Assembly: GCA_023665205.1 (NCBI GenBank)
Contig: JAMPEJ010000005.1
Coordinates: 10,331 to 74,330, forward strand
Direction of reading: 5' to 3'
Length of the DNA: 64,000 nucleotides
Source: Corallococcus sp.
GTDB lineage: Bacteria > Bacillota > Clostridia > Christensenellales > CAG-314
Position numbers and translations under genes: made by a program
Shown here: piece by piece, positions 1 to 64,000 of the stretch
Layout of the letters: the number at the start of each line of letters is the position of its first letter
Position numbering within the stretch: the stretch's first letter is position 1
The notes under the pieces: model-generated
What the model saw: the letters and a program-made list of their open reading frames with translations, nothing else
What the model was told of the DNA's origin: nothing
The model's database searches: none

Positions 1-149
1 TTTGTTCCAGTGTCGCCGTCGGGAACGGGAAATACGTTCAAGGCGTCTACCTGCGCCTTGTTTACTTCCAACATTTTTCCGCCGGAAATAAACATACGCT
101 TCATTACCGAAGCGGTGATATGCGTTGTGTTAGAATATGCAGAAGACAT
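1..149 (-). CDS. fakA: DAK2-domain fatty acid kinase subunit FakA/YloV (5' part only, runs off the window)
   Basis: Manual translation MSSAYSNTTHITASVMKRMFISGGKMLEVNKAQVDALNVFPVPDGDTGT contains the LNVFPVPDGDTGT signature; AGGAG SD; downstream of asp23 as in the rpmB/yloU/yloV locus. Confidence 0.92.
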   Translation of the reverse strand, partial: MSSAYSNTTHITASVMKRMFISGGKMLEVNKAQVDALNVFPVPDGDTGT

Positions 150-189
150 CAGATTCTCCTTGGAGTTTTAGCGATAGTAAATTGTTAAA

Positions 190-540
190 TTACAGTTTAA
201 CACCAACCACGTGGACGTCGATAGTATCCACAATCATACCGGTAAAGTGTTCCAAACCGTATTTTACGGTTCTTTTCAAACTTTCGCTTGTTGCCGAAAC
301 GGGCAGACCGTATTTGAACTTGACGTACAAATCTACAAAAATTCTATCCCCTTTGGTGGCTACGCGTACGCCGCGGCTTTTTCCGTTGCGTCTGAAAATA
401 TCCGTAAAAGCGTCGGAAAAACCAAACGGCACCATTTCCACTACGCCGTAGCACTCGGTTGCAAAATAACCCGCAAGAGAGGCAATCACGTCATCGGACA
501 CGGTAAGCGTGCCGTAAGAATTGTTAGTGCGCAATGCCAA
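190..540 (-). CDS. Asp23/Gls24 family protein (YloU-like)
   Basis: GTLTVSDDVIA..ECYGVVEM..SRGVRV..VDLYV..YG..IDVHVVGV; AAAGGAGGTG SD; synteny with fakA and rpmB. Confidence 0.92.
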   Translation of the reverse strand: MALRTNNSYGTLTVSDDVIASLAGYFATECYGVVEMVPFGFSDAFTDIFRRNGKSRGVRVATKGDRIFVDLYVKFKYGLPVSATSESLKRTVKYGLEHFTGMIVDTIDVHVVGVKL

Positions 541-568
541 TTTGATTTCACCTCCTTTTAACTATAAT

Positions 569-597
569 ATTTTACATCATAATGCGCTTTTTAACAA
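569..597 (-). promoter_or_regulatory. sigma-A promoter for asp23-fakA
   Basis: TTGTTA-N17-TAAAAT on the minus strand. Confidence 0.55.
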
Positions 598-1079
598 GTA
601 TATTTTGCCGAAAATCGTCGTAAATGACAAAAAATGCATATTTGTAAGCGCGTTTTAATGCATTTTTATTCTATTTAGGATATTTTTGAATTATAAATAT
701 TCTAAATTAGAGATAATATTGCAAGTTGTGAAACATTGGGAAACATTACAAACAGAAGATAAACCGGCGATAAAAGGCACACAAAAACTGCCTGTTACAA
801 CAAACAAAACTCGCTGATAGATCAACAAAAAAACGCTTTGTAATGAAAGCCGCATTTACCGCTAAACGCTGACGACTGTCCGAGTCTCAACATTTGCAGC
901 CATTAAGAAATATAAACCTTGCTTTAGAGCAGCCAACCGTTACGTCGAACAATCCGAAAGGCGCAGTAAAATAACTGTAAACAAGAAAGCAATAATCGCT
1001 ACCGCATCAGGAACAATAAAAGCAAACGGAGCGTGTAACCAAACAATGATACAAACGCAAAAAAGTTGTATCATTTTGC

Positions 1080-1108
1080 TTGCCAAAAGGGCAAATAAGT
1101 GGTAATAT
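1080..1108 (+). promoter_or_regulatory. sigma-A promoter of rpmB
   Basis: TTGCCA-N17-TAATAT with TGn extension (an overlapping TATAAT lies at 1106-1111). Confidence 0.55.
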
Positions 1109-1156
1109 AATCTAGCATGATTTACTAAACGTTTAACTGACACGGAGGTGTGCGAT

Positions 1157-1342
1157 ATGTCGAAAGTATGTGCAATATGCGGAAAGGGCAAGATGTCCGG
1201 TAATCTTGTTAGCCACTCTAACAGAAAGACCCCTAAAACTTACAGCGCCAATTTGAAAAAGGTGAAAGTGGAAATCAACGGAAAGGAATCCACAGAGTAC
1301 GTTTGCACCCGCTGCATCAGAACCGCCAATAAAGAAAACTGA
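1157..1342 (+). CDS. rpmB: 50S ribosomal protein L28 (Zn-ribbon type)
   Basis: MSKVCAICGK..GNLVSHSNRKT..ANLKKVK..VCTRCIR; GGAGGTG SD before ATG 1157. Confidence 0.97.
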   Translation: MSKVCAICGKGKMSGNLVSHSNRKTPKTYSANLKKVKVEINGKESTEYVCTRCIRTANKEN

Positions 1343-1361
1343 TATAATTTATAGTTTATCG

Positions 1362-1389
1362 AAAGGCTCTCGAAACCGAGAGCCTTTTT
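1362..1389 (+). terminator. intrinsic terminator of rpmB
   Basis: aaaggctctcg-aaac-cgagagccttttt hairpin plus T tract. Confidence 0.85.
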
Positions 1390-1431
1390 GTTTACTCAAA
1401 GAGGCGGCGCAGTATTAGGCCGGAGCTTGAC

Positions 1432-1486
1432 AACTTTACAAAACTTTACACACACTGTTGAAAAAGGGAGCATATTGTGTTACAAT
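1432..1486 (+). promoter_or_regulatory. sigma-A promoter of the PAP2 gene with an upstream direct repeat
   Basis: TTGAAA(1458)-N17-TACAAT(1481) with TG extension; AACTTTACA repeated at 1432 and 1442. Confidence 0.55.
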
Positions 1487-1559
1487 TCTATTGCAATTGT
1501 TGCGCGCAAATTTTTGCAAGTAAAAGGTTTTGGATGTGCAGCAAAAGGAGAAGGAGCGT

Positions 1560-2804
1560 ATGTTAAATTTACTGTGCGCAGGAGAAATCGGACGTACTTG
1601 GGAATTAGGTTTTGAAATACCTTTTATCACTTGGCTGCAAAGTCTGGGCGGTAAAGGCAGTTTTTTGTACTACCTGATGAACTTTATTTCCATGTTCGGC
1701 GAAGAAATGGTTTTGGTGGGCGTACTGGGGCTTGTATATTGGGGCTTGGACAAGCACCGCGGCGAAAAAATAGGACTTTTTATGGTAACGGCAACGCTGT
1801 TGAATCCGCTTGTTAAAAATATTGCCTGCCGCACGCGTCCTTTTGATGCGCACGTGGGCACCGTACACAACTTCCGCGACGTTTCCGGATACTCATTCCC
1901 GAGCGGACACTCGTCGGGATCCGCCTCCGTGTTTCTTGGCACGGCGCTTGCTTATAACGACAAACCCAAGCGTAAATGGCTTTGGATAAGCGGCGCAATT
2001 ATTCCTGTGCTGGTGGCACTTAGCCGCAACTACTTGGGAGCGCACTACCCCACGGACGTAATTGCGGGACTAGCTATGGGCGTAGGCGTAATATTCTTGA
2101 TGAATTGGCTGATAAAAATTGTACCGAACAAGTACTTTGTGTACGGCGGCGTGTTGCTTATCGGTTTTGCGGGATTTTTCTATTGCAAAACAAGCGACTT
2201 CTACACAAGCTACGGATTGGCTGTCGGCTTTACTTTGGGGCTGCTGTTTGAGGAGAAAGTAACAAAATTCCGCAACACAAAAGTTTGGTGGCGCGTAGTG
2301 CTGCGCGTAGTTATTGGCGGAGCGCTGTTTTTGGGACTTAACGAAGGCACAAAAGGAATCGTCGGGGCAATATACAAAGGGTACAAAGATAACGTCTGGT
2401 TCGAACGCATATTCCGCGTGCTGAGATACGCCGTTACGGTATTTTTACTGATAGGCGTGTATCCGCTGCTGTTTGCACAGACGGAAAAACTGTGGAAAAA
2501 GTGGCGTTGGCTGCAAACCGACGAAACGGCGACGGGACGGCTACCAAAAGAACAAATTGACGAGGACAATGTGCCGACCGAAAACGATACGACTAGCACC
2601 GCCGCTGCGCAAACGGATGCAACGACACAAACAAGCGTAGAAAGTGCCGACACAGCGGAAAGAAAAGAGAACGTAAATACCGACGATACTCTCAAAAATC
2701 CAGAAAATGCCGACGATGCGGAGAATAAGACGAAAAAGCGTAAAATCCGCGCAAAAAAGCATACCGACGGTAACGTTGCAGAAAACGCCGAAACAAGCGA
2801 ATGA
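1560..2804 (+). CDS. PAP2 family membrane phosphatase with a long acidic low-complexity C-terminal tail
   Basis: Motifs KNIACRTRP, PSGH, SRNYLGAHYPTD; several TM helices; AAGGAG SD before ATG 1560. Confidence 0.92.
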   Translation: MLNLLCAGEIGRTWELGFEIPFITWLQSLGGKGSFLYYLMNFISMFGEEMVLVGVLGLVYWGLDKHRGEKIGLFMVTATLLNPLVKNIACRTRPFDAHVGTVHNFRDVSGYSFPSGHSSGSASVFLGTALAYNDKPKRKWLWISGAIIPVLVALSRNYLGAHYPTDVIAGLAMGVGVIFLMNWLIKIVPNKYFVYGGVLLIGFAGFFYCKTSDFYTSYGLAVGFTLGLLFEEKVTKFRNTKVWWRVVLRVVIGGALFLGLNEGTKGIVGAIYKGYKDNVWFERIFRVLRYAVTVFLLIGVYPLLFAQTEKLWKKWRWLQTDETATGRLPKEQIDEDNVPTENDTTSTAAAQTDATTQTSVESADTAERKENVNTDDTLKNPENADDAENKTKKRKIRAKKHTDGNVAENAETSE

Positions 2805-2905
2805 TCCAGGTGAACGACCGTGCAAAAAACGTTTGTAGACTCCCAAAACGCGTTGATGACGCGCACCGCTCCAACCGACTACGGGAATTGAAAACAAACG
2901 GAAAA

Positions 2906-2945
2906 CCGCCACAAGGGCAAATAAAGCCCCGTGGCGGCATTTTTA
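2906..2945 (+). terminator. terminator between the convergent PAP2 and immunity genes
   Basis: ccgccac..gggc/gccc..gtggcgg hairpin followed by a T tract. Confidence 0.65.
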
Positions 2946-3037
2946 TTCGGATCAATTTGAAAGATATTCGATTTATTGCTTTAGAAATAAAATAAAACAA
3001 CGCACGGCATACTTAAAATATGGTAAAGCCGTCTTCC

Positions 3038-3385
3038 TCAACTGTCGTATTTGTAAGGAATTTTGTTTTTGCGTTCGCCCTTGAAGTTTAGAATATAGCC
3101 GTCCTCTACTTTGCACCACCAACGCGGATCCTTTTTCGGCAAGGCCGCCAAAAGCCTTTCATCGGTAACTTCCCACCAATCGCACTCCTTTACAAACTCC
3201 AAATCTTCTATCCGTATTTCGCAATACTTATAGAAATCGTACTCATCGCCTGTTTCAAACATTACGTAAAACAAATTGTCGCGTATTTCCGCGCTCCAAA
3301 TGTTGCCGACTTCGCCTGCATGCACGTTGCACTCGGCATATTCCGGTCTGTCCTTTATTACCCTTACATAGTCAAAGTATTTCAT
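3038..3385 (-). CDS. DUF4926-like (SH3-like) putative immunity protein with a conserved C-terminal extension
   Basis: Pattern D.VRV..D.......aG.vG.I.......y.V.F; ATGA overlap with the upstream toxin; paralog at 21413-21751. Confidence 0.65.
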   Translation of the reverse strand: MKYFDYVRVIKDRPEYAECNVHAGEVGNIWSAEIRDNLFYVMFETGDEYDFYKYCEIRIEDLEFVKECDWWEVTDERLLAALPKKDPRWWCKVEDGYILNFKGERKNKIPYKYDS

Positions 3386-4041
3386 TTTTTATCCATTCCT
3401 CCAAAATAAGAATTACATTTCAGCGTTCCGTCTGGAAAAATCATCCAGTTGGACCACATTTCTATTTCCTTGCCCAGTTTGGGATTCTTACTGGGTATTT
3501 TGAAAATACAATTGATTTTATAACCATATTTATCATGTTTTTCGCATTCATAATTGCCGGAAACATAGGAATCTTTCGTCTTTTGCGCAATTAAATTTTC
3601 AAAATATTCCTTTTCGTCGTCAGCATAGCCACATAAATGATACAAATGCAGCTTACTTTTCCACATATAGTCTATCTTGCCTTCCGTTTCAATTAGTTGT
3701 ATATCCGAAGGTTGCGGATTGCGAATTGGCAACTTTTTGCAATGACAGTTGGGGTGGTACAAACCGCGTTTGGATTGCGGCACGTCCTGCTGCGTATATC
3801 TGCCGTAATCGAATTCCTGCGGCTTTTTATCAACTTCGTCAACAAACCAACAGTGGTTGACGGTGATACATTTCCAGCAATGGTTCTCGACTTTATCCGG
3901 CACCCCGTCTTTGTAAGAAAAATCCTCTATCGTCCATTTGCTTTGGTCATCGTTTATCCTTATCCAGTCGGAAAAGAACGCCTTTGCTTCTTCGTGCACC
4001 GATTGCACGCTGCGAACGGCGTTTACGTTGGTGTTATCCAT
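3382..4041 (-). CDS. Putative polymorphic toxin: MuF-like Cys/His core fused to a DUF6883-like C-terminal domain
   Basis: HCWKC...GLYHPNCHC resembles MuF CxxC..HPNCRC; the C-terminus K.DY..K......GY..KYG.K.....P..W....G.LK resembles DUF6883; AAGGAGGT SD. Confidence 0.6.
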   Translation of the reverse strand: MDNTNVNAVRSVQSVHEEAKAFFSDWIRINDDQSKWTIEDFSYKDGVPDKVENHCWKCITVNHCWFVDEVDKKPQEFDYGRYTQQDVPQSKRGLYHPNCHCKKLPIRNPQPSDIQLIETEGKIDYMWKSKLHLYHLCGYADDEKEYFENLIAQKTKDSYVSGNYECEKHDKYGYKINCIFKIPSKNPKLGKEIEMWSNWMIFPDGTLKCNSYFGGMDKK

Positions 4042-4107
4042 ATTGTATCATACCTCCTTGATATTGGCAACCGTTTGGCTATTATTTGGAACATTTATTC
4101 TAAACGC

Positions 4108-4135
4108 ATTGTATCACCAAAACGCCAATTGTCAA
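4108..4135 (-). promoter_or_regulatory. sigma-A promoter of the toxin-immunity cassette
   Basis: TTGACA-N16-TACAAT with TGn extension. Confidence 0.7.
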
Positions 4136-4190
4136 TAACAAAGGCCGTTTTTTTCTCACAAAATTTTTATCTGCATAATTTGGGGTAACG

Positions 4191-4224
4191 AAAAAGCGGA
4201 AAGAACGTGTTCTTTCCGCTTTTT
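4191..4224 (-). terminator. intrinsic (bidirectional) terminator after pnp
   Basis: Perfect hairpin aaaaagcggaaagaac-gt-gttctttccgcttttt. Confidence 0.88.
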
Positions 4225-4257
4225 GAAATTATAATTTAGCAATGTGCAAACAGTTGC

Positions 4258-4292
4258 CTTTTTGATAAGTTTCAAATCAATTCTTCCCTTGT
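4258..4292 (-). repeat. diverged duplicate of the pnp 3' end (11 codons)
   Basis: 4258-4290 encodes KGRIDLKLIKK, identical to pnp 4323-4355, with 6 nucleotide differences that are all synonymous. Confidence 0.85.
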
Positions 4293-4316
4293 AAGGAAAA
4301 GCGTCTTGCAAGACAA

Positions 4317-6440
4317 TTACAACTTTTTAATAAGTTTAAGGTCGATCCTTCCCTTGTCGTCGATTTTAATAACTTTGACGGTGACTGTATCGTCAATGTT
4401 GACGACGTCCGTTACCTTTTCCACGCGTTCCTTTGCAAGTTTGCTGATATGGATCATACCGTCCTTGCCGGGTGCAAGTTCCACAAACGCGCCGAAATCC
4501 AAGATGCGTACAACTTTGCCGGTGAACTCCTCGCCCACTTCCGGATCTTTGGCAATAGCAAGCACCATTGCTTTGGCTTTGGCGGACATTTCCGCATCGG
4601 CAGTTGCAATAAATACCGTGCCGTCGTCGGTAATGTCGATTTTGACGCCCGTTTCCTCTATAATCTTATTGATAACCTTTCCGCCGCTACCAATAACCTC
4701 TCGGATTTTGTCGGGATCGATAGTAAAGGAAATGATTTTTGGAGCGTATTTGGACAGTTCCGTACGGGGAGCAGGCAGAACTTCCAACATTTTGCTTAGG
4801 ATATACAGACGGCCTTGGCGGGCTTGTTCCAACGCGGTGCGCAGAATATTTTCGTCAATACCCTTGATTTTGATATCCATTTGGATAGCGGTGATTCCCT
4901 TTTCCGTGCCGGCGACTTTGAAGTCCATATCTCCCAAGAAATCTTCCAAGCCTTGAATATCCGACAAAATAGCAACTTTTTTGCCGTCTTCGCTCTTCAT
5001 AAGACCCATAGCGATACCTGCAACGGGCGCCTTTATAGGCACGCCTGCATCCATAAGCGCCAAGGTGCTGCCGCAAATGCTGGCCTGCGACGTGCTGCCG
5101 TTAGAAGAAACGACTTCCGAAACGGTACGGATTGCGTACGGGAACTCGTCTTCCGTTGGAATTACCGGTTCCAAAGCGCGTTCTGCAAGCGCTCCGTGAC
5201 CGATTTCGCGGCGGCCGGGACTGCGCAAAGGTTTTGCTTCGCCCGTAGAATAGCCGGGCATATTGTATTGATGCATATAGCGCTTGTAGGTGTCGTTATC
5301 GTCCAAGTTTTCCAACTTTTGAACTTCGGAAATAGTTCCCAAAGTGCAGGTGGTGATAACTTGCGTCATACCGCGGGTAAATACTCCGCTGCCGTGCACG
5401 CGAGGCAAAACGCCTGCTTCGCACCAAATGGGACGGATTTCCGTAAGTCCTCTGCCGTCGGGACGCACGCCCTCGTTCAATATACGCGCGCGGACTTTTT
5501 CTTTGGTCATCTTGTACAGAATATCGCCGATTTCTCCGACGAGTTCCGGATTTGTTTTTTCAAAATGAGCCACAACGTCGCGCTCGACGGCGTCTTGGTT
5601 TGCCTGACGCTCGTGACGGTCAAACGTTTCCAAAGCCTTGGAAAGCATTTTGTCAGCGTATTTGCGAACGATCTCCTCGTATTCGGGATGAGGAAGATGC
5701 AATTCGATATCCTTTTTGGGCTTGCCTACGTTCTTTACGATAAACTCGATAAACTCGCATTGTTCCTTTATCGCTTCGTGACCGAACAAAATTGCGTCCA
5801 ACATTTCTTTTTCGGAAATTTCGTTAGCGCCGGCTTCTACCATCATTATCGCGTCTTTTGTTCCCGCAAGGTTAAGGTTCAAAAGACTCTTTTCCTTTTG
5901 TTCCTGAGTGGGGTTGATAACGTACTTTCCGTCCACGTAACCCACTACTACGCTGCCGGTAGGTCCGGCAAAGGGAATATCGGAAATAGCAAGGGCTATG
6001 GAACTGCCCATCATTGCATACACTTCCGGCTGAACGTCCGGTTCTACGGACATTGCCGTTGCAACGACGCTGACGTCGTTTAGAAAGCCTTTGGGAAACA
6101 ACGGACGAATGGGACGGTCGATAAGGCGGCTTGTCAATATTGCTTTGTCGCTGGCACGTCCTTCGCGCTTTTTGAACCCTCCGGGGATTTTGCCTACGGA
6201 ATACATTTTTTCCTCGAAATCTACTCCCAAAGGGAAGAAATCGATACCGTCGCGAGGCGCTTTTGCAAGCGTAACGTTGGTCATAACCACGGTTTCGCCA
6301 CAACTTACCATAACGGAGCCGTTTGCCTGTTCGGCATATTTGCCGACTTCAACCTGCACGGTGCGTCCGCCGATTTCCGTTTCGAAGATATGGAAAGGTC
6401 TATTGCCAACCTGTCCGTCGATTTTTTTGAATTTTGCCAT
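4317..6440 (-). CDS. pnp: Polyribonucleotide nucleotidyltransferase (PNPase)
   Basis: GKIPGGFKKREGR, RREIGHG, SNGSTSQAS, GDMDFKVAGT, KH and S1 domains. Confidence 0.99.
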   Translation of the reverse strand: MAKFKKIDGQVGNRPFHIFETEIGGRTVQVEVGKYAEQANGSVMVSCGETVVMTNVTLAKAPRDGIDFFPLGVDFEEKMYSVGKIPGGFKKREGRASDKAILTSRLIDRPIRPLFPKGFLNDVSVVATAMSVEPDVQPEVYAMMGSSIALAISDIPFAGPTGSVVVGYVDGKYVINPTQEQKEKSLLNLNLAGTKDAIMMVEAGANEISEKEMLDAILFGHEAIKEQCEFIEFIVKNVGKPKKDIELHLPHPEYEEIVRKYADKMLSKALETFDRHERQANQDAVERDVVAHFEKTNPELVGEIGDILYKMTKEKVRARILNEGVRPDGRGLTEIRPIWCEAGVLPRVHGSGVFTRGMTQVITTCTLGTISEVQKLENLDDNDTYKRYMHQYNMPGYSTGEAKPLRSPGRREIGHGALAERALEPVIPTEDEFPYAIRTVSEVVSSNGSTSQASICGSTLALMDAGVPIKAPVAGIAMGLMKSEDGKKVAILSDIQGLEDFLGDMDFKVAGTEKGITAIQMDIKIKGIDENILRTALEQARQGRLYILSKMLEVLPAPRTELSKYAPKIISFTIDPDKIREVIGSGGKVINKIIEETGVKIDITDDGTVFIATADAEMSAKAKAMVLAIAKDPEVGEEFTGKVVRILDFGAFVELAPGKDGMIHISKLAKERVEKVTDVVNIDDTVTVKVIKIDDKGRIDLKLIKKL

Positions 6441-6637
6441 AAATATAGTTTCTCCTTTTTATCAAATTCGCAAAACAACTCATGCTGTTTTGCGGCAATA
6501 TCGTCGTTTATTTTGCCGTAAGCGACCGTATTTGTAACGCGAACCAAAAATGCGCCTCGCAAAACAATTTACATTTCCGTTCAATAGTAATAATTTGGGT
6601 TGTTACGACTTATTGGGCTTTGCCAATGACGGCAATA

Positions 6638-6674
6638 AAAAAGGTAAGGCTATGGTTGCAAGCCCCACCTTTTT
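6638..6674 (-). terminator. terminator after rpsO
   Basis: aaaaaggt.ggct..agcc..accttttt imperfect hairpin with A/T tracts. Confidence 0.65.
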
Positions 6675-6682
6675 CGGTTACG

Positions 6683-6937
6683 TTATTTTCTCAAGCCGAG
6701 TTCGGCAATGATTTTACGGTACTTTTCGATATCCGTTTGTTTGAGATAATCCAAAAGCCCCTTTCTGCGACCTACCATTTGCAGCAGACCTCTGCGGCTG
6801 TGGTGATCCTTTTGGTGCGTTTTTAGGTGCTCGGTGAGGTGGTTGATACGCTCTGTGAGCAACGCGATTTGCACTTCCGGCGAACCTGTGTCGCCTTCCT
6901 TTCTGCCAAACTTTGCGATGATTTCCTGTTTGTTCAT
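6683..6937 (-). CDS. rpsO: 30S ribosomal protein S15
   Basis: [29 protein letters not shown]. Confidence 0.99.
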
Positions 6938-7165
6938 TGTGTTGTTCTCCTTTTATATATTTGCCGCAATCCGAGAAGAAAGTCGGAGCGATCTATCTTC
7001 CCAGAACACGGTCATCTGCCCAAAAGGCAGTGTTTTACCTAAAATACAGATAATACTGTTTTAACGGCAATCTTATACAGAATACACATTGCGTCTATCG
7101 ACCTAGATAACCGTACGTATTGCGTTTTGCCTCGCGCGTTTATCAACTCGCAGACGTTATGTCAA

Positions 7166-9235
7166 CTATTCCTTATCTGCTTCCGGAGCGGAAGAGAAAT
7201 TTTCCGGACGCTCCATAAGCGCTTTGCGGGAAAGAGTGATGCGTTTCTGTTCGGCGTCGAATTCCAAAACTTCCACTTCCACCTCGTCGCCGACCTTCAA
7301 TACTTTGTTGATGTCGTCAATCCATTCCCAAGAATAGTTGGATACGTGCAACAAACCGTCGATATGTTTATCCAATTCGATAAAAGCACCGTACGGCATC
7401 AAACGTGCAACCTTACCTTTTACTATGGTACCAACGGGGAATTTTTCCTCCGCAAGTTCCCAAGGTTTGGGTTGAAGTTGTTTGTATCCCAAAGATACGC
7501 GGTTGTTTTCTCTGTCCAAAGCAAGCACTACAAACTCGTAGGTATTGCCGATTTCCAAAACGTCTGCCGGACCGTTTACGCGTTCCCAAGAAAGGTCGGA
7601 AGTATGAGCCAAGCAATCGAAACCGCGAACGTCTACGAAAGCGCCGAAACTTGCAAAACGCAAAACCTTGCCTTCGACAATTTCCTGTTCTTCGATATTG
7701 TTCCAAAATTCGTCTTCCTTCTCCTTGCGCTCTGCAAGCAAAATCGCCTTTTGGCTTGCATAGATTACGTGTTTGGAGTCGTCTACTTTATCTTCGGAAG
7801 AAACCAAGCGCAGAGTTTTGCCGACGTATTTGTCCAGTTCCTTTACAAAACCGATTTTTATTTGAGAAGCGTGCACTACGACGGTGTAACTGCCGAGTCT
7901 TCCCGTCAGGCAATTTTTGCCCGTGCGAGTCATCGTAACGGAGAATTCCTTGCCTTCCTTTATACCGCCGACAAGTTCGTCGTCCTTATAACGCTCGTCT
8001 ATCACTTTTTTGGAAAGGGTAATGCCCTTGTCTACGGAAATGACCGCGCACTCGATAGTCGCGTCGGGATCGGCTTTCAACTCGGCTTTGACCGCTTTGT
8101 AATCGCCGTCCATCGCCAACTCTTCGTTGGGGATAAACCCTTCTTTTTTGGCGTTGGGTATGCTTACGTATACTCCGTCTTCCGACATCAAAACGACGCG
8201 GCACTTTACCTTTTGTCCGGGACGGTATCTGGGACCTTCCTTTATTTGAGACACGGCTTTTGCCAACATTGCTTCGTTTTTGTCCATCACCTTTTCTTCT
8301 GCCGCCGACTCCGCCGCAACAGGCGCCGCTTCGTTTGCCGTTTCCGGTTGTACTTCCGCTACCGTTTGCGCTGCCGTTGCTTCAGCGTCTACCGTTTCCA
8401 CTGCTACGGTTTCTTTTGCACTGTCTACCATTCTTTCCAAAACCCCCTTGATCAACTCGGTCGGAGTTGATGCTCCCGAAATGATGCATACATTTCGTTT
8501 GTTATTTAAGTCGATATCACGCGCGTTTGCGCCGTCGCACAAAACCGTCGGACAGTTTTGCGATGCGATTTGAACAAGTCGGTTTGTGTTGGAACTGTGT
8601 TTGTCCCCCACGACCACCGCCAAATCGCACTGCTTGGACAGCATTTGGGCATAATATTGCCTTTGTGTAGTAGTATAACAAATTGTGTTGAATATTTCAA
8701 GCGTTTTGACGCCATCTGCAAAAATATTTTGCAAAGTTTTTTCAAAGGAACGCGTATCGAAGGTCGTTTGGAACAATACCAAAGCTTTTTCACACCCGGA
8801 AATACGCAATTCGCCCTTACCGTCAAAGACTGTCGCCGTATTTTGACACCATCCGTTTATCCCCTGTATTTCCGGATGAACCGCGTCGCCGACAAGCACT
8901 ATTTTGTAGCCCTCGTCGTGGTACTTTTTTGCTTTTTTTTGTATTGCTGATACGTAAGGACAGGTAGCGTCGACAACGGTAAGTCCTTTTTCGCGGGCAC
9001 GGTCAAACACCTGAGGAGGCGCGCCGTGCGCTCGGATTATAACCGTTTCTCCGTCCGGCACGTCCTCGATACTGTCGACGGTCACAACGCCTTTTTCTTT
9101 TAACATATCCACCACGTGCGCGTTGTGGACCAACTTGCCCAAACAAAACGCCCTGCCGGAAACTGACAAGGCTTTTGTAATAGCAGTGGACACGCCCGTG
9201 CAAAAACCGTATTCCTTTGGGAGAAGTATTCTCAT
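7166..9235 (-). CDS. ispH: IspH (HMBPP reductase)-ribosomal protein S1 fusion
   Basis: GFC.GV, HN, RAHG, DATCP, HPE, QTT, NTIC, SSN, GASTP motifs, followed by an acidic linker and S1 repeats (FGAFVD, YGAFIEL). Confidence 0.95.
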   Translation of the reverse strand: MRILLPKEYGFCTGVSTAITKALSVSGRAFCLGKLVHNAHVVDMLKEKGVVTVDSIEDVPDGETVIIRAHGAPPQVFDRAREKGLTVVDATCPYVSAIQKKAKKYHDEGYKIVLVGDAVHPEIQGINGWCQNTATVFDGKGELRISGCEKALVLFQTTFDTRSFEKTLQNIFADGVKTLEIFNTICYTTTQRQYYAQMLSKQCDLAVVVGDKHSSNTNRLVQIASQNCPTVLCDGANARDIDLNNKRNVCIISGASTPTELIKGVLERMVDSAKETVAVETVDAEATAAQTVAEVQPETANEAAPVAAESAAEEKVMDKNEAMLAKAVSQIKEGPRYRPGQKVKCRVVLMSEDGVYVSIPNAKKEGFIPNEELAMDGDYKAVKAELKADPDATIECAVISVDKGITLSKKVIDERYKDDELVGGIKEGKEFSVTMTRTGKNCLTGRLGSYTVVVHASQIKIGFVKELDKYVGKTLRLVSSEDKVDDSKHVIYASQKAILLAERKEKEDEFWNNIEEQEIVEGKVLRFASFGAFVDVRGFDCLAHTSDLSWERVNGPADVLEIGNTYEFVVLALDRENNRVSLGYKQLQPKPWELAEEKFPVGTIVKGKVARLMPYGAFIELDKHIDGLLHVSNYSWEWIDDINKVLKVGDEVEVEVLEFDAEQKRITLSRKALMERPENFSSAPEADKE

Positions 9236-9957
9236 TATTTACCCTCGCCCTCGTTTGCGGCAAATTGATTTTCCTGCGTTTTTTGTTTTTGGTTGTAGCG
9301 GTTGATTTTTTCCACTTCTTTCTTGGAAAGTTTGCGACGACGTTTGCCTTTTTTCGCAAGCGTTTCGTCCAATCGGATACGCAATTCGTCCACCTTGCAA
9401 CGGATATGCTCTGTGGCCTCCGCAAGCACTTCTTTTGTAAGCGGCTTGCCGTAGAATTCGTCCAAAGTAAATTCGTCGCCTATCAGTATGTAATTCTTGT
9501 GAAAAGCCTTGGATTTATCCCAAATACAAAAAGGCCGCACGGGCGAATGCGTTTTGAGCGCAAACATAGCCGCGCCCGTATGGAATGGCTGCAAGCAGTC
9601 GGTTCGCGGATTGCGCGTGCCCTCGGGGAACAACCCCACTATTTTGTCGTCGTGGAGATTTTTCAAAATGGCTTTCGTTGCGGCAAGATCCACTTCGCCG
9701 CGGTGAACCGGAACGAAATCCAATCCCTTAAATACCCAATTCAGCACTGCGGAACGGTCGAACTCCGCCTTGTAAACGAATGACAGCCAAGTTTTTGACC
9801 ACATGGTGTACACCACGGGATCCCAACCGGAAATGTGATTACCTACAAGTAGCGTTTTCCGTTTGGGCAGTTTGCGAGGGCCTATCACCTTGACGGGAAA
9901 GAAAGGCTTGACCAAGATCCTTGCTATTGACGCTATCAGTACTACAAATTTGTTCAC
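9235..9957 (-). CDS. plsC: 1-acyl-sn-glycerol-3-phosphate acyltransferase
   Basis: NHISGWD (HX4D) and FPEGTR motifs; GTG start with GGAGG SD. Confidence 0.93.
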   Translation of the reverse strand: MNKFVVLIASIARILVKPFFPVKVIGPRKLPKRKTLLVGNHISGWDPVVYTMWSKTWLSFVYKAEFDRSAVLNWVFKGLDFVPVHRGEVDLAATKAILKNLHDDKIVGLFPEGTRNPRTDCLQPFHTGAAMFALKTHSPVRPFCIWDKSKAFHKNYILIGDEFTLDEFYGKPLTKEVLAEATEHIRCKVDELRIRLDETLAKKGKRRRKLSKKEVEKINRYNQKQKTQENQFAANEGEGK

Positions 9958-10203
9958 GGAACCTCCGAGAGTCCTTTACTTTTATTCTAGTTGTTATACG
10001 CTTTTGTATGCAGCGTGCGCCGCAAACTACGCCGTTAAACAGCAGGCGACGTTATTGACTTGCCTGCGTAAAATACGTTATACAAATAATCACGCGGAAA
10101 AACGATACTCGGCACAGGCGCGTCTTACATACAAAACCGATTAGATTCTATACACAACCTTTGCAAAAAGATTTTAACAAACGCGCAGAAAAATTGCAAC
10201 GGT

Positions 10204-10557
10204 TCAAGACAAATCCGGACGTAAAATTGCCGCGTCGCCGAGATACACAGGGATAAGAGTCGAACTTTGTTCCGTTTCCGCAAACACCGCCGCACGTATG
10301 CAAAAGGGTAGCATGCCTACAACAGACATTTCCTGCGAACACATAAAAGCGACGTTATCCATACAAAATTCCCTTCTTACGGCGGTTGCCGGATTAGCCG
10401 CGTCAAGATCGCGCGTTACGGTAAAAAATATCGCAGATACGTTTTTGTTTTCCAAACGGTTGCGGGAAAGGATTTCCCCGATCAATCGGGAAGCGTTCTG
10501 TGAGATACTTTCCGCCGTATTTTGAGCGCATACGGCGCCGCGGACGATTTTTAACAT
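10204..10557 (-). CDS. aroH: Chorismate mutase, AroH class
   Basis: VRGA, FTVTRDLDA..PA, EM.V.G....CIR, VYLG.A..LRPDL. Confidence 0.93.
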   Translation of the reverse strand: MLKIVRGAVCAQNTAESISQNASRLIGEILSRNRLENKNVSAIFFTVTRDLDAANPATAVRREFCMDNVAFMCSQEMSVVGMLPFCIRAAVFAETEQSSTLIPVYLGDAAILRPDLS

Positions 10558-10563
10558 AACAGT

Positions 10564-11802
10564 TTATTCCTCCAGAGAAGCGGAAATGCCGCTGACGTAA
10601 CCCGTGGACAATGCGATTTGGATATTGTAGCCGCCGGTAAGCGCGTCCACGTCCAGCACTTCGCCCGCAAAATACAAACCTTTTTGCAGTTTGCTTTGCA
10701 TTGTTTTGGGATCTATTTCGCGTACGTCTACGCCGCCGCAAGTTACTATAGCGTTGTTGACGTCGTCCAAACCGACAAACGGAAAAGAGAGATTTTTAAG
10801 CGTGCTTACCAAATCGGTGCGCTCGGCAGCGGAAATTTTATTTACTTTTTTATCAGGAAAAATACCGCATTGACGCACTACTTCACCAACTAAGCGCGCG
10901 GGCAAAAGCGCGTCCAATGCGTTTTCAAAATTTTTGTTCATCCTTTCGGAAAAATCGCGCAGGACTCTGTCGTCCAACTTTTCAGAAGAAAGCGCAGGTT
11001 TCAAATCTAAACAAACTTGCGCGGAGCGTGCCCGACGGGAATCATAGTGAACGAAAGACGTCACACGCGATGATAAAGTGAGCGCCGCAGGACCGGACAC
11101 TCCGTCGTCGGTAAACAGCATTTCTCCGAACTCGCTTGCAACCGTCTTGCCTTCCGCGACAAAACTTATTTGTACGTTTTTGAGAGAAAGTCCCTCGAGA
11201 GCGGACGTCCCCTTGCATAAAATACGGCAGAGCGCAGGTTTTGGGTCAACCACCGTATGACCGAAATCACGGGCAACGCAATAGCCGAAACCGTCGCTGC
11301 CGGTCGTTCGGTAACTGTAACCGCCGGTTGCAACAATTACTTTATCGCAAGATCGCACGCCTGCGGAAGTTTGCAGCAAAAAACCTTGTCCGAAATAGGA
11401 AACGGAGAAAACTTCGCAACCTAAAAGTACCGATACGCGTTCCTCCTCCAGCGCCTTGGTAAAAGTCTTGATCACGTCGCTGGACTTGTCGCTTTGCGGA
11501 AAAACGCGGTTTCCGCGTTCTACCTTGAGCAGCAAACCGTGTTCGGAGCAAAAATCAATTGTGTTTTGCGGCGAAAATCTGTGAAGCGCCCCTTGCAAAA
11601 ATTTGGGACTAGTAACGACGTTAGGCAAAAAATCGGCAACTGCGCAGTCGTTGGTAACGTTGCAACGGCCTTTACCGCTTATGTAAAGTTTTTTTCCCAG
11701 CTTTTCGTTTTTTTCCATCAATGTGACGCGAGCGCCGCAATTTGCCGCAGCCACTGCTGACATCATTCCGGCAGGGCCTCCGCCGATAACTACAATATCC
11801 AT
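10564..11802 (-). CDS. HI0933/BaiN family NAD(P)/FAD-dependent oxidoreductase
   Basis: IGGGPAGMM, GKKL.ISGKGRCNVTN, ATGG.SY..TGSDG, GLYFAGEVLDVDALTGGYN. Confidence 0.95.
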   Translation of the reverse strand: MDIVVIGGGPAGMMSAVAAANCGARVTLMEKNEKLGKKLYISGKGRCNVTNDCAVADFLPNVVTSPKFLQGALHRFSPQNTIDFCSEHGLLLKVERGNRVFPQSDKSSDVIKTFTKALEEERVSVLLGCEVFSVSYFGQGFLLQTSAGVRSCDKVIVATGGYSYRTTGSDGFGYCVARDFGHTVVDPKPALCRILCKGTSALEGLSLKNVQISFVAEGKTVASEFGEMLFTDDGVSGPAALTLSSRVTSFVHYDSRRARSAQVCLDLKPALSSEKLDDRVLRDFSERMNKNFENALDALLPARLVGEVVRQCGIFPDKKVNKISAAERTDLVSTLKNLSFPFVGLDDVNNAIVTCGGVDVREIDPKTMQSKLQKGLYFAGEVLDVDALTGGYNIQIALSTGYVSGISASLEE

Positions 11803-11847
11803 AATTGCCTCCGACCAAACGGCGTTGCGAGATTTGTCTCTCCTGCG

Positions 11848-12600
11848 CTATTTTAGACGTTTTTCCAAATGTTTAAGCGCGTAAATAGCGTCGAAATTAG
11901 TGCGCACTATGGAAAGCGGAGTGACGGTGATATAGCCTGCCTCCGACAGCGCGACGTCAGTGTCTTTTTCCTGCAAATCGCATCGGAAACCCGTGCTTAC
12001 AAAGCAGTCTGGTTCGTCGGTTTGCGGTTCCATGTAGTCGTTGTAAAGTTTCGCTTCGCTGTGTTTTACAACGCGCACGCCGCGTATTTGCTCGGCAGGT
12101 AAATCCGGCACGTTGATATTAAGCAACGTGTCCTTAATACTTATTTTACATAATTCGTCCAAATTGCGCACAAGAAAGTCTACGGCCGTAACAAAACTGC
12201 CTCCGCGCCCTAAGCGGGAAAGCGCAATGCTTTTGTAACCGCACAAAACGCCTTCCTCCGCCGCGCCCACCGTACCGGAATACAAAATGGCATTGCCGCT
12301 GTTTTCGCCGTTGTTAGGTCCGGAAACAAGCAAATCAAACGGAATTTTGAGGACGCTTTCCGCAAATTTAACGCAGTCGGACGGAGTGCCGGAAAATGCG
12401 TACGCTTCCGTTGCATTAAAGTAGTTTTCCATACGCTTGACGTACAGACGTTTGAAAAAGCATGCCCCGTGTGCGGTAGCAGAACGCTGACCGTCCGGCG
12501 CCACAACGTACACTTGGTGGTTAAGCGAACTCAGGCGCTGACAAAGCAGCCCCAAGCCTTCGGAATCTATTCCGTCGTCGTTTGTAAGAAGTATTTTCAT
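11848..12600 (-). CDS. surE: 5'/3'-nucleotidase SurE
   Basis: ILLTNDDGI, VVAP, GTP.DCV, VSG.N.G.N, YSGTVGAA.EG. Confidence 0.96.
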   Translation of the reverse strand: MKILLTNDDGIDSEGLGLLCQRLSSLNHQVYVVAPDGQRSATAHGACFFKRLYVKRMENYFNATEAYAFSGTPSDCVKFAESVLKIPFDLLVSGPNNGENSGNAILYSGTVGAAEEGVLCGYKSIALSRLGRGGSFVTAVDFLVRNLDELCKISIKDTLLNINVPDLPAEQIRGVRVVKHSEAKLYNDYMEPQTDEPDCFVSTGFRCDLQEKDTDVALSEAGYITVTPLSIVRTNFDAIYALKHLEKRLK

Positions 12601-12731
12601 ATAGATTTTCCTTTGCGGTATTTAATATCCGGTTGCAATATCGACATAATAGCGTCTCCTTGCTTTACGGCGACACAAACGCAAAACTTCGGAAACGTAT
12701 CGCATATAACTCCGCGTAACGGATAATTACG

Positions 12732-13439
12732 TCACTTCAGGGATTTGATATAGGCAAGTTCTTTGTCGTTTAGAAAACGGTACTTGCCGCGCTGCAAACC
12801 GCCCAAATGCAACTCGCCCACGGAAACGCGTTTCAAAAACTCCACCTCTTTGCCGACGCACTCGAACATCTTTTTGATTTGGTGATTGCGGCCTTCCGTC
12901 ACCGTTATTTCAACGCGCGTGTGATGCTCGTCGCGTTGAACTATTTTGACTTTGGCAGGCGCTGTAGGAGAGCCGTCTACGGTCACTCCTTGCTCCAACT
13001 GTTTGCGTTCGGTCTCGGCTAGAGAGCCGGACAGGCGTGCGACGTAAGTTTTTTCCACTTTGTTTTTGGGATGAGTAAGTTTGTTTGCCGCGTCGCCGTC
13101 GTTGGTAAGCAGCAACAGCCCCTCCGTGTCGTAGTCGAGCCGCCCTACCGGGAACAAACGCGCAGGCACTCCGTCTACGAGATCCATGACGGTCTTGCGT
13201 CCCAATTCGTCCTTTACGGTGGTAACGTAACCTTTGGGTTTGTGCAGCATTACGTAAAAGTTTTTAGCCTTTTGCCCTATGCGCCTACCTCGAACGGTCA
13301 CTTGATCGTCATCGCCTACGACCGCCCCCAAAGCGGCGATTTTACCGTTGACTTTCACTTCTCCGTTTTGAATTATTCTATCGCACTCGCGTCTGCTGCC
13401 AACTCCGCATGCGGCCAAATATTTATTAAGTCTTTCCAT
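12732..13439 (-). CDS. rluB: 23S rRNA pseudouridine synthase, RluB/RsuA family
   Basis: S4 domain ERLNKYLA..SRR; VGRLDYDTEGLLLLTNDG; EGRNHQIK. Confidence 0.92.
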   Translation of the reverse strand: MERLNKYLAACGVGSRRECDRIIQNGEVKVNGKIAALGAVVGDDDQVTVRGRRIGQKAKNFYVMLHKPKGYVTTVKDELGRKTVMDLVDGVPARLFPVGRLDYDTEGLLLLTNDGDAANKLTHPKNKVEKTYVARLSGSLAETERKQLEQGVTVDGSPTAPAKVKIVQRDEHHTRVEITVTEGRNHQIKKMFECVGKEVEFLKRVSVGELHLGGLQRGKYRFLNDKELAYIKSLK

Positions 13440-13954
13440 AAATTTCCTCTTATCCTGCGCAACGGTTCCGTGCGCCGAAATAATTTTGCAAGCATATCGC
13501 CAACTGCGTTCACCGCTTTAGTAACGATAAAAATAACGCACGCTGTTTCTTAGCCGCAGCAACAATCCTTCGTCAAAAAAATCACACACGACCGCGCCAC
13601 CGCCGATCCGCGCGGCGGAAGATTCTTTGCCGCCGCAGTTATCTGCAAAATACGACAAAAAAGATTACTGAATAATATAGTAACCTTTTTGAGCGGAAAT
13701 TGCAAGTATTTTGTTATTTAGATATATTATTGATAAATTGCGGCTAAATTTGCCTTTTCTATATGCAAAATCGTATGTTATGTCTGTAATAGTATTATGC
13801 AAAATACGTATTTTGACACATGGTTCGCCTATAGAAAAGGTGAAAACCTTACAAATCACCGAAAATAATCACAAAGAGTTTTTTGAGATTTTTTTAACGG
13901 CGTACAGACAAAAGGGACAGACCGTTAAATTTGTAAGCCGCAACAGGTTTACAT

Positions 13955-15004
13955 TTATTCTACCGGAATCAATTTGCGCGTAAACACCGTTGCGCCGTTC
14001 ACGTCTACTTCTATTTTTTGTTCGTTTTCTTCTACATACACTCTCGTGGTCGCTTTTTCGCCCTCGGCAAGAGGATAGTAGAAGGGATCTTCGCAATAGT
14101 AGTAGGTGGGTTTACCGTGACGGTAAACGACGCCGCAAAGTTTGTTTTGAGGAACGACGCATTTCAATTCGTATTCCGCAAAAGCGGCATCCAAGAGGCT
14201 TGCCGTATCCTCGAACATAGGACCGCAGTTCAACACTACTACCACCACTTGCATACCGTTGCGCGTTGCACTCCCCACAAAGCAACGACCGGCTTTTTTA
14301 GTATATCCGGTTTTTACCCCGTCGGCGCCTTCACAGTTGAAAAGCAGTTTGTTTTTGTTTGTCAGGACGCGCAAGTAGTCGTAGCCGTCGTTGCTGATTT
14401 TAGCGCTCTTAGTCGCAACGATTTCCGCAAAATCACGGTTTTTGAGGGCGTTGCAAGTGATGCGCGCCAAATCTTTTGCCGTGGTATAGTGATTGTCGTC
14501 CGGCAATCCGTGCGGATTGGCAAAATTGCTGTTTTCGCAGCCGACGTTTTCGGCGGTCTCGTTCATCATTTTACAAAAGTTTTCCACCGTACCGCCGGTA
14601 TTTAGAGCCAATGCTACTGCGCAATCGTTGCCGCTACGGAGCATCAGCCCTAGCAGCAGTTCGCGCACCGTAAGGCGTTCGCCGACGCGCAAATATACGG
14701 ACGATCCCTCGATCCCGCAAGCTTCGGCAGGGATTTCCACAGACTTATCTAGATCCGGTTCGCGCTCTATCACCGTCAAGGCTGTGACTATCTTGGTAGT
14801 GCTGGCCATTGGCAGTTGCGCATCGGCATTTTTTTGCCACAGAATGCGGCCGCTTGATTTTTCCATAACCACTGCGCTTTGAGCGGAAGTTTGAAAATTT
14901 GCCGCAGCCTGTGCCGATCCGCTTAAAGACACAACCGCCGCAAACGTCAAACACAACAGCAGAACAAGACATATTAAATTTTTTGTCGTTTTTGTAGTAA
15001 CCAT
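13955..15004 (-). CDS. dacB: D-alanyl-D-alanine carboxypeptidase (peptidase S11, DacB-like)
   Basis: STTK, SGN and KTG motifs; signal peptide; position after ytfIJ; start taken at ATG 15004. Confidence 0.85.
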   Translation of the reverse strand: MVTTKTTKNLICLVLLLCLTFAAVVSLSGSAQAAANFQTSAQSAVVMEKSSGRILWQKNADAQLPMASTTKIVTALTVIEREPDLDKSVEIPAEACGIEGSSVYLRVGERLTVRELLLGLMLRSGNDCAVALALNTGGTVENFCKMMNETAENVGCENSNFANPHGLPDDNHYTTAKDLARITCNALKNRDFAEIVATKSAKISNDGYDYLRVLTNKNKLLFNCEGADGVKTGYTKKAGRCFVGSATRNGMQVVVVVLNCGPMFEDTASLLDAAFAEYELKCVVPQNKLCGVVYRHGKPTYYYCEDPFYYPLAEGEKATTRVYVEENEQKIEVDVNGATVFTRKLIPVE

Positions 15005-15207
15005 ATATGTACGCCACGCTGTCCGTCGCGGAAAAGTCCGCCGGCTCGTCGGCACGCTAACGATTTATTTATGCAACCGACTTGCCGCACGACTTCCAAG
15101 CGTATTTGCAAAAATCCGTCGACCTACGTAACGTTCAACGTATGCCGACGCAAAATAGCGTTTAGTGTAAGCGCAAATTACTTAAACTTACCGATCACGC
15201 TGCGTTG

Positions 15208-15579
15208 CTAGTTTTTGAAAGATTTTACAACGTCCTTTGCAACGTCGAAAATTTTGTTTGCAGTGCTTTCGCGGTCTGCCTCGATCACACGCACGCCCTC
15301 GCGGTCAATGACCAAAAATCCGACGGGAGTAAGACTTGCGCCGCCGCCGCTGCCGCCGGCGAAATTAGCCAAAGAACCGTCTCCGATAAACTTTTTTGGT
15401 GGAACTTTGTTGCCGTATTCGCCGCCGCCCGCCATAAACGCAAACGTGATTTGCGAAATAGGCATAATAGTCGTACCGTCCATAGTTACTATCGGCTTAC
15501 CGATGATCGTATTTACTTCGGCGACCTTACTGAGATTAGAAACGGCGGTTTCCACAATATCGCTTATTTGTTGATCCAT
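15208..15579 (-). CDS. ytfJ: Sporulation/germination protein GerW (YtfJ)
   Basis: NTIIGKPI..DG..I.P.S.....AGGGEY..FAGGSGGG..L.P.GFLVI. Confidence 0.93.
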   Translation of the reverse strand: MDQQISDIVETAVSNLSKVAEVNTIIGKPIVTMDGTTIMPISQITFAFMAGGGEYGNKVPPKKFIGDGSLANFAGGSGGGASLTPVGFLVIDREGVRVIEADRESTANKIFDVAKDVVKSFKN

Positions 15580-15675
15580 ATTGCTTACTTCCTTTTGAAA
15601 TTTGTTGTTTTTTTAAGTAAGACACATGCAATTTACAGTTGCAACAGTCCGAAATACAGCAACTTTTTTTGCCGC

Positions 15676-16188
15676 TCATGCTTTCTTTCCTGTTTTAAGC
15701 GAATTCGCCCAAGAACGGAACATAGCGAGAAAAACTCCCGCAAGGCTTACGCTCATACGTGCCTCTCCGTATATTGCAGTCGAATTAGCCATTTGCGTAG
15801 CAACGTGAATTTTACAGTTAGATAATGCGCAGGCAACCGTCGTTGACATAAAAACCAGACCTTCCAAAATCACCATAGTTTGCGGACTTTGGACAATATA
15901 GTTTGTAGCAACGGTTACGTTTACGCTATCTACGACGACGGCTTTCAGATAAAATTTGCCGCCTTTCGGATCTATTTCCGGCAGATTGATTTTGGTATCC
16001 ACCGAGCCTTGACAGTTAAGATATTTGCCGTTCAAAGTAAATTTTTCATTAAAAAACGTTATATGAAAAATTTTAAGACGCACTATCAGCACTTTTTGAG
16101 CAAAGTTCAGACAAAATGCCACTCTTGCGCGAAGGGGCGCCATAACAAGCACGGCAATAAACATTACGGTTGTCAGCGCAATTATCAT
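15676..16188 (-). CDS. YtfI/DUF2953-like membrane-anchored sporulation protein
   Basis: N-terminal TM; lies between scpB and ytfJ; start taken at ATG 16188. Confidence 0.6.
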   Translation of the reverse strand: MIIALTTVMFIAVLVMAPLRARVAFCLNFAQKVLIVRLKIFHITFFNEKFTLNGKYLNCQGSVDTKINLPEIDPKGGKFYLKAVVVDSVNVTVATNYIVQSPQTMVILEGLVFMSTTVACALSNCKIHVATQMANSTAIYGEARMSVSLAGVFLAMFRSWANSLKTGKKA

Positions 16189-16197
16189 AACCTTTGT

Positions 16198-16227
16198 TAG
16201 TGTGGATTTTCCGTATAAAAAATATAC
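16198..16227 (-). promoter_or_regulatory. sigma-G/F-type promoter for ytfIJ
   Basis: GTATA-N18-CACACTA. Confidence 0.5.
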
Positions 16228-16346
16228 CTGTTTGAATATAAATGAAAATCTACAACTTTTTCGAGCGCAGCGAGAAAAAATTCTGCATTTTTGCGACAAT
16301 AATTATACGGAGTTTCCGCATATAAAAAATAAACAACTTTTTTTAT

Positions 16347-16375
16347 AAAAAAAAGCAACCGCAAATACGGTTGCT
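16347..16375 (-). terminator. terminator after scpB
   Basis: agcaaccg-N6-cggttgct hairpin plus T8 on the minus strand. Confidence 0.8.
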
Positions 16376-16404
16376 CAAAACAATGCCGACAAACTGCGGC
16401 AAGT

Positions 16405-17037
16405 CTATTCTACTACTTCCACTTCCTCATTCTGCAAAAACTCCGGTACTTGTTCTTCCTCCACCTTGTCGAACATCGGTTTTTCCACCGTCTTTACGGC
16501 AGTGTTTTCGTAGGAAATCTCTTTCAACTTGGCTAATAACGTTTCGTAGTCAGGCAGTTCCGTCACGTCTCCGATGGAAAACCGTTTCAAAAAATCGTCG
16601 GTAGTAGCAAAAAGTAAAGGCTTTCCGATAGTCTCTTTGTGCCCGACAGCCTCTATCATCCCAAGACGCGTAAGATTTTGTATGGAATAGGTGCAGTCGA
16701 CCGCGCGCACTTCCTCAACTTCCAACCGAGTGACCGGCTGTTTGTAGGCAATGATAGCAAGAGTCTCCAACATAGCGTTGGTCAATTCCTTTTCCTTGAT
16801 GGGATTCAAAACAGACTCCACTTCTTTGGAATACTCCGGATTTGTGGCAAACTGCAATTTTCCGTTGAAACGCAGCAAATGAATTCCGTTTTCTCCGCCG
16901 AAATCCGCCATAAGCTCGCTTACAGCCGCACGGAATTCCTTGTCGGAAACCTGCAATTTTTCTTTAATAAACTTTTCCTCCACGGCCTTGCCGGAAAGGA
17001 ACAATATTGATTGTATAACGTTACTCAAACGACTCAT
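16405..17037 (-). CDS. scpB: SMC-Scp complex subunit ScpB
   Basis: LETLAIIAYKQPVTR.E.EEVR; G.PLLF.TT..FL..F. Confidence 0.96.
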   Translation of the reverse strand: MSRLSNVIQSILFLSGKAVEEKFIKEKLQVSDKEFRAAVSELMADFGGENGIHLLRFNGKLQFATNPEYSKEVESVLNPIKEKELTNAMLETLAIIAYKQPVTRLEVEEVRAVDCTYSIQNLTRLGMIEAVGHKETIGKPLLFATTDDFLKRFSIGDVTELPDYETLLAKLKEISYENTAVKTVEKPMFDKVEEEQVPEFLQNEEVEVVE

Positions 17038-17830
17038 AATCGTCCTCCAAAACCGCTTTTATTTCATCGCTGCCTTCGCGCTTAGTCACGGTAAAATCTT
17101 CAAACAAATCCGCCTGCTCTACATCGATTATCTGTAATTTCAGCAACTCCAAAATTGCCAAAAACGTCGTAATGTACTCGTTTCGTCCGGTATCCTCTGT
17201 AAAGAGTTGTGAAAACTTGAAAGAGTTTTCCGTCGTGAGGATATCCCTCAAAAGTGCCATTTTCTGCGCAACGGAAAAACTTTCGCGGGTGATAGCGCGC
17301 GAGACGTTTTCCGCCTGAGCCTTGATTTGCATCTTCATCAAAAATTTGGAAAATGCTTCCATAAAGCCGTCTACGCTCAAATTTTCTTTGATGACGGAAA
17401 CCTCTTTACCGACGTTTTTATCCGGCTCGCGGTAAAAACGGTCGACGTTTTCCTGTTCTTTCAGTTCGCCGACTATTTCCTTGAAAACCTTGTACTCCTC
17501 CAATTGACGGATAAGCACTTTTTCGGGAGATTCGTCGTCCGGATTGAGTTCCTGCAATACGGGGATAAGCGCGCGAGCCTTGATTTCCAGCAAAGTTGCC
17601 GCCATTGCCATGTATTCGCCGGCCTTGTTGATATCTATTTCCGACAGTTGATCCATATATTGCAAAAACTGTTCGGTAACTTGAGAAACGAAAATATCCT
17701 TTATTTCTATCTTGTTGGCTTTTACAAGTTCCAAAAGCAAATCGAGAGGCCCGTTAAAATTTGTAAGTTTCAGTTCCAACACCGACTGCTCGGTATCAAA
17801 CATATACTGTTGAGCGTATTCTTCCGTCAT
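17021..17830 (-). CDS. scpA: Segregation and condensation protein ScpA
   Basis: F.GPLDLLL.L, MAATLLEIKAR.L.P, TFLAILEL; start ATG 17830 overlaps the upstream stop. Confidence 0.96.
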   Translation of the reverse strand: MTEEYAQQYMFDTEQSVLELKLTNFNGPLDLLLELVKANKIEIKDIFVSQVTEQFLQYMDQLSEIDINKAGEYMAMAATLLEIKARALIPVLQELNPDDESPEKVLIRQLEEYKVFKEIVGELKEQENVDRFYREPDKNVGKEVSVIKENLSVDGFMEAFSKFLMKMQIKAQAENVSRAITRESFSVAQKMALLRDILTTENSFKFSQLFTEDTGRNEYITTFLAILELLKLQIIDVEQADLFEDFTVTKREGSDEIKAVLEDDYESFE

Positions 17831-18549
17831 AGAATCAACCCCCAAAACTTGATAAATCCAAGTTGTATTTTGCCGCCTATCCAACGAACGTACCAATCGA
17901 GCGGCGAGAAACTTGACAGCGCCGGCACGTAGGAACACACTGTATCCCACACTAGCAAAAACAACATAATGTACAAACTGTATCTACGCAAAAAGCGCAT
18001 AAAAGCGTTATTTTCCCCAGATAAGCTTGCGATAAGACGGTAGCCGTCCAACGGGAAAAGAGGAAGCAGATTGAACAACGCAAAAGAAACGTTCAGTACG
18101 ACCATAAACTGACAAAACATATACAGACAGTACATTGCGTAGTATGCTGAGTTTTTGTCGGCAAACGTCATACCGCCGATCGCAACGAAAGGCAACGCAA
18201 AAACAAACGCCAACAGCAAATTGGTAAATACGCCTGCCAGCGATACTGTAAAAGCGCCCCACCGCTTGTGCTTGAAATTGTTAGGATTGACGGGGACGGG
18301 ACGCGCCCAGCCGAAACCCACCAAAAGCAGCATCAAAAAGCCTACGATATCGAAGTGCTTTACCGGGTTTATAGAAAGGCGCCCCATTGCCTTAGCTGTG
18401 CCGTCGCCGTTCCACAAAGCCACCAGACCGTGGGCAAGTTCGTGCAAGACAAGAGCAAACACCAGAGCGAATATAAAGGCAAGAACGTTTAGCAAACCTT
18501 CGCGGCAAACGCCGTCGCCGAAATTTGTCAGTAAATCATATACGTACAT
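17827..18549 (-). CDS. Site-2 (M50) Zn metalloprotease
   Basis: HELAH, GWARPVPVN, FNLLPLFPLDG. Confidence 0.94.
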   Translation of the reverse strand: MYVYDLLTNFGDGVCREGLLNVLAFIFALVFALVLHELAHGLVALWNGDGTAKAMGRLSINPVKHFDIVGFLMLLLVGFGWARPVPVNPNNFKHKRWGAFTVSLAGVFTNLLLAFVFALPFVAIGGMTFADKNSAYYAMYCLYMFCQFMVVLNVSFALFNLLPLFPLDGYRLIASLSGENNAFMRFLRRYSLYIMLFLLVWDTVCSYVPALSSFSPLDWYVRWIGGKIQLGFIKFWGLIL

Positions 18550-18557
18550 ACTTGTTT

Positions 18558-18586
18558 ATTTTAGCAAAAAGCAAGCCAAAAGTCAA
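18558..18586 (-). promoter_or_regulatory. sigma-A promoter of the S2P-scpAB unit (probably leaderless)
   Basis: TTGACT-N17-TAAAAT with TGn; ATG only 8 nt downstream and no SD. Confidence 0.65.
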
Positions 18587-18868
18587 CAAAAGCATAGGCA
18601 TTAAGCAAGTTAGGGAAAAACAAATACTTTGCTAAACGTATGCGAATTTCTACACAATAAAATTTTGCAGATTGACGGCAACAGAGCCGCCGCGCCTATC
18701 CCCATTTAAGCATATTGCCAAAACGGTATGCCAACCGAAATTTTGCAGAAAAATGTTAAACGTTTGTAATGCCGAAAGCGACAAAAAAGCAATCCCGCAC
18801 TAAGGAGAAGGGAAAACGTCTCCGACGTGCAGAACTGCCTTTTTAGAGAAAACAATAACGATCCTTAA

Positions 18869-19414
18869 TTATTTTGTTGCGTTGATCGCAGCGTCAGTAC
18901 CGATCCAAAGAACCTTGCCGTCTACGCCGTAGTTGATCACGTCCATCATTTTTTTGCTGGTTTCCAATGCTTCCAACGCTGATTTGTAAGCTTCCTCACC
19001 CATCGTATCTTTCATAGCGTCAAGAGCCGCTTTGCTAGCCTCATAAGTGTCCTTTTGAGCCTTAACAAGTTTATCGTAATTATCGTACGCTTTCTTTGCC
19101 GTATCTTCGGTTTTGAACCAAATCATCATCAAAGTTTCGCCGATGTCGTCCTCTTTTTCCGATTCCAAAGCAGCATTAAGTGCCGCGTCAACGTCTTCTA
19201 CGCCAGCTCCGAGCATACTGGAAATCTGGCTGAGTCCGGGAAATGCTGCAATTTCTGTAGCGTCTTTGGACGCCTCTACTTCGTAATTAGCCTTTTCCAA
19301 ATTAGCCACTGCCGTTTCGTAATCAGTGTTGGGTTTCGGTGAGCAAGCAACCAGAGCCGTAAGAGCAAGCGCGCAAACCATAACCAACGCAAAGATTTTT
19401 GCAAGTTTTTTCAT
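18869..19414 (-). CDS. Lipoprotein of unknown function
   Basis: MKKLAKIF..ALTALVA-C lipobox; AAAAGGAG SD before ATG 19414. Confidence 0.85.
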   Translation of the reverse strand: MKKLAKIFALVMVCALALTALVACSPKPNTDYETAVANLEKANYEVEASKDATEIAAFPGLSQISSMLGAGVEDVDAALNAALESEKEDDIGETLMMIWFKTEDTAKKAYDNYDKLVKAQKDTYEASKAALDAMKDTMGEEAYKSALEALETSKKMMDVINYGVDGKVLWIGTDAAINATK

Positions 19415-19460
19415 CTTTTTTGTTCTCCTTTTTGTGTTATCCATTTTCAATGGTAATTAC

Positions 19461-19491
19461 ATTATACAGCGCATACCCCCCCCCGTGTCAA
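19461..19491 (-). promoter_or_regulatory. Consensus sigma-A promoter with a G9 tract in a 19-bp spacer (candidate phase-variable)
   Basis: TTGACA-cGGGGGGGGGtatgcgctg-TATAAT. Confidence 0.8.
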
Positions 19492-19870
19492 CAGTTTTGC
19501 CTGATTTTTTTGAGAAATATGCTAAAATTTACCGTAAAAAGATTATGAAATTACTGTGCGTAACGTACGAATAAATCAAAAAGTTGAAGCAAGAATACGT
19601 TTTCGGGAGAAGAAAACAAACAGACAAGGCGACTGCACAAAGGCAATCGCCTAGTTTAATTTATTGACTCTATTTTTAGCAGTTTATCATTGTCCGCTTG
19701 AAAACTGTGAACGCAGTGAGCCGCAGGAGCGATGACCTTCGAACCGAAAAAACAGTTAAATTCGCTTAAAAGCGGCTCGGCAATTCTTGACCATCGTTTA
19801 TATCTGCAATTGAATATTTTTCACTGCGAGCACTGCTAAGCCAAAGAGAAAGCATTAGGACTTTGCAACA

Positions 19871-19985
19871 CCCTACCCTTCCGCGAACGATCAAAGGGAG
19901 CGAAACGCTGAAAGCGAGGGCATTGCGTCTTGCTACAATATTGAGCATAAGCTAAATCAAGGCGACAAACGCAATGCCGGAGCAA
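19871..19985 (-). repeat. ~115-nt structured element, copy A (directly 3' of dacF)
   Basis: Aligns by eye with 24364-24474; stem ggcattgcgt/acgcaatgcc; core CGCGAACGA.C.AAGGGAG.GA. Confidence 0.7.
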
Positions 19986-21122
19986 CTATATGATATCGAG
20001 AACGTAATCCCAGTAGGATTTTGTCGCGACGTCGGTTTTAGCGATCAAATCAACTTTTGCAATTTCTTTCCCGTTTGCGTCCACTAACGTTGCCTCACCG
20101 ACTTTGTCGCCGGCCTTTAGGGGAGCGGCAACTTCGCCGGTTTTGTAGATGACTTGACAGTTTCCTTCCTCGCCCTTTTTGCCAAAGGCAATAAGTTTAC
20201 CGTTAGCCGTTACGTCTACCGTTTTTTGCTTTCCGCCGCTGACTGCAACGGGATCGACGGAAGTAGCGCCGTCCAGATACACCTTGCTTTCGTAGTTGGC
20301 AAAGGCGTAGTTGAACATATCCGAGACTTCCTTAAACCGCGTTTTGCTGTCCGTTGCACCGACTACTACGGATATGATGCGTGTATCTCCGCGCTTAGCC
20401 GTTGCCGCAAGACAATGCATCGCTTCGTTGGTGTAGCCGGTTTTTCCTCCGTCGCAGCCTTCGTAGAAGCGCACCAAACGGTTGGTGTTGGTCATGCCTG
20501 TAACGCGTCCGTCGGGATGAACGTAGTCTTCCATCCAAACGTTAGCGCACTCGAAGTAATGCGGATGTTGGATCACTTGCGCCAACATTGCGGCGACGTC
20601 CTTTGCGCAGGAAAATTGCGACACGTGAGGCAAACCCGTGCAGTTTTCAAAATGAGTGGCGACAAGGCCCAATTCTTCGGCTTTCGTGTTCATCTTGGCA
20701 ACGAAGTTTTCCACACTGCCGCTGACGTGTTCCGCCAAGGCAACGCAGCTGTCGTTGGCAGAACAGACGATTACGGATTTGACAAGATTGCCCAATTTGT
20801 GCGTCGTGTTGGCATCCAAAAATACCTGCGAACCGCCCATTGAGGCGGCGTTAGCGCTTACAAATACGTCGTCCTCCAAACTTGCCGCACCGTTGTCTAC
20901 GGCATCGTAAACTACAAGCAAAGTCATAAGTTTGGTCATACTGGCTATAGGACGCTTTTCTGTAGCGTTCTTTTCAAAAATAAGTTGTCCGTCCTCAGAC
21001 ATCAAATACGCTTCCTTGGCGGTGACGCTGACGGGAGCGGCTGCCTGCGCGCATGCAAACGTAGGCACAAGCAAACACGCCGCAAGCGTCAAACACAAGG
21101 CTGTAAGAATAATTTTCTTCAT
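19986..21122 (-). CDS. dacF: D-alanyl-D-alanine carboxypeptidase DacF
   Basis: SMTK, SMGGSQVFL, SAN, NTNRLVRFY.G.DG.KTG motifs; sigma-G/F promoter. Confidence 0.88.
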   Translation of the reverse strand: MKKIILTALCLTLAACLLVPTFACAQAAAPVSVTAKEAYLMSEDGQLIFEKNATEKRPIASMTKLMTLLVVYDAVDNGAASLEDDVFVSANAASMGGSQVFLDANTTHKLGNLVKSVIVCSANDSCVALAEHVSGSVENFVAKMNTKAEELGLVATHFENCTGLPHVSQFSCAKDVAAMLAQVIQHPHYFECANVWMEDYVHPDGRVTGMTNTNRLVRFYEGCDGGKTGYTNEAMHCLAATAKRGDTRIISVVVGATDSKTRFKEVSDMFNYAFANYESKVYLDGATSVDPVAVSGGKQKTVDVTANGKLIAFGKKGEEGNCQVIYKTGEVAAPLKAGDKVGEATLVDANGKEIAKVDLIAKTDVATKSYWDYVLDII

Positions 21123-21143
21123 AATTCCTCTCCTTTTTGCGGT

Positions 21144-21172
21144 TAGTATTTGCAGTTACGCAAGCAATATGC
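21144..21172 (-). promoter_or_regulatory. sigma-G/F-type promoter of dacF
   Basis: GCATA-N17-AATACTA. Confidence 0.6.
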
Positions 21173-21412
21173 ACAAATACAAACGGTAAGTAAAAGAGAA
21201 GGCAAACGCGTACTTTATTGCAGAGTTTTGTTTTAACCGCCAAATATAACAGCGCCGAAAGGCTGTTTGTAAGCCTAACGACGCTATTCTAAAAAACATT
21301 TCTGCGCTGTATTTGACGCTTGGCAGCAGAAAATATATTGCGTTTTTGTCGGAAACGACGAGAGTTTTCGTTACGGAAAATTTTGCAAATACAAAAATTC
21401 AATGCAAGTTTT

Positions 21413-21751
21413 TTAGGAATCGTACTTGTACGGAATCTTGTTTTTGCGTTCGCCTTTGAGATTTATTATGTACCCGCCCTCTACCTTGCACCACCAGCGC
21501 GGGTCGTTTTTGCACAAGTAGGAAAGCAGTTGCTCGTCGGTAACTGTACTTTCTTCCACGACTTCCAAGTCGCCCACATATATTTCGCAAATATTCACAT
21601 TTTCATACTCATCGTTTGTTTCAAACAAAACCTCAAATGTTCCAAAACGAATTTCCGGCAAATTTATCCAACCAATATCCCCTTGATGAATATTTTCTTT
21701 GAGATATTTCGATCTGTCTACTAATACTCGTACCTTGTCGTTGTATTTCAT
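21413..21751 (-). CDS. Orphan DUF4926-like immunity protein (paralog of 3038-3385)
   Basis: 34/67 identical in the N-domain and 27/30 in the C-terminal tail versus 3038-3385 (counted by hand). Confidence 0.75.
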   Translation of the reverse strand: MKYNDKVRVLVDRSKYLKENIHQGDIGWINLPEIRFGTFEVLFETNDEYENVNICEIYVGDLEVVEESTVTDEQLLSYLCKNDPRWWCKVEGGYIINLKGERKNKIPYKYDS

Positions 21752-21813
21752 TTTTTATCTCTCCATCCCGCAAAAATAGTGTTTGCTTTTAATTTCCCGT
21801 TAGGGAAAACTAT
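21748..21813 (-). pseudogene. 21-codon remnant of a toxin 3' end
   Basis: IVFPNGKLKANTIFAGWRDKK* versus MIFPDGTLKCNSYFGGMDKK* of 3382-4041; same ATGA overlap; in-frame TAA immediately upstream. Confidence 0.8.
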
Positions 21814-22134
21814 TTACGAAAAATTTTTCATAAAACAAAAATTCTCGATATTTGCACAACGAAAAAACGACTTGATTCACAAAGAAAAAAACGCACATTA
21901 TATCCGCACTGCATCGGCGGTATCCCAAAGCGCAGTTGAAAAAGCCCGAATCAACTGCGCATACGCATCGTAATTTTTTTGCCGCGCGCCATACGGTAAA
22001 TACGTGCAAATAAGAGGACAAGCGGCAATGCAGACGGCACGTCGAGGCAGTCAACTCCGTTGTGCGCAAAAAAAACCGCCGTCAAACACATTTGCCGACG
22101 AACGGTATTTATATTATTGCAACTGCAAAATGAC

Positions 22135-23283
22135 CTAACGCGTTATTCGTTCCCAAACGGACTTGGGACCGCCGCCGATACCCAGTTGTTCTTTAATCGT
22201 ATCGCAGATTACGTCAAATCCTTTTATCGTGCCGAGGTTTGTAGGAACAACGTCGCAACCGTATACAAGCAAAGGCGTGTACTCGCGCGTATGGTCGGTA
22301 TGAGCCTTATGCGTCGGATCGCAGCCGTGATCTCCGGTAACGTACAGCACGTCGTCGTGCTTCATAATTTTGATCAACTCCGCCACTTTCGCGTCGATTT
22401 CTTCCAGCGCTTCCGCATAGCCGAAAACGTCGCGACGATGCCCGTACTTCATATCCGTATCGACTAGGTTGACAAAAACCAATCCGTCGAAACTTTCCTT
22501 AGCAATTTCTATCGTCCTGTTCAGTCCGTCCAAATTGCTTGAAGTATGTATGCTGCGCGTAATGCCCTGACCGTTGAATATATACTCGATTTTTCCTACG
22601 GCAACGCTCTCCATACCTGCGTCTTTTACAAAGTCCAAAACGGTTTTTGCAGGAGGATTGAGCGAATAATCTTTGCGTTCCGAAGTGCGTGTAAAGGGGT
22701 ATTCTCCGGTAAACGGACGCGCAATAACGCGGCCAACGGCGTATTTTCCGGTGCAAAGAGCACGCGCCTTCTCGCACATACCGTAAAGGTCGTCGATCGT
22801 ATACTTGTCCATATGTACGGCAATTTGCAACACGCTGTCCGCAGAAGTGTACACTATAGGGCAGCCGGTTTTCAGGTGCTCGATGCCGAAATCCTTGATG
22901 ACTTCCGTTCCGCTGTAAGGCTTGTTGCAAAGAACCTTTGTGCCAAGGGCTTTTTCCAATTTGGAAATAAAATCTTTGGGAAAACCGTTAGGAAATGTGG
23001 GCAAAAACTCTTTGGTGATAACGCCGGCCATTTCCCAATGCCCTACCGTTGTGTCCTTGCCTTTGGAAAGTTCCTCCAAACGGGCGTAGGCGCCGGCAGG
23101 TTCGCGATCGTCGTTGTACGTGCCGTCAATATTGTATAGTCCCAGTTCCTGCAAGGTGGGGACGTTAAGGTCGTAGGCGTGGCGAATATTTTTGAGCGTG
23201 TTTGCTCCTGCATCGCCAAACAAATTACAATCGGGCATTGCGCCGATACCGAAACCGTCTATAACCAAAATAAAGGCTCTCAT
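22135..23283 (-). CDS. deoB: Phosphopentomutase
   Basis: V.DG.GIGA.PD, GKDTT.GHWE, YTSADSVLQIA, VGRVIARPF, YGHRRD, DHGCDPT, TDHTREY. Confidence 0.97.
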   Translation of the reverse strand: MRAFILVIDGFGIGAMPDCNLFGDAGANTLKNIRHAYDLNVPTLQELGLYNIDGTYNDDREPAGAYARLEELSKGKDTTVGHWEMAGVITKEFLPTFPNGFPKDFISKLEKALGTKVLCNKPYSGTEVIKDFGIEHLKTGCPIVYTSADSVLQIAVHMDKYTIDDLYGMCEKARALCTGKYAVGRVIARPFTGEYPFTRTSERKDYSLNPPAKTVLDFVKDAGMESVAVGKIEYIFNGQGITRSIHTSSNLDGLNRTIEIAKESFDGLVFVNLVDTDMKYGHRRDVFGYAEALEEIDAKVAELIKIMKHDDVLYVTGDHGCDPTHKAHTDHTREYTPLLVYGCDVVPTNLGTIKGFDVICDTIKEQLGIGGGPKSVWERITR

Positions 23284-23482
23284 ATAAATACCTCTCTCTT
23301 CTATTCGCTGTAAAATGCAAAAATCTACGGACTTGCAAAAACGCGCGACGTAAAATATCATTTTCCAAAATACTGCCGAAACTTAGCAACCGAAGTAATG
23401 CCGTTAAATCGCAAACAAAAGCGAACGCGTTGGAAAAAGATTATTACGTTACGATTATATCAAATATTTTTATTTTTAACAA

Positions 23483-24058
23483 TCAAATTAGAGCAGTTAG
23501 CGGACGCAACAACACAAAAATAAGCAATAATTTGACGATAGCCGCCGCAAACTGCAAGATTATTACAGGTTTGCAAGAACCGATAATTTGCTTGAAGTTG
23601 TTATTACAAGCGTCGTCCGCCCATATAAAAAAGCAACACAAAGTGTTGACGGCAAGTTCCGTCGCAAGCAGTACAAGAGCATATACGATCGCCCACACAC
23701 CCACGCACGTAAATGCTGCGCCGACGTTTGCGCCAAAATAAAATGCCCACAAAAACGCCGCAAAGATACACAAAAATTTAGTTTGACGCCACACGGAAAA
23801 CAGACAGAGCAACGCCGACAAGACCGCCGCCGAAAGCAAAAAAGCTAGCATAACGGAAAAGAAACCGCCGTAAAGCAACTTACAAGCATAGTCGTACCTG
23901 TTGTAGTACCACCAATTGTAATTGGAAATACAAAACACTGTGACACCGAGAGCCACTCCCAAAATAGCAAAAACACCGCACGCCACCGCCTTGGTTTTGT
24001 TAGTGCGGAACAATTGCAAAATATCGTCTAAATAATGTCTGAAAGAAAACGCGCCCAT
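23483..24058 (-). CDS. Integral membrane protein, SpoIIM-like
   Basis: About 5 TM segments; at the spoIIM position upstream of deoB; sigma-E-type promoter; sequence divergent. Confidence 0.5.
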   Translation of the reverse strand: MGAFSFRHYLDDILQLFRTNKTKAVACGVFAILGVALGVTVFCISNYNWWYYNRYDYACKLLYGGFFSVMLAFLLSAAVLSALLCLFSVWRQTKFLCIFAAFLWAFYFGANVGAAFTCVGVWAIVYALVLLATELAVNTLCCFFIWADDACNNNFKQIIGSCKPVIILQFAAAIVKLLLIFVLLRPLTALI

Positions 24059-24063
24059 ACTGT

Positions 24064-24092
24064 GTTGTATGAGCACAATAAGCGAAATATGC
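24064..24092 (-). promoter_or_regulatory. sigma-E-type promoter of the spoIIM-like gene
   Basis: GCATA-N16-CATACAAC, ATG 5 nt downstream. Confidence 0.6.
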
Positions 24093-24150
24093 ATTGCTTG
24101 CGGCAAGGTCTACGAAAGAACGCCAAAGTCGGATACCGTGCGTTGTCGCT

Positions 24151-24187
24151 AGATTTCTCCGCGCGCTTGCGCTTGGTCGAAATGACA
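24151..24187 (-). repeat. REP-like short palindromic element
   Basis: TGTCATTTCGACCAAGCGCAAGCGCGCGGAGAAATCT resembles widespread TGTCAT..CGA...GAAATCT intergenic repeats; single copy in this window. Confidence 0.5.
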
Positions 24188-24363
24188 TATTAAGCGTTAT
24201 TATACCATTCAAGTTTATATAGATAGCAGTAACTTTTTTTGTCTTATCTGCACAGGCTCTCGCAGAGCAAAGAACCAAGGTGTGCAATTCGCGGACTATC
24301 TAGCAAAGCGAGATCCGAGGCGCTAATTGCAATTACGGAGGTTTTCAAGTACAACTGTAACTG

Positions 24364-24474
24364 CCTTGCCCTTACGCGAACGACCGAAGGGAGTGATGCG
24401 CCAAGCGCAAGGGCATACGGACTTGGCGACATCGCAAAGCGCTAGGCGCCTAAGCCGTATGCCCGAGCGCCACC
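24364..24474 (-). repeat. ~110-nt structured element, copy B (directly 3' of spoIVB)
   Basis: Stem gggcatacgg/ccgtatgccc; core CGCGAACGACCGAAGGGAGTGA; aligns with 19871-19985. Confidence 0.7.
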
Positions 24475-25704
24475 TTAATTTTGCAACATCCATTTAGCAT
24501 AAATACCGTAACCGCGAGTGGGATCGTTTACAAAAACGTGCGTTACCGCGCCGACAAGTTTGCCGTTTTGCACTATCGGGCTGCCGCTCATTCCCTGCAC
24601 TATTCCGCCGGTTATTTCCAACAAACGTTTATCGGTAACGTGGATAACCATTCCCTTGTCGCCTTTGGTAGTTTGGCGGTTGGCTTTAACGATTTCTATA
24701 TCGAAATACTGCGGTTCTCCGCCGCTCACGGTACAATAAATTTGCGCTTTGCCTACCGCAACTTCCGATACGTCCGCAACGGGTACCGTTTGTTTACAAA
24801 ACGACGGCAAAGCGTTGAACGCGCCGAAGGCGCCGAATTTGTTGTTAAGATACAAACTGCCGATACGTTTTTCAAAAGAAAACGTTCCTTTCAATTCGCC
24901 GGCGGCACCGCGCTTGCCCTTGTTGACTCCGTTGATCGTGCAATTGAAAACTCCGCCGTTGTCGCACGCCACGATATTACCGTCGGGATCTGTTATAGGG
25001 TGACCGAGACTTCCGAACTTAAGATTTTTACGCACGTAAGTAAGCGTTCCGATGCCGCTGGAAGAATCGCGCGTCCACAACCCCAAACGGTATTGTCCCG
25101 CCGTCAAATCGGCCTGAGGAGTTACCGTCGCGGTACGCGTTTCGCCCTGACGGATATATTTTACGGCGAGTGGTTTTCCTTCGCTTTGAGAGGCGATTTC
25201 CACCAACTTTGCGGAACTGAATATTTTGCGGTTATCCAATTCTATTATAACGTCGTTTATTTGCAGTCCGGCAGTATGAGCAGGACAAACAAGTTGGCTT
25301 TCGCTATTGAAAAACTCGTTTAGACCTATTACCGTTACTCCGTCGCCGTCTATCGTAAGCCCCAAAGGATATCCGCCCAAATACACCTGTTCGGAAATTT
25401 TTTGCGAGGAAGCGCCGCAAAATAAATCGGCAACGTCGTCGATCAGTTGCGATAAGTCGTCTGCGTCAACGCCGGACCGAGAAAGAGACTGAGGTGACGT
25501 TGGCACGGCGAGGAATGCATCGTTTTGAACGGACTGTCCGATTGACGCCGAATCTTGCTGTAAGTCTGCTGCGCTCGTTTGTGTAGCAAGACAAATGTCT
25601 TGCGTAGAGGAATATGCGCAAAAATACGGCGCAAATCCCACTGCAAACAGAAAATTGCAACACAGCAAACACAATACAAATATTACGGTTAACTTAACTT
25701 TCAT
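24475..25704 (-). CDS. spoIVB: SpoIVB peptidase (S55, PDZ)
   Basis: GLW.RD...GIGTLT, LGHPITD, GGIVQGMSGSPIVQNGKLVGAVTHVFVNDP; GAGGTG SD before ATG 25704. Confidence 0.97.
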   Translation of the reverse strand: MKVKLTVIFVLCLLCCNFLFAVGFAPYFCAYSSTQDICLATQTSAADLQQDSASIGQSVQNDAFLAVPTSPQSLSRSGVDADDLSQLIDDVADLFCGASSQKISEQVYLGGYPLGLTIDGDGVTVIGLNEFFNSESQLVCPAHTAGLQINDVIIELDNRKIFSSAKLVEIASQSEGKPLAVKYIRQGETRTATVTPQADLTAGQYRLGLWTRDSSSGIGTLTYVRKNLKFGSLGHPITDPDGNIVACDNGGVFNCTINGVNKGKRGAAGELKGTFSFEKRIGSLYLNNKFGAFGAFNALPSFCKQTVPVADVSEVAVGKAQIYCTVSGGEPQYFDIEIVKANRQTTKGDKGMVIHVTDKRLLEITGGIVQGMSGSPIVQNGKLVGAVTHVFVNDPTRGYGIYAKWMLQN

Positions 25705-25731
25705 CCGGTACACCTCTTATGCTCGTAGGTC

Positions 25732-25760
25732 TAGTTTGTGAATATTAACGACAAATATGC
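25732..25760 (-). promoter_or_regulatory. sigma-G/F-type promoter of spoIVB
   Basis: GCATA-N17-CAAACTA. Confidence 0.65.
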
Positions 25761-26034
25761 GCTGTTATGTGTAACATAGTATTATACATACACGACTTTT
25801 CCGGCATAGATACGGGATGAGTGCCGTAAAAATTTAGTTTTAGCACAAAAGATTTATAGTTTTCCTAAACAATTGCACAGAAAAAATATAAGGATGAAAT
25901 TCAACGGAAAACGTCATTGCAACGGCGCGGCAGCTAAGTATTTAAGGAAACGACAACGCATCAATATATTTTTAACAGTCAAAAGCTTTATAAGATTAAA
26001 ACCGTAACTGCAACATGCACCGCTCTTACAAAAC

Positions 26035-26061
26035 AAAAAAAAACGGCCGCAAAAGCGGCCG
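26035..26061 (-). terminator. terminator after recN
   Basis: cggccgc-tttt-gcggccg plus T9. Confidence 0.8.
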
Positions 26062-26163
26062 AGAATAACTGAAAGAAAATTTCAAAAAAATCTGTTTTTA
26101 ATTTGCCGGACAAAAAATGACGGAATCGTTTACTTACAGCAAAAGTCTGTCCGTTTTCAAAAA

Positions 26164-27876
26164 TCAATTCAGCGTGCGTTTGTAATCGTTTGACCAATCC
26201 AACAGTTCCTTTGCGGAGACTATCGCATGTTCCCCTACGCTGCCCATAAGTCTGGCTACTTCCTTTGCGCGCGCTTCCTCTCCGCAAAGAGGCGTAACTA
26301 ACGTATGAGTGCGTCCGTCGTATTCTTTTTTTTCTATATACAAAGCGGCATCGCTCATTGCCATTATCTGAGGCAGATGAGTAATTACTATACATTGAAA
26401 ACCGTCTTGCGAGCGAGAAGAAACGTTGGCAAGTTTTACCGCCACCATTTGCGCCATATTGCCGGATATACCCGTATCGATTTCGTCAAATACCATCGTC
26501 GGAATTTTTTCCGCAAGAGCGGTAATATTTTTGACTGCCAACATAAAGCGCGACATTTCGCCGCCGGAAATAACTTTGGACAGAGGCTTTAGCGGCTCCC
26601 CTACGTTTGCCGACATCAAAAATACCGCCTTATCAAAGCCGTCGGAAGAGGGCGACTCTCCGTACTCGTCCAAACCCGGTTTTTCGTTGAAATCAACTTC
26701 AAATTGCGTGCCGCGCATTCCGAGGTCAGCCAGTTCCTTCATTATCCTATCTGCCAAAACTTTTGCAGCCCTGCGGCGTTCCGTCGATTTGCATTCCGCA
26801 AGCGAGTACATTTCCGCAAGCACTTGCCGTTTTTCCTCATTGAGAGCGGCAATTGCCTCCGACGAGTGAGACAGAGTTTGATACTTAGTTTCCGCTTCCG
26901 TAAGGAAAGCAAGCGCATCTTTCACGGTGCCGCCGTACTTGCGCTTTATGGACTTTATCTGTTCCAAACGCGCCTCCGCTTTCTCCTGTTCGGCGGGAGA
27001 AAAGTCCATTGAAGACAAAATGTTTTCCAACGTGTCGCATACGTCCTGCGCTTCTAAGCGGGAAGAATCCAAACGCTTGCCTAATTCGTCAGCGCTTTGT
27101 TCGTAAGCGGATATTGTGCCGAGATTGTTTTGGGCCAAAGACAATTGGCTTATCGCACCGTTTTCGCCGCTTAAGCATTCCGTAGCCTGAGAAAGGGCAA
27201 CGGTAATCTTTTCCAAGTTCATCATCCGCTTATGGGTTGCCAAAAGCTCCGCTTCTTCCTCCTCGGAAAGGTCTGCATTTGCAAGTTCTTCTATTTGGTA
27301 TTTCAAAATATCCAACAAACGCTCGCGCTCGGCATCGCTGCCGCCGAAAGACTTAAGTTGACGGTTGATAGAAGCAAGGCGCGGCGCAAGTTCGTTTTTA
27401 AGGCGAAGATCCGCGCCGTTGAAATTGCAAAAACTGTCTAATACCGCAAGTTGATTTTTTTCGTTGAGCAAAGCCAGATGCTGCCCCTGACCGAATATAT
27501 CTACCAATTCTGCCGCTACTTCCTTTAATATAGCAAGCGTTGCCTGTTTGCCCTGTATTCTTATTTCGTTTTTGCCGGAAACGGTCATTTTGCGCGACAG
27601 CAAAATTTCCGTATCGGAACCGTAGCCGTATTCTTCAAGTTTTTTCAGCACGGGACAATTCTCGTCAACCTCGAACAAAGCGGTCACGTCCGCCCAATCT
27701 TCGCCGTATTTAATCATGGTTTTATCCGCTCTGTCACCCAAAACAAAGGCCAACGAATCGATTATGATAGATTTGCCGCTGCCTGTTTCTCCGGACAAGA
27801 CGGTAAGACCGTTGGTAAACTCTATTTCCAAGCGGTCGATCAGCGCTATGTTGTTGATTTCAATGCTTTTTATCAT
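26164..27876 (-). CDS. recN: DNA repair protein RecN
   Basis: GETGSGKS Walker A; SGGEMSR; FDEIDTGISG; ITHLPQI. Confidence 0.98.
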   Translation of the reverse strand: MIKSIEINNIALIDRLEIEFTNGLTVLSGETGSGKSIIIDSLAFVLGDRADKTMIKYGEDWADVTALFEVDENCPVLKKLEEYGYGSDTEILLSRKMTVSGKNEIRIQGKQATLAILKEVAAELVDIFGQGQHLALLNEKNQLAVLDSFCNFNGADLRLKNELAPRLASINRQLKSFGGSDAERERLLDILKYQIEELANADLSEEEEAELLATHKRMMNLEKITVALSQATECLSGENGAISQLSLAQNNLGTISAYEQSADELGKRLDSSRLEAQDVCDTLENILSSMDFSPAEQEKAEARLEQIKSIKRKYGGTVKDALAFLTEAETKYQTLSHSSEAIAALNEEKRQVLAEMYSLAECKSTERRRAAKVLADRIMKELADLGMRGTQFEVDFNEKPGLDEYGESPSSDGFDKAVFLMSANVGEPLKPLSKVISGGEMSRFMLAVKNITALAEKIPTMVFDEIDTGISGNMAQMVAVKLANVSSRSQDGFQCIVITHLPQIMAMSDAALYIEKKEYDGRTHTLVTPLCGEEARAKEVARLMGSVGEHAIVSAKELLDWSNDYKRTLN

Positions 27877-27980
27877 GATGTTTGCGTTAAGTATTATTTA
27901 GAGGGTTGACGCTTTGCAGATACCGCTCAACAAAATCAACCGCTTTTGAAAGGACGTTTTCAACAAAAAAATATAATGCG

Positions 27981-28430
27981 CTAGATAAGTTGGTTTATTC
28001 TGACGGCAACCTTGTCGGCGTCGGCTGCACGCGGACAAACGACCAATACCGAATTTTTATCGGCAAACATACCGAGTATTTTTTCCAAGCCCAACTGCTC
28101 TATTGCGCCCGAAACGGTGGATGCGCTGTCGGCTATGGTTTTGATCACAACCAAATTTTCCGCCGTCACAACGGAAACCACGGCTTCTTTCAATATCGTC
28201 ATAAGTTTACCGGAGATTTTAACCTCAACGCGCTGCTGCGTAACGTATTTGTAGTTACCGTCGGCGTCCTGAGTTTTGACAAGCCCGAGTTCCTTTATAT
28301 CGCGGGAAACGGTTGCCTGCGTAACGTCGAAACCTGCGTCGCACAGTGCCGTTACCAGATCGTCCTGAGTTTCGATATTGCGGCGCGATATTATATCTAA
28401 AATTTTAGATTGCCTTGACGAGCGCGACAT
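27981..28430 (-). CDS. argR: Arginine repressor family regulator (divergent effector site)
   Basis: TQ.DL, TQATVSRDIKELG winged helix; upstream of recN. Confidence 0.92.
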   Translation of the reverse strand: MSRSSRQSKILDIISRRNIETQDDLVTALCDAGFDVTQATVSRDIKELGLVKTQDADGNYKYVTQQRVEVKISGKLMTILKEAVVSVVTAENLVVIKTIADSASTVSGAIEQLGLEKILGMFADKNSVLVVCPRAADADKVAVRINQLI

Positions 28431-28520
28431 TTCGCCCCTCCTTATTTAACTAAATTTTGGAATTACCGTAGCAATGCAAAAGCCGGTGACTGCGCTTTAC
28501 CGGCCGCAACCGCATTACTT

Positions 28521-28556
28521 TTATACAATTATACACAATTTTTTGCATAATTTCAA
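28521..28556 (-). promoter_or_regulatory. sigma-A promoter of argR-recN with an overlapping ARG-box-like sequence
   Basis: TTGAAA-N17-TATAAT; TGTATAATTGTATA overlaps the -10. Confidence 0.55.
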
Positions 28557-28723
28557 GGATTTTAGAGCAAATGTTTGAAAAGTTTTTTTGTTTCGATTAC
28601 GATATAAGCAATATTGAAAGACTTCCGGCAATCGTACTTCTTTGCAAATTGAAAATGCGCAGAAATTTTTCCCTTTCTGCGCACAATATTTGCCTGCAAA
28701 TATTTTTTTTGACTGACCCCAAC

Positions 28724-29137
28724 TTACAGCCGACAGTTTTCTATCAAACCGTCAATTTGCTCTTTAAGCAGTGTTTCAAGTTGCTTGTAGTGGTCGAACG
28801 CATAGATATCCAATTCGTCAAAGGCATCTATATCGTCTTCGTGCTCCGAATCATTCCCCATAGACACGTATATATCGTAAGCAGCATTGAAATTTTCCAA
28901 CAAGTCCGTTGGCAAAACGGAACGCAAATCTTCGACCCGTTTGTCAAGGCAGTCATACAGGTCGTCGCTAACAGAAAAAAAGTCAAAATGCCCGCTGCCA
29001 CCGAAATTTCCGAACATATTCATGCAGTTATAGTATTCAAACAAGGAGTCGTACGGGGCAGGCAATTTTCCCTTACGGAATGCTTTTTGCGCCTTGTAAT
29101 ACCAATCGTTGTCCTTAGACTTTTTCCAAAACGACAT
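28724..29137 (-). CDS. Acidic hypothetical protein, DMP19/DUF4375-like (putative orphan immunity or DNA mimic)
   Basis: Y..........GGSGHFDFF and FDELD..AF.....LE.LL patterns; strongly acidic; GGGGG SD. Confidence 0.5.
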   Translation of the reverse strand: MSFWKKSKDNDWYYKAQKAFRKGKLPAPYDSLFEYYNCMNMFGNFGGSGHFDFFSVSDDLYDCLDKRVEDLRSVLPTDLLENFNAAYDIYVSMGNDSEHEDDIDAFDELDIYAFDHYKQLETLLKEQIDGLIENCRL

Positions 29138-29226
29138 AAAAATCCCCCTACACACGTGTTGCTAGCGTTTTATTAGACGGTATTAAAGACAAATAAGCAA
29201 AACGCCTTTTCCGCTAAGGCGCTATA

Positions 29227-29994
29227 TCAACCTTTTTTGGAAAAGACGCTCAAAATTTTTGCTACGGCAAACACGATGCTGTTGGCTTTTTTGACGGCAA
29301 TGCCTTTACCCGCGGCTTTAAGCGTTATTGTCGCCATGGAAATGACTGCGTAAACGGACACAGAGACCCAAAAAACCGCAGTGCTGTTAAGGGCCGCTTC
29401 CGCTGCGATTTCCGCCGCTATCGTTGCGGCGCACACACCGGAAACGATACCGCAAATATCGCCGACTATATCACAGCATACGGAGGACACAATATCGCGC
29501 TTTTTGGCAAGACTTACTGCAGTTTTGCCGCCCTTTACCTTGCGGGAAGCCATTGCAAGAAAAGGACCGATGTCGCAAGACGTTGCCGCAGTGCCGATCA
29601 TATCAAACAAAACGCCTAACACAAGTATTACTACCGTTATAACGATTGCAACCCACAACTGAGCATTAGTAAGCGAGAAGGAAGACAGCGCATTGACGGC
29701 AAACGCCAGCAAAAGCGAAATTACCAATGCTTTAAGCGGCCACAAGTTACGTTTTTTCTTCTTTTTATCCGAGTGTTGAGCGGACTTTTCCGCCGCGGCA
29801 GATTTGTCTACCTTTTTTTCTGAGGGATCGACGGCAGACGTCAACTGCGCCGCAGACGTTTGTTGCGCGACGTCCGATCGATCAAGATGCTCCGCTTTTT
29901 CAGCAGATTCGTTTACGGACGCGTCGTTTAATTGCGTTTCTTTTAGAGTTTCCTTTCCGTCGCTTCGCGGGACGGGCGCATCGCTGTTTTTCAT
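29227..29994 (-). CDS. oapA: OLE-associated protein A (DUF21-like membrane protein)
   Basis: GVLFDMIG.A......PF.AMASRKV.G, SS.C.DIVGDICGIVSG (DxxxD and GxxxG motifs); directly downstream of ole. Confidence 0.9.
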   Translation of the reverse strand: MKNSDAPVPRSDGKETLKETQLNDASVNESAEKAEHLDRSDVAQQTSAAQLTSAVDPSEKKVDKSAAAEKSAQHSDKKKKKRNLWPLKALVISLLLAFAVNALSSFSLTNAQLWVAIVITVVILVLGVLFDMIGTAATSCDIGPFLAMASRKVKGGKTAVSLAKKRDIVSSVCCDIVGDICGIVSGVCAATIAAEIAAEAALNSTAVFWVSVSVYAVISMATITLKAAGKGIAVKKANSIVFAVAKILSVFSKKG

Positions 29995-30224
29995 AATTCT
30001 CCGTAGATATATTTCGTCTGCACTACTGTTTACAAATAAACGGCAAACATTTTTGCATATATTAAAACTTGACGAAATAACGCCAAGCAAAAAACTTTCC
30101 GCAAGCGCAAAGATAATTTTACCCACAAACAACAAAATCCATCCCGCGCAATGCGTTTGTATAACGCGCGAATTAACGACGGCACAACTACCGCCGTAAA
30201 ACGCGATAAACGTTTCAAAAAAAT

Positions 30225-30806
30225 TCGGTGGTGACCTGTCGGATAAACCTTACGGCATAGGTTCAGTAGGATTTCCCACGCAAGAACTTCCCGTCGCCGA
30301 AGAAGCAGTTTCCTTTTGATCTCGCGTAAACGTCGTTACCGACCGTTTAACTGAATCGCCACTTAGTCCGTACTATAATCCCCGACAAGCCTGGTTTGCA
30401 GCCTAGAAGATTTCCTTTGCAGCAACCGGCACATTTTAGTTTCTTTTGCAAAATTCATTTTGTAAAGCAGTCGACGCGTCATTGTCGGCCAACAGATGCG
30501 AGTCGTTCTTTACTCCCAAAATTCCACTCAAAACAGGCTACTCTGTACACAGCGTTTGCACCGCATAGCAGGTTTAATCTCAGCGAGTAATCAGAGAGAT
30601 GTGCTCTCAAACCACCCGGTAGAGTCTCCGCGAATGATGGGGATAGAATGCATGCCATTGCACCTTACCCACCAATCTTAACTTCCAGCACAAGCCCCCG
30701 TTTGGGCAACGAAAGCCAGCACAAGAAACTTCATCGATATGCCCGTCGACGGTCTTTTAGTCCCGTCTTCAATGCCCGATTACTGACTAGAATACTGCAC
30801 CACCGA
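30225..30806 (-). ncRNA. ole: OLE RNA (ornate, large, extremophilic RNA)
   Basis: ~580 nt without a credible ORF; 5' UCGGUGGUG pairs with 3' CACCACCGA; begins GGUGCAGUAUUCUAGUCAG; lies between ispA and oapA. Confidence 0.93.
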
Positions 30807-30824
30807 TATTTAGTTGTAGAATAA

Positions 30825-30853
30825 TTTATATCATACATTTGCAAAAAATGCAA
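30825..30853 (-). promoter_or_regulatory. sigma-A promoter of ole
   Basis: TTGCAT-N17-TATAAA with TGn extension. Confidence 0.7.
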
Positions 30854-30995
30854 ATATATTTAGTATTTTTAGGCATAAAGGCGTTTGAAGAAACCTTTTG
30901 AAACGCCGTAAAACCGCAAAGAACAAACTTTTTGTACACTGCGTTACAATGTCACGTCAACAGCACGCAATTTCCTTGCTCTGCTCTACAAAGCG

Positions 30996-31811
30996 TCAAA
31001 AATTGCGGGCAAGATTTTTCTTCGCGTATTCTTTGATAAAGCCCAAATCGTACTGCGGCAGACTGTCGCAAAGCGCTAGCACGTTGTCGGTCAGTTTTTC
31101 AGCGTATTCGCGGCACTCGCGCTCGGACAAAACGTCCAAGAAAGATTTTTCGCACTTTTCCGCGTCCAACAAGTCGTCCACCACTTGATAAGCAATGCCG
31201 AAGTCGGTAGCGATCTGTTCGAATACGGCAACTTCCTCTTCCGAAGCATGTCCGGCAAGCGCGCCGCAAACGATAGCCGCTCGGATAAGATCACCGGTTT
31301 TGTGCACGGCAACTTCCTTTGCATCGTCAAAATTCTTGGTTTCTGCAAACAAGTCCAAGCACTGTCCGTAAATCATGCCGCCCACACCGCTCTTTGCAAA
31401 AAGATATGCGCAAGCCTTTTGGTAATAAGTATCCGTCAATTTGCCGCTAAAAACGATTTCTGCGGCAAGGTTAAGCAATGCGTCGCCTGCCAAAGTCGCC
31501 GCAGCCTCGCCGTATTGCAAGTGGCACGTGCGCACTCCGCGGCGCAGTTCGTCGTTGTCCATAGCGGGCAAATCGTCGTGAATAAGAGAATACGTGTGTA
31601 CGTATTCCAACGCAACGGCTAAGATAAAAGCGTTTTCCGTCAATTTTTTGCCTACCGCTAGCGCAGTGTTAAGCAAAAGCAACGGACGAAACCGTTTACC
31701 TCCGCTGAACAGACTGTATTCCATTGCCTGCTGCACTTTTCCGCCCTCTTTAGGCAAATATTTGCGCAAATATTCTTCGATTATTTCCAAAGTGATCTTA
31801 CTGTTCTTCAT
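30996..31811 (-). CDS. ispA: Farnesyl diphosphate synthase
   Basis: GGKRFRP, HTYSLIHDDLPAMD.DELRRG, GQ.LD, KT, QVVDDLLD. Confidence 0.96.
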   Translation of the reverse strand: MKNSKITLEIIEEYLRKYLPKEGGKVQQAMEYSLFSGGKRFRPLLLLNTALAVGKKLTENAFILAVALEYVHTYSLIHDDLPAMDNDELRRGVRTCHLQYGEAAATLAGDALLNLAAEIVFSGKLTDTYYQKACAYLFAKSGVGGMIYGQCLDLFAETKNFDDAKEVAVHKTGDLIRAAIVCGALAGHASEEEVAVFEQIATDFGIAYQVVDDLLDAEKCEKSFLDVLSERECREYAEKLTDNVLALCDSLPQYDLGFIKEYAKKNLARNF

Positions 31812-32001
31812 CGGTCAACCTCTTTACTTGTTCTGTCAAAACTTGCAGTTTTCCGCTGCAATCGTTTAACGTTTGCATACATTCCGAAGCCAAGCTGATG
31901 CTTTTTTCAAAAATAGATAAAGCCTGTTCCAACGGGATTTCGTTGCGTTCCATTTCTTCGGACAGTTCTTCCAACTTTGCCAATTTCTGTTCCAGATTCA
32001 T
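31798..32001 (-). CDS. xseB: Exodeoxyribonuclease VII small subunit
   Basis: LE..L..LE......E....PLE..L..FE....L...C...L; follows xseA. Confidence 0.93.
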   Translation of the reverse strand: MNLEQKLAKLEELSEEMERNEIPLEQALSIFEKSISLASECMQTLNDCSGKLQVLTEQVKRLTDEEQ

Positions 32002-33170
32002 TTTGTCTCCTTATTTTCCACCGTTGCGCTAAATGCGCCGTCAAAAAGCGTTACTCGTACCGTTGCGCCGACTTCCACCTGCGAAACGGAAGCCACCTTG
32101 TCTTCACCTTGCGACACGTATGCAAAGCCGCGCCGCAAAACAGTTGCGGGATTGGCTGCGTTAAGCCGCGCCAACGTTTTGTCCAATAAGTTTTGAACCT
32201 CGGCACACTTAGACGAAACGCTTTGCATATTACTGCGTAACCGTTGCGTTACTTTACGGCGAGCAGTATCTAAATTGCGTTGCAACGCGTTGCCCGCTCT
32301 AGTGGCGGAAAGCACAGCTACGTACTTGCGGTGTTTGACCGTGCGCGCGATAATACCGGATTGCTTTTGCAAAATGACCGATATTTTTTGTTTTTCCGCG
32401 GCAGCGTCCAACGTTACGAACTCCGCCGCTTCGCTTGGAGTGACGGCGCGCTTGTCCGATGCGAAATCGCACAAGGTGTAATCTACCCCGTGCCCGACGG
32501 CAGATACGACGGGCTTGTCGCACGCCGCAACAGCGCGAACCAAAACCTCGCTGTTGAATACGGACAGGTCCTCGTTGGAACCGCCTCCGCGGCCGACGAT
32601 TATAACGTCGACGTCGGTTTGCGCAAGATACAGTATGCCCTGTGCTATTTCCAAGTCCGCACCTTCGCCCTGCACCTTGACGGGGTACAATACTACGTCG
32701 CAAAAGGGCTGTCTGCGGTGCGCCACTTCGTCAATATCGTGTATAACGGCTCCGGTTGCGCTGGTGACGACACCTATTTTCGCGCAGGACTTAGGTATGC
32801 TTTTTTTACGCGATTCGTCAAACAATCCTTCCTTTTGCAACTGTTCTTTCAGTTGCAAAAACTTTAGATATGCTGCTCCGGTGTCCTTAGTCAGGGATAT
32901 ACGGCGCGCATAAAAAGATACGCGACCGCTCTTTACCCAATAGTTGAGGCGTCCCTCGACAACGGCCATAGCTCCGCTTACCGGCTCCGTGGCCCCTCCG
33001 TAACAAAAACAATCTACTGATGCATTGTCGTCTTTTACGGAAAAAAACCATCCGTCCCGAGAAGGTTTGACGTTGACTATTTCGCCGCAGACCGAAAGAT
33101 CGTTCAATACGCCGTCTACGTCAAATAAACCGTGGACGTAATTATTAAGTTGAGATACGGTTATCGTCAT
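31998..33170 (-). CDS. xseA: Exodeoxyribonuclease VII large subunit
   Basis: TVSQLNNY, IGVVTS.TGAVIHDI, VQG, RGGGS.EDL..FN, SAVGH..D. Confidence 0.95.
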   Translation of the reverse strand: MTITVSQLNNYVHGLFDVDGVLNDLSVCGEIVNVKPSRDGWFFSVKDDNASVDCFCYGGATEPVSGAMAVVEGRLNYWVKSGRVSFYARRISLTKDTGAAYLKFLQLKEQLQKEGLFDESRKKSIPKSCAKIGVVTSATGAVIHDIDEVAHRRQPFCDVVLYPVKVQGEGADLEIAQGILYLAQTDVDVIIVGRGGGSNEDLSVFNSEVLVRAVAACDKPVVSAVGHGVDYTLCDFASDKRAVTPSEAAEFVTLDAAAEKQKISVILQKQSGIIARTVKHRKYVAVLSATRAGNALQRNLDTARRKVTQRLRSNMQSVSSKCAEVQNLLDKTLARLNAANPATVLRRGFAYVSQGEDKVASVSQVEVGATVRVTLFDGAFSATVENKETK

Positions 33171-33188
33171 AAATTGTATATAAGGGCG

Positions 33189-33992
33189 CTAATTACCTAC
33201 TTTTTGCAAATTTTGAAACAACGCGGCCACTGTGACGGGACCAACGCCGCCCGGAACGGGCGAAACCGCCGCTGCGACCTCCCGGACATCTTGCGCAACG
33301 TCGCCGCAGCTTTTACCTTCTACAAAGGATAATCCCACGTCCACGACTACCGAACGCTCTGTGACGAAATCGCGCGTGACAAGATTAGGACAGCCGCAAG
33401 CGGACACGATAATATCCGCGCGGCGGCAAATATCCGCGAGTCCCCTAGTCTTGGTATGACATACCGTCACCGTAGCATTGCGTTTTAGCAAAAGAAGAGC
33501 CAAAGGTTTCCCCACCGCATTGCTACGCCCAATTATAACTACGTTTTTGCCCTCAAGTTCCACGCCGTAGTAATCCAACAAATTTATCACCGCCGTAGGC
33601 GTTGCCGGCGCAATGCAATCCTCTCCTGAATACAGTTTGGCGACGGCAAGCGGCGACAGACAATCGACGTCCTTTGCCGCGTCCAGAGCGCTTTTGGCGT
33701 CGGCGTACAATTTCGGCAGGGGCTGTTGCAATAAAACTCCGTTCACGTCCGCCATCCCGCATACAAACTTGACAAATCCGCAAAATTCTATAGGCTCGGC
33801 AGAGGCATCCGCAGTCAAGTTTTCCACTTTTACGCCGATCTGCTCACCTTTTACGGCGAGCGAACGTACGTACTGCCGCCACTCCGGCGAATCCAAACCG
33901 ACCGTTGCAAGCGTCAGTTTCGATTTGTCATCTGCGTTGAAACCGGCATAAACGGCGTCCGCCACGGGTTTGCCCAAAAGCAATTTAGCCAT
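33189..33992 (-). CDS. folD: Methylenetetrahydrofolate dehydrogenase (FolD family)
   Basis: KDVDC, PATP, IGRS..VGKP, ATVTVCH, VDVG, GDV, PVPGGVGPVT. Confidence 0.95.
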   Translation of the reverse strand: MAKLLLGKPVADAVYAGFNADDKSKLTLATVGLDSPEWRQYVRSLAVKGEQIGVKVENLTADASAEPIEFCGFVKFVCGMADVNGVLLQQPLPKLYADAKSALDAAKDVDCLSPLAVAKLYSGEDCIAPATPTAVINLLDYYGVELEGKNVVIIGRSNAVGKPLALLLLKRNATVTVCHTKTRGLADICRRADIIVSACGCPNLVTRDFVTERSVVVDVGLSFVEGKSCGDVAQDVREVAAAVSPVPGGVGPVTVAALFQNLQKVGN

Positions 33993-34380
33993 TGTTCACG
34001 CTCCTTGAATATGCCGCCAAAATTCCGTTTACGAAAGAAACGCTCTTTTCTGTGGAATACTTTTTGACAATTCCTACCGCTTCGTTTATTGCGACAGGGT
34101 GAGGCGTACCGACGCTTTGCATTTCGAAAATTGCCATACACAACGCGGCAAGATCCGGCAAATAAATGCGGCGCAACTTGAATCCGCGCGAAAAAGACGC
34201 CACCGTCTCTTCCAGTTGCGATTTGTTTGCAGAAACGCCTTCCACAAGTTCCGTTGCAAAAGCAACGTCCTCTTCAGTCAGTTTAGACGCGTCGAACTGC
34301 GAAAAATCTCCGTCGAATTCGCCGCTGATAAAATAAGCGTAAATTTTGCAATACGCCGCTTCTCTTGCGTAACTTCTCAT
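33985..34380 (-). CDS. nusB: Transcription antitermination factor NusB
   Basis: ARE, P..VAINEAV...KKYS....FVNGIL; start ATG 34380. Confidence 0.94.
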   Translation of the reverse strand: MRSYAREAAYCKIYAYFISGEFDGDFSQFDASKLTEEDVAFATELVEGVSANKSQLEETVASFSRGFKLRRIYLPDLAALCMAIFEMQSVGTPHPVAINEAVGIVKKYSTEKSVSFVNGILAAYSRSVNNG

Positions 34381-34399
34381 AAAACCACCCAAACGTCGC

Positions 34400-34428
34400 A
34401 AAAAACCCTTTGTAACTTCAAAGGGTTT
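34400..34428 (-). terminator. terminator-like hairpin between asp23 and nusB
   Basis: aaaccctttg-aagtta-caaagggtttttt. Confidence 0.65.
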
Positions 34429-34435
34429 CACGCAA

Positions 34436-34765
34436 TTAGTTTTCCTTGACCTCCACGTCGATAACGTGGACGTTTACGTCTTTGACTTTGAACTCCGTCA
34501 TGTCCTCGATAGTACTTTTTACAGTGCTTTGAATGCGGCTGGCCACGTCGGACACTTCCACCGTGCAAAGCAATTTCACAAACACGTCGATGTGCATTTC
34601 GTCGCCGATTTGCTCTATCTTGATGCTGTCTTTTGCCTGTTTAGATCCTGCGGCAAACTTCACCACGCCGTCGACGTCCGCTAAAGCGCAATCTACAATA
34701 TCCCGCAAGATTTCGCTGTTATAAACCAGCCTGCCTATCGCGTCGTGTTTTGTTACAACTTTCAT
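34436..34765 (-). CDS. Asp23/Gls24 family protein (YqhY-like)
   Basis: IDVFV.L......V..VA..IQ..VK..IE.MT...V..VNVHV; upstream of nusB. Confidence 0.9.
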   Translation of the reverse strand: MKVVTKHDAIGRLVYNSEILRDIVDCALADVDGVVKFAAGSKQAKDSIKIEQIGDEMHIDVFVKLLCTVEVSDVASRIQSTVKSTIEDMTEFKVKDVNVHVIDVEVKEN

Positions 34766-34825
34766 TAGGTCGTTTCTCCAATTTCTTTTGTATAATTATA
34801 CCACGTTTTTTTGCAAATTACAAGA

Positions 34826-35308
34826 TTAAACCGACAGTATTTTTACATATTCGTGGCTAACGTTTGCTTCCGTCGCTATGATATTGTAAATTTTGACGGT
34901 ATCTTGACGCGTAAGTTCGTCGCGGTCTACTATTACGCTGATATTATCCGAAGCGGAATTGACGGTGACGAGACAATCTTCGAACCCTTGCGCTTTGAGC
35001 AGCGTTTCCAAAAGCATTTCCGTTTCCATTGCGGACACGATGTTTTGTTTTTGCTCCAAGGCCTTTTTGCGCGCTTCTGCGTACTCGTCGCCTTCCATTG
35101 CCAAAATGTTGTTCAACTCGGCAATTTCGTAGTTACGGGTCGCTTGACGGTCGGCGCGCGACGTAGCAAAGAAGCCCGTTTGTACAGAATCGTTGTCGTT
35201 ATTGCCGTCGTCCGTTTTACGCGTAAGCAACGTAACGTTTAGTACCGCTGCGACAACAAGCACCAACACCATAGACACCATGAGAGCAATTTTCTTTCCT
35301 TTTGACAT
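34826..35308 (-). CDS. spoIIIAH: Stage III sporulation protein AH
   Basis: N-terminal TM, FF...R..R...R, E..LE.LLKA.GF.D..V; last gene of the spoIIIA operon. Confidence 0.92.
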   Translation of the reverse strand: MSKGKKIALMVSMVLVLVVAAVLNVTLLTRKTDDGNNDNDSVQTGFFATSRADRQATRNYEIAELNNILAMEGDEYAEARKKALEQKQNIVSAMETEMLLETLLKAQGFEDCLVTVNSASDNISVIVDRDELTRQDTVKIYNIIATEANVSHEYVKILSV

Positions 35309-35322
35309 TGTTTTTGTCCCTC

Positions 35323-35826
35323 CTAACTTTTATATGTGAACACCTGCACTTTGTCGGCACTTGTATCCAGCAGGGTTACAACCGCTTGAATAATTTTGTA
35401 TTTCGTAACGGGATCGTTGGCGCCTTCTGCAACCACTACGACGCCGTAGATTTCCGGCGGCAGCGTTTTGACGACAAGCGGTTTGCCGGAAACCGTCACC
35501 AACGTTTCGGTGATCGTTTCTTTGCCGCCCACGACGGTGGTTTCCTTGTCGTATGCGTAAATTTTTTCCTCCGCAACTGCGCAGGATACGGCCACTTTGA
35601 CGTTTTTGCAACCGTCCATTTGTCCTATTACACTAGTAAGTTTATTTTCCATATAGGAAATATATTCGTTAAAATTTGCAACATCTTGGTTTTGCGTGTC
35701 GTTTTTGGAAAAGCCGCCGCTTAGAGCCAATATTACTACTACCGCAATAAGAGCAAAGGCAAGAGCCAGATACAGTTCGATATTTTTGACCGATTTGATT
35801 TTTGCAAACGCTTTTTTTATACTCAT
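35323..35826 (-). CDS. spoIIIAG: Stage III sporulation protein AG
   Basis: E..L..V...MDG...VKV; P.I.GVVVVAEGA..P......QAV..L. Confidence 0.92.
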   Translation of the reverse strand: MSIKKAFAKIKSVKNIELYLALAFALIAVVVILALSGGFSKNDTQNQDVANFNEYISYMENKLTSVIGQMDGCKNVKVAVSCAVAEEKIYAYDKETTVVGGKETITETLVTVSGKPLVVKTLPPEIYGVVVVAEGANDPVTKYKIIQAVVTLLDTSADKVQVFTYKS

Positions 35827-35829
35827 AAT

Positions 35830-36276
35830 TTACTCCGAATTGTTCCAATGAAATACTGCGGGATATTTAGGTTCCGCTAACGCCAAAGCGGACTTTGCTT
35901 TCTCTTCGAGTTCCGGAGAACGCGCCTCGGCAAACTTCACCGTAAACTGCCGCGTCTGCACGGAAAAAGTTACCGACGGTGAGGCAAAGTCTGCCGAAAC
36001 AAATGCCGCGCGTATTGCCTCCGCGTCTGCGTCTTTGCAATTTTCCACATAGTCCAGATAACTTTGCTGCGGCGTCAGTTGACTTTTCTTTTCTCGGTAG
36101 TCCGCTAAAAATCCGTTGCCGGAAAACAGCGAAAATACCGGTTGAGCCACCACTAACGTAACTACTATGCCTATGACGGTTTTGACGTATTTACGAGAAG
36201 ATCCGTTCGGCAAAACTATATCCGCCAAAACGGACAAAATTGCTATGCCTGCAACGGACAATACCCATTGAGCCAA
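35830..36276 (-). CDS. spoIIIAF: Stage III sporulation protein AF
   Basis: W..S........D..LPNG...KYVK...G; TTG start with GGAGG SD; operon position. Confidence 0.85.
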   Translation of the reverse strand: MAQWVLSVAGIAILSVLADIVLPNGSSRKYVKTVIGIVVTLVVAQPVFSLFSGNGFLADYREKKSQLTPQQSYLDYVENCKDADAEAIRAAFVSADFASPSVTFSVQTRQFTVKFAEARSPELEEKAKSALALAEPKYPAVFHWNNSE

Positions 36277-36292
36277 CGAACATCGCCTCCCT

Positions 36293-37432
36293 TTATACAG
36301 AGTTGCCGCAGGAAATTGCAATAAAAGTAAGTATGCAGAACATAAACGATACCGCAATTACCAAAGCCGACAAAAAGTTTAGACATTTGCTAATGCCGCC
36401 AAGCATTTTGACGTATTTGCCGTCTACCAAAGGCTCGCTTACCGCAGCCACCGCCTGTAAACCCAAGTTGACGCATAAAAGAGACATCAAAGGCCTTACC
36501 GCCATAAAAAATACCAACAGCATCGCTACCGCGCCGAAAGCGTTTTTGATAAGCGACGAACCTGCGACAACAATATCGAACCCGTCGGAAATGTAGCCGC
36601 CCAATATAGGTATATAATTTTTTGCGGCGAACTTGGCGGCACGGAAGGAAACTCCGTCGATTTTGGCGGCGGTTATCCCCTGAACGGTTGTAAATGCCGA
36701 AAACAACATAAAAACTACGCCTAACAGCCAACCGGAAGCATTGTTTAGAAATTGAGACATTTTGTTGACGCGGACGTTTTCGGAAATGTTGCTGACGACT
36801 ACGAACACAAACGCAAATACCGAAAGCGGCAAAATAAGGTTTTTTACTACGGCAATCACGGCGGAAGAAAACATAACCATAGCCGGTTGGCATACGCCGC
36901 TTGCGACGTTGCCTCCGCCGGCAATCACCAAAGTAAGAAGGATCGGCATTGCGGCGTCCGTCAAAGCGGAAATTTGATTTAAGAGAGTTGCCACTTGACT
37001 GTAACTTTGCATAACAAGCGACAAAACGGAAATAAGAACCACCGTAACTCCCACAAAGGATATAACGTTGCCGGTATCGACGGAAATAAAACCGTCGTTG
37101 GCGTTTCTGGTCAGCCCGCACACAACCAATACGCAAAAAATACTTACGAGTTGCGGTAATATCCCGGACAGATTGTCCCCAAACAGCGACCCCAAAAGTT
37201 GCAAAAAGCTTTCGGCGCTGTCAAATTCTCCGTTGATTATTTGACGGATCTTTTCCACAAAATTGCCGATAAAAGAACCGCCGACTTCCTCCACTCCGGA
37301 AAAATCTATATTATCCAATCCGTCGGAAACGCCTTGTTGCAAGTCGTCCAACACGTCGGCATAGGCGAACTGCGGCGCAAACGCAATAGAAAACAAAAGC
37401 GCCGAAACAAGCACAAATAACAATTTTTTCAT
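36293..37432 (-). CDS. spoIIIAE: Stage III sporulation protein AE
   Basis: Multi-TM; P.L..L....G; R.AKF.....IP..GG..SD....V.G...IKNA.G. Confidence 0.93.
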   Translation of the reverse strand: MKKLLFVLVSALLFSIAFAPQFAYADVLDDLQQGVSDGLDNIDFSGVEEVGGSFIGNFVEKIRQIINGEFDSAESFLQLLGSLFGDNLSGILPQLVSIFCVLVVCGLTRNANDGFISVDTGNVISFVGVTVVLISVLSLVMQSYSQVATLLNQISALTDAAMPILLTLVIAGGGNVASGVCQPAMVMFSSAVIAVVKNLILPLSVFAFVFVVVSNISENVRVNKMSQFLNNASGWLLGVVFMLFSAFTTVQGITAAKIDGVSFRAAKFAAKNYIPILGGYISDGFDIVVAGSSLIKNAFGAVAMLLVFFMAVRPLMSLLCVNLGLQAVAAVSEPLVDGKYVKMLGGISKCLNFLSALVIAVSFMFCILTFIAISCGNSV

Positions 37433-37812
37433 AGCACGATACCGCGAATCAGCGCAAACAGTTTGCTTACGACCGGCATTGCGCAAAACAAAATGGAAAT
37501 TTTTGACGCCAAAAGAACCTTATCGCCCACGCTTTTGCAATTAGCGTCCGCACAAATATTGTTGGCGAACTCCGCGACGTAACCGATGCCGACGACTTTG
37601 ACGACGCAGGATATCGCCTCGCTGTCGATGCCGCTGCTTTCCGCAAAGTTGTAAAACGTGTACACAACCTCGAACAATTGGTCGCAAATAAGTATCGTAA
37701 GCGCTACTCCCGAGCAGACGGTCAAAACCGTTGCAAATTCGGGATTTAATTGTTTTGTTACCACGATTGCAACTACGGCAACGACGGCAAACAGGGCGAT
37801 TTTCAAGATCAT
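37429..37812 (-). CDS. spoIIIAD: Stage III sporulation protein AD
   Basis: KVVGIGYVAEF...IC.DA......KV.LA.KI.I...P. Confidence 0.94.
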   Translation of the reverse strand: MILKIALFAVVAVVAIVVTKQLNPEFATVLTVCSGVALTILICDQLFEVVYTFYNFAESSGIDSEAISCVVKVVGIGYVAEFANNICADANCKSVGDKVLLASKISILFCAMPVVSKLFALIRGIVL

Positions 37813-37816
37813 ATTG

Positions 37817-38011
37817 CTACAAATCGAACAAAGCGCGCAAAGTTTCGTACAGTTGCGAGATCATATCCAACAGCATAACGAAAGCAATGATGAGCCCCGC
37901 CACGGAAACTACGGTTGCAATTTCGTCCTTGCCGGCCTTTTTAAGCAACATTCCGGATATTGCGGTTATTATTCCTATTGCCGCTATTTTGAAAATGATT
38001 ACAATATCCAT
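37817..38011 (-). CDS. spoIIIAC: Stage III sporulation protein AC
   Basis: MDI..IFKIAAIGI......LLK.AGK.E.A....AGL. Confidence 0.95.
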   Translation of the reverse strand: MDIVIIFKIAAIGIITAISGMLLKKAGKDEIATVVSVAGLIIAFVMLLDMISQLYETLRALFDL

Positions 38012-38020
38012 CGGTTTCTC

Positions 38021-38464
38021 CTACAAAAACAAAATGCCGATCATTGCGCCTAACAGCATGCCTATTTTTACGTACACTGCGGACTTGGCGGCAGACTGAG
38101 CGCACTGCTCCGCGTCCGGACGGAGTTGAGATTCGTAAAACTCCAAATGCTGCAGAAGTTGGTTTCCGCTTGCACAGTTAAGATTTGCAAAGAAGTCCTG
38201 CACGGTCTTACGCTTGTCCGACTTCATACGCGGAAACTTGTTCTGACAAAGAGCCGCGCTGAACGCACCGCTACAATTGACGCAAAAATCGGCGTTGAAT
38301 TTTTCCAACTCCACTTGCCGTCCGTTGACGTTCAGTTTAAGCGCGGCGATGTATTTCAGCAGATCTAAATACATTTGGTTTTTGACGGTTATTTGCTTTT
38401 GCAAAAAACGTCCCAACAAAAAACCGCACAAAATGCAACATATAAGTATTGTTATGCGTGTCAT
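38021..38464 (-). CDS. spoIIIAB: Stage III sporulation protein AB
   Basis: N- and C-terminal TM; Y.K.G.L.G....IL; operon position. Confidence 0.82.
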   Translation of the reverse strand: MTRITILICCILCGFLLGRFLQKQITVKNQMYLDLLKYIAALKLNVNGRQVELEKFNADFCVNCSGAFSAALCQNKFPRMKSDKRKTVQDFFANLNCASGNQLLQHLEFYESQLRPDAEQCAQSAAKSAVYVKIGMLLGAMIGILFL

Positions 38465-38470
38465 AGTATT

Positions 38471-39316
38471 TTACAAAGTGTCGTTTGAGACAGTAATGTT
38501 CTCATTTTTACGTAAATCTACGATTCTTTGAGCAAAAGTACCCTTTTCCAAAAAAACCGCGGTTTGAAAATATTGCAGCGAATCGCCGAGTTTTACTGCA
38601 AGGTCGCGCTCGGTTTGCGCGTGTACGCTCGCGGCAATTTGCACGCCGGAAGCGGAAACGTCGGGGATAAGCGCCACGTCGCTTGGCGAAAGTTCGTCGC
38701 AAACGACCCAATCCGGAGACATAGCGCGCACACCCACCTCGAAAGAGTATCTTTTGCCGCAATGCAGAAATACGTCGCAGAAAGACTTTGTCTTGAAGGC
38801 CGCGCAGCAGGAAATTTCTCCGCGTTCGTCAGCCACCACCACGTTTTGCGTTTGCGAAAGTTTTATTGCAAGATCCCTTAGATAGGTGGTTTTTCCGCTG
38901 CAAGGCGCGCCGGCAATAATTACGCTAGCCGAAGGCAAACTGCCGACACAATCGATCTGGCGGGCCGTGCGAATGCAGAGCGACGTGTACTTTTGGAACA
39001 CGCCCTTTGCTCCGGCAACGCCGCACACTCCCACGCGCGTTGCGTCTTCCATAGTAAAAAAGCCTTCTGCAAGCATTTTTTCATAGGCGTAAACGGAATT
39101 ATTGCACGCCTTTTTTACAAACTCGTCGCAGACGTCTGCAGGCATACGTTGAGCGTAACAGGCCTGTGCCGTTAAAGAACGGGAACCGACCCAATACCAG
39201 GTTCCGCCGACGTTTACTTTTGCCGGTCTGTCATTGCGCAAACGTACTTCTCGCACGTCGGCTACGCCACACAAACACGCCGCGGCGGCAGGCGGCAAAC
39301 ACTGCAAAAAGTTCAT
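38471..39316 (-). CDS. spoIIIAA: Stage III sporulation protein AA (ATPase)
   Basis: EVRLR..RP, SVYAYE....GF.T...RVG, G.P.SGKTT.LRD, DERGEI, RAMSP....DE. Confidence 0.93.
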   Translation of the reverse strand: MNFLQCLPPAAAACLCGVADVREVRLRNDRPAKVNVGGTWYWVGSRSLTAQACYAQRMPADVCDEFVKKACNNSVYAYEKMLAEGFFTMEDATRVGVCGVAGAKGVFQKYTSLCIRTARQIDCVGSLPSASVIIAGAPCSGKTTYLRDLAIKLSQTQNVVVADERGEISCCAAFKTKSFCDVFLHCGKRYSFEVGVRAMSPDWVVCDELSPSDVALIPDVSASGVQIAASVHAQTERDLAVKLGDSLQYFQTAVFLEKGTFAQRIVDLRKNENITVSNDTL

Positions 39317-39321
39317 ACAAC

Positions 39322-39350
39322 ATAATATTGGACAAGCGCTCCGTTTATGC
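39322..39350 (-). promoter_or_regulatory. sigma-E-type promoter of the spoIIIA operon
   Basis: GCATA-N16-AATATTAT, ATG 5 nt downstream, no SD. Confidence 0.5.
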
Positions 39351-39483
39351 ACAGGAAGAAAAAAATAAGCTCAAATCAAAAACGTGCGCATTTTTTGATC
39401 TGAGCTTTTGCGGTAAAGTGTAAACGGTAAATAAACTGTAAAAAGCAACAATAAATATTTGAAACAATAGTATACAATGCAAT

Positions 39484-39516
39484 AAAAAACGCCTCGGCTA
39501 TCAGCAAAGGCGTTTT
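39484..39516 (-). terminator. terminator after efp
   Basis: aaaacgcct..gct...agc..aggcgtttt hairpin with T tract. Confidence 0.75.
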
Positions 39517-39538
39517 GTTTTGTACTGGTATTATTCTG

Positions 39539-40102
39539 TTAAACTTTGGCGCGTTCCATATATTCGCCGGTGCGGGTATCGATACGGATGTATTCGCCTT
39601 CGTTGACGAACATAGGTACCATAAGCGTATAGCCCGTTTCCACCGTCGCCTGCTTGGTGGCGTTGGTTGCCGTATTGCCGGTAACTGCCGGCTCGCACTT
39701 TGTAATTTGCAAAACCACAAAGTTGGGCGGCTCGACGGAGAAAGCCTCGCCCTTGTAAAACTTGATGGTCGCAAGCATATTTTCTTTCATAAACATAAGA
39801 GCATCTTCTACCTGCGCGTGAGAAAGCGGAACTTGCTCGTAGGTTTGTTGATCCATAAAGTAATAAATTTCGCCGTCGGAATACAGATACTCCATTTCTT
39901 TATTTTCGATGCGCGCAAGTTCAAACTTTTCGGACGGGTTGAAAGTTTCCTCGCGCACGGCTCCGGTTACTACGTTTTTGATTTTTGTACGCACAAAAGC
40001 CGCGCCCTTGCCCGGTTTGACGTGCTGGAAATCCACAATGGTATAGATACCGTTGTTGTAGACGAAAGTTACGCCTTTTCTGAAATCGCCTGCTAAAATC
40101 AT
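39539..40102 (-). CDS. efp: Elongation factor P
   Basis: [14 protein letters not shown]; G.T......K.A..ETG; [10 protein letters not shown]. Confidence 0.99.
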
Positions 40103-40384
40103 TGTTGTTTTGCCTCCTGATTGTGTTAGTAAGTTAAAATATTTACGTTACGTATTTGCACAATGCCATCCGAAAATACCAACTGCAAAAAAATTTGACC
40201 GCAAAAACGCATATTTTGCAATGCAGCGGCAAATTGAAATTGCTCCGCGCATGCAAATTCGGACAAAATACCGCCGTTTTATAAAATTACAAAATTTTTA
40301 TCGTATGTTGTACGGGAAGTCACCGTGCAAACTCGGGAAAATTTGCTGCGCCATGTCGAATATTAGCCATATTTAGCATATTGA

Positions 40385-41452
40385 CTATAATATTATAATG
40401 CCTTTATCCGAGTTTGTCAAATCTATCACTCCATCTTGCTCAAAAAGCAGCAAATCTTCTATACGAACGCCGCCTAAACCCGGCACGTACACGCCCGGCT
40501 CGCAAGTAACAAACTGTTTTGGCGCAAACTTGGTTTTGATTCCGACAGCGGCGCGAGGTTCTTCGTGAATATCGATACCCAAACTGTGGCCGGTACTGTG
40601 CGTAAAGTATTGCCCGAAGCCGTGCGCGGTGATAACTTCGCGGCAGAAACTGTCCAATTCTTCCCCGCTAGCGCCCACATAAGCGTTTTGAATACCCGAT
40701 TTTTGCGCGGCGAGCACCGTTTCGTATATTTTGCGCATTTCCGCACTCGGTTCGCCCACAAACACCGTGCGCGTCATATCCGAGCAGTAACCGTGATAAC
40801 GCGCGCCGAAATCCATCGTAACCGCATCGCCGTTTTCTATTTTTTTATCCGTCGGGTGAGCGTGCGGCTTGGAAGTATTCACTCCGGAGGCTATTATAGT
40901 ATCGAATGCCAACCCCTCGGCTCCGTTTTTATCCAAACGGTACTCCAGTTCCACCGCTAATTCCTTTTCGGACATACCTACGCGAATAATTTTTAATATA
41001 TCGGAAAAAGCGGCGTCTGTAATAGACTGCGCTTTTTTGATATAGGCAATTTCCGTTTCGTCCTTCACGCTGCGCACTAAATTGATATGATTTCCGCAAG
41101 GCGTAAGAGTAAAATCCTTGAAGTGTGCGCCCAAAACGGAAAACTCCGCAACGGTAAGTTCGGTATCTTCGAAACCGACCGTTTTACAGCGCTTGTCCCG
41201 AAGCAAATCCGCTACCGCCTCTATTGCGCCCGCGCCGCCTTTGGCTTCCGTTACGCGCAAATTTTCACAGTTCAAAGCGCACGCCATTTCGTAGTAACGC
41301 GGATCTGTTATAAATACGTTTCTATTGTCAGGAAACAACAGCAAATATCCGAAAGTGGATGCAAACTCCGTAAAATACATACGGTTTTTTTCACTTACGA
41401 CCAATATTGCGTCGGTCTTAGTCAAATCAAAAAGTTTTTTAACGTCTTTCAT
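40385..41452 (-). CDS. Xaa-Pro aminopeptidase (M24B)
   Basis: PHA, DFGA.Y.GYCSDMTRT, HSTGHSLG..IHE.P, EPGVY..G.GGVRIED. Confidence 0.95.
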   Translation of the reverse strand: MKDVKKLFDLTKTDAILVVSEKNRMYFTEFASTFGYLLLFPDNRNVFITDPRYYEMACALNCENLRVTEAKGGAGAIEAVADLLRDKRCKTVGFEDTELTVAEFSVLGAHFKDFTLTPCGNHINLVRSVKDETEIAYIKKAQSITDAAFSDILKIIRVGMSEKELAVELEYRLDKNGAEGLAFDTIIASGVNTSKPHAHPTDKKIENGDAVTMDFGARYHGYCSDMTRTVFVGEPSAEMRKIYETVLAAQKSGIQNAYVGASGEELDSFCREVITAHGFGQYFTHSTGHSLGIDIHEEPRAAVGIKTKFAPKQFVTCEPGVYVPGLGGVRIEDLLLFEQDGVIDLTNSDKGIIIL

Positions 41453-41454
41453 TT

Positions 41455-42312
41455 TTAATCCTCCGCAAGAACGCTTTCGTAGATTTTTTTCATCGCAAGC
41501 GCGTCGTCTGCCTGCGTACCGTCCGATTCGCAGATTATTACGGGTTCCAATTTATGCTTTACGATTACTTTGGCAAGCGGCAAAAATTCCGGCCCGTATT
41601 GCGTATCGGCAAAAGTAAGATGACGTACTTCGCCGCCTTGCGAATACTCTATTTTGGAAAAGTGTATATGCATTTTTTTTGTGCGCTCGTACCCCACTTT
41701 GTTTATAAGGTAAGTTATTATACGTTCGTAATCTTCTTCCGTTTTAAGTCCGCCCAAAGTACGGGCATTTTGATGTCCGAAATCGACGGTCGGAAGCAAA
41801 CAATCCGCCATTGAAACCAGTTCGGCAATTTCCTCATAGTCGCCTATTTGATTTATTTTACCCATGGTTTCGGGGCAAAACCAAACGTCGGTATAATTGC
41901 TGTGAGCAAGCCTGCGTAAAAAAGTTTCCATACGCTTTTTTGTAAGCGAGAAAGCCTCGGCGCGGCTCGTTTTGCCTACCGAAGCCGTGTGGAAAATAAC
42001 GCGATCGCCGAAAAACATTTGCACTTTTTGAGCGCTGCGAAACAAATACCCGAAGGACTTGTCCGCCATACTGTCGTCGGGATTTGCAAAATTGACGTAG
42101 TACGGCGCATGTACGGAAACTTTAAGTCCGAACTGATTGCCCAAAAGACCTATGCTGTTGGCTTTTTCGTCGCCGATATTTATTCCGCGTCCGAAGGAAT
42201 ATTCATAGGCGTTAAGCCCCATATCCGAGCACCACTTCGGCGCGTCCATTGTGGAATCGTGTCCCTCATCGTAAAACCTTTTGCTGTTGCCGCTAGGGCC
42301 GAATCTTATCAT
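41455..42312 (-). CDS. Endonuclease IV-like TIM-barrel protein (AP endonuclease family 2)
   Basis: SVHAPYYVN, PETMGK, DFGH, HIHFS.IEY, RH, ICES metal ligands. Confidence 0.88.
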   Translation of the reverse strand: MIRFGPSGNSKRFYDEGHDSTMDAPKWCSDMGLNAYEYSFGRGINIGDEKANSIGLLGNQFGLKVSVHAPYYVNFANPDDSMADKSFGYLFRSAQKVQMFFGDRVIFHTASVGKTSRAEAFSLTKKRMETFLRRLAHSNYTDVWFCPETMGKINQIGDYEEIAELVSMADCLLPTVDFGHQNARTLGGLKTEEDYERIITYLINKVGYERTKKMHIHFSKIEYSQGGEVRHLTFADTQYGPEFLPLAKVIVKHKLEPVIICESDGTQADDALAMKKIYESVLAED

Positions 42313-42315
42313 AGT

Positions 42316-43209
42316 TTACCGCCTTCTCCAATGTGAAATATCCCGCTGTAATTGATGTTTTAGCGCCTGTTCGCTGTCAAATTTTTGTATCGGACGAATA
42401 TACTTCAACAAACAAACTTTAAGCGGTTTTCCGTACAAGTCTCCGTCAAAATCCAGTAAATGGGCCTCTACTCTTGGGGTTTCAAGGGCGAATGTAGGCG
42501 TATTTCCTACGTTTACAACGGCTTTGTAAGTTGTGCCGTCTACCGCTGCCAAACCTAAAAACACACCCGCCGGTGCAAGTTTGTCGGCAGGAATTTCCAA
42601 ATTGGCCGTAGGAAAACCCAACTCGTGTCCCACGCGTCTTCCTCTTGCAACCGTTCCGCAAAAAAAGAAAGGCTGCGACAAATATCCGTTTGCACGCCGA
42701 ACTTTTCCGTCCGACAGCAAACTTCTGATAAAAGTGCTGGAAACCTTTTTCCGGAATGCGGTTTTGACAAGAGACGCTATTTTGACAGGGCAAACTCCTT
42801 CAAAGAACTTTTGTACGTCCAGGGCACCCGTCAAATCGCTTCCGCAAGTAAAATCGCATCCGCATACAATGCCTTTCAAATTGAAATTATCCGTTATCTC
42901 GCGCAAAAATTCCTTGCCTGTTTTCAACATAAACTCTGCGTCGAAACGCGCTTCTACCACAACGTCCACGCCCAAACTCCGATACAATTCCAATCGTTCC
43001 GAAAATGTGTAGATCAACTTTACGGGTCGGTTCAACGTATCGAAATGATTATTGGAAAAAGTAAAAAGAGCGACTTGCGCGCCGCAAAGCAAAGCAATAC
43101 GCTTTGCTTCGTTCAATAGGCGCGTATGCCCCGAGTGCATACAGTCAAAAAAGCCCAAACACATAACGACGGGAACGTCGTATTTTTGACTTAGCGAAAT
43201 TACTTTCAC
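42316..43209 (-). CDS. ribF: Bifunctional riboflavin kinase/FAD synthetase
   Basis: G.FD..H.GH, VSST.IR, G..LGFPTAN, NVG.TPT, EAHLLDF. Confidence 0.95.
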   Translation of the reverse strand: MKVISLSQKYDVPVVMCLGFFDCMHSGHTRLLNEAKRIALLCGAQVALFTFSNNHFDTLNRPVKLIYTFSERLELYRSLGVDVVVEARFDAEFMLKTGKEFLREITDNFNLKGIVCGCDFTCGSDLTGALDVQKFFEGVCPVKIASLVKTAFRKKVSSTFIRSLLSDGKVRRANGYLSQPFFFCGTVARGRRVGHELGFPTANLEIPADKLAPAGVFLGLAAVDGTTYKAVVNVGNTPTFALETPRVEAHLLDFDGDLYGKPLKVCLLKYIRPIQKFDSEQALKHQLQRDISHWRRR

Positions 43210-43357
43210 TTTTACTCCGTATTTTTCGTATAAACTATTACTTATCCACGCGGCATCGACAACGTCAAAAAACGGTTCTACTCAACAGACTTTTACCGCC
43301 AAACGACCGCAGTAAACGGCTTTGACCAAGCAAAATTATAGTATCTAACAAATGCTC

Positions 43358-44209
43358 TTACATACTTTTTAGGTAATATTTCAAATTGAGCGTACCGCCC
43401 GAATTGATCCCCAGACCGAAAAAAACGCCTTTGCAATAAATTTTGCGGTATCCGTCCTCAAACGGGCAGGGGATTTTACGCCCGTTATCCAAGTCCGTAT
43501 ACAAAGCGTCCGGCAAAACGCAGGTTTCTACGTCGGCAAGCGGGTACATAACGGGAAGCATGCACGACTCGGCGTTTTTGCGGATCTCGTCCAACGTAAA
43601 TGCGTTTTCTATCGCAAAGCAGCCGGAACGCAAACGAATCAATCCGCTCATGTATCCAACGGCGCCGCACAACTCCGCAACGTCGCGTGCAAGCGAACGA
43701 ATGTACGTACCTGCGCTGCACTCCACGTCAAAAACAAAAGTATCGGCAGATATTTGCCGCAGCAAATCGAAACGGTGCACGTTGACCGGACGGGCTTTCA
43801 ATTGTACCTCTGCGCCGCTGCGCGCCAATTTGTAAGCGCGAACGCCTCCGACCGTAATGGCAGAATAGGCGGGAGGCAACTGCTCTATACTTCCGGTGAG
43901 TTTCGCCGCTGCAGATCGCAGTTGCTCCAACGTAGGCAAAACGGTGCTTTTTTGCGTCACAACGCCGTAACTGTCCAACGTGTCCGTAGTCTTACCGAAA
44001 GTAAAAAACGCCCTGTAATACTTTACTTTGTCCGTCAAAAAATTAAACAATCTGGTAGCCCTGCCGAGAGCAACAGGCAAAACGCCCGAAGCACCCGGAT
44101 CCAAGGTGCCCAAGTGACCGGCCTTTTCGTTAAAAACGCGCTTTACGCACACGACTACGTCGCTGGCGGTTGCACCGACGGGCTTTAAGACGTTTACAAA
44201 GCCGTCCAT
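43358..44209 (-). CDS. truB: tRNA pseudouridine(55) synthase
   Basis: GHLGTLDP.ASGVL, PPAYSA, CSAGTYIRSL. Confidence 0.97.
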   Translation of the reverse strand: MDGFVNVLKPVGATASDVVVCVKRVFNEKAGHLGTLDPGASGVLPVALGRATRLFNFLTDKVKYYRAFFTFGKTTDTLDSYGVVTQKSTVLPTLEQLRSAAAKLTGSIEQLPPAYSAITVGGVRAYKLARSGAEVQLKARPVNVHRFDLLRQISADTFVFDVECSAGTYIRSLARDVAELCGAVGYMSGLIRLRSGCFAIENAFTLDEIRKNAESCMLPVMYPLADVETCVLPDALYTDLDNGRKIPCPFEDGYRKIYCKGVFFGLGINSGGTLNLKYYLKSM

Positions 44210-44212
44210 ACG

Positions 44213-45178
44213 CTACTCCATACTCCAAGAAAATGCTCGAACCACCTGTTCGATCACGTCTTCCAAAAAACCGTGGATTTCGCATCCCGCCGCAACCAAA
44301 TGTCCGCCGCCGCCGAAAGTGCGGCAGATATCTCGCACGTTAAAATTTTTGCTGCGCATACTTACCTTAAAACAATTTTGCGCATACTCGCACAAACTTA
44401 CGCCGGCTGTCGCCGTTTCCACGCCGATTGCGTGCTGCACCATTCCTTCCGAAGCGGAAGAGTCGCAACCGTACTTTTTTAAGTCGTCACAAGTAAGGAA
44501 AATAATTACCAATTTACCGCCGAAATATTCGCGCATTCGGCCTGCCGCGTAGCCTTGCACTCTGGCAGTTGCAAAAGGAATATCGCGGAAAAATACTCGG
44601 TTTACCTTTTGCATATCAGCGCCCAATTCGCACAACTCCGCCGCCATCAAAAAACTCGGCTTGTCGGTATTGGAATTGGCAAAATTGCCTGTATCCGTGC
44701 ACAGCCCCATATACAAATAAGTTGCAAGTTGCCCGTCGATTTTTACCGGCAAGCACTGCACGATTTCGTATATTATCTGGCAGGTGCTGGCGTAATTTAA
44801 TACGCAGTTGTATTTGGAAAAATACTCGCCGCCGTGATGATCGACGGTCAGCGTTTCAGCAAAATCTTGATAGACTCCGGCAAACTCCCCCAAACGGAAA
44901 AGGTCGCCGCAGTCCACCGCAACAAACAAATCGTAATTACCGTAAAACTCCGTACTGTATGCCGAAGTCTGCTCGAAATGCGGCAATCCGTTTTTCATAG
45001 GTTCGTCGCAAAACAGCGCAACGTTTTTCCCAAGTTGCTTTAACGCAAGAGAAAGAGCCACTGTTGCGCCCACGGTGTCGCCGTCCGGCCTTGTGTGCGA
45101 AAACAGCGCTACGTTTTGCACTGATTGCAAAAGGCGCGCTATTTCCGTTATTTCAATTTTGTTTTTTGTTGATTTCAT
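44213..45178 (-). CDS. nrnA: DHH/DHHA1 phosphoesterase (nanoRNase NrnA)
   Basis: H.RPDGD, DHH, TDTG.F, S.RS, GGGGH..AAG. Confidence 0.9.
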   Translation of the reverse strand: MKSTKNKIEITEIARLLQSVQNVALFSHTRPDGDTVGATVALSLALKQLGKNVALFCDEPMKNGLPHFEQTSAYSTEFYGNYDLFVAVDCGDLFRLGEFAGVYQDFAETLTVDHHGGEYFSKYNCVLNYASTCQIIYEIVQCLPVKIDGQLATYLYMGLCTDTGNFANSNTDKPSFLMAAELCELGADMQKVNRVFFRDIPFATARVQGYAAGRMREYFGGKLVIIFLTCDDLKKYGCDSSASEGMVQHAIGVETATAGVSLCEYAQNCFKVSMRSKNFNVRDICRTFGGGGHLVAAGCEIHGFLEDVIEQVVRAFSWSME

Positions 45179-45506
45179 TTAGTATATCGTCGATTTTTTG
45201 ACCGTAACTCATGGTTTTGTCCAACACAAAAGTAAACTGAGGTACCTTGCGTATGTGCATTGCCTTGGATATTTCGCGGCGGACGTAAGGTTCGTTTTCG
45301 CATATAGCCGCAAAGGTTGCAGCAGCCTTTTGAGTATCGGTCGAATATACGCTTACGTACACCTTAGCGGTAGAAAGATCTGCGTCCGTCACCACTTCCA
45401 AAACGGTAAACATCTCCGTTATACGCGGATCCTTGACGCGTTTTAAGAGCAATTCCGAAATATAACGTTTGAACTCGGCATTTAGTTTTTGAGTACGCGT
45501 CGTCAT
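45153..45506 (-). CDS. rbfA: Ribosome-binding factor A
   Basis: VKDPRI, DLS.AKVYVS, R.VP...F..D. Confidence 0.96.
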
Positions 45507-48082
45507 TGTGCAATTTCTTCCATTTGATAGATTTCAAATACGTCGCCGACTTTTATGTCGTTGTAATTTTCGATAGAAATACCGCATTCGTAACCGGAAG
45601 CCACTTCCTTTACGTCGTCCTTGAAGCGCTTGAGAGCCAAAATATTGCCCTCGTAAACCGAAATATCGTTGCGGAAAATACGCACCTTGGAGTTGCGTAA
45701 TACCTTGCCGTTCGTAACATAGCAACCTGCAACCGCGCCGACTCCGGTGATCTTGAACACTTCTCTGACTTCCACCGTGCCGGAAACCGTTTCCTTAAAC
45801 TTGGGCGCAAGCATACCTTTCATTGCGGCGGTAACGTCGTCCACAGCGTCGTAAATGACGTTGTACAAACGAATATCGACGCCCTCGCTTTCCGCCACGC
45901 TCTTAGCGTTGCTATCGGCACGCACGTTGAAACCGATAATGATCGCGTCCGAAGCCTTTGCAAGCATTACGTCCGTTTCGTTGATACCGCCCACGCCTCC
46001 ATGGATAGCGGAAACTTTGACTTCGTCGTTGGAAATCTTTTCCAAACTGCCTTTTAAGGCTTCAAGACTGCCTTGCACGTCGGTTTTGATGATAAGATTG
46101 AGATTCTTTAACTGACCTTCGGAAATTCGACCGAACAAATCGCCCAAATTCATAGAAGGCGTTTGACGCGCGTTTTCCAGTTTTATCTTGTTCTTGCGTT
46201 CCTCTGCGGCTTTCTTTACCAACTTTTCGTCGGCCACGTACATATAATCGCCGGCTTGAGGAACTTCGGAAAAACCGAGTACTTCCACCGGCATAGACGG
46301 ACCGGCAGATTTAACTTTGCGTCCTTTATCGTCGAACATAGCGCGGATCTTTCCGGTAGCGGAACCTGCGATCAGGCTGTCCCCTACCGACAAAGTACCG
46401 TTGGCAACCAAAACGGTCGCGACAGGTCCGCGTCCTTTGTCCAACTTGGCTTCCAGTACCGTACCGCTGGCGCGTTTTTTGGGATTGGCTTTAAGTTCTT
46501 TTATTTCGGTAACGAGCAATACGCTTTCCAAAAGTTTATCCAAGCCCATGCCCGTTTTTGCGGATACGGGAACCATGATAGTATCGCCGCCCCACTCTTC
46601 CGCCAAAAGTTCGTACTCTGTAAGTTGTTGTTTGATTTTGTCCGTATCTACGTTGGGTTTGTCCATCTTGTTTATTGCAACTATGATGGATACGCCCGCG
46701 GCTTTAGCGTGATTTATTGCTTCTACAGTTTGCGGCATCACTCCGTCGTCCGCAGCAACTACGATTATCGCAACGTCAGTGATTTTTGCACCGCGTGCGC
46801 GCATTGCGGTAAACGCCGCGTGACCGGGCGTATCGATAAAGGTTATCGTTTCGCCGTGGGCGGTAACGGTGTATGCGCCGATATGTTGCGTTATGCCGCC
46901 GGCTTCGCCGCCCGTAACGTTGGTTTTGCGGATAGCGTCCAAAATGGAAGTTTTGCCATGGTCGACGTGTCCCATAACCGTTACGACCGGCGGACGTTTC
47001 GTATCGTTCTCCAATCCGTCGTCCTCTTCGGCTCCGGTAATGATTTCCTCCGCGGTCTTATCCATTTTCAGTTCCAACGTAACGTCGTGAAGACTGGCAA
47101 TATATGCCGCGTAATCGAAATCAACCGTGTCGTTTATCGTTTTCATTATTCCTTCCTTAAACAGCTGAGAAATAATTTCCGAAACGGGAACGCCTATTTT
47201 TTCGCTGAGCATTTTGATGGGAACGTCCTGCAAATTGACAACGGCGTTGGTGATTTTTTGTGTAACTATTTTGCTACCTGCGCCGCTCTTTTTTGTGCGC
47301 GCACGACGAACGATCCTGTCCTCGTCGTAATCGGCGGAATAATCGCGCGTAAGCAAATTCTTTTTGCTCTGCAAACGCTTTTCTTCCGGATGTTCCTTAG
47401 TTTTATTTTTGTTGCCGAAGTTCTTTTGAGGTGCGTTCTGAGGAACTTCTACCGGAGCAAACCCGCGTTTTACGCCGCTACGAGCCGGCTGAGCGCCGTT
47501 AGCACTCGTTTGACGACTGACTTGCGGACGGCCCGCACCGCCTTGTGCGCCTTTTCCTGTTTGCTGAGAAGTCCTTTGCGGACGCGAAGAAGAAGCGTTA
47601 GGATCCAAAAAGCGACGGACTTTGACGTTGCCTTTTTCGTCGGTATAAGTCTTGGTTTTGACGCCGTCTTTGTCTACGGTAGTAACTACAGTGGGCGTAA
47701 AAGGTTTGGGTTGCGCCGCTGCGGCAAGCTTCTGTTTTGGCTTCTCCGGCGCGGGCGCAGGAGTTTCCTCCTTCACGCCGTCGGCGACGACCTCCGGTTC
47801 TTGCTCTGCAACAGGTTCGGTTTTCTCGTCTACGGTAGGCAAAACCGCCGACTCGACTTGCTGTTGCTCGGCAACAGAAACGGGCGCTTGCACCGTCTCT
47901 TCTATTTCGACAACTTCCAATGCGGCAAACTCTGCCGCGCGCGAACGTATGCCCGCCGTAAGCGAACTTGCCTTGGATTTTACAGCGGCAAGTTGCTGCT
48001 GCAACTCACGCGCCGCGTCCAAGACGTTTCGCCGGATATTTTTGATATTGTCAAAAGATTTTTGTTTTTCCGTATTAGCCAT
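45503..48082 (-). CDS. infB: Translation initiation factor IF-2
   Basis: [17 protein letters not shown]; GGAGGT SD before ATG 48082. Confidence 0.99.
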
Positions 48083-48371
48083 TGTTACCTCCAAATGCCG
48101 CATTACAAATAGCATCTGCCAACTGTTTGTCGCAAATTGCAATAGCCTTGCAATTGTGCGTTTTCAGCGTCCCGTAATCGGGGATACGCCGCAATTTGCA
48201 ACCGATTTTTCGCGCGGCCTCCTCCATTGTTTTCAATGAGTTGACCGACAAAGTTTCCGTTGCCAAAAGCAAATAAATTTTTTTGCGGTAGCGGGTTATC
48301 GAGTCCACTCCGAATACCGCAGAACCTTTTTTTATTGCAAAACCGATGTAAGTTTCAATTTTGTCGTTCAA
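48075..48371 (-). CDS. ylxQ: L7Ae/YlxQ family RNA-binding protein
   Basis: IGFA.K.G..V.G; AI.D..LA.AI; lies between ylxR and infB; TTG start with GGAG SD. Confidence 0.82.
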
Positions 48372-48624
48372 TAGTTTTCTCCAAGCAAGCAACCAATTCT
48401 TCCGTTAAAGCAAAACCGAAGTTTTTGGCAAAACTCTTATTTTTTGCCGCGCGTTCGACACACTGCTTGCACTTGCAAATATACACGCCCCTGCCGTTGA
48501 CCTTGCCGGTTTCGTCCACTGCAACCGTGCCTTCGGGCGTTTTGACGATGCGCACAAGATCGTTTTTCGGCCTCATACTGCGACAGGAAACGCACATTCT
48601 TTCGGGAATTTTGCGTTGTTTCAA
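48355..48624 (-). CDS. ylxR: YlxR (DUF448/RnpM) RNA-binding protein
   Basis: PERMCVSCR...K..L.RIV, D.TGK..GRG.Y.C. Confidence 0.95.
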   Translation of the reverse strand: MKQRKIPERMCVSCRSMRPKNDLVRIVKTPEGTVAVDETGKVNGRGVYICKCKQCVERAAKNKSFAKNFGFALTEELVACLEKTIERQN

Positions 48625-48626
48625 TT

Positions 48627-49706
48627 CTATTCCACCTCGTCGTTATCGAACATACCGCTTGCCATAGCCGCGCTGTAAGACTTGACGTCGATTTTCCAAC
48701 CGGTAAGACGCGCCGCCAAACGGGCGTTCTGCCCCTCCTTGCCGATAGCTAAGGAAAGTTTTTCGTCAGGAACAACGACTTTAGCTTCTTTGGCTTCTTC
48801 ATCCGCCTGCACGATAAGAACCTTGGCGGGAGAAAGCGCGCGGGCAATGTAGTCCAAGACGTCGCTGCTCCAAGGAATGATATCTATTTTTTCGCCGCCG
48901 ATCTCCGAAACGATGGCATTTACGCGCATACCTTTGTTGCCTACGCAAGCGCCCACTGCGTCCACTTCGGGATCGGTAGAATACACCGCCATTTTTGTGC
49001 GGAAACCGGGCTCGCGCACAATGCTTTTTATCTGTACGATGTCGGCACGGATTTCGGGGACCTCGTTTTCAAACAAGCGCTTGATAAATACGTAACTTGC
49101 GCGTGACAAAATGACCTGAGTTCCGCCCACGCTGTCGCGCACGCGTTTGACAAGCACTTTGATACGATCTCCGGGATGATACTTTTCTCCGGGGATCTGT
49201 TCAGACACTGACAAAACGCCTTCGGTACCGCTTTTGCCTACTTCTACGAACACCGTACCGTCGTCCTTTACTCGGGTAACGATACCGACGATAAGTTCGC
49301 TTTCCTTATCGGCGAACTGACTGTAAGTAACGTCCTTTTCCGCCTGATGCAAACTGTTCATGATAACCTGACGGGCATTTTGCGCGGCGATACGGCCGAA
49401 AGTGCGCGGGTCGATTTCGGTAAGAACTTCGTCGCCGAGTTTATACGACTTTTTGATTTCGCGCGCGTCGGTCAAGGCAATTTCCTTTTCCGGTATTTCC
49501 ACTTCTTCCACAACAGTTTTGCTGATGTATGCGCGGATAGTAAATTTGTCCGGATTGGTTTTGACCACCACGTTGGAGGCTTCGCCGAAGTTCTTTTTGC
49601 AAGCGATAGCAAGCGCCGTTTCCAACGACTCTATCACCTTTTCCTTGGCTATGCCCTTTTCTCTTTCCAGTTCGTCCAAAGCGAGAAAAAACTCTTTGCT
49701 TGTCAT
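48627..49706 (-). CDS. nusA: Transcription termination/antitermination factor NusA
   Basis: [48 protein letters not shown]. Confidence 0.99.
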
Positions 49707-49942
49707 TGTCGTTTCCTCCTGATATTCGTTTAGAGAGTTTCAAAAAAGTCTTGAACCTCTGCGGTTAGGTTTGCGGCTGAAAACCGCTCGTAATGTTTTT
49801 GCAACAGACGGCACGCATAAACCTTTGCCCGTACTTATCCGATTGCAAAACGGTATTTTTAATCTTTGTTCAAGCGCAACGTTTTGTCAAAGACGCTGCA
49901 AACTTTTGCCGAAGCAACACGCGCATACAAACGCTATGCAAA

Positions 49943-50398
49943 CTAAAACTCGATTATCGGCAACACCTGTGCGGTTTCCTTTTTGACAAACGTTATCTCG
50001 GTTTTGCCTACGTCGATCGCAAACGTCTCGTCGTCATACTTCGTCAACACGCCGTCAAAAGTCTTTTTGCCGTCCATAGGCTTGTAAAGTTTGACCTTTA
50101 TTTTTTTACCCAAGTTGCGTTTATAATCCCAATCCAATTTCAGAGGACGATCCAGCCCGGGCGACGACACGTTGAGAGTGTAGGCCGTATCTATCGGATC
50201 CAGTTCGTCCAAAGGAGCGTCTATCGCTCGGTGCAAAGCTTCGCAATCGTTGATCGTAACTCCGCCTTCTTTGTCGATAATAACGGTCAAATTCATTCCG
50301 TCAAACTTTTTGGCATACTCCACTTCCAACACCGTCAAACCAAGTTGAGCGGCAATCGGTTCTATAAGCCGCAAGACGCTTTCGGATACTTTCCCCAC
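49943..50398 (-). CDS. rimP: Ribosome maturation factor RimP
   Basis: IDK.GG...DC, LD..DPI...Y.L.VSSPGLDRPL; GTG start with GGAGGT SD. Confidence 0.96.
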   Translation of the reverse strand: MGKVSESVLRLIEPIAAQLGLTVLEVEYAKKFDGMNLTVIIDKEGGVTINDCEALHRAIDAPLDELDPIDTAYTLNVSSPGLDRPLKLDWDYKRNLGKKIKVKLYKPMDGKKTFDGVLTKYDDETFAIDVGKTEITFVKKETAQVLPIIEF

Positions 50399-50419
50399 TG
50401 CAACCTCCGTTACATTAAA

Positions 50420-50448
50420 GTGAGAGCAGAGAAATCCCCCGCTCTCAC
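50420..50448 (-). promoter_or_regulatory. rimP leader hairpin (attenuator-like)
   Basis: GUGAGAGCGGGG-AUUU-CUCUGCUCUCAC followed by UUU in the rimP 5' UTR. Confidence 0.65.
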
Positions 50449-50539
50449 CGTAGTATAAACTAATTAAACTAGGCGAAAAAGTTGCCGCTGTGCCGCGATT
50501 GATATACGCGAAGATACGCACGCAACTCTGTGTAATGTG

Positions 50540-50568
50540 ATTATATCACAATACGGCGACGTTGACAA
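50540..50568 (-). promoter_or_regulatory. sigma-A promoter of the rimP-nusA-infB operon
   Basis: TTGTCA-N17-TATAAT with TGn. Confidence 0.75.
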
Positions 50569-50586
50569 CACTTTTTGCAAAAAAAT

Positions 50587-52233
50587 TTACTTTGCGCGCT
50601 CGGACAAAACGTCAATACATTCGGCAACGGCAGACGCTATCTCGACGCTTGCGTTAGACGTTTTGTAGGAAACTTTGCAAACCCGAGCAACGTCTTCCAA
50701 CTTGGCGCAATTGGGTTTTTGCGCAAAATCGCTGTGATCGAACAACTGCGACAAAATTTCGTTCTGATTTGCAATTTCGTTGTTAAAGTTGAAACCCAAC
50801 GGCGCGCCGTAGTAGTTGAACAAAGCCAAAAGCGGCGGCAAATCGGCGCCGATCAAAGTCGCTCCGTGTAAAAACTTATATAAGTCCGGAATAATCTCCG
50901 TAAGCGTAGGACAAAGTGCCAAATCGCGAACGTCGACTTTTGCCGCGGCTAGTTGCTGCTGTGTAAGGGGAAGCTCCGGTTCTACGTTGGTAAAGAATTT
51001 TTCCGAAGCGTGTCCGCCCGTGATTTTTACGGCGCAAAGGGAGTAGACTTTATCTTTAGTAACGGAAAAGCCCGTTGTGTTTGCGTACAGCACTGCGTAA
51101 GTTTTACCGGACAACACGGAATCCACCGATTTTTGCGTTTGGGTAAAATCCATTTGACGGTAGCGACGAACAGGTACCGGCTGTATCAACACGTACTGAT
51201 CGGGCACGCCGCGCTCAAACGTAGGTTGTGTTGAAATAGGCATGATACGACACTTGGAAATATCGTACACCTGCAATTCCAAACTTTCGGAAAAATTGCT
51301 GTACACCGCCTTGCCGCGCGCCACGACCTCCAAGCCGTTGGCAAGAAACATATACTTTTTCAGTTTGTTTTCATTTGCGACTGCGCGCTTTTTGGACAGC
51401 GTATGCACTTCGGAATCCGGCTTGTCGCTTTCGCGGCGCAAAATTTCAAAGTCCTGCGTCTGCAAGCGTATAAAAGTTACGCAAGGCATAGTCGCTCCGC
51501 TGTCATCCGTCAGGCTGAATTTACAAATTTTAAGATTAGGGTTGCTTTTTACGTCGCGAATGGTTTTGCCGGATATTCTTCCGCAAACGACGCACGTATC
51601 CATGGGTTTACGAACGTCGCAAATATACATAGGCTTGGTCAAAACTTCCTTGCCTATGTATTTTTCCAAATCCGCAACGTCAAAATAACGGCGAGGCTTT
51701 AGCATTTCCTTATTTATGGCAAGCTGCACCAATCGCTCCTGTTGTTCTTTCAGGTTGGATGCCGGTTGAAAATCCGGATCGACGCACACTGCAAATTGCA
51801 CGGCAAAACTTGTGTAATCGGCAAAAAACCGCGTCAGCTCGTCCAAAAACCCGTCCGCCTCCATATTCCGCTTGACTGTCGGAGACACGCGAAACAATAC
51901 GGAAAATCCTTCGTCCGAAACCTCTACGGAGACGTTATCCGGTTTGAGATTGGCAAAAAGCGGATAACGTTTTTTCAGCACGTCCAAAACCGACGCACGT
52001 AGACTTACAGGATTAAACTTATCGTTGACAAGCATGATTTCGTATCTGTAACCGGTAGGAATCGTTGCGGCAACAGCCTCTCGAATAGCGTTTTGGGTAG
52101 GCTTGTCCACGCGGTCGAAATCGGGATAAGATACAGTACATGTAACCTTTTTGGCAATTTTGTCCACTTTTATGTCCCTTACGCGTAACGCCTGCATATC
52201 AGGGAATTTTTGCAAAAGACGGTCTATTATCAT
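50587..52233 (-). CDS. PolC-derived protein: N-terminal domain, OB fold and inactive DEDDh exonuclease; no PHP or polymerase domain
   Basis: OB motifs IGK.V...P..I.D, F.LTDD.G, G..V.ARG; exonuclease fold TYAVLYANTTGFS..D......AVKI..G; located at the polC position; ATGA-coupled to ispG. Confidence 0.75.
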   Translation of the reverse strand: MIIDRLLQKFPDMQALRVRDIKVDKIAKKVTCTVSYPDFDRVDKPTQNAIREAVAATIPTGYRYEIMLVNDKFNPVSLRASVLDVLKKRYPLFANLKPDNVSVEVSDEGFSVLFRVSPTVKRNMEADGFLDELTRFFADYTSFAVQFAVCVDPDFQPASNLKEQQERLVQLAINKEMLKPRRYFDVADLEKYIGKEVLTKPMYICDVRKPMDTCVVCGRISGKTIRDVKSNPNLKICKFSLTDDSGATMPCVTFIRLQTQDFEILRRESDKPDSEVHTLSKKRAVANENKLKKYMFLANGLEVVARGKAVYSNFSESLELQVYDISKCRIMPISTQPTFERGVPDQYVLIQPVPVRRYRQMDFTQTQKSVDSVLSGKTYAVLYANTTGFSVTKDKVYSLCAVKITGGHASEKFFTNVEPELPLTQQQLAAAKVDVRDLALCPTLTEIIPDLYKFLHGATLIGADLPPLLALFNYYGAPLGFNFNNEIANQNEILSQLFDHSDFAQKPNCAKLEDVARVCKVSYKTSNASVEIASAVAECIDVLSERAK

Positions 52234-53279
52234 TTAAGTGCACCGAGGAGCATATCTATCTCCTTTTTGAAAATCTGTACGCCGTCGGACGCGTCGACCG
52301 TTTTGTATCGCGCGCCTTTTTTGAAAAACACAAACTTGCCGCCCATGCCTGCCAAGCCCAAGTCTGCATCGGCGCACTCTCCCGGTCCGTTGACTTCACA
52401 GCCCATAACCGCAATTTTTACCGGTTTATCTATATCCTTTACGTAGTCGTAAATTTCGGCGGCAACGGCTTCCAAATCGATACTGCAACGGCCGCACTTA
52501 GGGCAGGAAACAAATTCTACGCCTTGTTTCAGCCCCACAAAACGCAAAATTTCTTTGGCGGCAATCACCTCGTCTACGGGGTTTCCCGTTAGCGACACGC
52601 GGATAGTATCCCCAATGCCGTCGAGCAGCAAACTACCTATTCCTATAGCGTTTTTTATTACGCCCTGAGGAGCAGGACCGGCTTCCGTCACGCCCAAGTG
52701 TATCGGATAGGAAAATCTGTCGAAAATCATGCGGTTGAGTTTGACGGTTTCCTTAACGTCGCTGCTTTTTGCCGAGAGAACGATACTGTAAAAACCGCGC
52801 CGTTCGAACAGCGAAATAAATTCACCTAGACTTTCCACAAGAGCCTGCGCTTTGTCGCCGCCGCAACGCGCAAGCCAATCACGGTTTACCGAGCCGCCGT
52901 TGACGCCCAAGCGCACCAGGGCGTTATGCGACTTAGCGCAATCGATAACTCTGTCCAGTTGCGTTTGCGGCACGTTGCCCGGATTTAAGCGTATCTTGTC
53001 GCAGCCCGCCTCTATTGCCGCAACGGCAAGGCGCGCGTCAAAATGTATATCGGCGACAAGAGGCAGCGTCGGAAACATTTGACGAACCTTTGCAAAAGAT
53101 AAAACGTGCTGCAAATTGGGCACGGCAATACGAACGATATCGCACCCGCTTAAAATAAGCGAGCGGATTTGTTCCGCAGTACCGTCAACGTCCGTCACGG
53201 GCAAATTCGTCATAGATTGCACCGTAATGCGTCCGTCTCCGAATATCAAGTTGTTGTTGCCTTCTATAAGTTTTTTCAT
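52230..53279 (-). CDS. ispG: HMBPP synthase IspG
   Basis: VQSMTN, ADIHF, R.NPGN, HLGVTEAG, GIGDTIRVSLT, CPKCGR, MGC.VNGPGE. Confidence 0.98.
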   Translation of the reverse strand: MKKLIEGNNNLIFGDGRITVQSMTNLPVTDVDGTAEQIRSLILSGCDIVRIAVPNLQHVLSFAKVRQMFPTLPLVADIHFDARLAVAAIEAGCDKIRLNPGNVPQTQLDRVIDCAKSHNALVRLGVNGGSVNRDWLARCGGDKAQALVESLGEFISLFERRGFYSIVLSAKSSDVKETVKLNRMIFDRFSYPIHLGVTEAGPAPQGVIKNAIGIGSLLLDGIGDTIRVSLTGNPVDEVIAAKEILRFVGLKQGVEFVSCPKCGRCSIDLEAVAAEIYDYVKDIDKPVKIAVMGCEVNGPGECADADLGLAGMGGKFVFFKKGARYKTVDASDGVQIFKKEIDMLLGALK

Positions 53280-53436
53280 TTCAGTATTTGAACAAAAGTA
53301 AAAGTTTCTTTTGAGGATGTAGAAACGAGCAAGACTAATCAGGCGCGGATTTTACGACAAGAGCGTCCTTGTGCGTACACGACTGATCGAAAACGTAAGC
53401 CAAAAAAGTATTGCAAAGTTTATACGACCACAAAAG

Positions 53437-54708
53437 TTAAAGTTTCAGTAGGTCCACAAGTATTACAAATCCTAATAAAAGCACCAATCCGACGCCGTTT
53501 ATCCACGCCTGAACCTTGCGGTTGACAGGTTTACGCGCTATCCACTCGATAAGGACGAAAATCATTTGGCAACCGTCCAATGCCGGCACAGGCAGCAAAT
53601 TGAACACGGCCAAGTTTACGGAAATAAGGACGATCAGAGACAAAACGCTTGCAAAACCGTAGGATACGACTTGACTTGTCATTGAAATCGTCGTGATAGG
53701 ACCGCCGATATCGCCCAAGCCTACCGCTCCCGTAAACAATCCGCCCAACGTGCGTAAAACCAGCATAGCAACTTCTCCGCAATACGGGAATACGCGTCCG
53801 AGCGCCGTACCGAAAGCGAATTTGTGCGTTTTGTAACTTTGCGACATACCGATACCGGTGTAACTGCTTTCCCCTACTTCCAATCCGGCAAGCAAAGTCG
53901 CTTTGGAAACTTGATACTCGTGTTCTCCGTCAGAGGCGGTAACAAGCAACGCTACCGTCCCGTCGGGAATTTCGTTCAGTAATTTTTTGTATTGTCCTTC
54001 TTCAAAGAGCGTTTGTCCGTTAAGTTTATATATCGTATCGTTTTCCGCAAGAATACGTCCATCTTCGTTTCTGATTTCGAAATATACGTTTTTTACAAAA
54101 GGCGTAGTAAACTTTTGCCTAACGACGTTTTTTAACGTCACTTCCTTGCCGTCGCGCAGCACGGTTATTTCCATATTGTCGCTCATGTATCTGCCGATAC
54201 TGTCCAATACGAAAACTTTTTTACCGTTGATTTTGTAAATTATGTCGCCCTCTTGAAGTACTTGATTCTGCGCGGGCGCGTAGTCGTAAACTTTATTTAC
54301 GACGGCAACCGTTTCTCCGTAGGCGCCGAATAATATCATGCAAATTACGATTGCGGAAATAAAATTGAACAATGCTCCGCTAAACAGGACTATAAGACGT
54401 TTCCAAGGTTTTTGACTGTTGAATGCTTCAGGAGACGGGTTTTCTTCGTTTTCTCCCTCAAACGCGCAAAAACCTCCCAGCGGCAAAGCGCGCAAGGAAA
54501 ATTTTTCACCGTTCTTTTTCGTTTTGGTAAAGAGTTTAGGCCCCATACCTATGGAAAACTCGTTGATTTTGAATTTTAACAGTTTACCTGCGGCGTAGTG
54601 TCCGGTTTCGTGGATCATTACCATAAACATCAAAATAACAAACGCCAAAAAAACGTGCCAAATTGTGGTAAATACCGACGATACCGATGCAAAAAGTAAT
54701 ACAGTCAT
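53437..54708 (-). CDS. rseP: RIP metalloprotease RseP/RasP (M50, PDZ)
   Basis: HETGH, FSIGMGP, LPLGGF, NLLPVPALDG; start ATG 54708. Confidence 0.95.
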   Translation of the reverse strand: MTVLLFASVSSVFTTIWHVFLAFVILMFMVMIHETGHYAAGKLLKFKINEFSIGMGPKLFTKTKKNGEKFSLRALPLGGFCAFEGENEENPSPEAFNSQKPWKRLIVLFSGALFNFISAIVICMILFGAYGETVAVVNKVYDYAPAQNQVLQEGDIIYKINGKKVFVLDSIGRYMSDNMEITVLRDGKEVTLKNVVRQKFTTPFVKNVYFEIRNEDGRILAENDTIYKLNGQTLFEEGQYKKLLNEIPDGTVALLVTASDGEHEYQVSKATLLAGLEVGESSYTGIGMSQSYKTHKFAFGTALGRVFPYCGEVAMLVLRTLGGLFTGAVGLGDIGGPITTISMTSQVVSYGFASVLSLIVLISVNLAVFNLLPVPALDGCQMIFVLIEWIARKPVNRKVQAWINGVGLVLLLGFVILVDLLKL

Positions 54709-55796
54709 AGCGCCTCTATATATTGCCGCGCAAAGTCGCGTGCTTTTTCGTCCCACGTGCGGATATTCTCAGTCGAAATCGGAACGTCCTCGGATTCCCT
54801 GCAAAAAACGTCCACAACGGACTTGATAGTGTCGTAAAACTTTGTAAAAGGCAATTTGCCCTCCAAAAAGTATTGTACGCACGCGTCGTTTGCCGCATTC
54901 ATAATTGTAGCGCACAAAGGCGGATATTGCAAAATTTCGCGTCCTAATTTGGCGCAGGGAAACTTTTCGTAATCCGGTTTTTCAAAAGTGAGCGCCGGCA
55001 TATCCGCAAAATCCAATTTTTGCACGCAAGAATAGCCTTCTCCCAACAAAGCGAGACTTATGGGTAACTTCATATCAGGCACGGCAAGTTGAGCCGTTAC
55101 GCTGCCGCTTTGCCACTGCACCAACGAGTGCACTATACTTTGCCTGTGTACGGAAATTTCTATTTTGTCGGCGGGAACCCCGAATAGCCAATGCGCCTCG
55201 ACCACCTCCAAGGCCTTGTTCATCATTGTTGCGCTGTCCACCGTGATTTTTTGTCCCATAGACCAATTGGGATGTTTCAAAGCCTGTTGCGGCGTAACGA
55301 AACCAAGGTCTTTCGCGTCAATATCCCAAAACGGTCCGCCGCTAGCAGTCAAAATAAGTTTATCGGGGCGAAGCGTAGGGTTGACGCGAAGACACTGCCA
55401 CAAAGCGCTGTGTTCGCTGTCTACCGGTACGATTTGACCTTCGGCGGCCTTTTGCATAACAATACTGCCGGCGCACACCAACACTTCTTTGTTGGCAAGC
55501 GCCACACGAATGCCGTTTTCCAAACAGTACAGCACTGCGTCAAGCGCCGCTATTCCGCGCGTGGCAATAAGGGCGACGTCGCAGTTTTCCACCGCTTTTA
55601 CAAGGCACTTCTCCCCTTGCTTTGAAATAAGCGCGGCATAGTCCGGGCGAAATTCCGCAGACTGTAACGCAAGTTTTTCCGCATTAGAAAAAGCGACAAG
55701 CGAACAAACTTTCAGCCTGTCGGGGTATTTCCGTATAACGTCCAATGCCTGAGTACCGATTGAACCGGTACTGCCCAAAACCGCCACCTTTTTCAT
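54705..55796 (-). CDS. dxr: 1-deoxy-D-xylulose 5-phosphate reductoisomerase
   Basis: LGSTGSIG, LANKE, PVDSEH, TASGGPF, HPNWSMG.KITVDSATMMNK.LE. Confidence 0.98.
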   Translation of the reverse strand: MKKVAVLGSTGSIGTQALDVIRKYPDRLKVCSLVAFSNAEKLALQSAEFRPDYAALISKQGEKCLVKAVENCDVALIATRGIAALDAVLYCLENGIRVALANKEVLVCAGSIVMQKAAEGQIVPVDSEHSALWQCLRVNPTLRPDKLILTASGGPFWDIDAKDLGFVTPQQALKHPNWSMGQKITVDSATMMNKALEVVEAHWLFGVPADKIEISVHRQSIVHSLVQWQSGSVTAQLAVPDMKLPISLALLGEGYSCVQKLDFADMPALTFEKPDYEKFPCAKLGREILQYPPLCATIMNAANDACVQYFLEGKLPFTKFYDTIKSVVDVFCRESEDVPISTENIRTWDEKARDFARQYIEAL

Positions 55797-55808
55797 CTAA
55801 AAACCTGC

Positions 55809-56810
55809 TTAAATAAAGAACATAAACGTAAACGCTACGAAAACCGCGTTTAGCATAATTCCGTCAAATCTGTCCATAATTCCGCCGTGCTCGCCCAAAA
55901 GTCTGCTGTAATCCTTTATGCCGCAATAGCGTTTGACAAGGCTCGCCAACAAATCGCCTATTTGCGTCATAGCCGAACCGAACAGACCGATAACGACGTA
56001 TATTACGGCAACTGCCGCCACGTTAAGCCCCAAGCCTTTGTAAAGCAAACCGAACTGCGGCCCGAACACATGGAACAAGTCGAAAAGTAAAAATACGATA
56101 AGCGAACCGACCAAACCGCCGAAAACGCCGCCGGCCGCCCCTTCCACCGTCTTTTTTGGGGAAATCTCCGGACATAACTTGTGTTTGCCGAACAGACCGC
56201 CCACAAAGTAAGCGAACATATCCGTAAAAGAGGAGACGGCAAATACAAATGCCAGTCCTATCGCATTGTACGGCAGCAACTGTGCGCTTGCACGGGAGTT
56301 GCCGAAATATTGCCAAATGTCCGCCTCCAAATATTTTAGCATATCCGGATTATCTATAGGAAACGTGCTTGCCGAACGGTTGATGTACAAAAGAGCAGCC
56401 ATAAACATTCCGGGATATACCAACATATAGCCTATGTACATCAAACTGTCCACGCGGTTGACGGCAAGCGCCGTTACCGCCGCGCAAACAAAAACTATCA
56501 AAGTAAAAAAGATTATGCCGGTGTAACCGAACAAACTGTACGCCGGCCCAACGACTATAGCATAAAGCCACAAAAGCCAACTGAACTGATCGGGTATACG
56601 TTCGCGTCCGATGGCGCGGCGCATTTCTATTACGGCAAGGCAAATGATAACCGAAATTATAACGGCGTTTATTGCACGACCGCTTATTACTCGGGATTCC
56701 GAATTAACGTAGTTGGGCAGAAATATATCCAACGCGATCATGCCCAACATCAAAATAAATATCCCGATTCCTACCAACGTGCGGTTGATAAGCGATTTTT
56801 TGTTTAACAT
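55809..56810 (-). CDS. cdsA: Phosphatidate cytidylyltransferase
   Basis: D.FAYF.G, P.ISPKKT.EG, GDL..S.VKR...IKD....HGG..DRFD; GGAG SD before ATG 56810. Confidence 0.96.
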   Translation of the reverse strand: MLNKKSLINRTLVGIGIFILMLGMIALDIFLPNYVNSESRVISGRAINAVIISVIICLAVIEMRRAIGRERIPDQFSWLLWLYAIVVGPAYSLFGYTGIIFFTLIVFVCAAVTALAVNRVDSLMYIGYMLVYPGMFMAALLYINRSASTFPIDNPDMLKYLEADIWQYFGNSRASAQLLPYNAIGLAFVFAVSSFTDMFAYFVGGLFGKHKLCPEISPKKTVEGAAGGVFGGLVGSLIVFLLFDLFHVFGPQFGLLYKGLGLNVAAVAVIYVVIGLFGSAMTQIGDLLASLVKRYCGIKDYSRLLGEHGGIMDRFDGIMLNAVFVAFTFMFFI

Positions 56811-56954
56811 ATTTTTCTCCAAAGTAAGGGAAACATTTTTTCAACAACGAAAACCGAACGTCCGACAATTTGTATTAAACGTTGAAACCGTCCGAACAAT
56901 AATGCATAGTTTTGCGCCGCAATGCAAAAAGTGTCTGCAAAAAACATACGCAAT

Positions 56955-57644
56955 TTACTGCTTTCTATCCACCAAACCGCCGAAATTACGGCTGCGCGTG
57001 CAGTAGTCGGAAATTATACCGTCCAATTCCTCCGAGGAAAAATCCGGCCAAAGCGTATTTGTAAAATACAACTCCGCATAAGCGGACTGAAACAGCAGAA
57101 AGTTTGACAATCTCATTTGTCCGCCGGTACGGACAATAACGTCCGGTTCCGGCATAAATGCATTGTACAAATTGGCCGCTATGTTTTCTTCCGTAATCGG
57201 CAAACCTTGTTCCGCAACAAGCGCCGCCGCTCGTGCAATATCGCGTCTGCCGCCGTAGTTGATACAAAGATTGACGCATATTGCGTCAAAATTTTGCGTT
57301 TTAGCCTCTATATCTGCAATCTTATCTCTTAGAGTTGAAGGCAACTGTTCCGTTTCGCCGGAAACGACTATGCGAATGCGGTTTTCGCAAAAATTTGCAA
57401 GACCGTCCAAGTATTTTTCCGCAAGTGAAAACAACGCTGAAATTTCCGTTTTAGGTCTGCGCCAATTTTCCGTAGAAAAAACGTACAGACTAAGGTATTT
57501 TATGCCGCGAAACAGACAAAAATCTATGATTTTTTCCGCAGTGTCCAAACCGGCCTCGTGGCCTGCTTTACGTAATAAACCCCGTTTTTTTGCCCAACGG
57601 CCGTTGCCGTCCATAATAAGCGCTACGTGTTGCGGAAGATTCAT
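56955..57644 (-). CDS. uppS: Undecaprenyl diphosphate synthase
   Basis: P.HVALIMDGNGRWA, FSTENW.RP, NYGGR, RTGG..RLSNFLL.QSAY; start ATG 57644. Confidence 0.98.
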   Translation of the reverse strand: MNLPQHVALIMDGNGRWAKKRGLLRKAGHEAGLDTAEKIIDFCLFRGIKYLSLYVFSTENWRRPKTEISALFSLAEKYLDGLANFCENRIRIVVSGETEQLPSTLRDKIADIEAKTQNFDAICVNLCINYGGRRDIARAAALVAEQGLPITEENIAANLYNAFMPEPDVIVRTGGQMRLSNFLLFQSAYAELYFTNTLWPDFSSEELDGIISDYCTRSRNFGGLVDRKQ

Positions 57645-57895
57645 TGCACCTCGAACAGGTATCGGCAAACGACCAGTTCCAAAACGTCGCCGGACTGTCG
57701 TACTGCCGTAACCAACTCCTTGTCGAAATAGGATTGTTTTCTGTCTACATAATAAACAAACTTGAAGTTTGTTATACCTTTTTGCCTCAAAATGCCGGTA
57801 GCGTCGCAAACTTCAAGTCCGATGAGTTCGTTGTTGTCCATCGATAACGTACAGACGTCACGTCCGTTAAGTTCATTGTCGTTCATCAACAACAT
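57641..57895 (-). CDS. Small hypothetical protein between frr and uppS with a duplicated N-terminus
   Basis: Overlaps the frr stop and the uppS start; three in-frame ATGs (57895, 57886, 57841). Confidence 0.65.
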   Translation of the reverse strand: MLLMNDNELNGRDVCTLSMDNNELIGLEVCDATGILRQKGITNFKFVYYVDRKQSYFDKELVTAVRQSGDVLELVVCRYLFEVQ

Positions 57896-58470
57896 TACAC
57901 GGACATAACGTCCGCTTCTTTTTCTTTGGACAGTTTATCGACCGTTTCGACGTATTTTGCAAGACGTTTGTCCACTTCGCTTTCGTAGTCGGCAATCAAA
58001 TCTTCGGATACTGTCTTGGCATTTTTTTCCTTTTTAAGCCCTTCAAGAGCATCTCTGCGGGCGTTACGAAGCACCACTTTCGTGTCCTCGGCAAGTTTCT
58101 TTACCTGCTTTACAAGTTCCTTGCGACGTTCCTCTGTAAGCACGGGGAAAGTAAGGCGTATAACATTGCCGTCGTTTTGCGGAGTTACGCCGATATTGGC
58201 GGCAAGAATTGCCTTTTCCGCAAGTTTCAAGGCGGATTTATCCCACATGGAAATGACCAGACAACGGGGTTCAGGAACGGACACGTTACCCATTTGGTTA
58301 AGCGGAGTAAGCGTGCCGTAGTAATCCACCTTTATTCCTTCTACGATCTTCGGATTGGCGCGGCCGGCGCGCATAAGGTTGTATTCGCTCTTAGCGTAAT
58401 CTATGGCTTTTTCGCACTCCATATCCATGTTCAAAAATATTTCTTCAATTTGAGGATTGGCGTAATTCAT
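57895..58470 (-). CDS. frr: Ribosome recycling factor
   Basis: RAGRANP, V.YYG..TPL, P.NDG..IRL..P.LTEERRKEL, RNARRD. Confidence 0.99.
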   Translation of the reverse strand: MNYANPQIEEIFLNMDMECEKAIDYAKSEYNLMRAGRANPKIVEGIKVDYYGTLTPLNQMGNVSVPEPRCLVISMWDKSALKLAEKAILAANIGVTPQNDGNVIRLTFPVLTEERRKELVKQVKKLAEDTKVVLRNARRDALEGLKKEKNAKTVSEDLIADYESEVDKRLAKYVETVDKLSKEKEADVMSV

Positions 58471-58754
58471 AGTAATGCTCCTTTTTAGAATTCGTCGAAC
58501 GGCCGTACAAACAACCTATCTTTAGGCAAGGCCGTTTATTTTTTGATATTTTAATTCTACAATAATTCTGCGCAAAATTCAACCGTTATTTGCAAATACG
58601 CAAATAAAATATCTTCGAATGAGATTGCACTTTTTTACGTAGTGCTTACAAACGTGATTTCTGCCGCAGCCGACTTGCAGTACAAATTTTCAGACGCTTG
58701 TCAAGCAGAAACCTCTTTTGTGGCACGACGCGTGGGTTATATGCTTATTTCTAT

Positions 58755-59459
58755 CTAACGAATAACGGTACCCAATTTTTCGCCCTTGGCGATACGGTAC
58801 AATCCGTCGCGTTCGTCCTTGCCGAAACACACGACGGGGATATTGTTTTCCCTCGCCAACGCGATTGCGGTCAAATCCATTGCGTGCAAGTTATCGGCGA
58901 TAACTTTGTCGTAACTTATTTCGTCGTATTTTTTGGCATCGGGGTTAAGTCTCGGATCGCTGTCGTAAACGCCGTCCACCGCCTTAGCGCACAACACCGC
59001 GTCCGCTTCTATCTCGCAAGCGCGCAAAACAGCCGCCGTATCGGTAGAAAAATATGCCGAGCCGGTACCTCCGGCAAAGACCGCGATACAACCGGATTCA
59101 AATGCCTGCCACACGTTATCTACGATATGCGGCAAAACCACAGACTTGATTTCGATAGCGGAAAACAAGTCGCACTGTCCTTCTTGCGCAATTATAGCGT
59201 CGCAAAGCGCAAGCGCGTTCATAACGGTTGCAAGCATACCGATTTGATCCGCAGTTACGCGTTCCATAGATTCGGGGCTTGTTCTTCCTCGCCAAAAATT
59301 GCCTCCGCCTACGACTACTCCCACTTCTACTCCGCTTTCCGCCAGTTGCACAAGTTGACGCGCAACGTTGCTTACCGCGTTTTCGTCTATGCCAAAGCCT
59401 TTTTTACCGGCAAACGCTTCGCCGCTGATTTTAACCAATACACGGTTATATTGAGACAT
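58755..59459 (-). CDS. pyrH: Uridylate kinase
   Basis: KISGEA, VVGGGNFWRG, D..GMLATVMN, FSTDTAA.LRA, VDGVY.SDP, MD.TA. Confidence 0.98.
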   Translation of the reverse strand: MSQYNRVLVKISGEAFAGKKGFGIDENAVSNVARQLVQLAESGVEVGVVVGGGNFWRGRTSPESMERVTADQIGMLATVMNALALCDAIIAQEGQCDLFSAIEIKSVVLPHIVDNVWQAFESGCIAVFAGGTGSAYFSTDTAAVLRACEIEADAVLCAKAVDGVYDSDPRLNPDAKKYDEISYDKVIADNLHAMDLTAIALARENNIPVVCFGKDERDGLYRIAKGEKLGTVIR

Positions 59460-59480
59460 AAACTCCACCTCTCTGTTTTG

Positions 59481-59517
59481 AAAAAGGGAACAAAAAAGCT
59501 TGTTCCCTCTTTTTTCA
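59481..59517 (-). terminator. terminator after tsf
   Basis: agggaacaa/ttgttccct hairpin plus T tract. Confidence 0.75.
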
Positions 59518-59521
59518 ATGC

Positions 59522-60454
59522 TTATTGAACGCCTTTGAGTTGAGCCGCAATTTCGTCGGCAAAATTATCGTGGCGTTTTTCAATACCTTCGCCCATTTCG
59601 TAACGGACAAATCTGTTTACTTTTACGCTTGCGCCGGTTGCCTTCTCGCACTCGGCAATAACGTTTTTAACCGCAAGAGCGGAATCGCGGACGTATTCCT
59701 GTTCCAACAGGCACACTTCCTTGTAATATTTATGGATACGACCTTCCACCATTTTGGCAATAACCGCGTCAGGCTTGCCTTCGTTTTTGGCCTGAGCAGT
59801 CAGGATTTCGCGTTCGGAGTCCAAGTTGGACGCATCTACGTCTGCAATTGAAACAACTTGCGGTTTGCTTGCGGCAATTTGCATGCAAAGGTTAAATGCA
59901 AGTTCCTGCAAAGCGTCGGTTTTGGCGTTGCTTTCAACTTCGCACAGCACGCCGATTTTGCCTCCCATGTGGATGTAACTGGCAACAAGACCGTTTCCGT
60001 TCAACACATATTTCGTAAAGCGGCGCAAAGAAATTTTTTCGCCGATTTGTGCGGTCGCTTCCGCAATCAACACGTTGAGCGTTTTGGATTTGTCACCGAG
60101 ATACGGTTCTTCCAATGCTGCCTCTACGTTTGCGGCGTTGGACGCAAGCAAGTGATCGGCGATATTGTCGATAAGCGCGATAAATTGATCGCTGCGCGCA
60201 ACAAAGTCCGTTTCGCAATTGATTTCCACGGCTACTGCGGATTTTTTGTCGGCGGAAACAACGCACTTCACCAAGCCTTCGGCAGCCACGCGGCTTGCTT
60301 TTTTGGCTGCGCTTGCCATACCTTTTTCGCGCAAATATTTTACGGCTTCGTCAAAATTACCGTCGGTTTCTACAAGCGCCTTTTTGCAATCCATCATTCC
60401 GACGCCCGTTTGTTCGCGAAGTTTCATTACGTCTGCACTTGTAAAATTAGCCAT
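59522..60454 (-). CDS. tsf: Elongation factor Ts
   Basis: [31 protein letters not shown]. Confidence 0.99.
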
Positions 60455-61211
60455 TTGTTACCTCCTCGCCTGCAGCCTCTTCAGCCTCGTCCGCTGCAAT
60501 TTCGTCGTCTTCGGGAGCGGTCATCACGGTACCTTCCTTGGCCTCGATAACTGCGCCGCTGATAATGGACGCAATGATTTTGATTGCTCCGATAGCGTCG
60601 TCGTTTGCGGGAATGACCACGTCCACTTGGTCGGGATCGCAGTTGGTGTCAACCACAGCAACGATAGGGATATTCAAAGCATGCGCTTCGGCAACGGCGA
60701 TAGCTTCTTTTTTGGGATCTACGATAAAGATGCAACCGGGCATACCTTTCATATCCTTGATGCCGCCCAAGTTAGCTTGCAACTTATCGCGTTCCTCAAG
60801 CATCTTTGCCACTTCTTTTTTAGGCAAAACGTCCAATTCTCCCAACTTTTCCATTTGGTTGATTTTGTTGAGGCGGTCGATACGCGACTTGATCGTTTTG
60901 TAGTTGGTAAGAGTGCCGCCCAACCAACGGTTATTGATATAGAACATTCCGCAACGCTCGGCTTCCGCCTTGATGGCTTCCTGCGCTTGCTTTTTTGTGC
61001 CTACAAACAACACGGGTTTGCCGGATGCTGCGATATCGCGCACGAAAGCATACGCAAGTTCCGCCTGAGCAACCGTTTGTTGAAGGTCGATGATATGTAT
61101 ATCGTTACGCTCTGCATAGATATACTTTTTCATTTTGGGGTTCCATCTTCTGGTTTGGTGACCGAAGTGCACGCCTGCTTCCAGAAGTTGTTTCATTGAT
61201 ACAACTGCCAT
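60447..61211 (-). CDS. rpsB: 30S ribosomal protein S2
   Basis: [38 protein letters not shown]. Confidence 0.99.
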
Positions 61212-61239
61212 TTTTCCGTTCTCCTTTTTCTTTTATTGT

Positions 61240-61407
61240 TTTTAACCTCTCCGCGCCGTTTTAGGAAGTATCGGATGCATTTGCGAGAATGCCCGAAATC
61301 CTATTGCTCCGCCCGCAACCAAGCGGCAAACTTGGCACAACGGACGAATATTGCGCGAATGCGAATTAAACCGCATAGATTATAGCACAACGTAAAACTT
61401 TTTGCAA
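61240..61407 (-). promoter_or_regulatory. rpsB promoter and structured 5' leader (likely S2 autoregulatory element)
   Basis: TTGCAA(61407)-N17-TATAAT(61384) with TGn; ~160-nt GC-rich leader with hairpins ending GCGGAG. Confidence 0.6.
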
Positions 61408-61611
61408 CAAATGTAGAGCAACTTTTTTGACAATAAGTATCAACTTTTTAAGCCGCACTTTCTACCGTTTTTTGTACAGTTAGTTTGCTTTTACAACCAA
61501 TTGTTACAAGCAAATAATTTGAATTACTTAATCACGCAGAAAAACAGACCTGCGTCAAATACCTTATGCGCAGGCCTGTTGTACACGATAAATTTTTATT
61601 CTGATCGCAAA

Positions 61612-62481
61612 TCAATATTCCAAAATTTGCTCGTGCGCAATATCTATCATATCCAAAGCCGTTTTAAGCGTGGCAAGTTCCGTCACGGCAATTACCGTAG
61701 GACGAACGCGTATCTTTGCTTTGCCCTTTTGATTAGCGGTATTTTTCCTATACTCTTTCAAAAGATCGTTCTCCAGCGAAAACTCGGCAACCGTAACACC
61801 TTTGCGTACCAAAAGTTTCAAAATTGACTTTTTGCCTATCTTGACGTTTTCGTAGTTGCGCGTAATAGACAAAACGGCTTGCGGCTTTTGCAGCGCTTTT
61901 TGTTTAAGTTCGTCAAAGAAACTTTTTTGCTCGGCTGATAATTCCGCATACAGTTCTTCTATGGTTTTGTTTTCTTTGAAATGTATCGTGCCGCCGTCGG
62001 ACTTCTGCTCCGTCGCCTGTTCCGAAACCGTCGCAACGGGCGCAGGGCTTTCCTCCTCTTTTTTGGGCTCGTCGGAGTTTGCTCCGTTAGTGTTGTACAC
62101 GTTTATTATAATAGGCTGTTGCGTGGGCTTCTCTTCCGCTTTTACAGGTTCTTCCTCCGCTACCGCAACAGGCTCGGGTTCGGGATCGAGGACAGGCTCC
62201 GCAACTTTTTCCTCGCCCATATTTACCGGCACGTAAACGGTGTTGATTTCGCGTATGACGTGCACGGGAACTTCGTCCGCCACGGCAGCGACAGGCTCGC
62301 CCTCTACCGTAACGAGAGAAGTTTGCTTGCCTTCCGAACTAACGCTACGTTCTCGTTTTGCAAAAACGTTAGCAAGCAACAACACCAACAATATTGCGGC
62401 GACTGCAGCAACGGCAATTTCTACGCCCAGACCTATGGCAAAACCGTTAGAAGACAACAAGCAGATAAATTTATCCAACAT
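61612..62481 (-). CDS. Membrane-anchored hypothetical protein (TM, Pro/Glu linker, C-terminal alpha/beta domain)
   Basis: N-terminal hydrophobic helix, EPEP-rich linker, globular C-terminal ~125 aa; TAATG-coupled to the upstream gene. Confidence 0.75.
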   Translation of the reverse strand: MLDKFICLLSSNGFAIGLGVEIAVAAVAAILLVLLLANVFAKRERSVSSEGKQTSLVTVEGEPVAAVADEVPVHVIREINTVYVPVNMGEEKVAEPVLDPEPEPVAVAEEEPVKAEEKPTQQPIIINVYNTNGANSDEPKKEEESPAPVATVSEQATEQKSDGGTIHFKENKTIEELYAELSAEQKSFFDELKQKALQKPQAVLSITRNYENVKIGKKSILKLLVRKGVTVAEFSLENDLLKEYRKNTANQKGKAKIRVRPTVIAVTELATLKTALDMIDIAHEQILEY

Positions 62482-64000
62482 TATTCGTTGCCCTCCTTAC
62501 GTTTTTTCCTGAAAATTACTATTACGGCGATAACGAGAGCCAATGCTACCAATCCGCCGATCACTACGCCCGCGATCCATCCTGCATTGTTGGGAGCCGG
62601 CGTTGTGATAACAAAGTTAGAGAAACGATCCGTTTCAAACACCAAATAATCGCCGTCGCGCGTAGCGTTTAGATCCTCAGCCACGCCGTCTTCGTTGATA
62701 AAGAACACGTTGAGCCTGTCTTTATCGTGCAGTTCTTCCGGAATCAGCAAACGAATAACGTATTTGCCGTCCGCGCTGATCGGATTGCCCGTTTTGCTGT
62801 CGGTAAAGGTGATTTCGTACGCTTGACCGTATTCTTGTTTGACTTTGCCGATATAACCGGTAAGGTTTGCAATTTTGTCTTCGTCTTCGACTTTAGTGAT
62901 ATTGAGCACGCCGTTTGCAGCAACGCCCTTGTCGGGATCTTTATTGCTTATTTCGCCCATGACGACGCCGTTTTCGTCGGCGGGGGTACTTGCGCTTTCC
63001 ACATTGACGGATGCAGCGATAAGAATATATACTTCACCGTAGTTGACGGCGCCGTCAACGGAAAGTTCGGGAATCACCGCTTTTATCAAATAGGTTTCGC
63101 CGGCTTTCCAAGTGCTTGCCGCTTCCAGCGTATAGGGTTGCCAATCGTTTGTCGCTTCGTTCGCAAGATAGAAGCATTGCAATCTGTCTGCGCCGAACAA
63201 AGCGTCCACGCGAACTTCAACCGGAGTAGCGCCCTCTTTCCAACTGCTGAAATACACTTTATCGATCTTGTTTTCGGCAGTTTCTACCGATATTTCGTAC
63301 GAATAGGAAAGTTCCAAGCTGTTTCCGCCCTTCACAAGGTTTACGGTCAGTTCTATTTCGTACTTGCCGACATTGACGATAAGTTTGGAAACTTCCGTCG
63401 CGCTCGCAATAGCGCCGTTTACGGTGTAAGTAACCGTAACTTCGTCGGGTATTATTTCGGCGTCGCCGAACATTATTTTGTAGCCGGAAACGCGATAATC
63501 GACCGCATTGCCGGTGTAAGTTACGTTAGTTTCCGGCGTAACCACGTCCGCCAACGCATAACTGTCGGGAGCCATCATCACAAACGTAGCCGTCACGTTG
63601 TCAGGCAGTGCGTAACGTTTTGAAAATTCGCTATCGGGATCTGCAAAGGCAAATTTTGCAATTATCGTATAAGTACCCCAAGTGCTGAAAGATTTTACCG
63701 AGGTGCCGTCTTCCAACGTAAACGCAACGGTCAATCCGTATTCGGCAAGCGTTTTGTTGAGGCCGCCGTTTGTAACGCGCGGTTCGGGGATATTGTACGT
63801 TGCGCCTTGTTCCAAAACGGCCTTTTTGTCTTCAAAAGAGATTTCCAACTTTTCCTTTGCCTTTACCGTAAACGTCAGGCTGTCGGAAACGTCAACAAAC
63901 TCCACCGTCAACACGTAGGTTCCTGCCGAAGTAAACACGAGACGGTAATCGTTGACCGCTTCGCCGTTCAAAGTCAGTTTGAACATTCCATCGTCGATTT
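62481..64000 (-). CDS. Large cell-surface protein with beta-rich (Ig-like) domains and a C-terminal TM anchor (3' part only)
   Basis: Frame is open to the window edge; TYTG/G.Y repeats, LVFETDRFSNF juxtamembrane motif, TM followed by RKKRK. Confidence 0.8.
   Translation of the reverse strand, partial: IDDGMFKLTLNGEAVNDYRLVFTSAGTYVLTVEFVDVSDSLTFTVKAKEKLEISFEDKKAVLEQGATYNIPEPRVTNGGLNKTLAEYGLTVAFTLEDGTSVKSFSTWGTYTIIAKFAFADPDSEFSKRYALPDNVTATFVMMAPDSYALADVVTPETNVTYTGNAVDYRVSGYKIMFGDAEIIPDEVTVTYTVNGAIASATEVSKLIVNVGKYEIELTVNLVKGGNSLELSYSYEISVETAENKIDKVYFSSWKEGATPVEVRVDALFGADRLQCFYLANEATNDWQPYTLEAASTWKAGETYLIKAVIPELSVDGAVNYGEVYILIAASVNVESASTPADENGVVMGEISNKDPDKGVAANGVLNITKVEDEDKIANLTGYIGKVKQEYGQAYEITFTDSKTGNPISADGKYVIRLLIPEELHDKDRLNVFFINEDGVAEDLNATRDGDYLVFETDRFSNFVITTPAPNNAGWIAGVVIGGLVALALVIAVIVIFRKKRKEGNE

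Follow-up and report, generated by a model that had tools for sequence, protein, structure and literature searches.

The 64,000-nucleotide stretch of DNA that was analysed, referred to throughout as the window, comes from a gut bacterium of the Clostridia with a small genome and carries a two-gene cassette on its minus strand, in which a 219-aa ORF lies upstream of a 115-aa ORF (Table 1). The larger product contains the motifs HCWKC and GLYHPNCHC, and the stop codon of its gene overlaps the start codon of the smaller gene because both are read from ATGA, that is, bases 3385..3382 on the minus strand. On each of these points the original prediction described the locus accurately. Ribosome-binding sites (AAGGAGG and GGAGGAA) were present upstream of the two start codons. 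It had also been proposed that the pair possesses its own promoter and is bounded by terminators, and this was borne out, the promoter being a consensus match only. The site at 4135..4108 agreed with the consensus at 11 of 12 positions, included an extended -10 TG and was the best-scoring site of the scan; the number of promoter-like sites was not significant by itself, since four were seen in 2 kb where 3.6 were expected in shuffled sequences. A hairpin was found on each side of the cassette. For the one at 2906..2938, the minus strand folded with an energy of -27.3 kcal/mol (z = -5.2, with a U-rich tail) and the plus strand with -21.5 kcal/mol (z = -3.5), while the predicted terminator at 4191..4224 insulates the cassette from the gene upstream of the toxin, a 707-aa ORF recognised by eye as pnp and not as a portal gene.

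Table 1. Positions of the cassette and associated features (window coordinates, except for the head cluster, which is given by contig)
Feature	Position	Strand	Basis
Toxin gene, 219 aa	3382..4041	-	ORF list; 61 homologues of near-equal length; AlphaFold2 mean pLDDT 83.3
Putative mini-MuF core, residues 22-112	3706..3978	-	Conserved residues and hhalign; domain-only model, pLDDT 93.9
C-terminal toxin domain, residues 113-219	3385..3705	-	DUF6883/BECR-Tox3-like, predicted RNase; phmmer and fold match
Immunity gene, 115 aa	3038..3385	-	227 homologues; predicted complex with toxin
Sigma-70-type promoter-like site, TTGACA-16-TGnTACAAT	4108..4135	-	Consensus match only
Predicted terminator hairpin of the upstream pnp gene	4191..4224	-	-19 kcal/mol, z = -6.6, followed by U5
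Predicted two-way terminator hairpin between the immunity gene and a convergent membrane-protein gene	2906..2938	both	Folding energy; terminator-like sites also in the scan that gave the promoter-like site
Orphan immunity paralogue, 112 aa	21413..21751	-	62% identity to the cognate immunity protein
Head cluster of the same genome	C12:12-2564 plus contig C4		TerL, portal, scaffold-like and capsid genes

The toxin begins with a disordered stretch of 20 residues, which is followed by a putative mini-MuF zinc core and then by a domain resembling DUF6883/BECR-Tox3. Pfam, PHROGs, NCBIfam and PADLOC scans provided no direct model match for either protein, the sole match across the four libraries being phrog_19858 (E = 0.068). 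The C-terminal domain was instead reached through other proteins. Residues 130–217 matched the C-terminal ends of long proteins (phmmer, E = 3e-5 to 8e-4), and PF21814 was present in all ten of the long matches that were scanned, in eight of them above its cut-off; the N-terminal regions of these long proteins were RHS, PAAR, prePAAR, Tox-PAAR-like and PG-binding. The window toxin gave no match at the PF21814 cut-off of 27 bits, and a single member among 28 in its own family matched the model at all (E = 0.059). Among short members of the wider family, nine of ten matched PF21814 at E <= 1, three of these above the cut-off (best E = 1.4e-10). The DUF6883-like toxin that had been predicted was thus upheld, by transitive evidence and with no direct Pfam match.

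Structural comparison gave weak matches. The best PDB fold match of the toxin domain was 6cp9_A, that is, CdiA-CT Kp342 (115 columns, 19% identity, E = 0.07, probability 0.95, TM = 0.57 on the target); no PDB match was obtained at E <= 0.001. CdiA-CT Kp342 is said, in a 2019 Structure paper, to be a tRNase of the BECR fold. Within the domain, K130 and K175 were conserved and are basic candidate residues, while H169 was not conserved. The domain is best described as a predicted RNase of the colicin-D/CdiA-CT type, belonging by transitive homology to the DUF6883/BECR-Tox3 family.

The N-terminal part of the toxin was interpreted as a reduced MuF domain. HCWKC corresponds to residues 54–58 and GLYHPNCHC to residues 93–101; on the minus strand, C55 to C58 are encoded at 3868..3879 and HPNCHC at 3739..3756. 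Among 28 sequences, H54, C55, C58, H96 and H100 were invariant and C99 was retained in at least 90%, and this Cys-x2-Cys...His-x2-Cys arrangement is likely to be the metal site of the core. Canonical MuF domains, as scored in 120 genomes of the same class, terminate in C..C..LDGK.F...PP.HPNCRC. When a broadened N-terminal profile was compared with the MuF profile by hhalign, the two aligned over 37 columns with a probability of 93.7% (P = 2e-7); the score was 39.7, against no more than 13.5 for 40 column shuffles and 11.6 for the reversed profile. This signal was seen only once wider-family members had joined the profile, and the profile of the narrow family alone aligned over just 13 columns (probability 27–36%). 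The broadened alignment spanned columns 67–107 only of the 108 in the MuF profile, and the helical N-terminal two thirds of the MuF domain (profile positions about 1–60) was not found in the core. The claim of a reduced MuF core therefore held, in the sense that approximately the final 40 MuF columns could be recognised by profile comparison.

Direct searches with the Phage_Mu_F model (PF04233, gathering score 29.6 bits) returned no match to the window toxin at E <= 1 and none to any of 28 members of its family at E <= 10; three of ten wider-family members matched weakly (E = 0.17–0.26), in each case at profile positions 59–111. A PF04233 search of the genome from which the window derives was likewise negative at E <= 1, and the toxin was the only protein in that genome with the pattern CxxC...HPxC[RH]C. 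Canonical MuF was present in only one of 49 host genomes, and in none of the 49 did PF04233 match a toxin locus. When the domain-only model was compared with BFVD, 20 of the top 50 matches were named as minor capsid or head morphogenesis proteins, these matches being weak (best E = 0.31, TM about 0.38); the full-length model produced no PDB match for the N-terminal domain. The core is non-catalytic, yet its conservation equalled that of the toxin domain, and this would be difficult to account for if the core had no role. Short mini-MuF toxins were also found in other Clostridia, with a barnase-like domain and two barstar-like genes, beside ordinary chromosomal genes.

The 115-aa protein comprises a DUF4926-like N-terminal half and a highly conserved C-terminal region of 45 residues. 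The DUF4926 model (PF16277) gave no match to the window copy at E <= 1 and matched 14 of 37 aligned relatives (best E = 3.6e-7), which are 48–83% identical to the window copy. By this homology the protein is a divergent DUF4926 relative, as had been predicted. Multimer prediction of the pair, a check named in the original prediction, also came out in favour of an interaction: the toxin–immunity complex scored 0.86 against 0.01 for the best control, with two of three runs passing and the third scoring 0.00 (run agreement at least 6%, partner pLDDT at least 80). The mark used for this score was attained by 58 of 80 solved complexes and by two of 110 mismatched pairs. The immunity protein is therefore predicted, from the modelled complex, to bind the toxin, with toxin residues 118–130, 168–175 and 210–218 facing immunity residues 4–56 and 70–89 at the modelled interface. 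Gene order was largely constant, with the immunity gene directly following the toxin gene on the same strand in 44 of 53 records. The pair is most probably a toxin and immunity cassette of the polymorphic-toxin type.

A search of the same genome recovered two immunity copies and one toxin copy. The second immunity gene is intact, and no toxin homologue occurs among the neighbouring ORFs; these are ordinary chromosomal ORFs, identified by eye as a D-Ala-D-Ala carboxypeptidase and a phosphopentomutase. Multiple immunity genes were a recurrent feature of the family, as more than one was present in 10 of 53 records, and 11 immunity genes lacked a preceding toxin. Such orphans speak for delivery of the toxin from cell to cell and against a defence module of the toxin-antitoxin kind. 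The original prediction had cast the pair as a toxin-antitoxin-like module of that kind; this part of it was not sustained, given the orphan paralogue, the multi-immunity arrays and the sharing of the toxin domain with RHS and PAAR proteins.

Across 52 genome loci, the cassette occupied scattered chromosomal sites and its neighbourhoods were not conserved. Neither in the window nor at any of these 52 loci did it form part of a prophage head module, nor did a portal homologue adjoin the toxin at any of them; the only record with an adjoining portal was L084, from IMG/VR. A PHROG tally of the 150 nearest neighbours contained no portal, terminase or capsid family among the 25 of 149 families listed, a coverage that could conceal one weak portal match. 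The tally excluded four ORFs of more than 900 aa, 36 ORFs that duplicated represented clusters and the four neighbours in the window. As regards these portal, terminase and capsid families, the neighbourhood survey agreed with the expectation that phage genes would be absent beside the homologues. In searches of sequence collections, the toxin had no tblastn match in 50,697 phage records or in 72,556 plasmids, and the family was nearly absent from viral collections, with a single locus in IMG/VR. P0237, a representative of the wider family, had no match in the phage records, and a pattern scan of IMG/VR with the wider-family alignment, limited by its patterns, found no relative. The toxin-bearing genomes measured 0.8–2.1 Mb.

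At a larger scale phage-like genes were present. A podovirus-like head cluster (terminase, portal, scaffold and capsid) lies 10.8 kb from the cassette, just beyond the edge of the window. TerL was recognised through Terminase_6N (E = 2e-10) and the portal, at C12:12-416 plus C4:5983-7362, through P22_portal (E = 7e-14); the cluster also has a capsid gene and one that is scaffold-like, while no MuF gene was present in it. The capsid gene of this cluster was found in all 49 toxin-bearing genomes searched, whereas in a sample of 151 genomes from the order it was found in 66. The earlier description of the cassette as phage-free was consequently correct for the window and incorrect at the level of the genome. 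Gene order within the cluster was conserved in the 14 loci that were fetched, with one flanking gene common to seven of these. In the order sample the cluster was all-or-none by family, and it was single copy except in three of the 66 genomes, where it occupied two places. The only tyrosine recombinase in the genome of origin sits on another contig than the head cluster. Three relatives from the same genus possessed the head cluster without the toxin. The co-occurrence of toxin and cluster may therefore reflect shared ancestry, because the cluster is distributed by family and these three congeners lack the toxin. Three of 16 toxin-profile matches in the order sample came from genomes with no detected capsid gene, and here only the C-terminal part was matched.

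The toxin and the head cluster were usually unlinked, being on different contigs or 148–201 kb apart; in the linkage search, G136 (locus L020) was the only host genome in which they were about 5 kb apart. Searches of the genomes for MuF, capsid and linkage covered all except L046 and L049. The exceptional IMG/VR record offered a more intimate association. In 12 loci the gap between portal and scaffold genes was -11 to +48 nt, while in L084 it was 2080 nt and was filled by a toxin gene and three immunity genes. When the head proteins of L084 were compared by tblastn with the 52 genome loci and the genome of origin, matches were obtained only in L020 and in the genome of origin.

These observations were brought together in a single model. 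The 219-aa protein would be a MuF domain reduced to its Cys-x2-Cys...His-Pro-Asn-Cys core and joined to a C-terminal RNase-like domain, and the 115-aa protein would bind the toxin domain and so protect the producer. Through the core, the toxin would be directed to the resident podovirus-like, GTA-like head cluster, at its portal or procapsid; released particles would bring the toxin into neighbouring cells, and a cell would survive if it had the cognate immunity gene or an orphan one. This reading, taken whole, was assigned a probability of about 0.6. Its components differ in strength. The identities of the two proteins, that is, a mini-MuF and DUF6883/BECR-Tox3 toxin with a DUF4926-family immunity protein, are highly probable on the grounds of homology, modelling and gene order. 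Delivery by particles of the resident cluster is a tentative proposal, somewhat short of an even chance. An extension of the model, which must be considered rather unlikely as formulated, makes the mini-MuF toxin a trans-encoded cargo of a vertically inherited podovirus-like, GTA-like particle belonging to the Christensenellales-type order. The particle cluster would have lost, or never have had, its own MuF gene, and accessory cassettes scattered over the chromosome would contribute an RNase joined to a minimal tag for portal targeting. Such particles would serve as weapons between strains, with the orphan immunity genes as a shield.

The closest precedents are the MuF polymorphic toxins of temperate phages (Jamet et al. 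2017, PMC5576092; PMC11699363). As far as the available sections of these sources describe them, they share with the cassette a MuF-type module at the N-terminus, a toxin at the C-terminus and one or more small immunity genes downstream, as well as multi-immunity loci and the CxxC...HPNC[RH]C core. They differ in that, of the 112 positions in the Pfam MuF domain, no more than roughly the final 40 columns can be recognised in the cassette, that its toxin has 219 aa where MuF toxins have several hundred, that it lies outside head modules except in L084, and that the Pfam model does not score its toxin. MuF is regarded as a capsid-targeting domain (PMC11699363), and the same source, in the part available, states that the delivery route and purpose of MuF toxins are still unknown and that bench study has been limited to Apk2 and Bxa (PMC11699363, JBC 2024).

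The pairing of domains was itself less novel than had been supposed. The original prediction considered the system undescribed; a 2026 preprint, in its available portion, already assigns DUF6883 to the BECR fold under the name BECR-Tox3, and reports DUF4926 downstream and an N-terminal Phage_Mu_F upstream of it (bioRxiv 10.64898/2026.08.28.747851). The toxin domain family (by transitive homology), the partner family and the association with Phage_Mu_F are common to that system and the cassette, whereas neither window protein reaches the Pfam thresholds and the immunity protein has its additional, highly conserved C-terminal 45 residues. CdiA-CT Kp342/CdiI (PDB 6CP9) resembles the cassette in that a toxin is neutralised by a bound immunity protein, the binding being predicted in the case of the cassette. 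It differs in belonging to contact-dependent inhibition, where Proteobacteria deliver the toxin on a filament of the two-partner secretion type, and its immunity fold is unrelated. FpGTA, a podovirus-like gene transfer agent of Faecalibacterium (PMC12946183), is comparable to the head cluster and not to the cassette. From the available text of that paper, both have operons of about 10 kb with about ten genes, including TerL, portal, scaffold, capsid and conserved hypotheticals of the short-tailed-phage type, and each is near-universal in a lineage, the head cluster being known here from its genes alone. The same text reports GTA-like packaging in Christensenellaceae, and no toxin cargo is reported there for FpGTA (PMC12946183).

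Delivery by a resident particle was weighed against three other accounts. The cassette could be a domesticated toxin-antitoxin or abortive-infection module operating within the cell, in which an infecting phage's portal or procapsid is sensed by the mini-MuF core, or titrates it, thereby freeing the RNase to kill the cell. A capsid-targeting role for MuF (PMC11699363, as available) would suit such a sensor, as would the promoter-like site, the terminators and the tight coupling of a pair that stands alone between housekeeping genes, its non-conserved chromosomal sites at the 52 genome loci and the rarity of canonical MuF among host genomes (1 of 49). It is nonetheless improbable, since orphan and multiple immunity genes suggest guarding against incoming toxins and not a self-contained sensor, and the same toxin domain is carried by secreted RHS/PAAR effectors. 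Also against it, neither protein is matched by a PADLOC model, the toxin gene comes first, and family scans found no DNA-binding family in the 115-aa protein or its relatives. The cassette could alternatively be a selfish leftover that once resided in a head module, as in L084, and was later moved or left behind, persisting as an addiction-type pair without a delivery function. Here too the neighbourhoods that are not conserved and the lack of the cassette in three same-genus genomes are as expected; five loci near a TraG/VirD4 coupling protein suggest mobility, and 12 of 53 records contained only fragmentary toxin ORFs. Against simple decay, the toxin ORF still spans at least 190 aa in 40 of the 53 records, the residues of the metal site and the domains are invariant or nearly so, core and toxin domain are equally conserved, and the orphan immunity gene is intact, so that this origin seems about as improbable as a phage sensor.

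Finally, the toxin might reach other cells by another route, such as escape from lysing cells, a secretion system that went unrecognised, or passage in the heads of unrelated infecting phages. That toxin and cluster are unlinked in most genomes would be compatible with this, as would the barnase-like mini-MuF toxins that sit beside ordinary chromosomal genes in other Clostridia. It was judged the least probable of the alternatives: the N-terminus of the toxin is hydrophilic and shows no evident signal peptide, neither a WXG100 protein nor a VirD4-type coupling protein was found in the genome of origin (96% complete), and a cargo of unrelated phages sits poorly with a family near-absent from viral collections, with one IMG/VR locus and none in the phage and plasmid sets. 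The toxin-immunity reading with delivery by resident particles was retained as the preferred explanation.

Should the particle link fail, the cassette would be an ordinary divergent member of a toxin–immunity pairing already noted computationally. Its interest otherwise lies in a MuF part of which only some 90 residues appear to have been kept, in a gene that is outside any prophage while every host genome possesses one small, MuF-less head cluster. This would provide a minimal and tractable system in which to ask whether the MuF core serves as a tag for targeting capsids, whether the GTA-like particles of gut Clostridia may carry protein weapons, and which RNA is the target of the uncharacterised DUF6883/BECR-Tox3 domain.

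All of the sequence features on which the original prediction relied were borne out on the minus strand: the two ORFs with their motifs, the ATGA overlap that couples them, a promoter-like site and the flanking hairpins. The motifs HCWKC and GLYHPNCHC occupied residues 54-58 and 93-101 of the 219-aa protein, and good Shine-Dalgarno sequences could be read before both genes. Promoter-like sites were not in excess across the cassette region, where four were found and 3.6 were expected in shuffles.

Features of the cassette, its orphan immunity paralogue and the head cluster of the same genome (window positions, unless prefixed by C12, the contig carrying the window, or C4, another contig of that genome)
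Feature	Location	Strand	Detail
Toxin ORF	3382..4041	minus	219 aa; ORF call
Immunity ORF	3038..3385	minus	115 aa; ORF call
Promoter-like site, TTGACA-16-TGnTACAAT	4135..4108	minus	consensus match at 11/12 positions
Hairpin + U tail, terminator of upstream pnp (read by eye)	4191..4224	minus	-19 kcal/mol, z -6.6
Hairpin + U tail, other flank	2906..2938	both strands fold	minus: -27.3 kcal/mol, z -5.2
Orphan immunity paralogue	21413..21751	minus	112 aa; 62% identical to cognate
TerL	C12:1143-2564		Terminase_6N, E 2e-10
Portal, split over contig ends	C12:12-416 + C4:5983-7362		P22_portal, E 7e-14
Scaffold-like gene	own-genome head cluster		tblastn with L084 head proteins
Capsid gene	C4:4122-5285		tblastn with L084 head proteins
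Whole head cluster	C12:12-2564 + C4:173-7362 (L099, L100)		relatives L085-L098, L020, L084

Neither cassette protein was matched in scans of Pfam, PHROGs, NCBIfam and PADLOC. An exhaustive phmmer search with the toxin returned 145 representatives at E <= 0.001, among them full-length relatives of about 210 aa; residues 130-217 also matched the extreme C-terminal ends of far longer proteins. PF21814 (DUF6883) lay at the C-terminal end of all 10 long proteins scanned, above the cut-off in eight, and was preceded by RHS repeats, PAAR, prePAAR, Tox-PAAR-like or peptidoglycan-binding regions. Judged by sequence, one domain behind such varied delivery regions is the hallmark of the C-terminal part of polymorphic toxins. 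The AlphaFold2 model of the toxin (pLDDT 83.3) had no PDB match at E 0.001; the best was 6cp9_A, the CdiA-CT toxin of Klebsiella pneumoniae 342 (E 0.07, probability 0.95, 115 columns). The available portions of a 2026 preprint (bioRxiv 10.64898/2026.08.28.747851) class DUF6883 as BECR-Tox3, followed downstream by a conserved DUF4926 gene and often fused at the N-terminus to Phage_Mu_F.

The immunity protein had 227 homologues. DUF4926 was matched by 14 of 37 aligned family members (best E 3.6e-7), and the window's own protein was without a match. Its last 45 residues (DPRWWCKVEDGYILN..GE.KNKIPY.Y.S; window 3038..3175, minus strand) were nearly invariant across the 37 relatives, while the DUF4926-like half was variable and far less conserved; immunity proteins usually show the reverse pattern. 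The predicted toxin-immunity complex scored 0.86 against 0.01 for the best control. Of the three runs, two passed and the remaining one gave 0.00, with run agreement of at least 6% and partner pLDDT of at least 80, a mark attained for 58 of 80 solved complexes and for 2 of 110 mismatched pairs. The predicted interface lay mainly on the toxin C-terminal domain, included immunity residues 70-89, and took in a few mini-MuF residues (38-41, 43, 56). At some loci where the toxin had no adjacent DUF4926-like gene (L038, L041, L042, L054; cluster c23), a small ORF of another kind (80-105 aa) recurred downstream, and this ORF may represent an alternative immunity family.

The N-terminal half was compared with canonical MuF domains drawn from sampled genomes of the same class (120 scored); the C-terminal end of these domains reads ...C..C..LDGK.F......PP.HPNCRC. 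The toxin family's own N-terminal profile aligned with the MuF profile over 13 columns only (probability 27-36%). A wider set of phmmer matches (about 180-220 aa) carried W.W.H...HCxxC..L.GC.F...MP..P.HPNCHC followed by DUF6883, and the profile broadened with these reached a probability of 93.7% (P 2e-7, 37 columns). The score was 39.7, against at most 13.5 for 40 column-shuffled MuF profiles, 11.6 for a reversed profile and 8.5 for the toxin C-terminal half. Since the alignment was confined to columns 67-107 of 108, the toxin appears to keep just the metal-binding end of MuF. Weak Phage_Mu_F matches (E 0.17-0.26) were present in 3 of 10 wider-family members, always at positions 59-111, and the 219-aa toxin falls outside formal Pfam membership for MuF. 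A model of the N-terminal domain only (pLDDT 93.9) matched nothing significantly in BFVD (best E 0.31); 20 of the top 50 matches, none significant, were named minor capsid or head morphogenesis proteins.

A related arrangement was seen at L074:456-1650 (minus strand), where a protein of about 170 aa joins a 50-residue MuF end, passing the Pfam cut-off at profile positions 57-111, to a domain that is barnase-like by eye. Two 109-aa genes, barstar-like by eye, follow it, and the cassette adjoins a 410-aa ORF resembling a cell-wall peptidase by eye; similar short frames occurred in L073, L077, L082 and L083. Because the mini-MuF end is also found on a barnase-like domain, it seems to serve as a tag that different toxin types can share.

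Scanning one genome per species identified 52 toxin loci, all in Clostridia metagenome-assembled genomes of 0.8-2.1 Mb, several labelled Christensenella, Christensenellaceae or Candidatus Onthoplasma and mostly from gut, faecal or rumen samples according to record titles. Among 53 records (these loci plus the window, with crude ORF calls), the immunity gene directly followed the toxin in 44 and was multiple in 10; a toxin of at least 190 aa was kept in 40 and fragments only in 12. Surrounding genes were not conserved between loci, and those scanned were mostly housekeeping. The 150 nearest neighbours included no portal, terminase or capsid among the 25 PHROGs families listed of 149. Canonical MuF was present in 1 of 49 host genomes. 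The toxin had no match in phage and plasmid collections and one in IMG/VR (L084). At five loci (L007, L013, L040, L043, L044; cluster c6), a TraG/VirD4-type coupling protein was encoded a few genes upstream (PF02534, E 6e-50 in L007), a hint that some copies are carried by conjugative elements.

In L084 the gene order was portal (phrog_156, E 1e-47), toxin, three immunity genes, a 223-aa gene and major head protein (phrog_14242, E 1e-55); the toxin abuts the portal stop and so occupies exactly the canonical MuF slot. Searching with the L084 head proteins by tblastn matched the window's own genome, which carries a podovirus-like head cluster of about 10 kb without a MuF gene. The cassette (C12:13368-14371) lies 10.8 kb from TerL, and the intervening ORFs did not match L084 head proteins, several being housekeeping-like by eye. 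The original prediction, which described the cassette as phage-free, could not have seen this cluster because the window begins at C12:10331. Across 14 fetched loci the order was conserved (TerL, two small genes, portal, scaffold, capsid, 4-5 structural genes, small membrane proteins); the portal-to-scaffold gap was -11 to +48 nt in 12 loci versus 2080 nt in L084, and one flanking gene was common to seven loci. The capsid gene occurred in 66 of 151 genomes sampled evenly from the order, mostly in single copy and all-or-none by family. The cluster has the look of a GTA-like element passed on vertically, and resembles FpGTA of Faecalibacterium in gene make-up, by composition rather than sequence comparison, as far as that operon is described in the accessible text of PMC12946183, where GTA-like packaging in Christensenellaceae is also recorded. 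Near the TerL end, five of the 14 loci (L090:16235-17059, L092, L095, L097, L098; c15) had a gene of about 200-270 aa with a C-terminus resembling sigma-factor region 4 (helix-turn-helix) by eye, which may regulate the cluster.

The cassette is well supported as a toxin-immunity pair of the polymorphic-toxin kind, in which a predicted BECR-fold RNase with a vestigial MuF core is paired with an immunity protein of DUF4926 type. The original prediction had raised the idea of an abortive-infection module, which may hold but fits less well with the orphan immunity genes: 11 lacked a preceding toxin among the 53 records, and the paralogue elsewhere in the window had no detectable toxin or toxin remnant beside it, its neighbours being ordinary chromosomal genes by look. 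Supplements apart, which might list such forms, the accessible literature describes no free-standing chromosomal cassette with a reduced MuF core, and no toxin cargo in GTA-like particles (PMC5576092, PMC11699363, PMC12946183 and bioRxiv 10.64898/2026.08.28.747851 included, in their available parts).

The capsid gene was present in all 49 toxin-bearing genomes, usually far from the toxin or on another contig. In the order sample the toxin profile matched 16 of 151 genomes, 13 of them with the capsid gene, and all five near-whole-profile matches were in capsid-positive genomes; three same-genus relatives had the cluster without the toxin. In the window's own genome (96% complete), the toxin was the sole CxxC...HPxC[RH]C protein, no WXG100 or VirD4-type coupling protein was found, and the sole tyrosine recombinase sat on another contig. 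Shared ancestry could account for the co-occurrence, and most cassettes are not linked to the cluster; the tagging step is therefore put tentatively, at a probability of about 0.35: as a tag, the mini-MuF core would direct the toxin to the portal or procapsid of the MuF-less particle cluster resident in the genome.

Follow-up and report, generated by a model that had tools for sequence, protein, structure and literature searches.

Which protein stands at the polC locus of this clostridial genome, and what is left for it to do once the polymerase is gone? In the window, that is, the whole 64,000-nucleotide stretch of DNA that was analyzed, a protein of 548 residues is encoded at the ispG/rimP locus, where relatives encode a PolC of 1416-1474 residues. 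An earlier note on the sequence described this gene as an intact, polC-derived open frame at the polC locus, ATGA-coupled to ispG and lying directly upstream of the rimP promoter. Each of these observations holds. The gene is on the minus strand, which the note did not give, and runs from an ATG start to a TAA stop with no internal stop codons or frameshift; its ATG overlaps the TGA of ispG, and a promoter-like site (TTGTCA-17-TATAAT with an upstream TG, 11/12 matches to the consensus) lies between its stop and rimP. The protein belongs to a family that is unnamed and is defined here by an N-terminal domain (NTD), an OB fold, a linker, and an exonuclease fold within about 490-560 residues; we refer to it as the short form. 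The short form occupies the orthologous polC locus: the order ispG-[short form]-rimP-nusA is found in the target genome (G000) and in five other families without PolC, and the counterpart locus of a PolC-bearing relative (G033) reads ispG-polC (1441 residues)-rimP-nusA. The stretch also occurs as contigs in two sequencing runs of a single study, and no RNA run is listed as containing it. The features of the locus are listed in Table 1.

Table 1. The short form, its parts, and its neighbors, in positions of the window (aa, residues of the short form).
Feature	Position	Strand	Basis
Short form, whole gene, PolC-derived, 548 aa, NTD-OB-linker-exonuclease fold	50587..52233 (stop codon included)	-	AF2 model, mean pLDDT 94.2
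NTD, aa 1-175, PolC NTD homologue; two alpha/beta subdomains, of which the second resembles a type II KH domain	51709..52233	-	hhalign, domain model, structure matches
OB fold, PolC type, aa 185-332	51238..51681	-	Structure match and hhalign
Helical hairpin of ~30 residues inserted in the OB fold, ~aa 258-287	51373..51462	-	28-row alignment, model
Linker, aa 333-376, standing where PolC has the N-terminal half of its PHP domain	51106..51237	-	Alignment, model; pLDDT 73-77 in parts
QMDFT, aa 360-364, degenerate version of the family's clamp-binding-like Q-x-[NDS]-[LFMI]-[FL]	51142..51156	-	Alignment
DEDDh exonuclease fold lacking its catalytic residues, aa 377-548	50590..51105	-	Structure matches, motif tables
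Exo I remnant VLYANTTG, aa 381-388; D to Y, E to N	51070..51093	-	Alignment
Exo II remnant LIGADLPPLL, aa 460-469; H-N...F-D residues gone	50827..50856	-	Alignment
ispG, upstream neighbor; stop overlaps the short-form start as ATGA	52230..53279	-	
Promoter-like site between the short-form stop and rimP	50540..50568	-	Consensus match only
rimP, true start probably further downstream in frame	49943..50521	-	Relatives share the gene order
nusA, after rimP; followed by infB	48627-49706	-	

The short form descends from PolC. A kinship of its N-terminal and OB regions with PolC, for which domain mapping had been proposed as a check, is borne out by profile alignment (hhalign 99.6%, E 6e-25). Taken singly, the NTD aligns over 136 columns to the part of 21 PolCs from the order that precedes their PHP domain (96.6%, E 6e-10), and the OB fold to PolC (99.1%, E 1e-18). 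The model of the NTD (pLDDT 92.8) gives structure matches of middling Z, namely to the KH domain of Era (Z 9.2, rmsd 2.1, 79 residues aligned, and Z 8.0) and to DnaA domain I (Z 6.7-6.9). A FEBS J paper of 2011, cited in PMC3919608, reportedly relates the PolC NTD to tau domain V in its title; since the best 50 structure matches listed for the NTD are headed by KH-type folds of middling Z and include no tau domain V, that relation rests here on the title. The OB fold superimposes on residues 233-331 of Geobacillus kaustophilus PolC (3f2b/3f2c) with Z 13.5 and an rmsd of 1.6 Å over 99 residues.

The C-terminal part takes on a DEDDh exonuclease fold that resembles the exonuclease of Staphylococcus aureus DinG (Z 19.2), E. 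coli epsilon (Z 17.5, model residues 378-545 on epsilon 7-180), and the exonuclease of Enterococcus faecium PolC (Z 16.5, rmsd 3.2, 168 residues aligned, model 373-548 on PolC 421-593). It is joined to the OB fold by a linker of 44 residues. The earlier reading that the protein skips the PHP domain and stops where the exonuclease domain ends agrees with these alignments: neither ELHxHT nor any other PHP sequence is found in the 548 residues, and the chain ends with the helix that closes the exonuclease fold (model 545-548 on epsilon 180-183). The Pol III core (palm, thumb, fingers, and catalytic aspartates), the HhH, and a C-terminal peptide of the epsilon type that binds the PHP domain of alpha are absent from the short form. 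A Pfam search with the whole protein returns no match, and the domains are therefore assigned from profiles and folds. NCBIfam gives only sub-threshold DEDDh and PolC matches (aa 365-508), and the PolC profiles score far below their cut-offs (TIGR01405, 22-23 bits against 1043; PRK00448, 28 against 873), whereas the profile of the short-form family itself (A2) is matched over its full length (E 4e-166, positions 1-511).

The earlier note placed the gene in a lineage that replicates with DnaE alone or with a split PolC, and named a full-length polC elsewhere as evidence that would count against its view. The first half of that statement stands; the second finds no support. A single match to Pol III alpha is obtained in the target genome, and it is a DnaE1 whose PHP metal site is complete. 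Hits of the PolC profile there are limited to DnaE, the short form, and one other exonuclease, none of which exceeds the cut-off, and a full-length polC is found neither in this genome nor in 25 genomes of the genus. A PolC that is split, or that was missed by assembly with its PHP-polymerase part elsewhere, could be imagined because the draft assembly counts 16 contigs, at 96% completeness, and because PolCs without an exonuclease domain do exist in the phylum (19 of the 29 PolC-bearing genomes sampled). The polC locus itself, however, is assembled and occupied, and the PolC profile reveals no second Pol III core in the target genome, the 25 genus genomes, or 101 PolC-less genomes of the order, nor does a PolC-type PHP-polymerase fragment appear in the first or the last of these sets, which leaves this explanation with next to no likelihood. 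A search for a second DEDDh proofreader in the target genome yields a sole RNase_T-family match, a 732-residue fusion on another contig, which probably does not act as a replicative epsilon.

The mutual exclusion extends across the order. In a sample of 201 genomes, 100 carry PolC and 101, which are at least 90% complete, do not; at E <= 1e-60 the short form is present in 94 of the latter and in none of the former. The PolC-less genomes make up 17 families, and no family is mixed. All seven unmatched PolC-less genomes fall in one family, f25, and the one that was checked encodes a divergent form of 505 residues (E 2e-52). Within the target genus, the short form is present in 25/25 genomes and PolC in 0/25. 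Elsewhere in the phylum, 11 of 40 other families sampled have neither PolC nor the short form, and DnaE1 can thus work without it. In a quick SH-aLRT tree, 26 short forms lie on one side of a branch with a support of 100, which points to a single origin; the tree supports the short-form clade, not its attachment point among the PolCs, and it leaves out one fragment (f11_G098) and two PolCs (L072 and L148) that the motif filters left uncut.

Judged by its residues, the exonuclease site of the target protein is dead. The replacements listed in the earlier note (VFDxETTG by VLYANTTG, HNAxFD by GADLPPLL, and HRAxxD absent) hold in an alignment with PolC and active relatives. None of the five DEDDh positions keeps its residue, and the substitutes are mostly non-ligands: Y383 and N385 stand at the Exo I ligands, where the dead group as a whole shows Y/H/F and N; the Exo II aspartate is a leucine, as the alignment is read; and neither HRAxxD nor the H-x4-D of Exo III is found in the target. 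Short forms with an intact site, by comparison, keep all three motifs in 104 of 105 cases. It could still be argued that the enzyme cleaves through non-canonical residues, given that N385, T387, G388, D394, E446, and D450 vary little or not at all within the dead group and that the exonuclease domain is under constraint (dN/dS 0.08-0.13). But D450 and the K453-F454 pair are conserved in the active relatives too, so they do not form a substitute catalytic site, and we know of no DEDDh enzyme that can dispense with the two carboxylates of Exo I. Together with the loss of all five canonical positions and of H-x4-D, this makes residual activity very improbable.

The dead site is not the rule in the family. 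The note had asked how active and dead orthologues are distributed, and its dead site stands, but the architecture proves to be wide in the order, mostly intact, and not peculiar to the target. Because the NTD-OB-exonuclease architecture stands in for PolC across roughly half of the order, mostly with its active site intact, the dead site is secondary, and the tree indicates that it arose twice: once in the target genus and its sister genus (within family f1, the dead g18 and g1 group together to the exclusion of the intact g19, with supports of 98 and 99), and once in f25, a separate dead clade with a support of 100.

The dead orthologues show purifying selection, not decay. Whole-gene dN/dS is 0.053, 0.127, 0.065, and 0.054 in the four pairs whose dS is < 1, and by domain the values are 0.077-0.133 for the exonuclease fold and 0.018-0.050 for the OB fold. 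Neutral decay of orthologues, which the earlier note had named as evidence against itself, is excluded by these values. A decaying pseudogene or neutral polC remnant with a frame left open by chance would fit the loss of the catalytic residues and the pace of change, as the short form is the fastest-evolving gene at its locus (median identity to G000 over 36 loci, 41.8% vs 62.7 for IspG, 60.1 for RseP, 68.4 for RimP, and 84.3 for NusA). The range of dN/dS, 0.05-0.13 across all domains, refutes it, barring misalignment artefacts. The length is also held at 534-558 residues in 46 relatives with identities down to 39%, the fold is modeled with a pLDDT of 94, and 24 of 25 genus genomes have an unbroken frame (the 25th copy is fragmented over contig ends and contains one TAG). 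We give a pseudogene hardly any weight.

The linker carries a candidate contact to the clamp. Q360 is conserved in at least 90% of 150 sequences, and the family consensus Q-x-[NDS]-[LFMI]-[FL] around it is strong. A motif Q..[LFMIV][FLYM] stands at a single site of the alignment, within the flexible linker, in 92/105 intact relatives vs 8/45 dead ones, and the partial motif Q..[LFMIV] is kept in 44 of the 45 dead forms. The target motif QMDFT has a threonine at the fifth position; lacking the last hydrophobic residue, it suggests that the putative clamp binding may be weakened or lost in the target subgroup. Complex prediction with two DnaN chains (alignment A3) and short-form residues 331-548 (alignment A1) scores 0.47-0.51, against 0.43 for one control with an unrelated partner, and so speaks neither for nor against a contact.

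DnaE1, the candidate partner, carries the nine metal ligands of its PHP domain (signature HHDHEHCDH, aligned to the DnaE1 of Taq and M. tuberculosis) in 20/20 sequences, as well as a clamp-type motif of its own (GQMSIFD, aa 933-939) in variants in 20/20. The signature is equally intact in PolC-bearing relatives and is thus not by itself a reason for the death of the DEDDh site in some lineages. An insertion of 4-25 residues in the thumb of DnaE1 is found in 9/10 PolC-less genomes (absent in f17) and 0/10 PolC-bearing ones; in G000 it lies at about aa 480-495 of DnaE. The catalytic domain of E. coli epsilon contacts alpha at the thumb, according to the accessible text of PMC4703070. The insertion and the short form may mark the same clade, that is, one event, and not lend independent support.

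The reading we prefer, with a probability of roughly 0.55, is that the short form is a PolC-derived accessory subunit of a DnaE1-only replisome, non-catalytic in the target, with proofreading by the PHP domain of DnaE1. The polC gene would have lost both PHP halves and the whole polymerase in place, leaving the KH-like NTD, the OB fold, and the DEDDh fold with a short linker, and this form, which arose once, replaces PolC in a large block of families that replicate with DnaE1 alone. Because most families keep the intact site and the Q-x-x-L-F linker motif, the ancestral short form most likely partnered DnaE1 in the manner of epsilon and proofread at the primer end, held between polymerase and clamp. 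Its catalytic residues were then lost in the target genus and its sister genus, and independently in f25, under continued purifying selection, probably because the PHP exonuclease of DnaE1, with its nine ligands in place, takes care of proofreading. The short form would bind DnaE1 and the clamp and keep a non-catalytic job in the complex, which we infer to be structural or processivity support or the handling of ssDNA or 3′-ends; in the latter case the OB fold would serve, along with the KH-like domains and the vacant groove of the exonuclease fold.

A more specific version would see here an undescribed Pol III core in a large clade of gut Clostridia. In it, DnaE1 is the sole polymerase, the PolC-derived, polymerase-less subunit docks with its exonuclease fold on the lineage-specific thumb insertion and places its linker motif in the second clamp pocket, and in Ca. 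Fimimonas and f25 proofreading falls wholly to the DnaE1 PHP domain, with the dead exonuclease as a structural wedge. Taken as a whole, this picture is tentative and rather doubtful. Were it true, nature would have shown that a proofreading subunit can keep its non-catalytic role after its catalysis is lost.

The protein may instead have left the replisome and serve as a clamp-associated or free binder of ssDNA or 3′-ends in repair, recombination, or regulation, and in the target genus as a non-cleaving protector or sensor of DNA ends. OB and KH-like domains are general modules for binding nucleic acids and proteins, and clamp-binding motifs occur in repair proteins too. PolC-less Clostridia outside the order manage without the short form, and it evolves fast next to NusA and to DnaN, which is 71-85% identical within the genus; such a pace is unusual for a core replisome part. 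Yet every matched PolC-less genome of the order keeps the gene in the place of polC, translationally coupled to ispG, and its perfect mutual exclusion with PolC is expected if part of PolC's job is retained. A pol-minus PolC, moreover, acts on DnaE in vitro, as the accessible text of PMC5627055 has it. We consider a role outside the replisome unlikely, though one to be reckoned with.

The short form can be set beside several known systems. PolC shares with the short form the order of NTD, OB fold, and DEDDh fold and the chromosomal place between ispG and rimP. It differs in its PHP domain, palm, thumb, fingers, and HhH, the short form reaching only ~38% of its length, and in the target the exonuclease is dead besides. 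The active short forms of sister families have the target's architecture, locus, and clade; they keep DEDDh and the canonical Q-x-x-L-F, lack the helical insertion in the OB fold, and measure ~505-535 residues (511 for the intact form of G031). Public annotation calls them only "exonuclease domain-containing protein" or "DNA polymerase III epsilon subunit family exonuclease". Epsilon (DnaQ) of E. coli Pol III is likewise a stand-alone DEDDh fold and has beside it a clamp-binding-type motif, of which the target carries a degenerate candidate version, and is described in the accessible text of PMC4703070 as inserted like a wedge between clamp and alpha thumb, with a structural role too. In the short form, by contrast, the motif precedes the fold, the C-terminal alpha-binding tail is missing, KH-like and OB domains are added, the origin is polC and not dnaQ, and in the target the catalytic residues are gone.

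PolCpol-, an engineered PolC of B. subtilis, stimulates DnaE and proofreads in trans, according to the accessible text of PMC5627055. It resembles the short form as a PolC without polymerase activity that works with DnaE, but it is a full-length laboratory point mutant whose partner is DnaE3 and whose exonuclease, unlike that of the target, is active. PolA2/APEX and PolB2, like the target, keep a DnaQ-like fold without an active site, and a QxxLF motif is reported in a loop of the vestigial exonuclease domain of PolA2 (PMC12926913, in its accessible part). There the dead domain sits within an active polymerase, whereas in the target the polymerase itself is gone.

Surveys of bacterial replicases distinguish three sets, DnaE1 alone, PolC with DnaE1, and PolC with DnaE3, and leave the role of PolC beside DnaE1 in Clostridia open (PMC3919608 and PMC12926913, as far as their accessible text goes). 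Both, by the same text, discarded truncated or polymerase-less homologues ahead of their analysis, so that a PolC remnant would have escaped notice. We found no description of a polymerase-less PolC remnant in the literature; the supplementary tables of PMC12926913 and PMC3919608 may list such homologues. The order offers a natural deletion experiment: in 17 families the PolC polymerase is gone, and the NTD, OB fold, and exonuclease fold are under selection at the old locus. DnaE1 suffices as replicase in these Clostridia, and the front third of PolC has a function of its own that outlasted the loss of exonuclease catalysis twice independently. Short forms of both the intact and the dead type, together with the DnaE1 and clamp that go with them, are an expressible set for studying the interplay of PolC modules with DnaE. 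PolC-less gut lineages would also lack the target of ibezapolstat, a PolC-targeting antibiotic (PMC12592400), which may bear on the use of such compounds.

In the 28-row alignment, the hairpin in the OB fold occurs only in the two dead-site genera of family f1 (g1 and g18) and is absent from f1 g19 and from PolC; the model places its helices at residues 262-268 and 273-295. Among the other families, f22 and f23 have insertions of their own in this OB loop, unrelated to the hairpin.

The short form, a PolC-derived gene of 548 codons, has an uninterrupted reading frame. The minus-strand gene order, with the neighbors named from their translations, is rpsB-tsf-pyrH-frr-uppS-cdsA-dxr-rseP-ispG-[short form]-rimP-nusA-infB-...-truB-ribF. 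Its start ATG overlaps the ispG stop codon in an ATGA, and a promoter-like element (TTGTCA-17-TATAAT plus TG, by consensus match) lies between its stop codon and rimP. A Pfam search of the short form gives no match, the NCBIfam matches to DEDDh and PolC models are all sub-threshold and cover aa 365-508 only, and a PDB sequence search finds the exonuclease domain of T. maritima PolC (E 1e-4).

Coordinates of the features discussed
Feature	Location	Strand	Remark
Short form	window 50587-52233	minus	polC locus
Helix motif E-[IV]-[IL]-x-D-[LF]-[YF]-K-F	window 50872-50898	minus	aa 446-454 of the short form
Exonuclease fusion protein (L063)	G000:C10:191625-193823	minus	host genome, outside the window; 732 aa
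Thumb insertion of the host DnaE (L001)	contig 9, ~aa 480-495		variable, charged
Short PolC, other family of the phylum	G257:C1:189515-193129		~1130-1280-aa type
Short PolC, other family of the phylum	G245:C27:26731-30396		~1130-1280-aa type

The AlphaFold2 model, built with 150 relatives in the alignment, has a mean pLDDT of 94.2 and no segment below 50. In model superpositions, aa 201-332 match G. kaustophilus PolC in its OB fold (Z 13.5, rmsd 1.6 Å, 99 residues aligned), and aa 373-548 match three exonuclease domains, those of DinG (Z 19.2), E. coli epsilon (Z 17.5), and E. faecium PolC (Z 16.5). Solved PolC structures do not resolve the N-terminal domain (NTD, 175 residues in the short form; PMC12592400), so profiles were compared instead. 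Compared with the part preceding PHP in 21 PolCs from the same order, the short-form family scores 99.6% (E 6e-25, 280 columns), with 96.6% (E 6e-10) for the NTD alone and 99.1% for the OB fold alone. Modeled separately, the NTD reaches a pLDDT of 92.8. Its second subdomain is similar to KH domains of type II (Era, Z 9.2 and 8.0; also S3 and RbfA) and DnaA domain I (Z 6.7-6.9), all with middling Z values; the KH-like matches agree with the two KH-like subdomains predicted for the PolC NTD (PMC3919608). A 44-residue linker that takes the place of the first PHP half of PolC joins the OB and exonuclease folds, and the protein stops where the latter ends. In the alignment with PolC and active relatives, Exo I is changed from FDxETTG to VLYANTTG, Exo II from HNxxFD to GADLPPLL, and Exo III (HRAxxD) is absent. 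The fold is kept and its catalytic residues are replaced; residual catalysis by this protein is unlikely. The earlier note had described an intact frame coupled to ispG and placed upstream of rimP, replaced Exo motifs, no PHP domain, and an end at the exonuclease fold. Every point of this observation is confirmed by the frame, the neighbor translations, the alignment, and the model.

The close relatives comprise 46 proteins of 534-558 aa (39-79% identity). An exhaustive search at E <= 1e-10 yields 216 cluster representatives, most of them 500-550 aa in length. All 25 genomes of the host's genus carry the short form and none carries PolC. Among 16 other families in the same draw, 11 have a PolC of 1416-1474 aa and five a protein of 508-534 aa instead, which lies between ispG and rimP, the place of polC in genome G033. 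Of 201 genomes drawn evenly from the order, each at least 90% complete, 100 have PolC and 101 lack it. With the family profile, the short form is detected in 94 of the 101 (frames of ~490-600 aa or cut by a contig end) and in none of the 100, where 15 profile matches fall within PolC itself. The seven PolC-less genomes without a match all belong to family f25, and a laxer threshold reveals a divergent 505-aa form (E 2e-52) in one of them. Seventeen families are wholly PolC-less, 21 wholly PolC-bearing, and none is mixed. The short form is a clade-wide replacement of PolC. It probably arose by truncation in place, as argued chiefly by the shared polC locus. A quick ML tree (55 rows, SH-aLRT support; the fragment f11_G098 and the PolCs L072 and L148 left out) separates the 26 short forms from the rest by a branch with support 100, without fixing their position among the PolCs.

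The earlier note had further proposed a lineage that replicates with DnaE alone or with a split PolC, and the first of these is borne out. In the host genome (1.49 Mb, 16 contigs, 96% complete), the single Pol III alpha match is a 1188-aa DnaE on contig 9, and nothing scores above the cut-off with the PolC profile; a PolC hidden in this lineage is unlikely. Starting at its N-terminus, this DnaE can be aligned with the DnaE1 proteins of Taq and M. tuberculosis; it keeps all nine PHP metal ligands (HHDHEHCDH), the signature used as the criterion for an active PHP proofreader (PMC12926913). Besides that of the short form, only one DEDDh domain occurs in the genome, at the N-terminus of the fusion protein L063. 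By our own reading of its sequence, the C-terminal half of L063 has a sugar-kinase/hexokinase-like ATPase motif, and the protein would be an odd exonuclease and kinase-like fusion.

The exonuclease site is not dead throughout the family. Exo I D and E are kept in 105 of 150 aligned members, 104 of which keep all three motifs, and are not kept in 45. Families with an intact site are f8, f11, f13, f16, f17, f19, f20, f22, f23, f28, f32, f34, f35, and f38; genus g19 of the host's family f1 also keeps it. Dead sites are those of f25 and, within f1, of g1 (the host's genus) and g18. Within f1 the topology is (g19,(g18,g1)), with support 98 and 99, and f25 forms a separate clade (support 100), so the site was lost at least twice. 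A helical insertion of ~30 residues in the OB fold is common to g1 and g18 and not found in g19 or PolC; f22 and f23 carry unrelated insertions in the same loop. The helix motif at aa 446-454 is family-wide, with D450 invariant in 150/150 active and dead forms. In our reading of the alignment, D-x-Y-K-F is not present in the two PolCs aligned, and the helix is a candidate family-specific interface.

Four pairs of dead-type orthologues have dS < 1, and their whole-gene dN/dS (Nei-Gojobori) is 0.053, 0.127, 0.065, and 0.054; by domain, it spans 0.018-0.050 in the OB fold and 0.077-0.133 in the dead exonuclease domain. Across 36 loci the short form is the fastest-evolving gene of its neighborhood, with a median identity of 41.8% to the host (RseP, IspG, RimP, and NusA, 60-84%), and DnaN identity inside the genus is 71-85%. 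The short form is constrained, yet less so than core replisome parts; neutral decay is unlikely.

The linker is flexible (pLDDT 73-77) and has one strongly conserved place family-wide, with the consensus Q-x-N/D/S-L/F/M/I-F/L. Q is present in 97 of the 105 intact members, and Q..[LFMIV][FLYM] fits 92. As judged from sequence, this consensus has the form of bacterial clamp-binding motifs. In E. coli, alpha binds the clamp via residues 920-924 and epsilon via a motif adjoining its catalytic domain (PMC4703070). DnaE1 of the genomes sampled here has its own GQ[MIVFL]S[LIF]F near aa 934 (20/20 sequences). An insertion of 4-25 residues is found in the DnaE1 of nine of 10 PolC-less genomes (not f17) and none of 10 PolC-bearing relatives. 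On E. coli alpha it maps to residues ~465-480, within the thumb (433-509), which in E. coli is contacted by the epsilon catalytic domain wedged against the clamp (PMC4703070). Possibly the PolC-less families form a single clade, so the insertion counts as one correlated event, not ten. In the dead group the linker Q is kept in 45/45 and a hydrophobic position 4 in 44/45; position 5 is F or L in few, leaving the full motif in 8/45 (QMDFT in the host).

We slightly favor a short form that acts inside the DnaE1 replisome (probability about 0.55); action outside it, in repair or end binding, is a less likely alternative. It most likely started as the DnaE-serving part of PolC, with proofreader, ssDNA-binding, and protein-binding modules, and this part would have been kept when the polymerase was lost. 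With the PHP proofreader of clostridial DnaE1 intact, the DEDDh activity would be redundant and could die; the trait still selected in the host's genus would be a non-catalytic role.

Two broad replicase surveys report some Clostridia with DnaE1 only and discarded truncated sequences or fragments without a polymerase site; their accessible parts contain no mention of a polymerase-less PolC remnant (PMC12926913, PMC3919608). As far as searched, the literature on PolC and DnaE1 in Clostridia describes no such remnant. In public records, intact forms are only called "exonuclease domain-containing protein" or "DNA polymerase III epsilon subunit family exonuclease," and dead forms are unnamed.

Outside the order, a sample of 40 families of the phylum, one genome each, yields no short form. 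Eleven of these 40 genomes (at least 95% complete; G224, G230, G231, G232, G237, G241, G244, G248, G250, G252, and G255) have neither PolC nor the short form; loss of PolC with no remnant left has thus occurred repeatedly in the phylum. In 19 of the 29 PolC-bearing genomes of this draw, PolC has ~1130-1280 aa and matches the profile only from position ~371 on. The NTD-OB part is kept in at least three of the 19, so these PolCs lack the exonuclease insert and form the counterpart to the short form; this exonuclease-less type is mentioned in PMC3919608. Within the order, by eye and from rounded sizes, PolC-less genomes tend to be small (0.8-2.3 Mb; f32, ~0.8-1.2 Mb) compared to PolC-bearing ones (1.3-4.5 Mb). 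The records of the close relatives, from animal guts, name Ca. Fimimonas and uncultured Christensenellaceae, Oscillospiraceae, and Clostridia. Candidatus Fimimonas (taxid 2840648) stands under Myxococcaceae in NCBI taxonomy, and the title of one close MAG reads Corallococcus sp. (record titles L016, L021, and L031). Bacillota, however, is where the gene order, the remnant of PolC type, and the remaining close records belong, and the placement under Myxococcaceae looks like a taxonomy misplacement.
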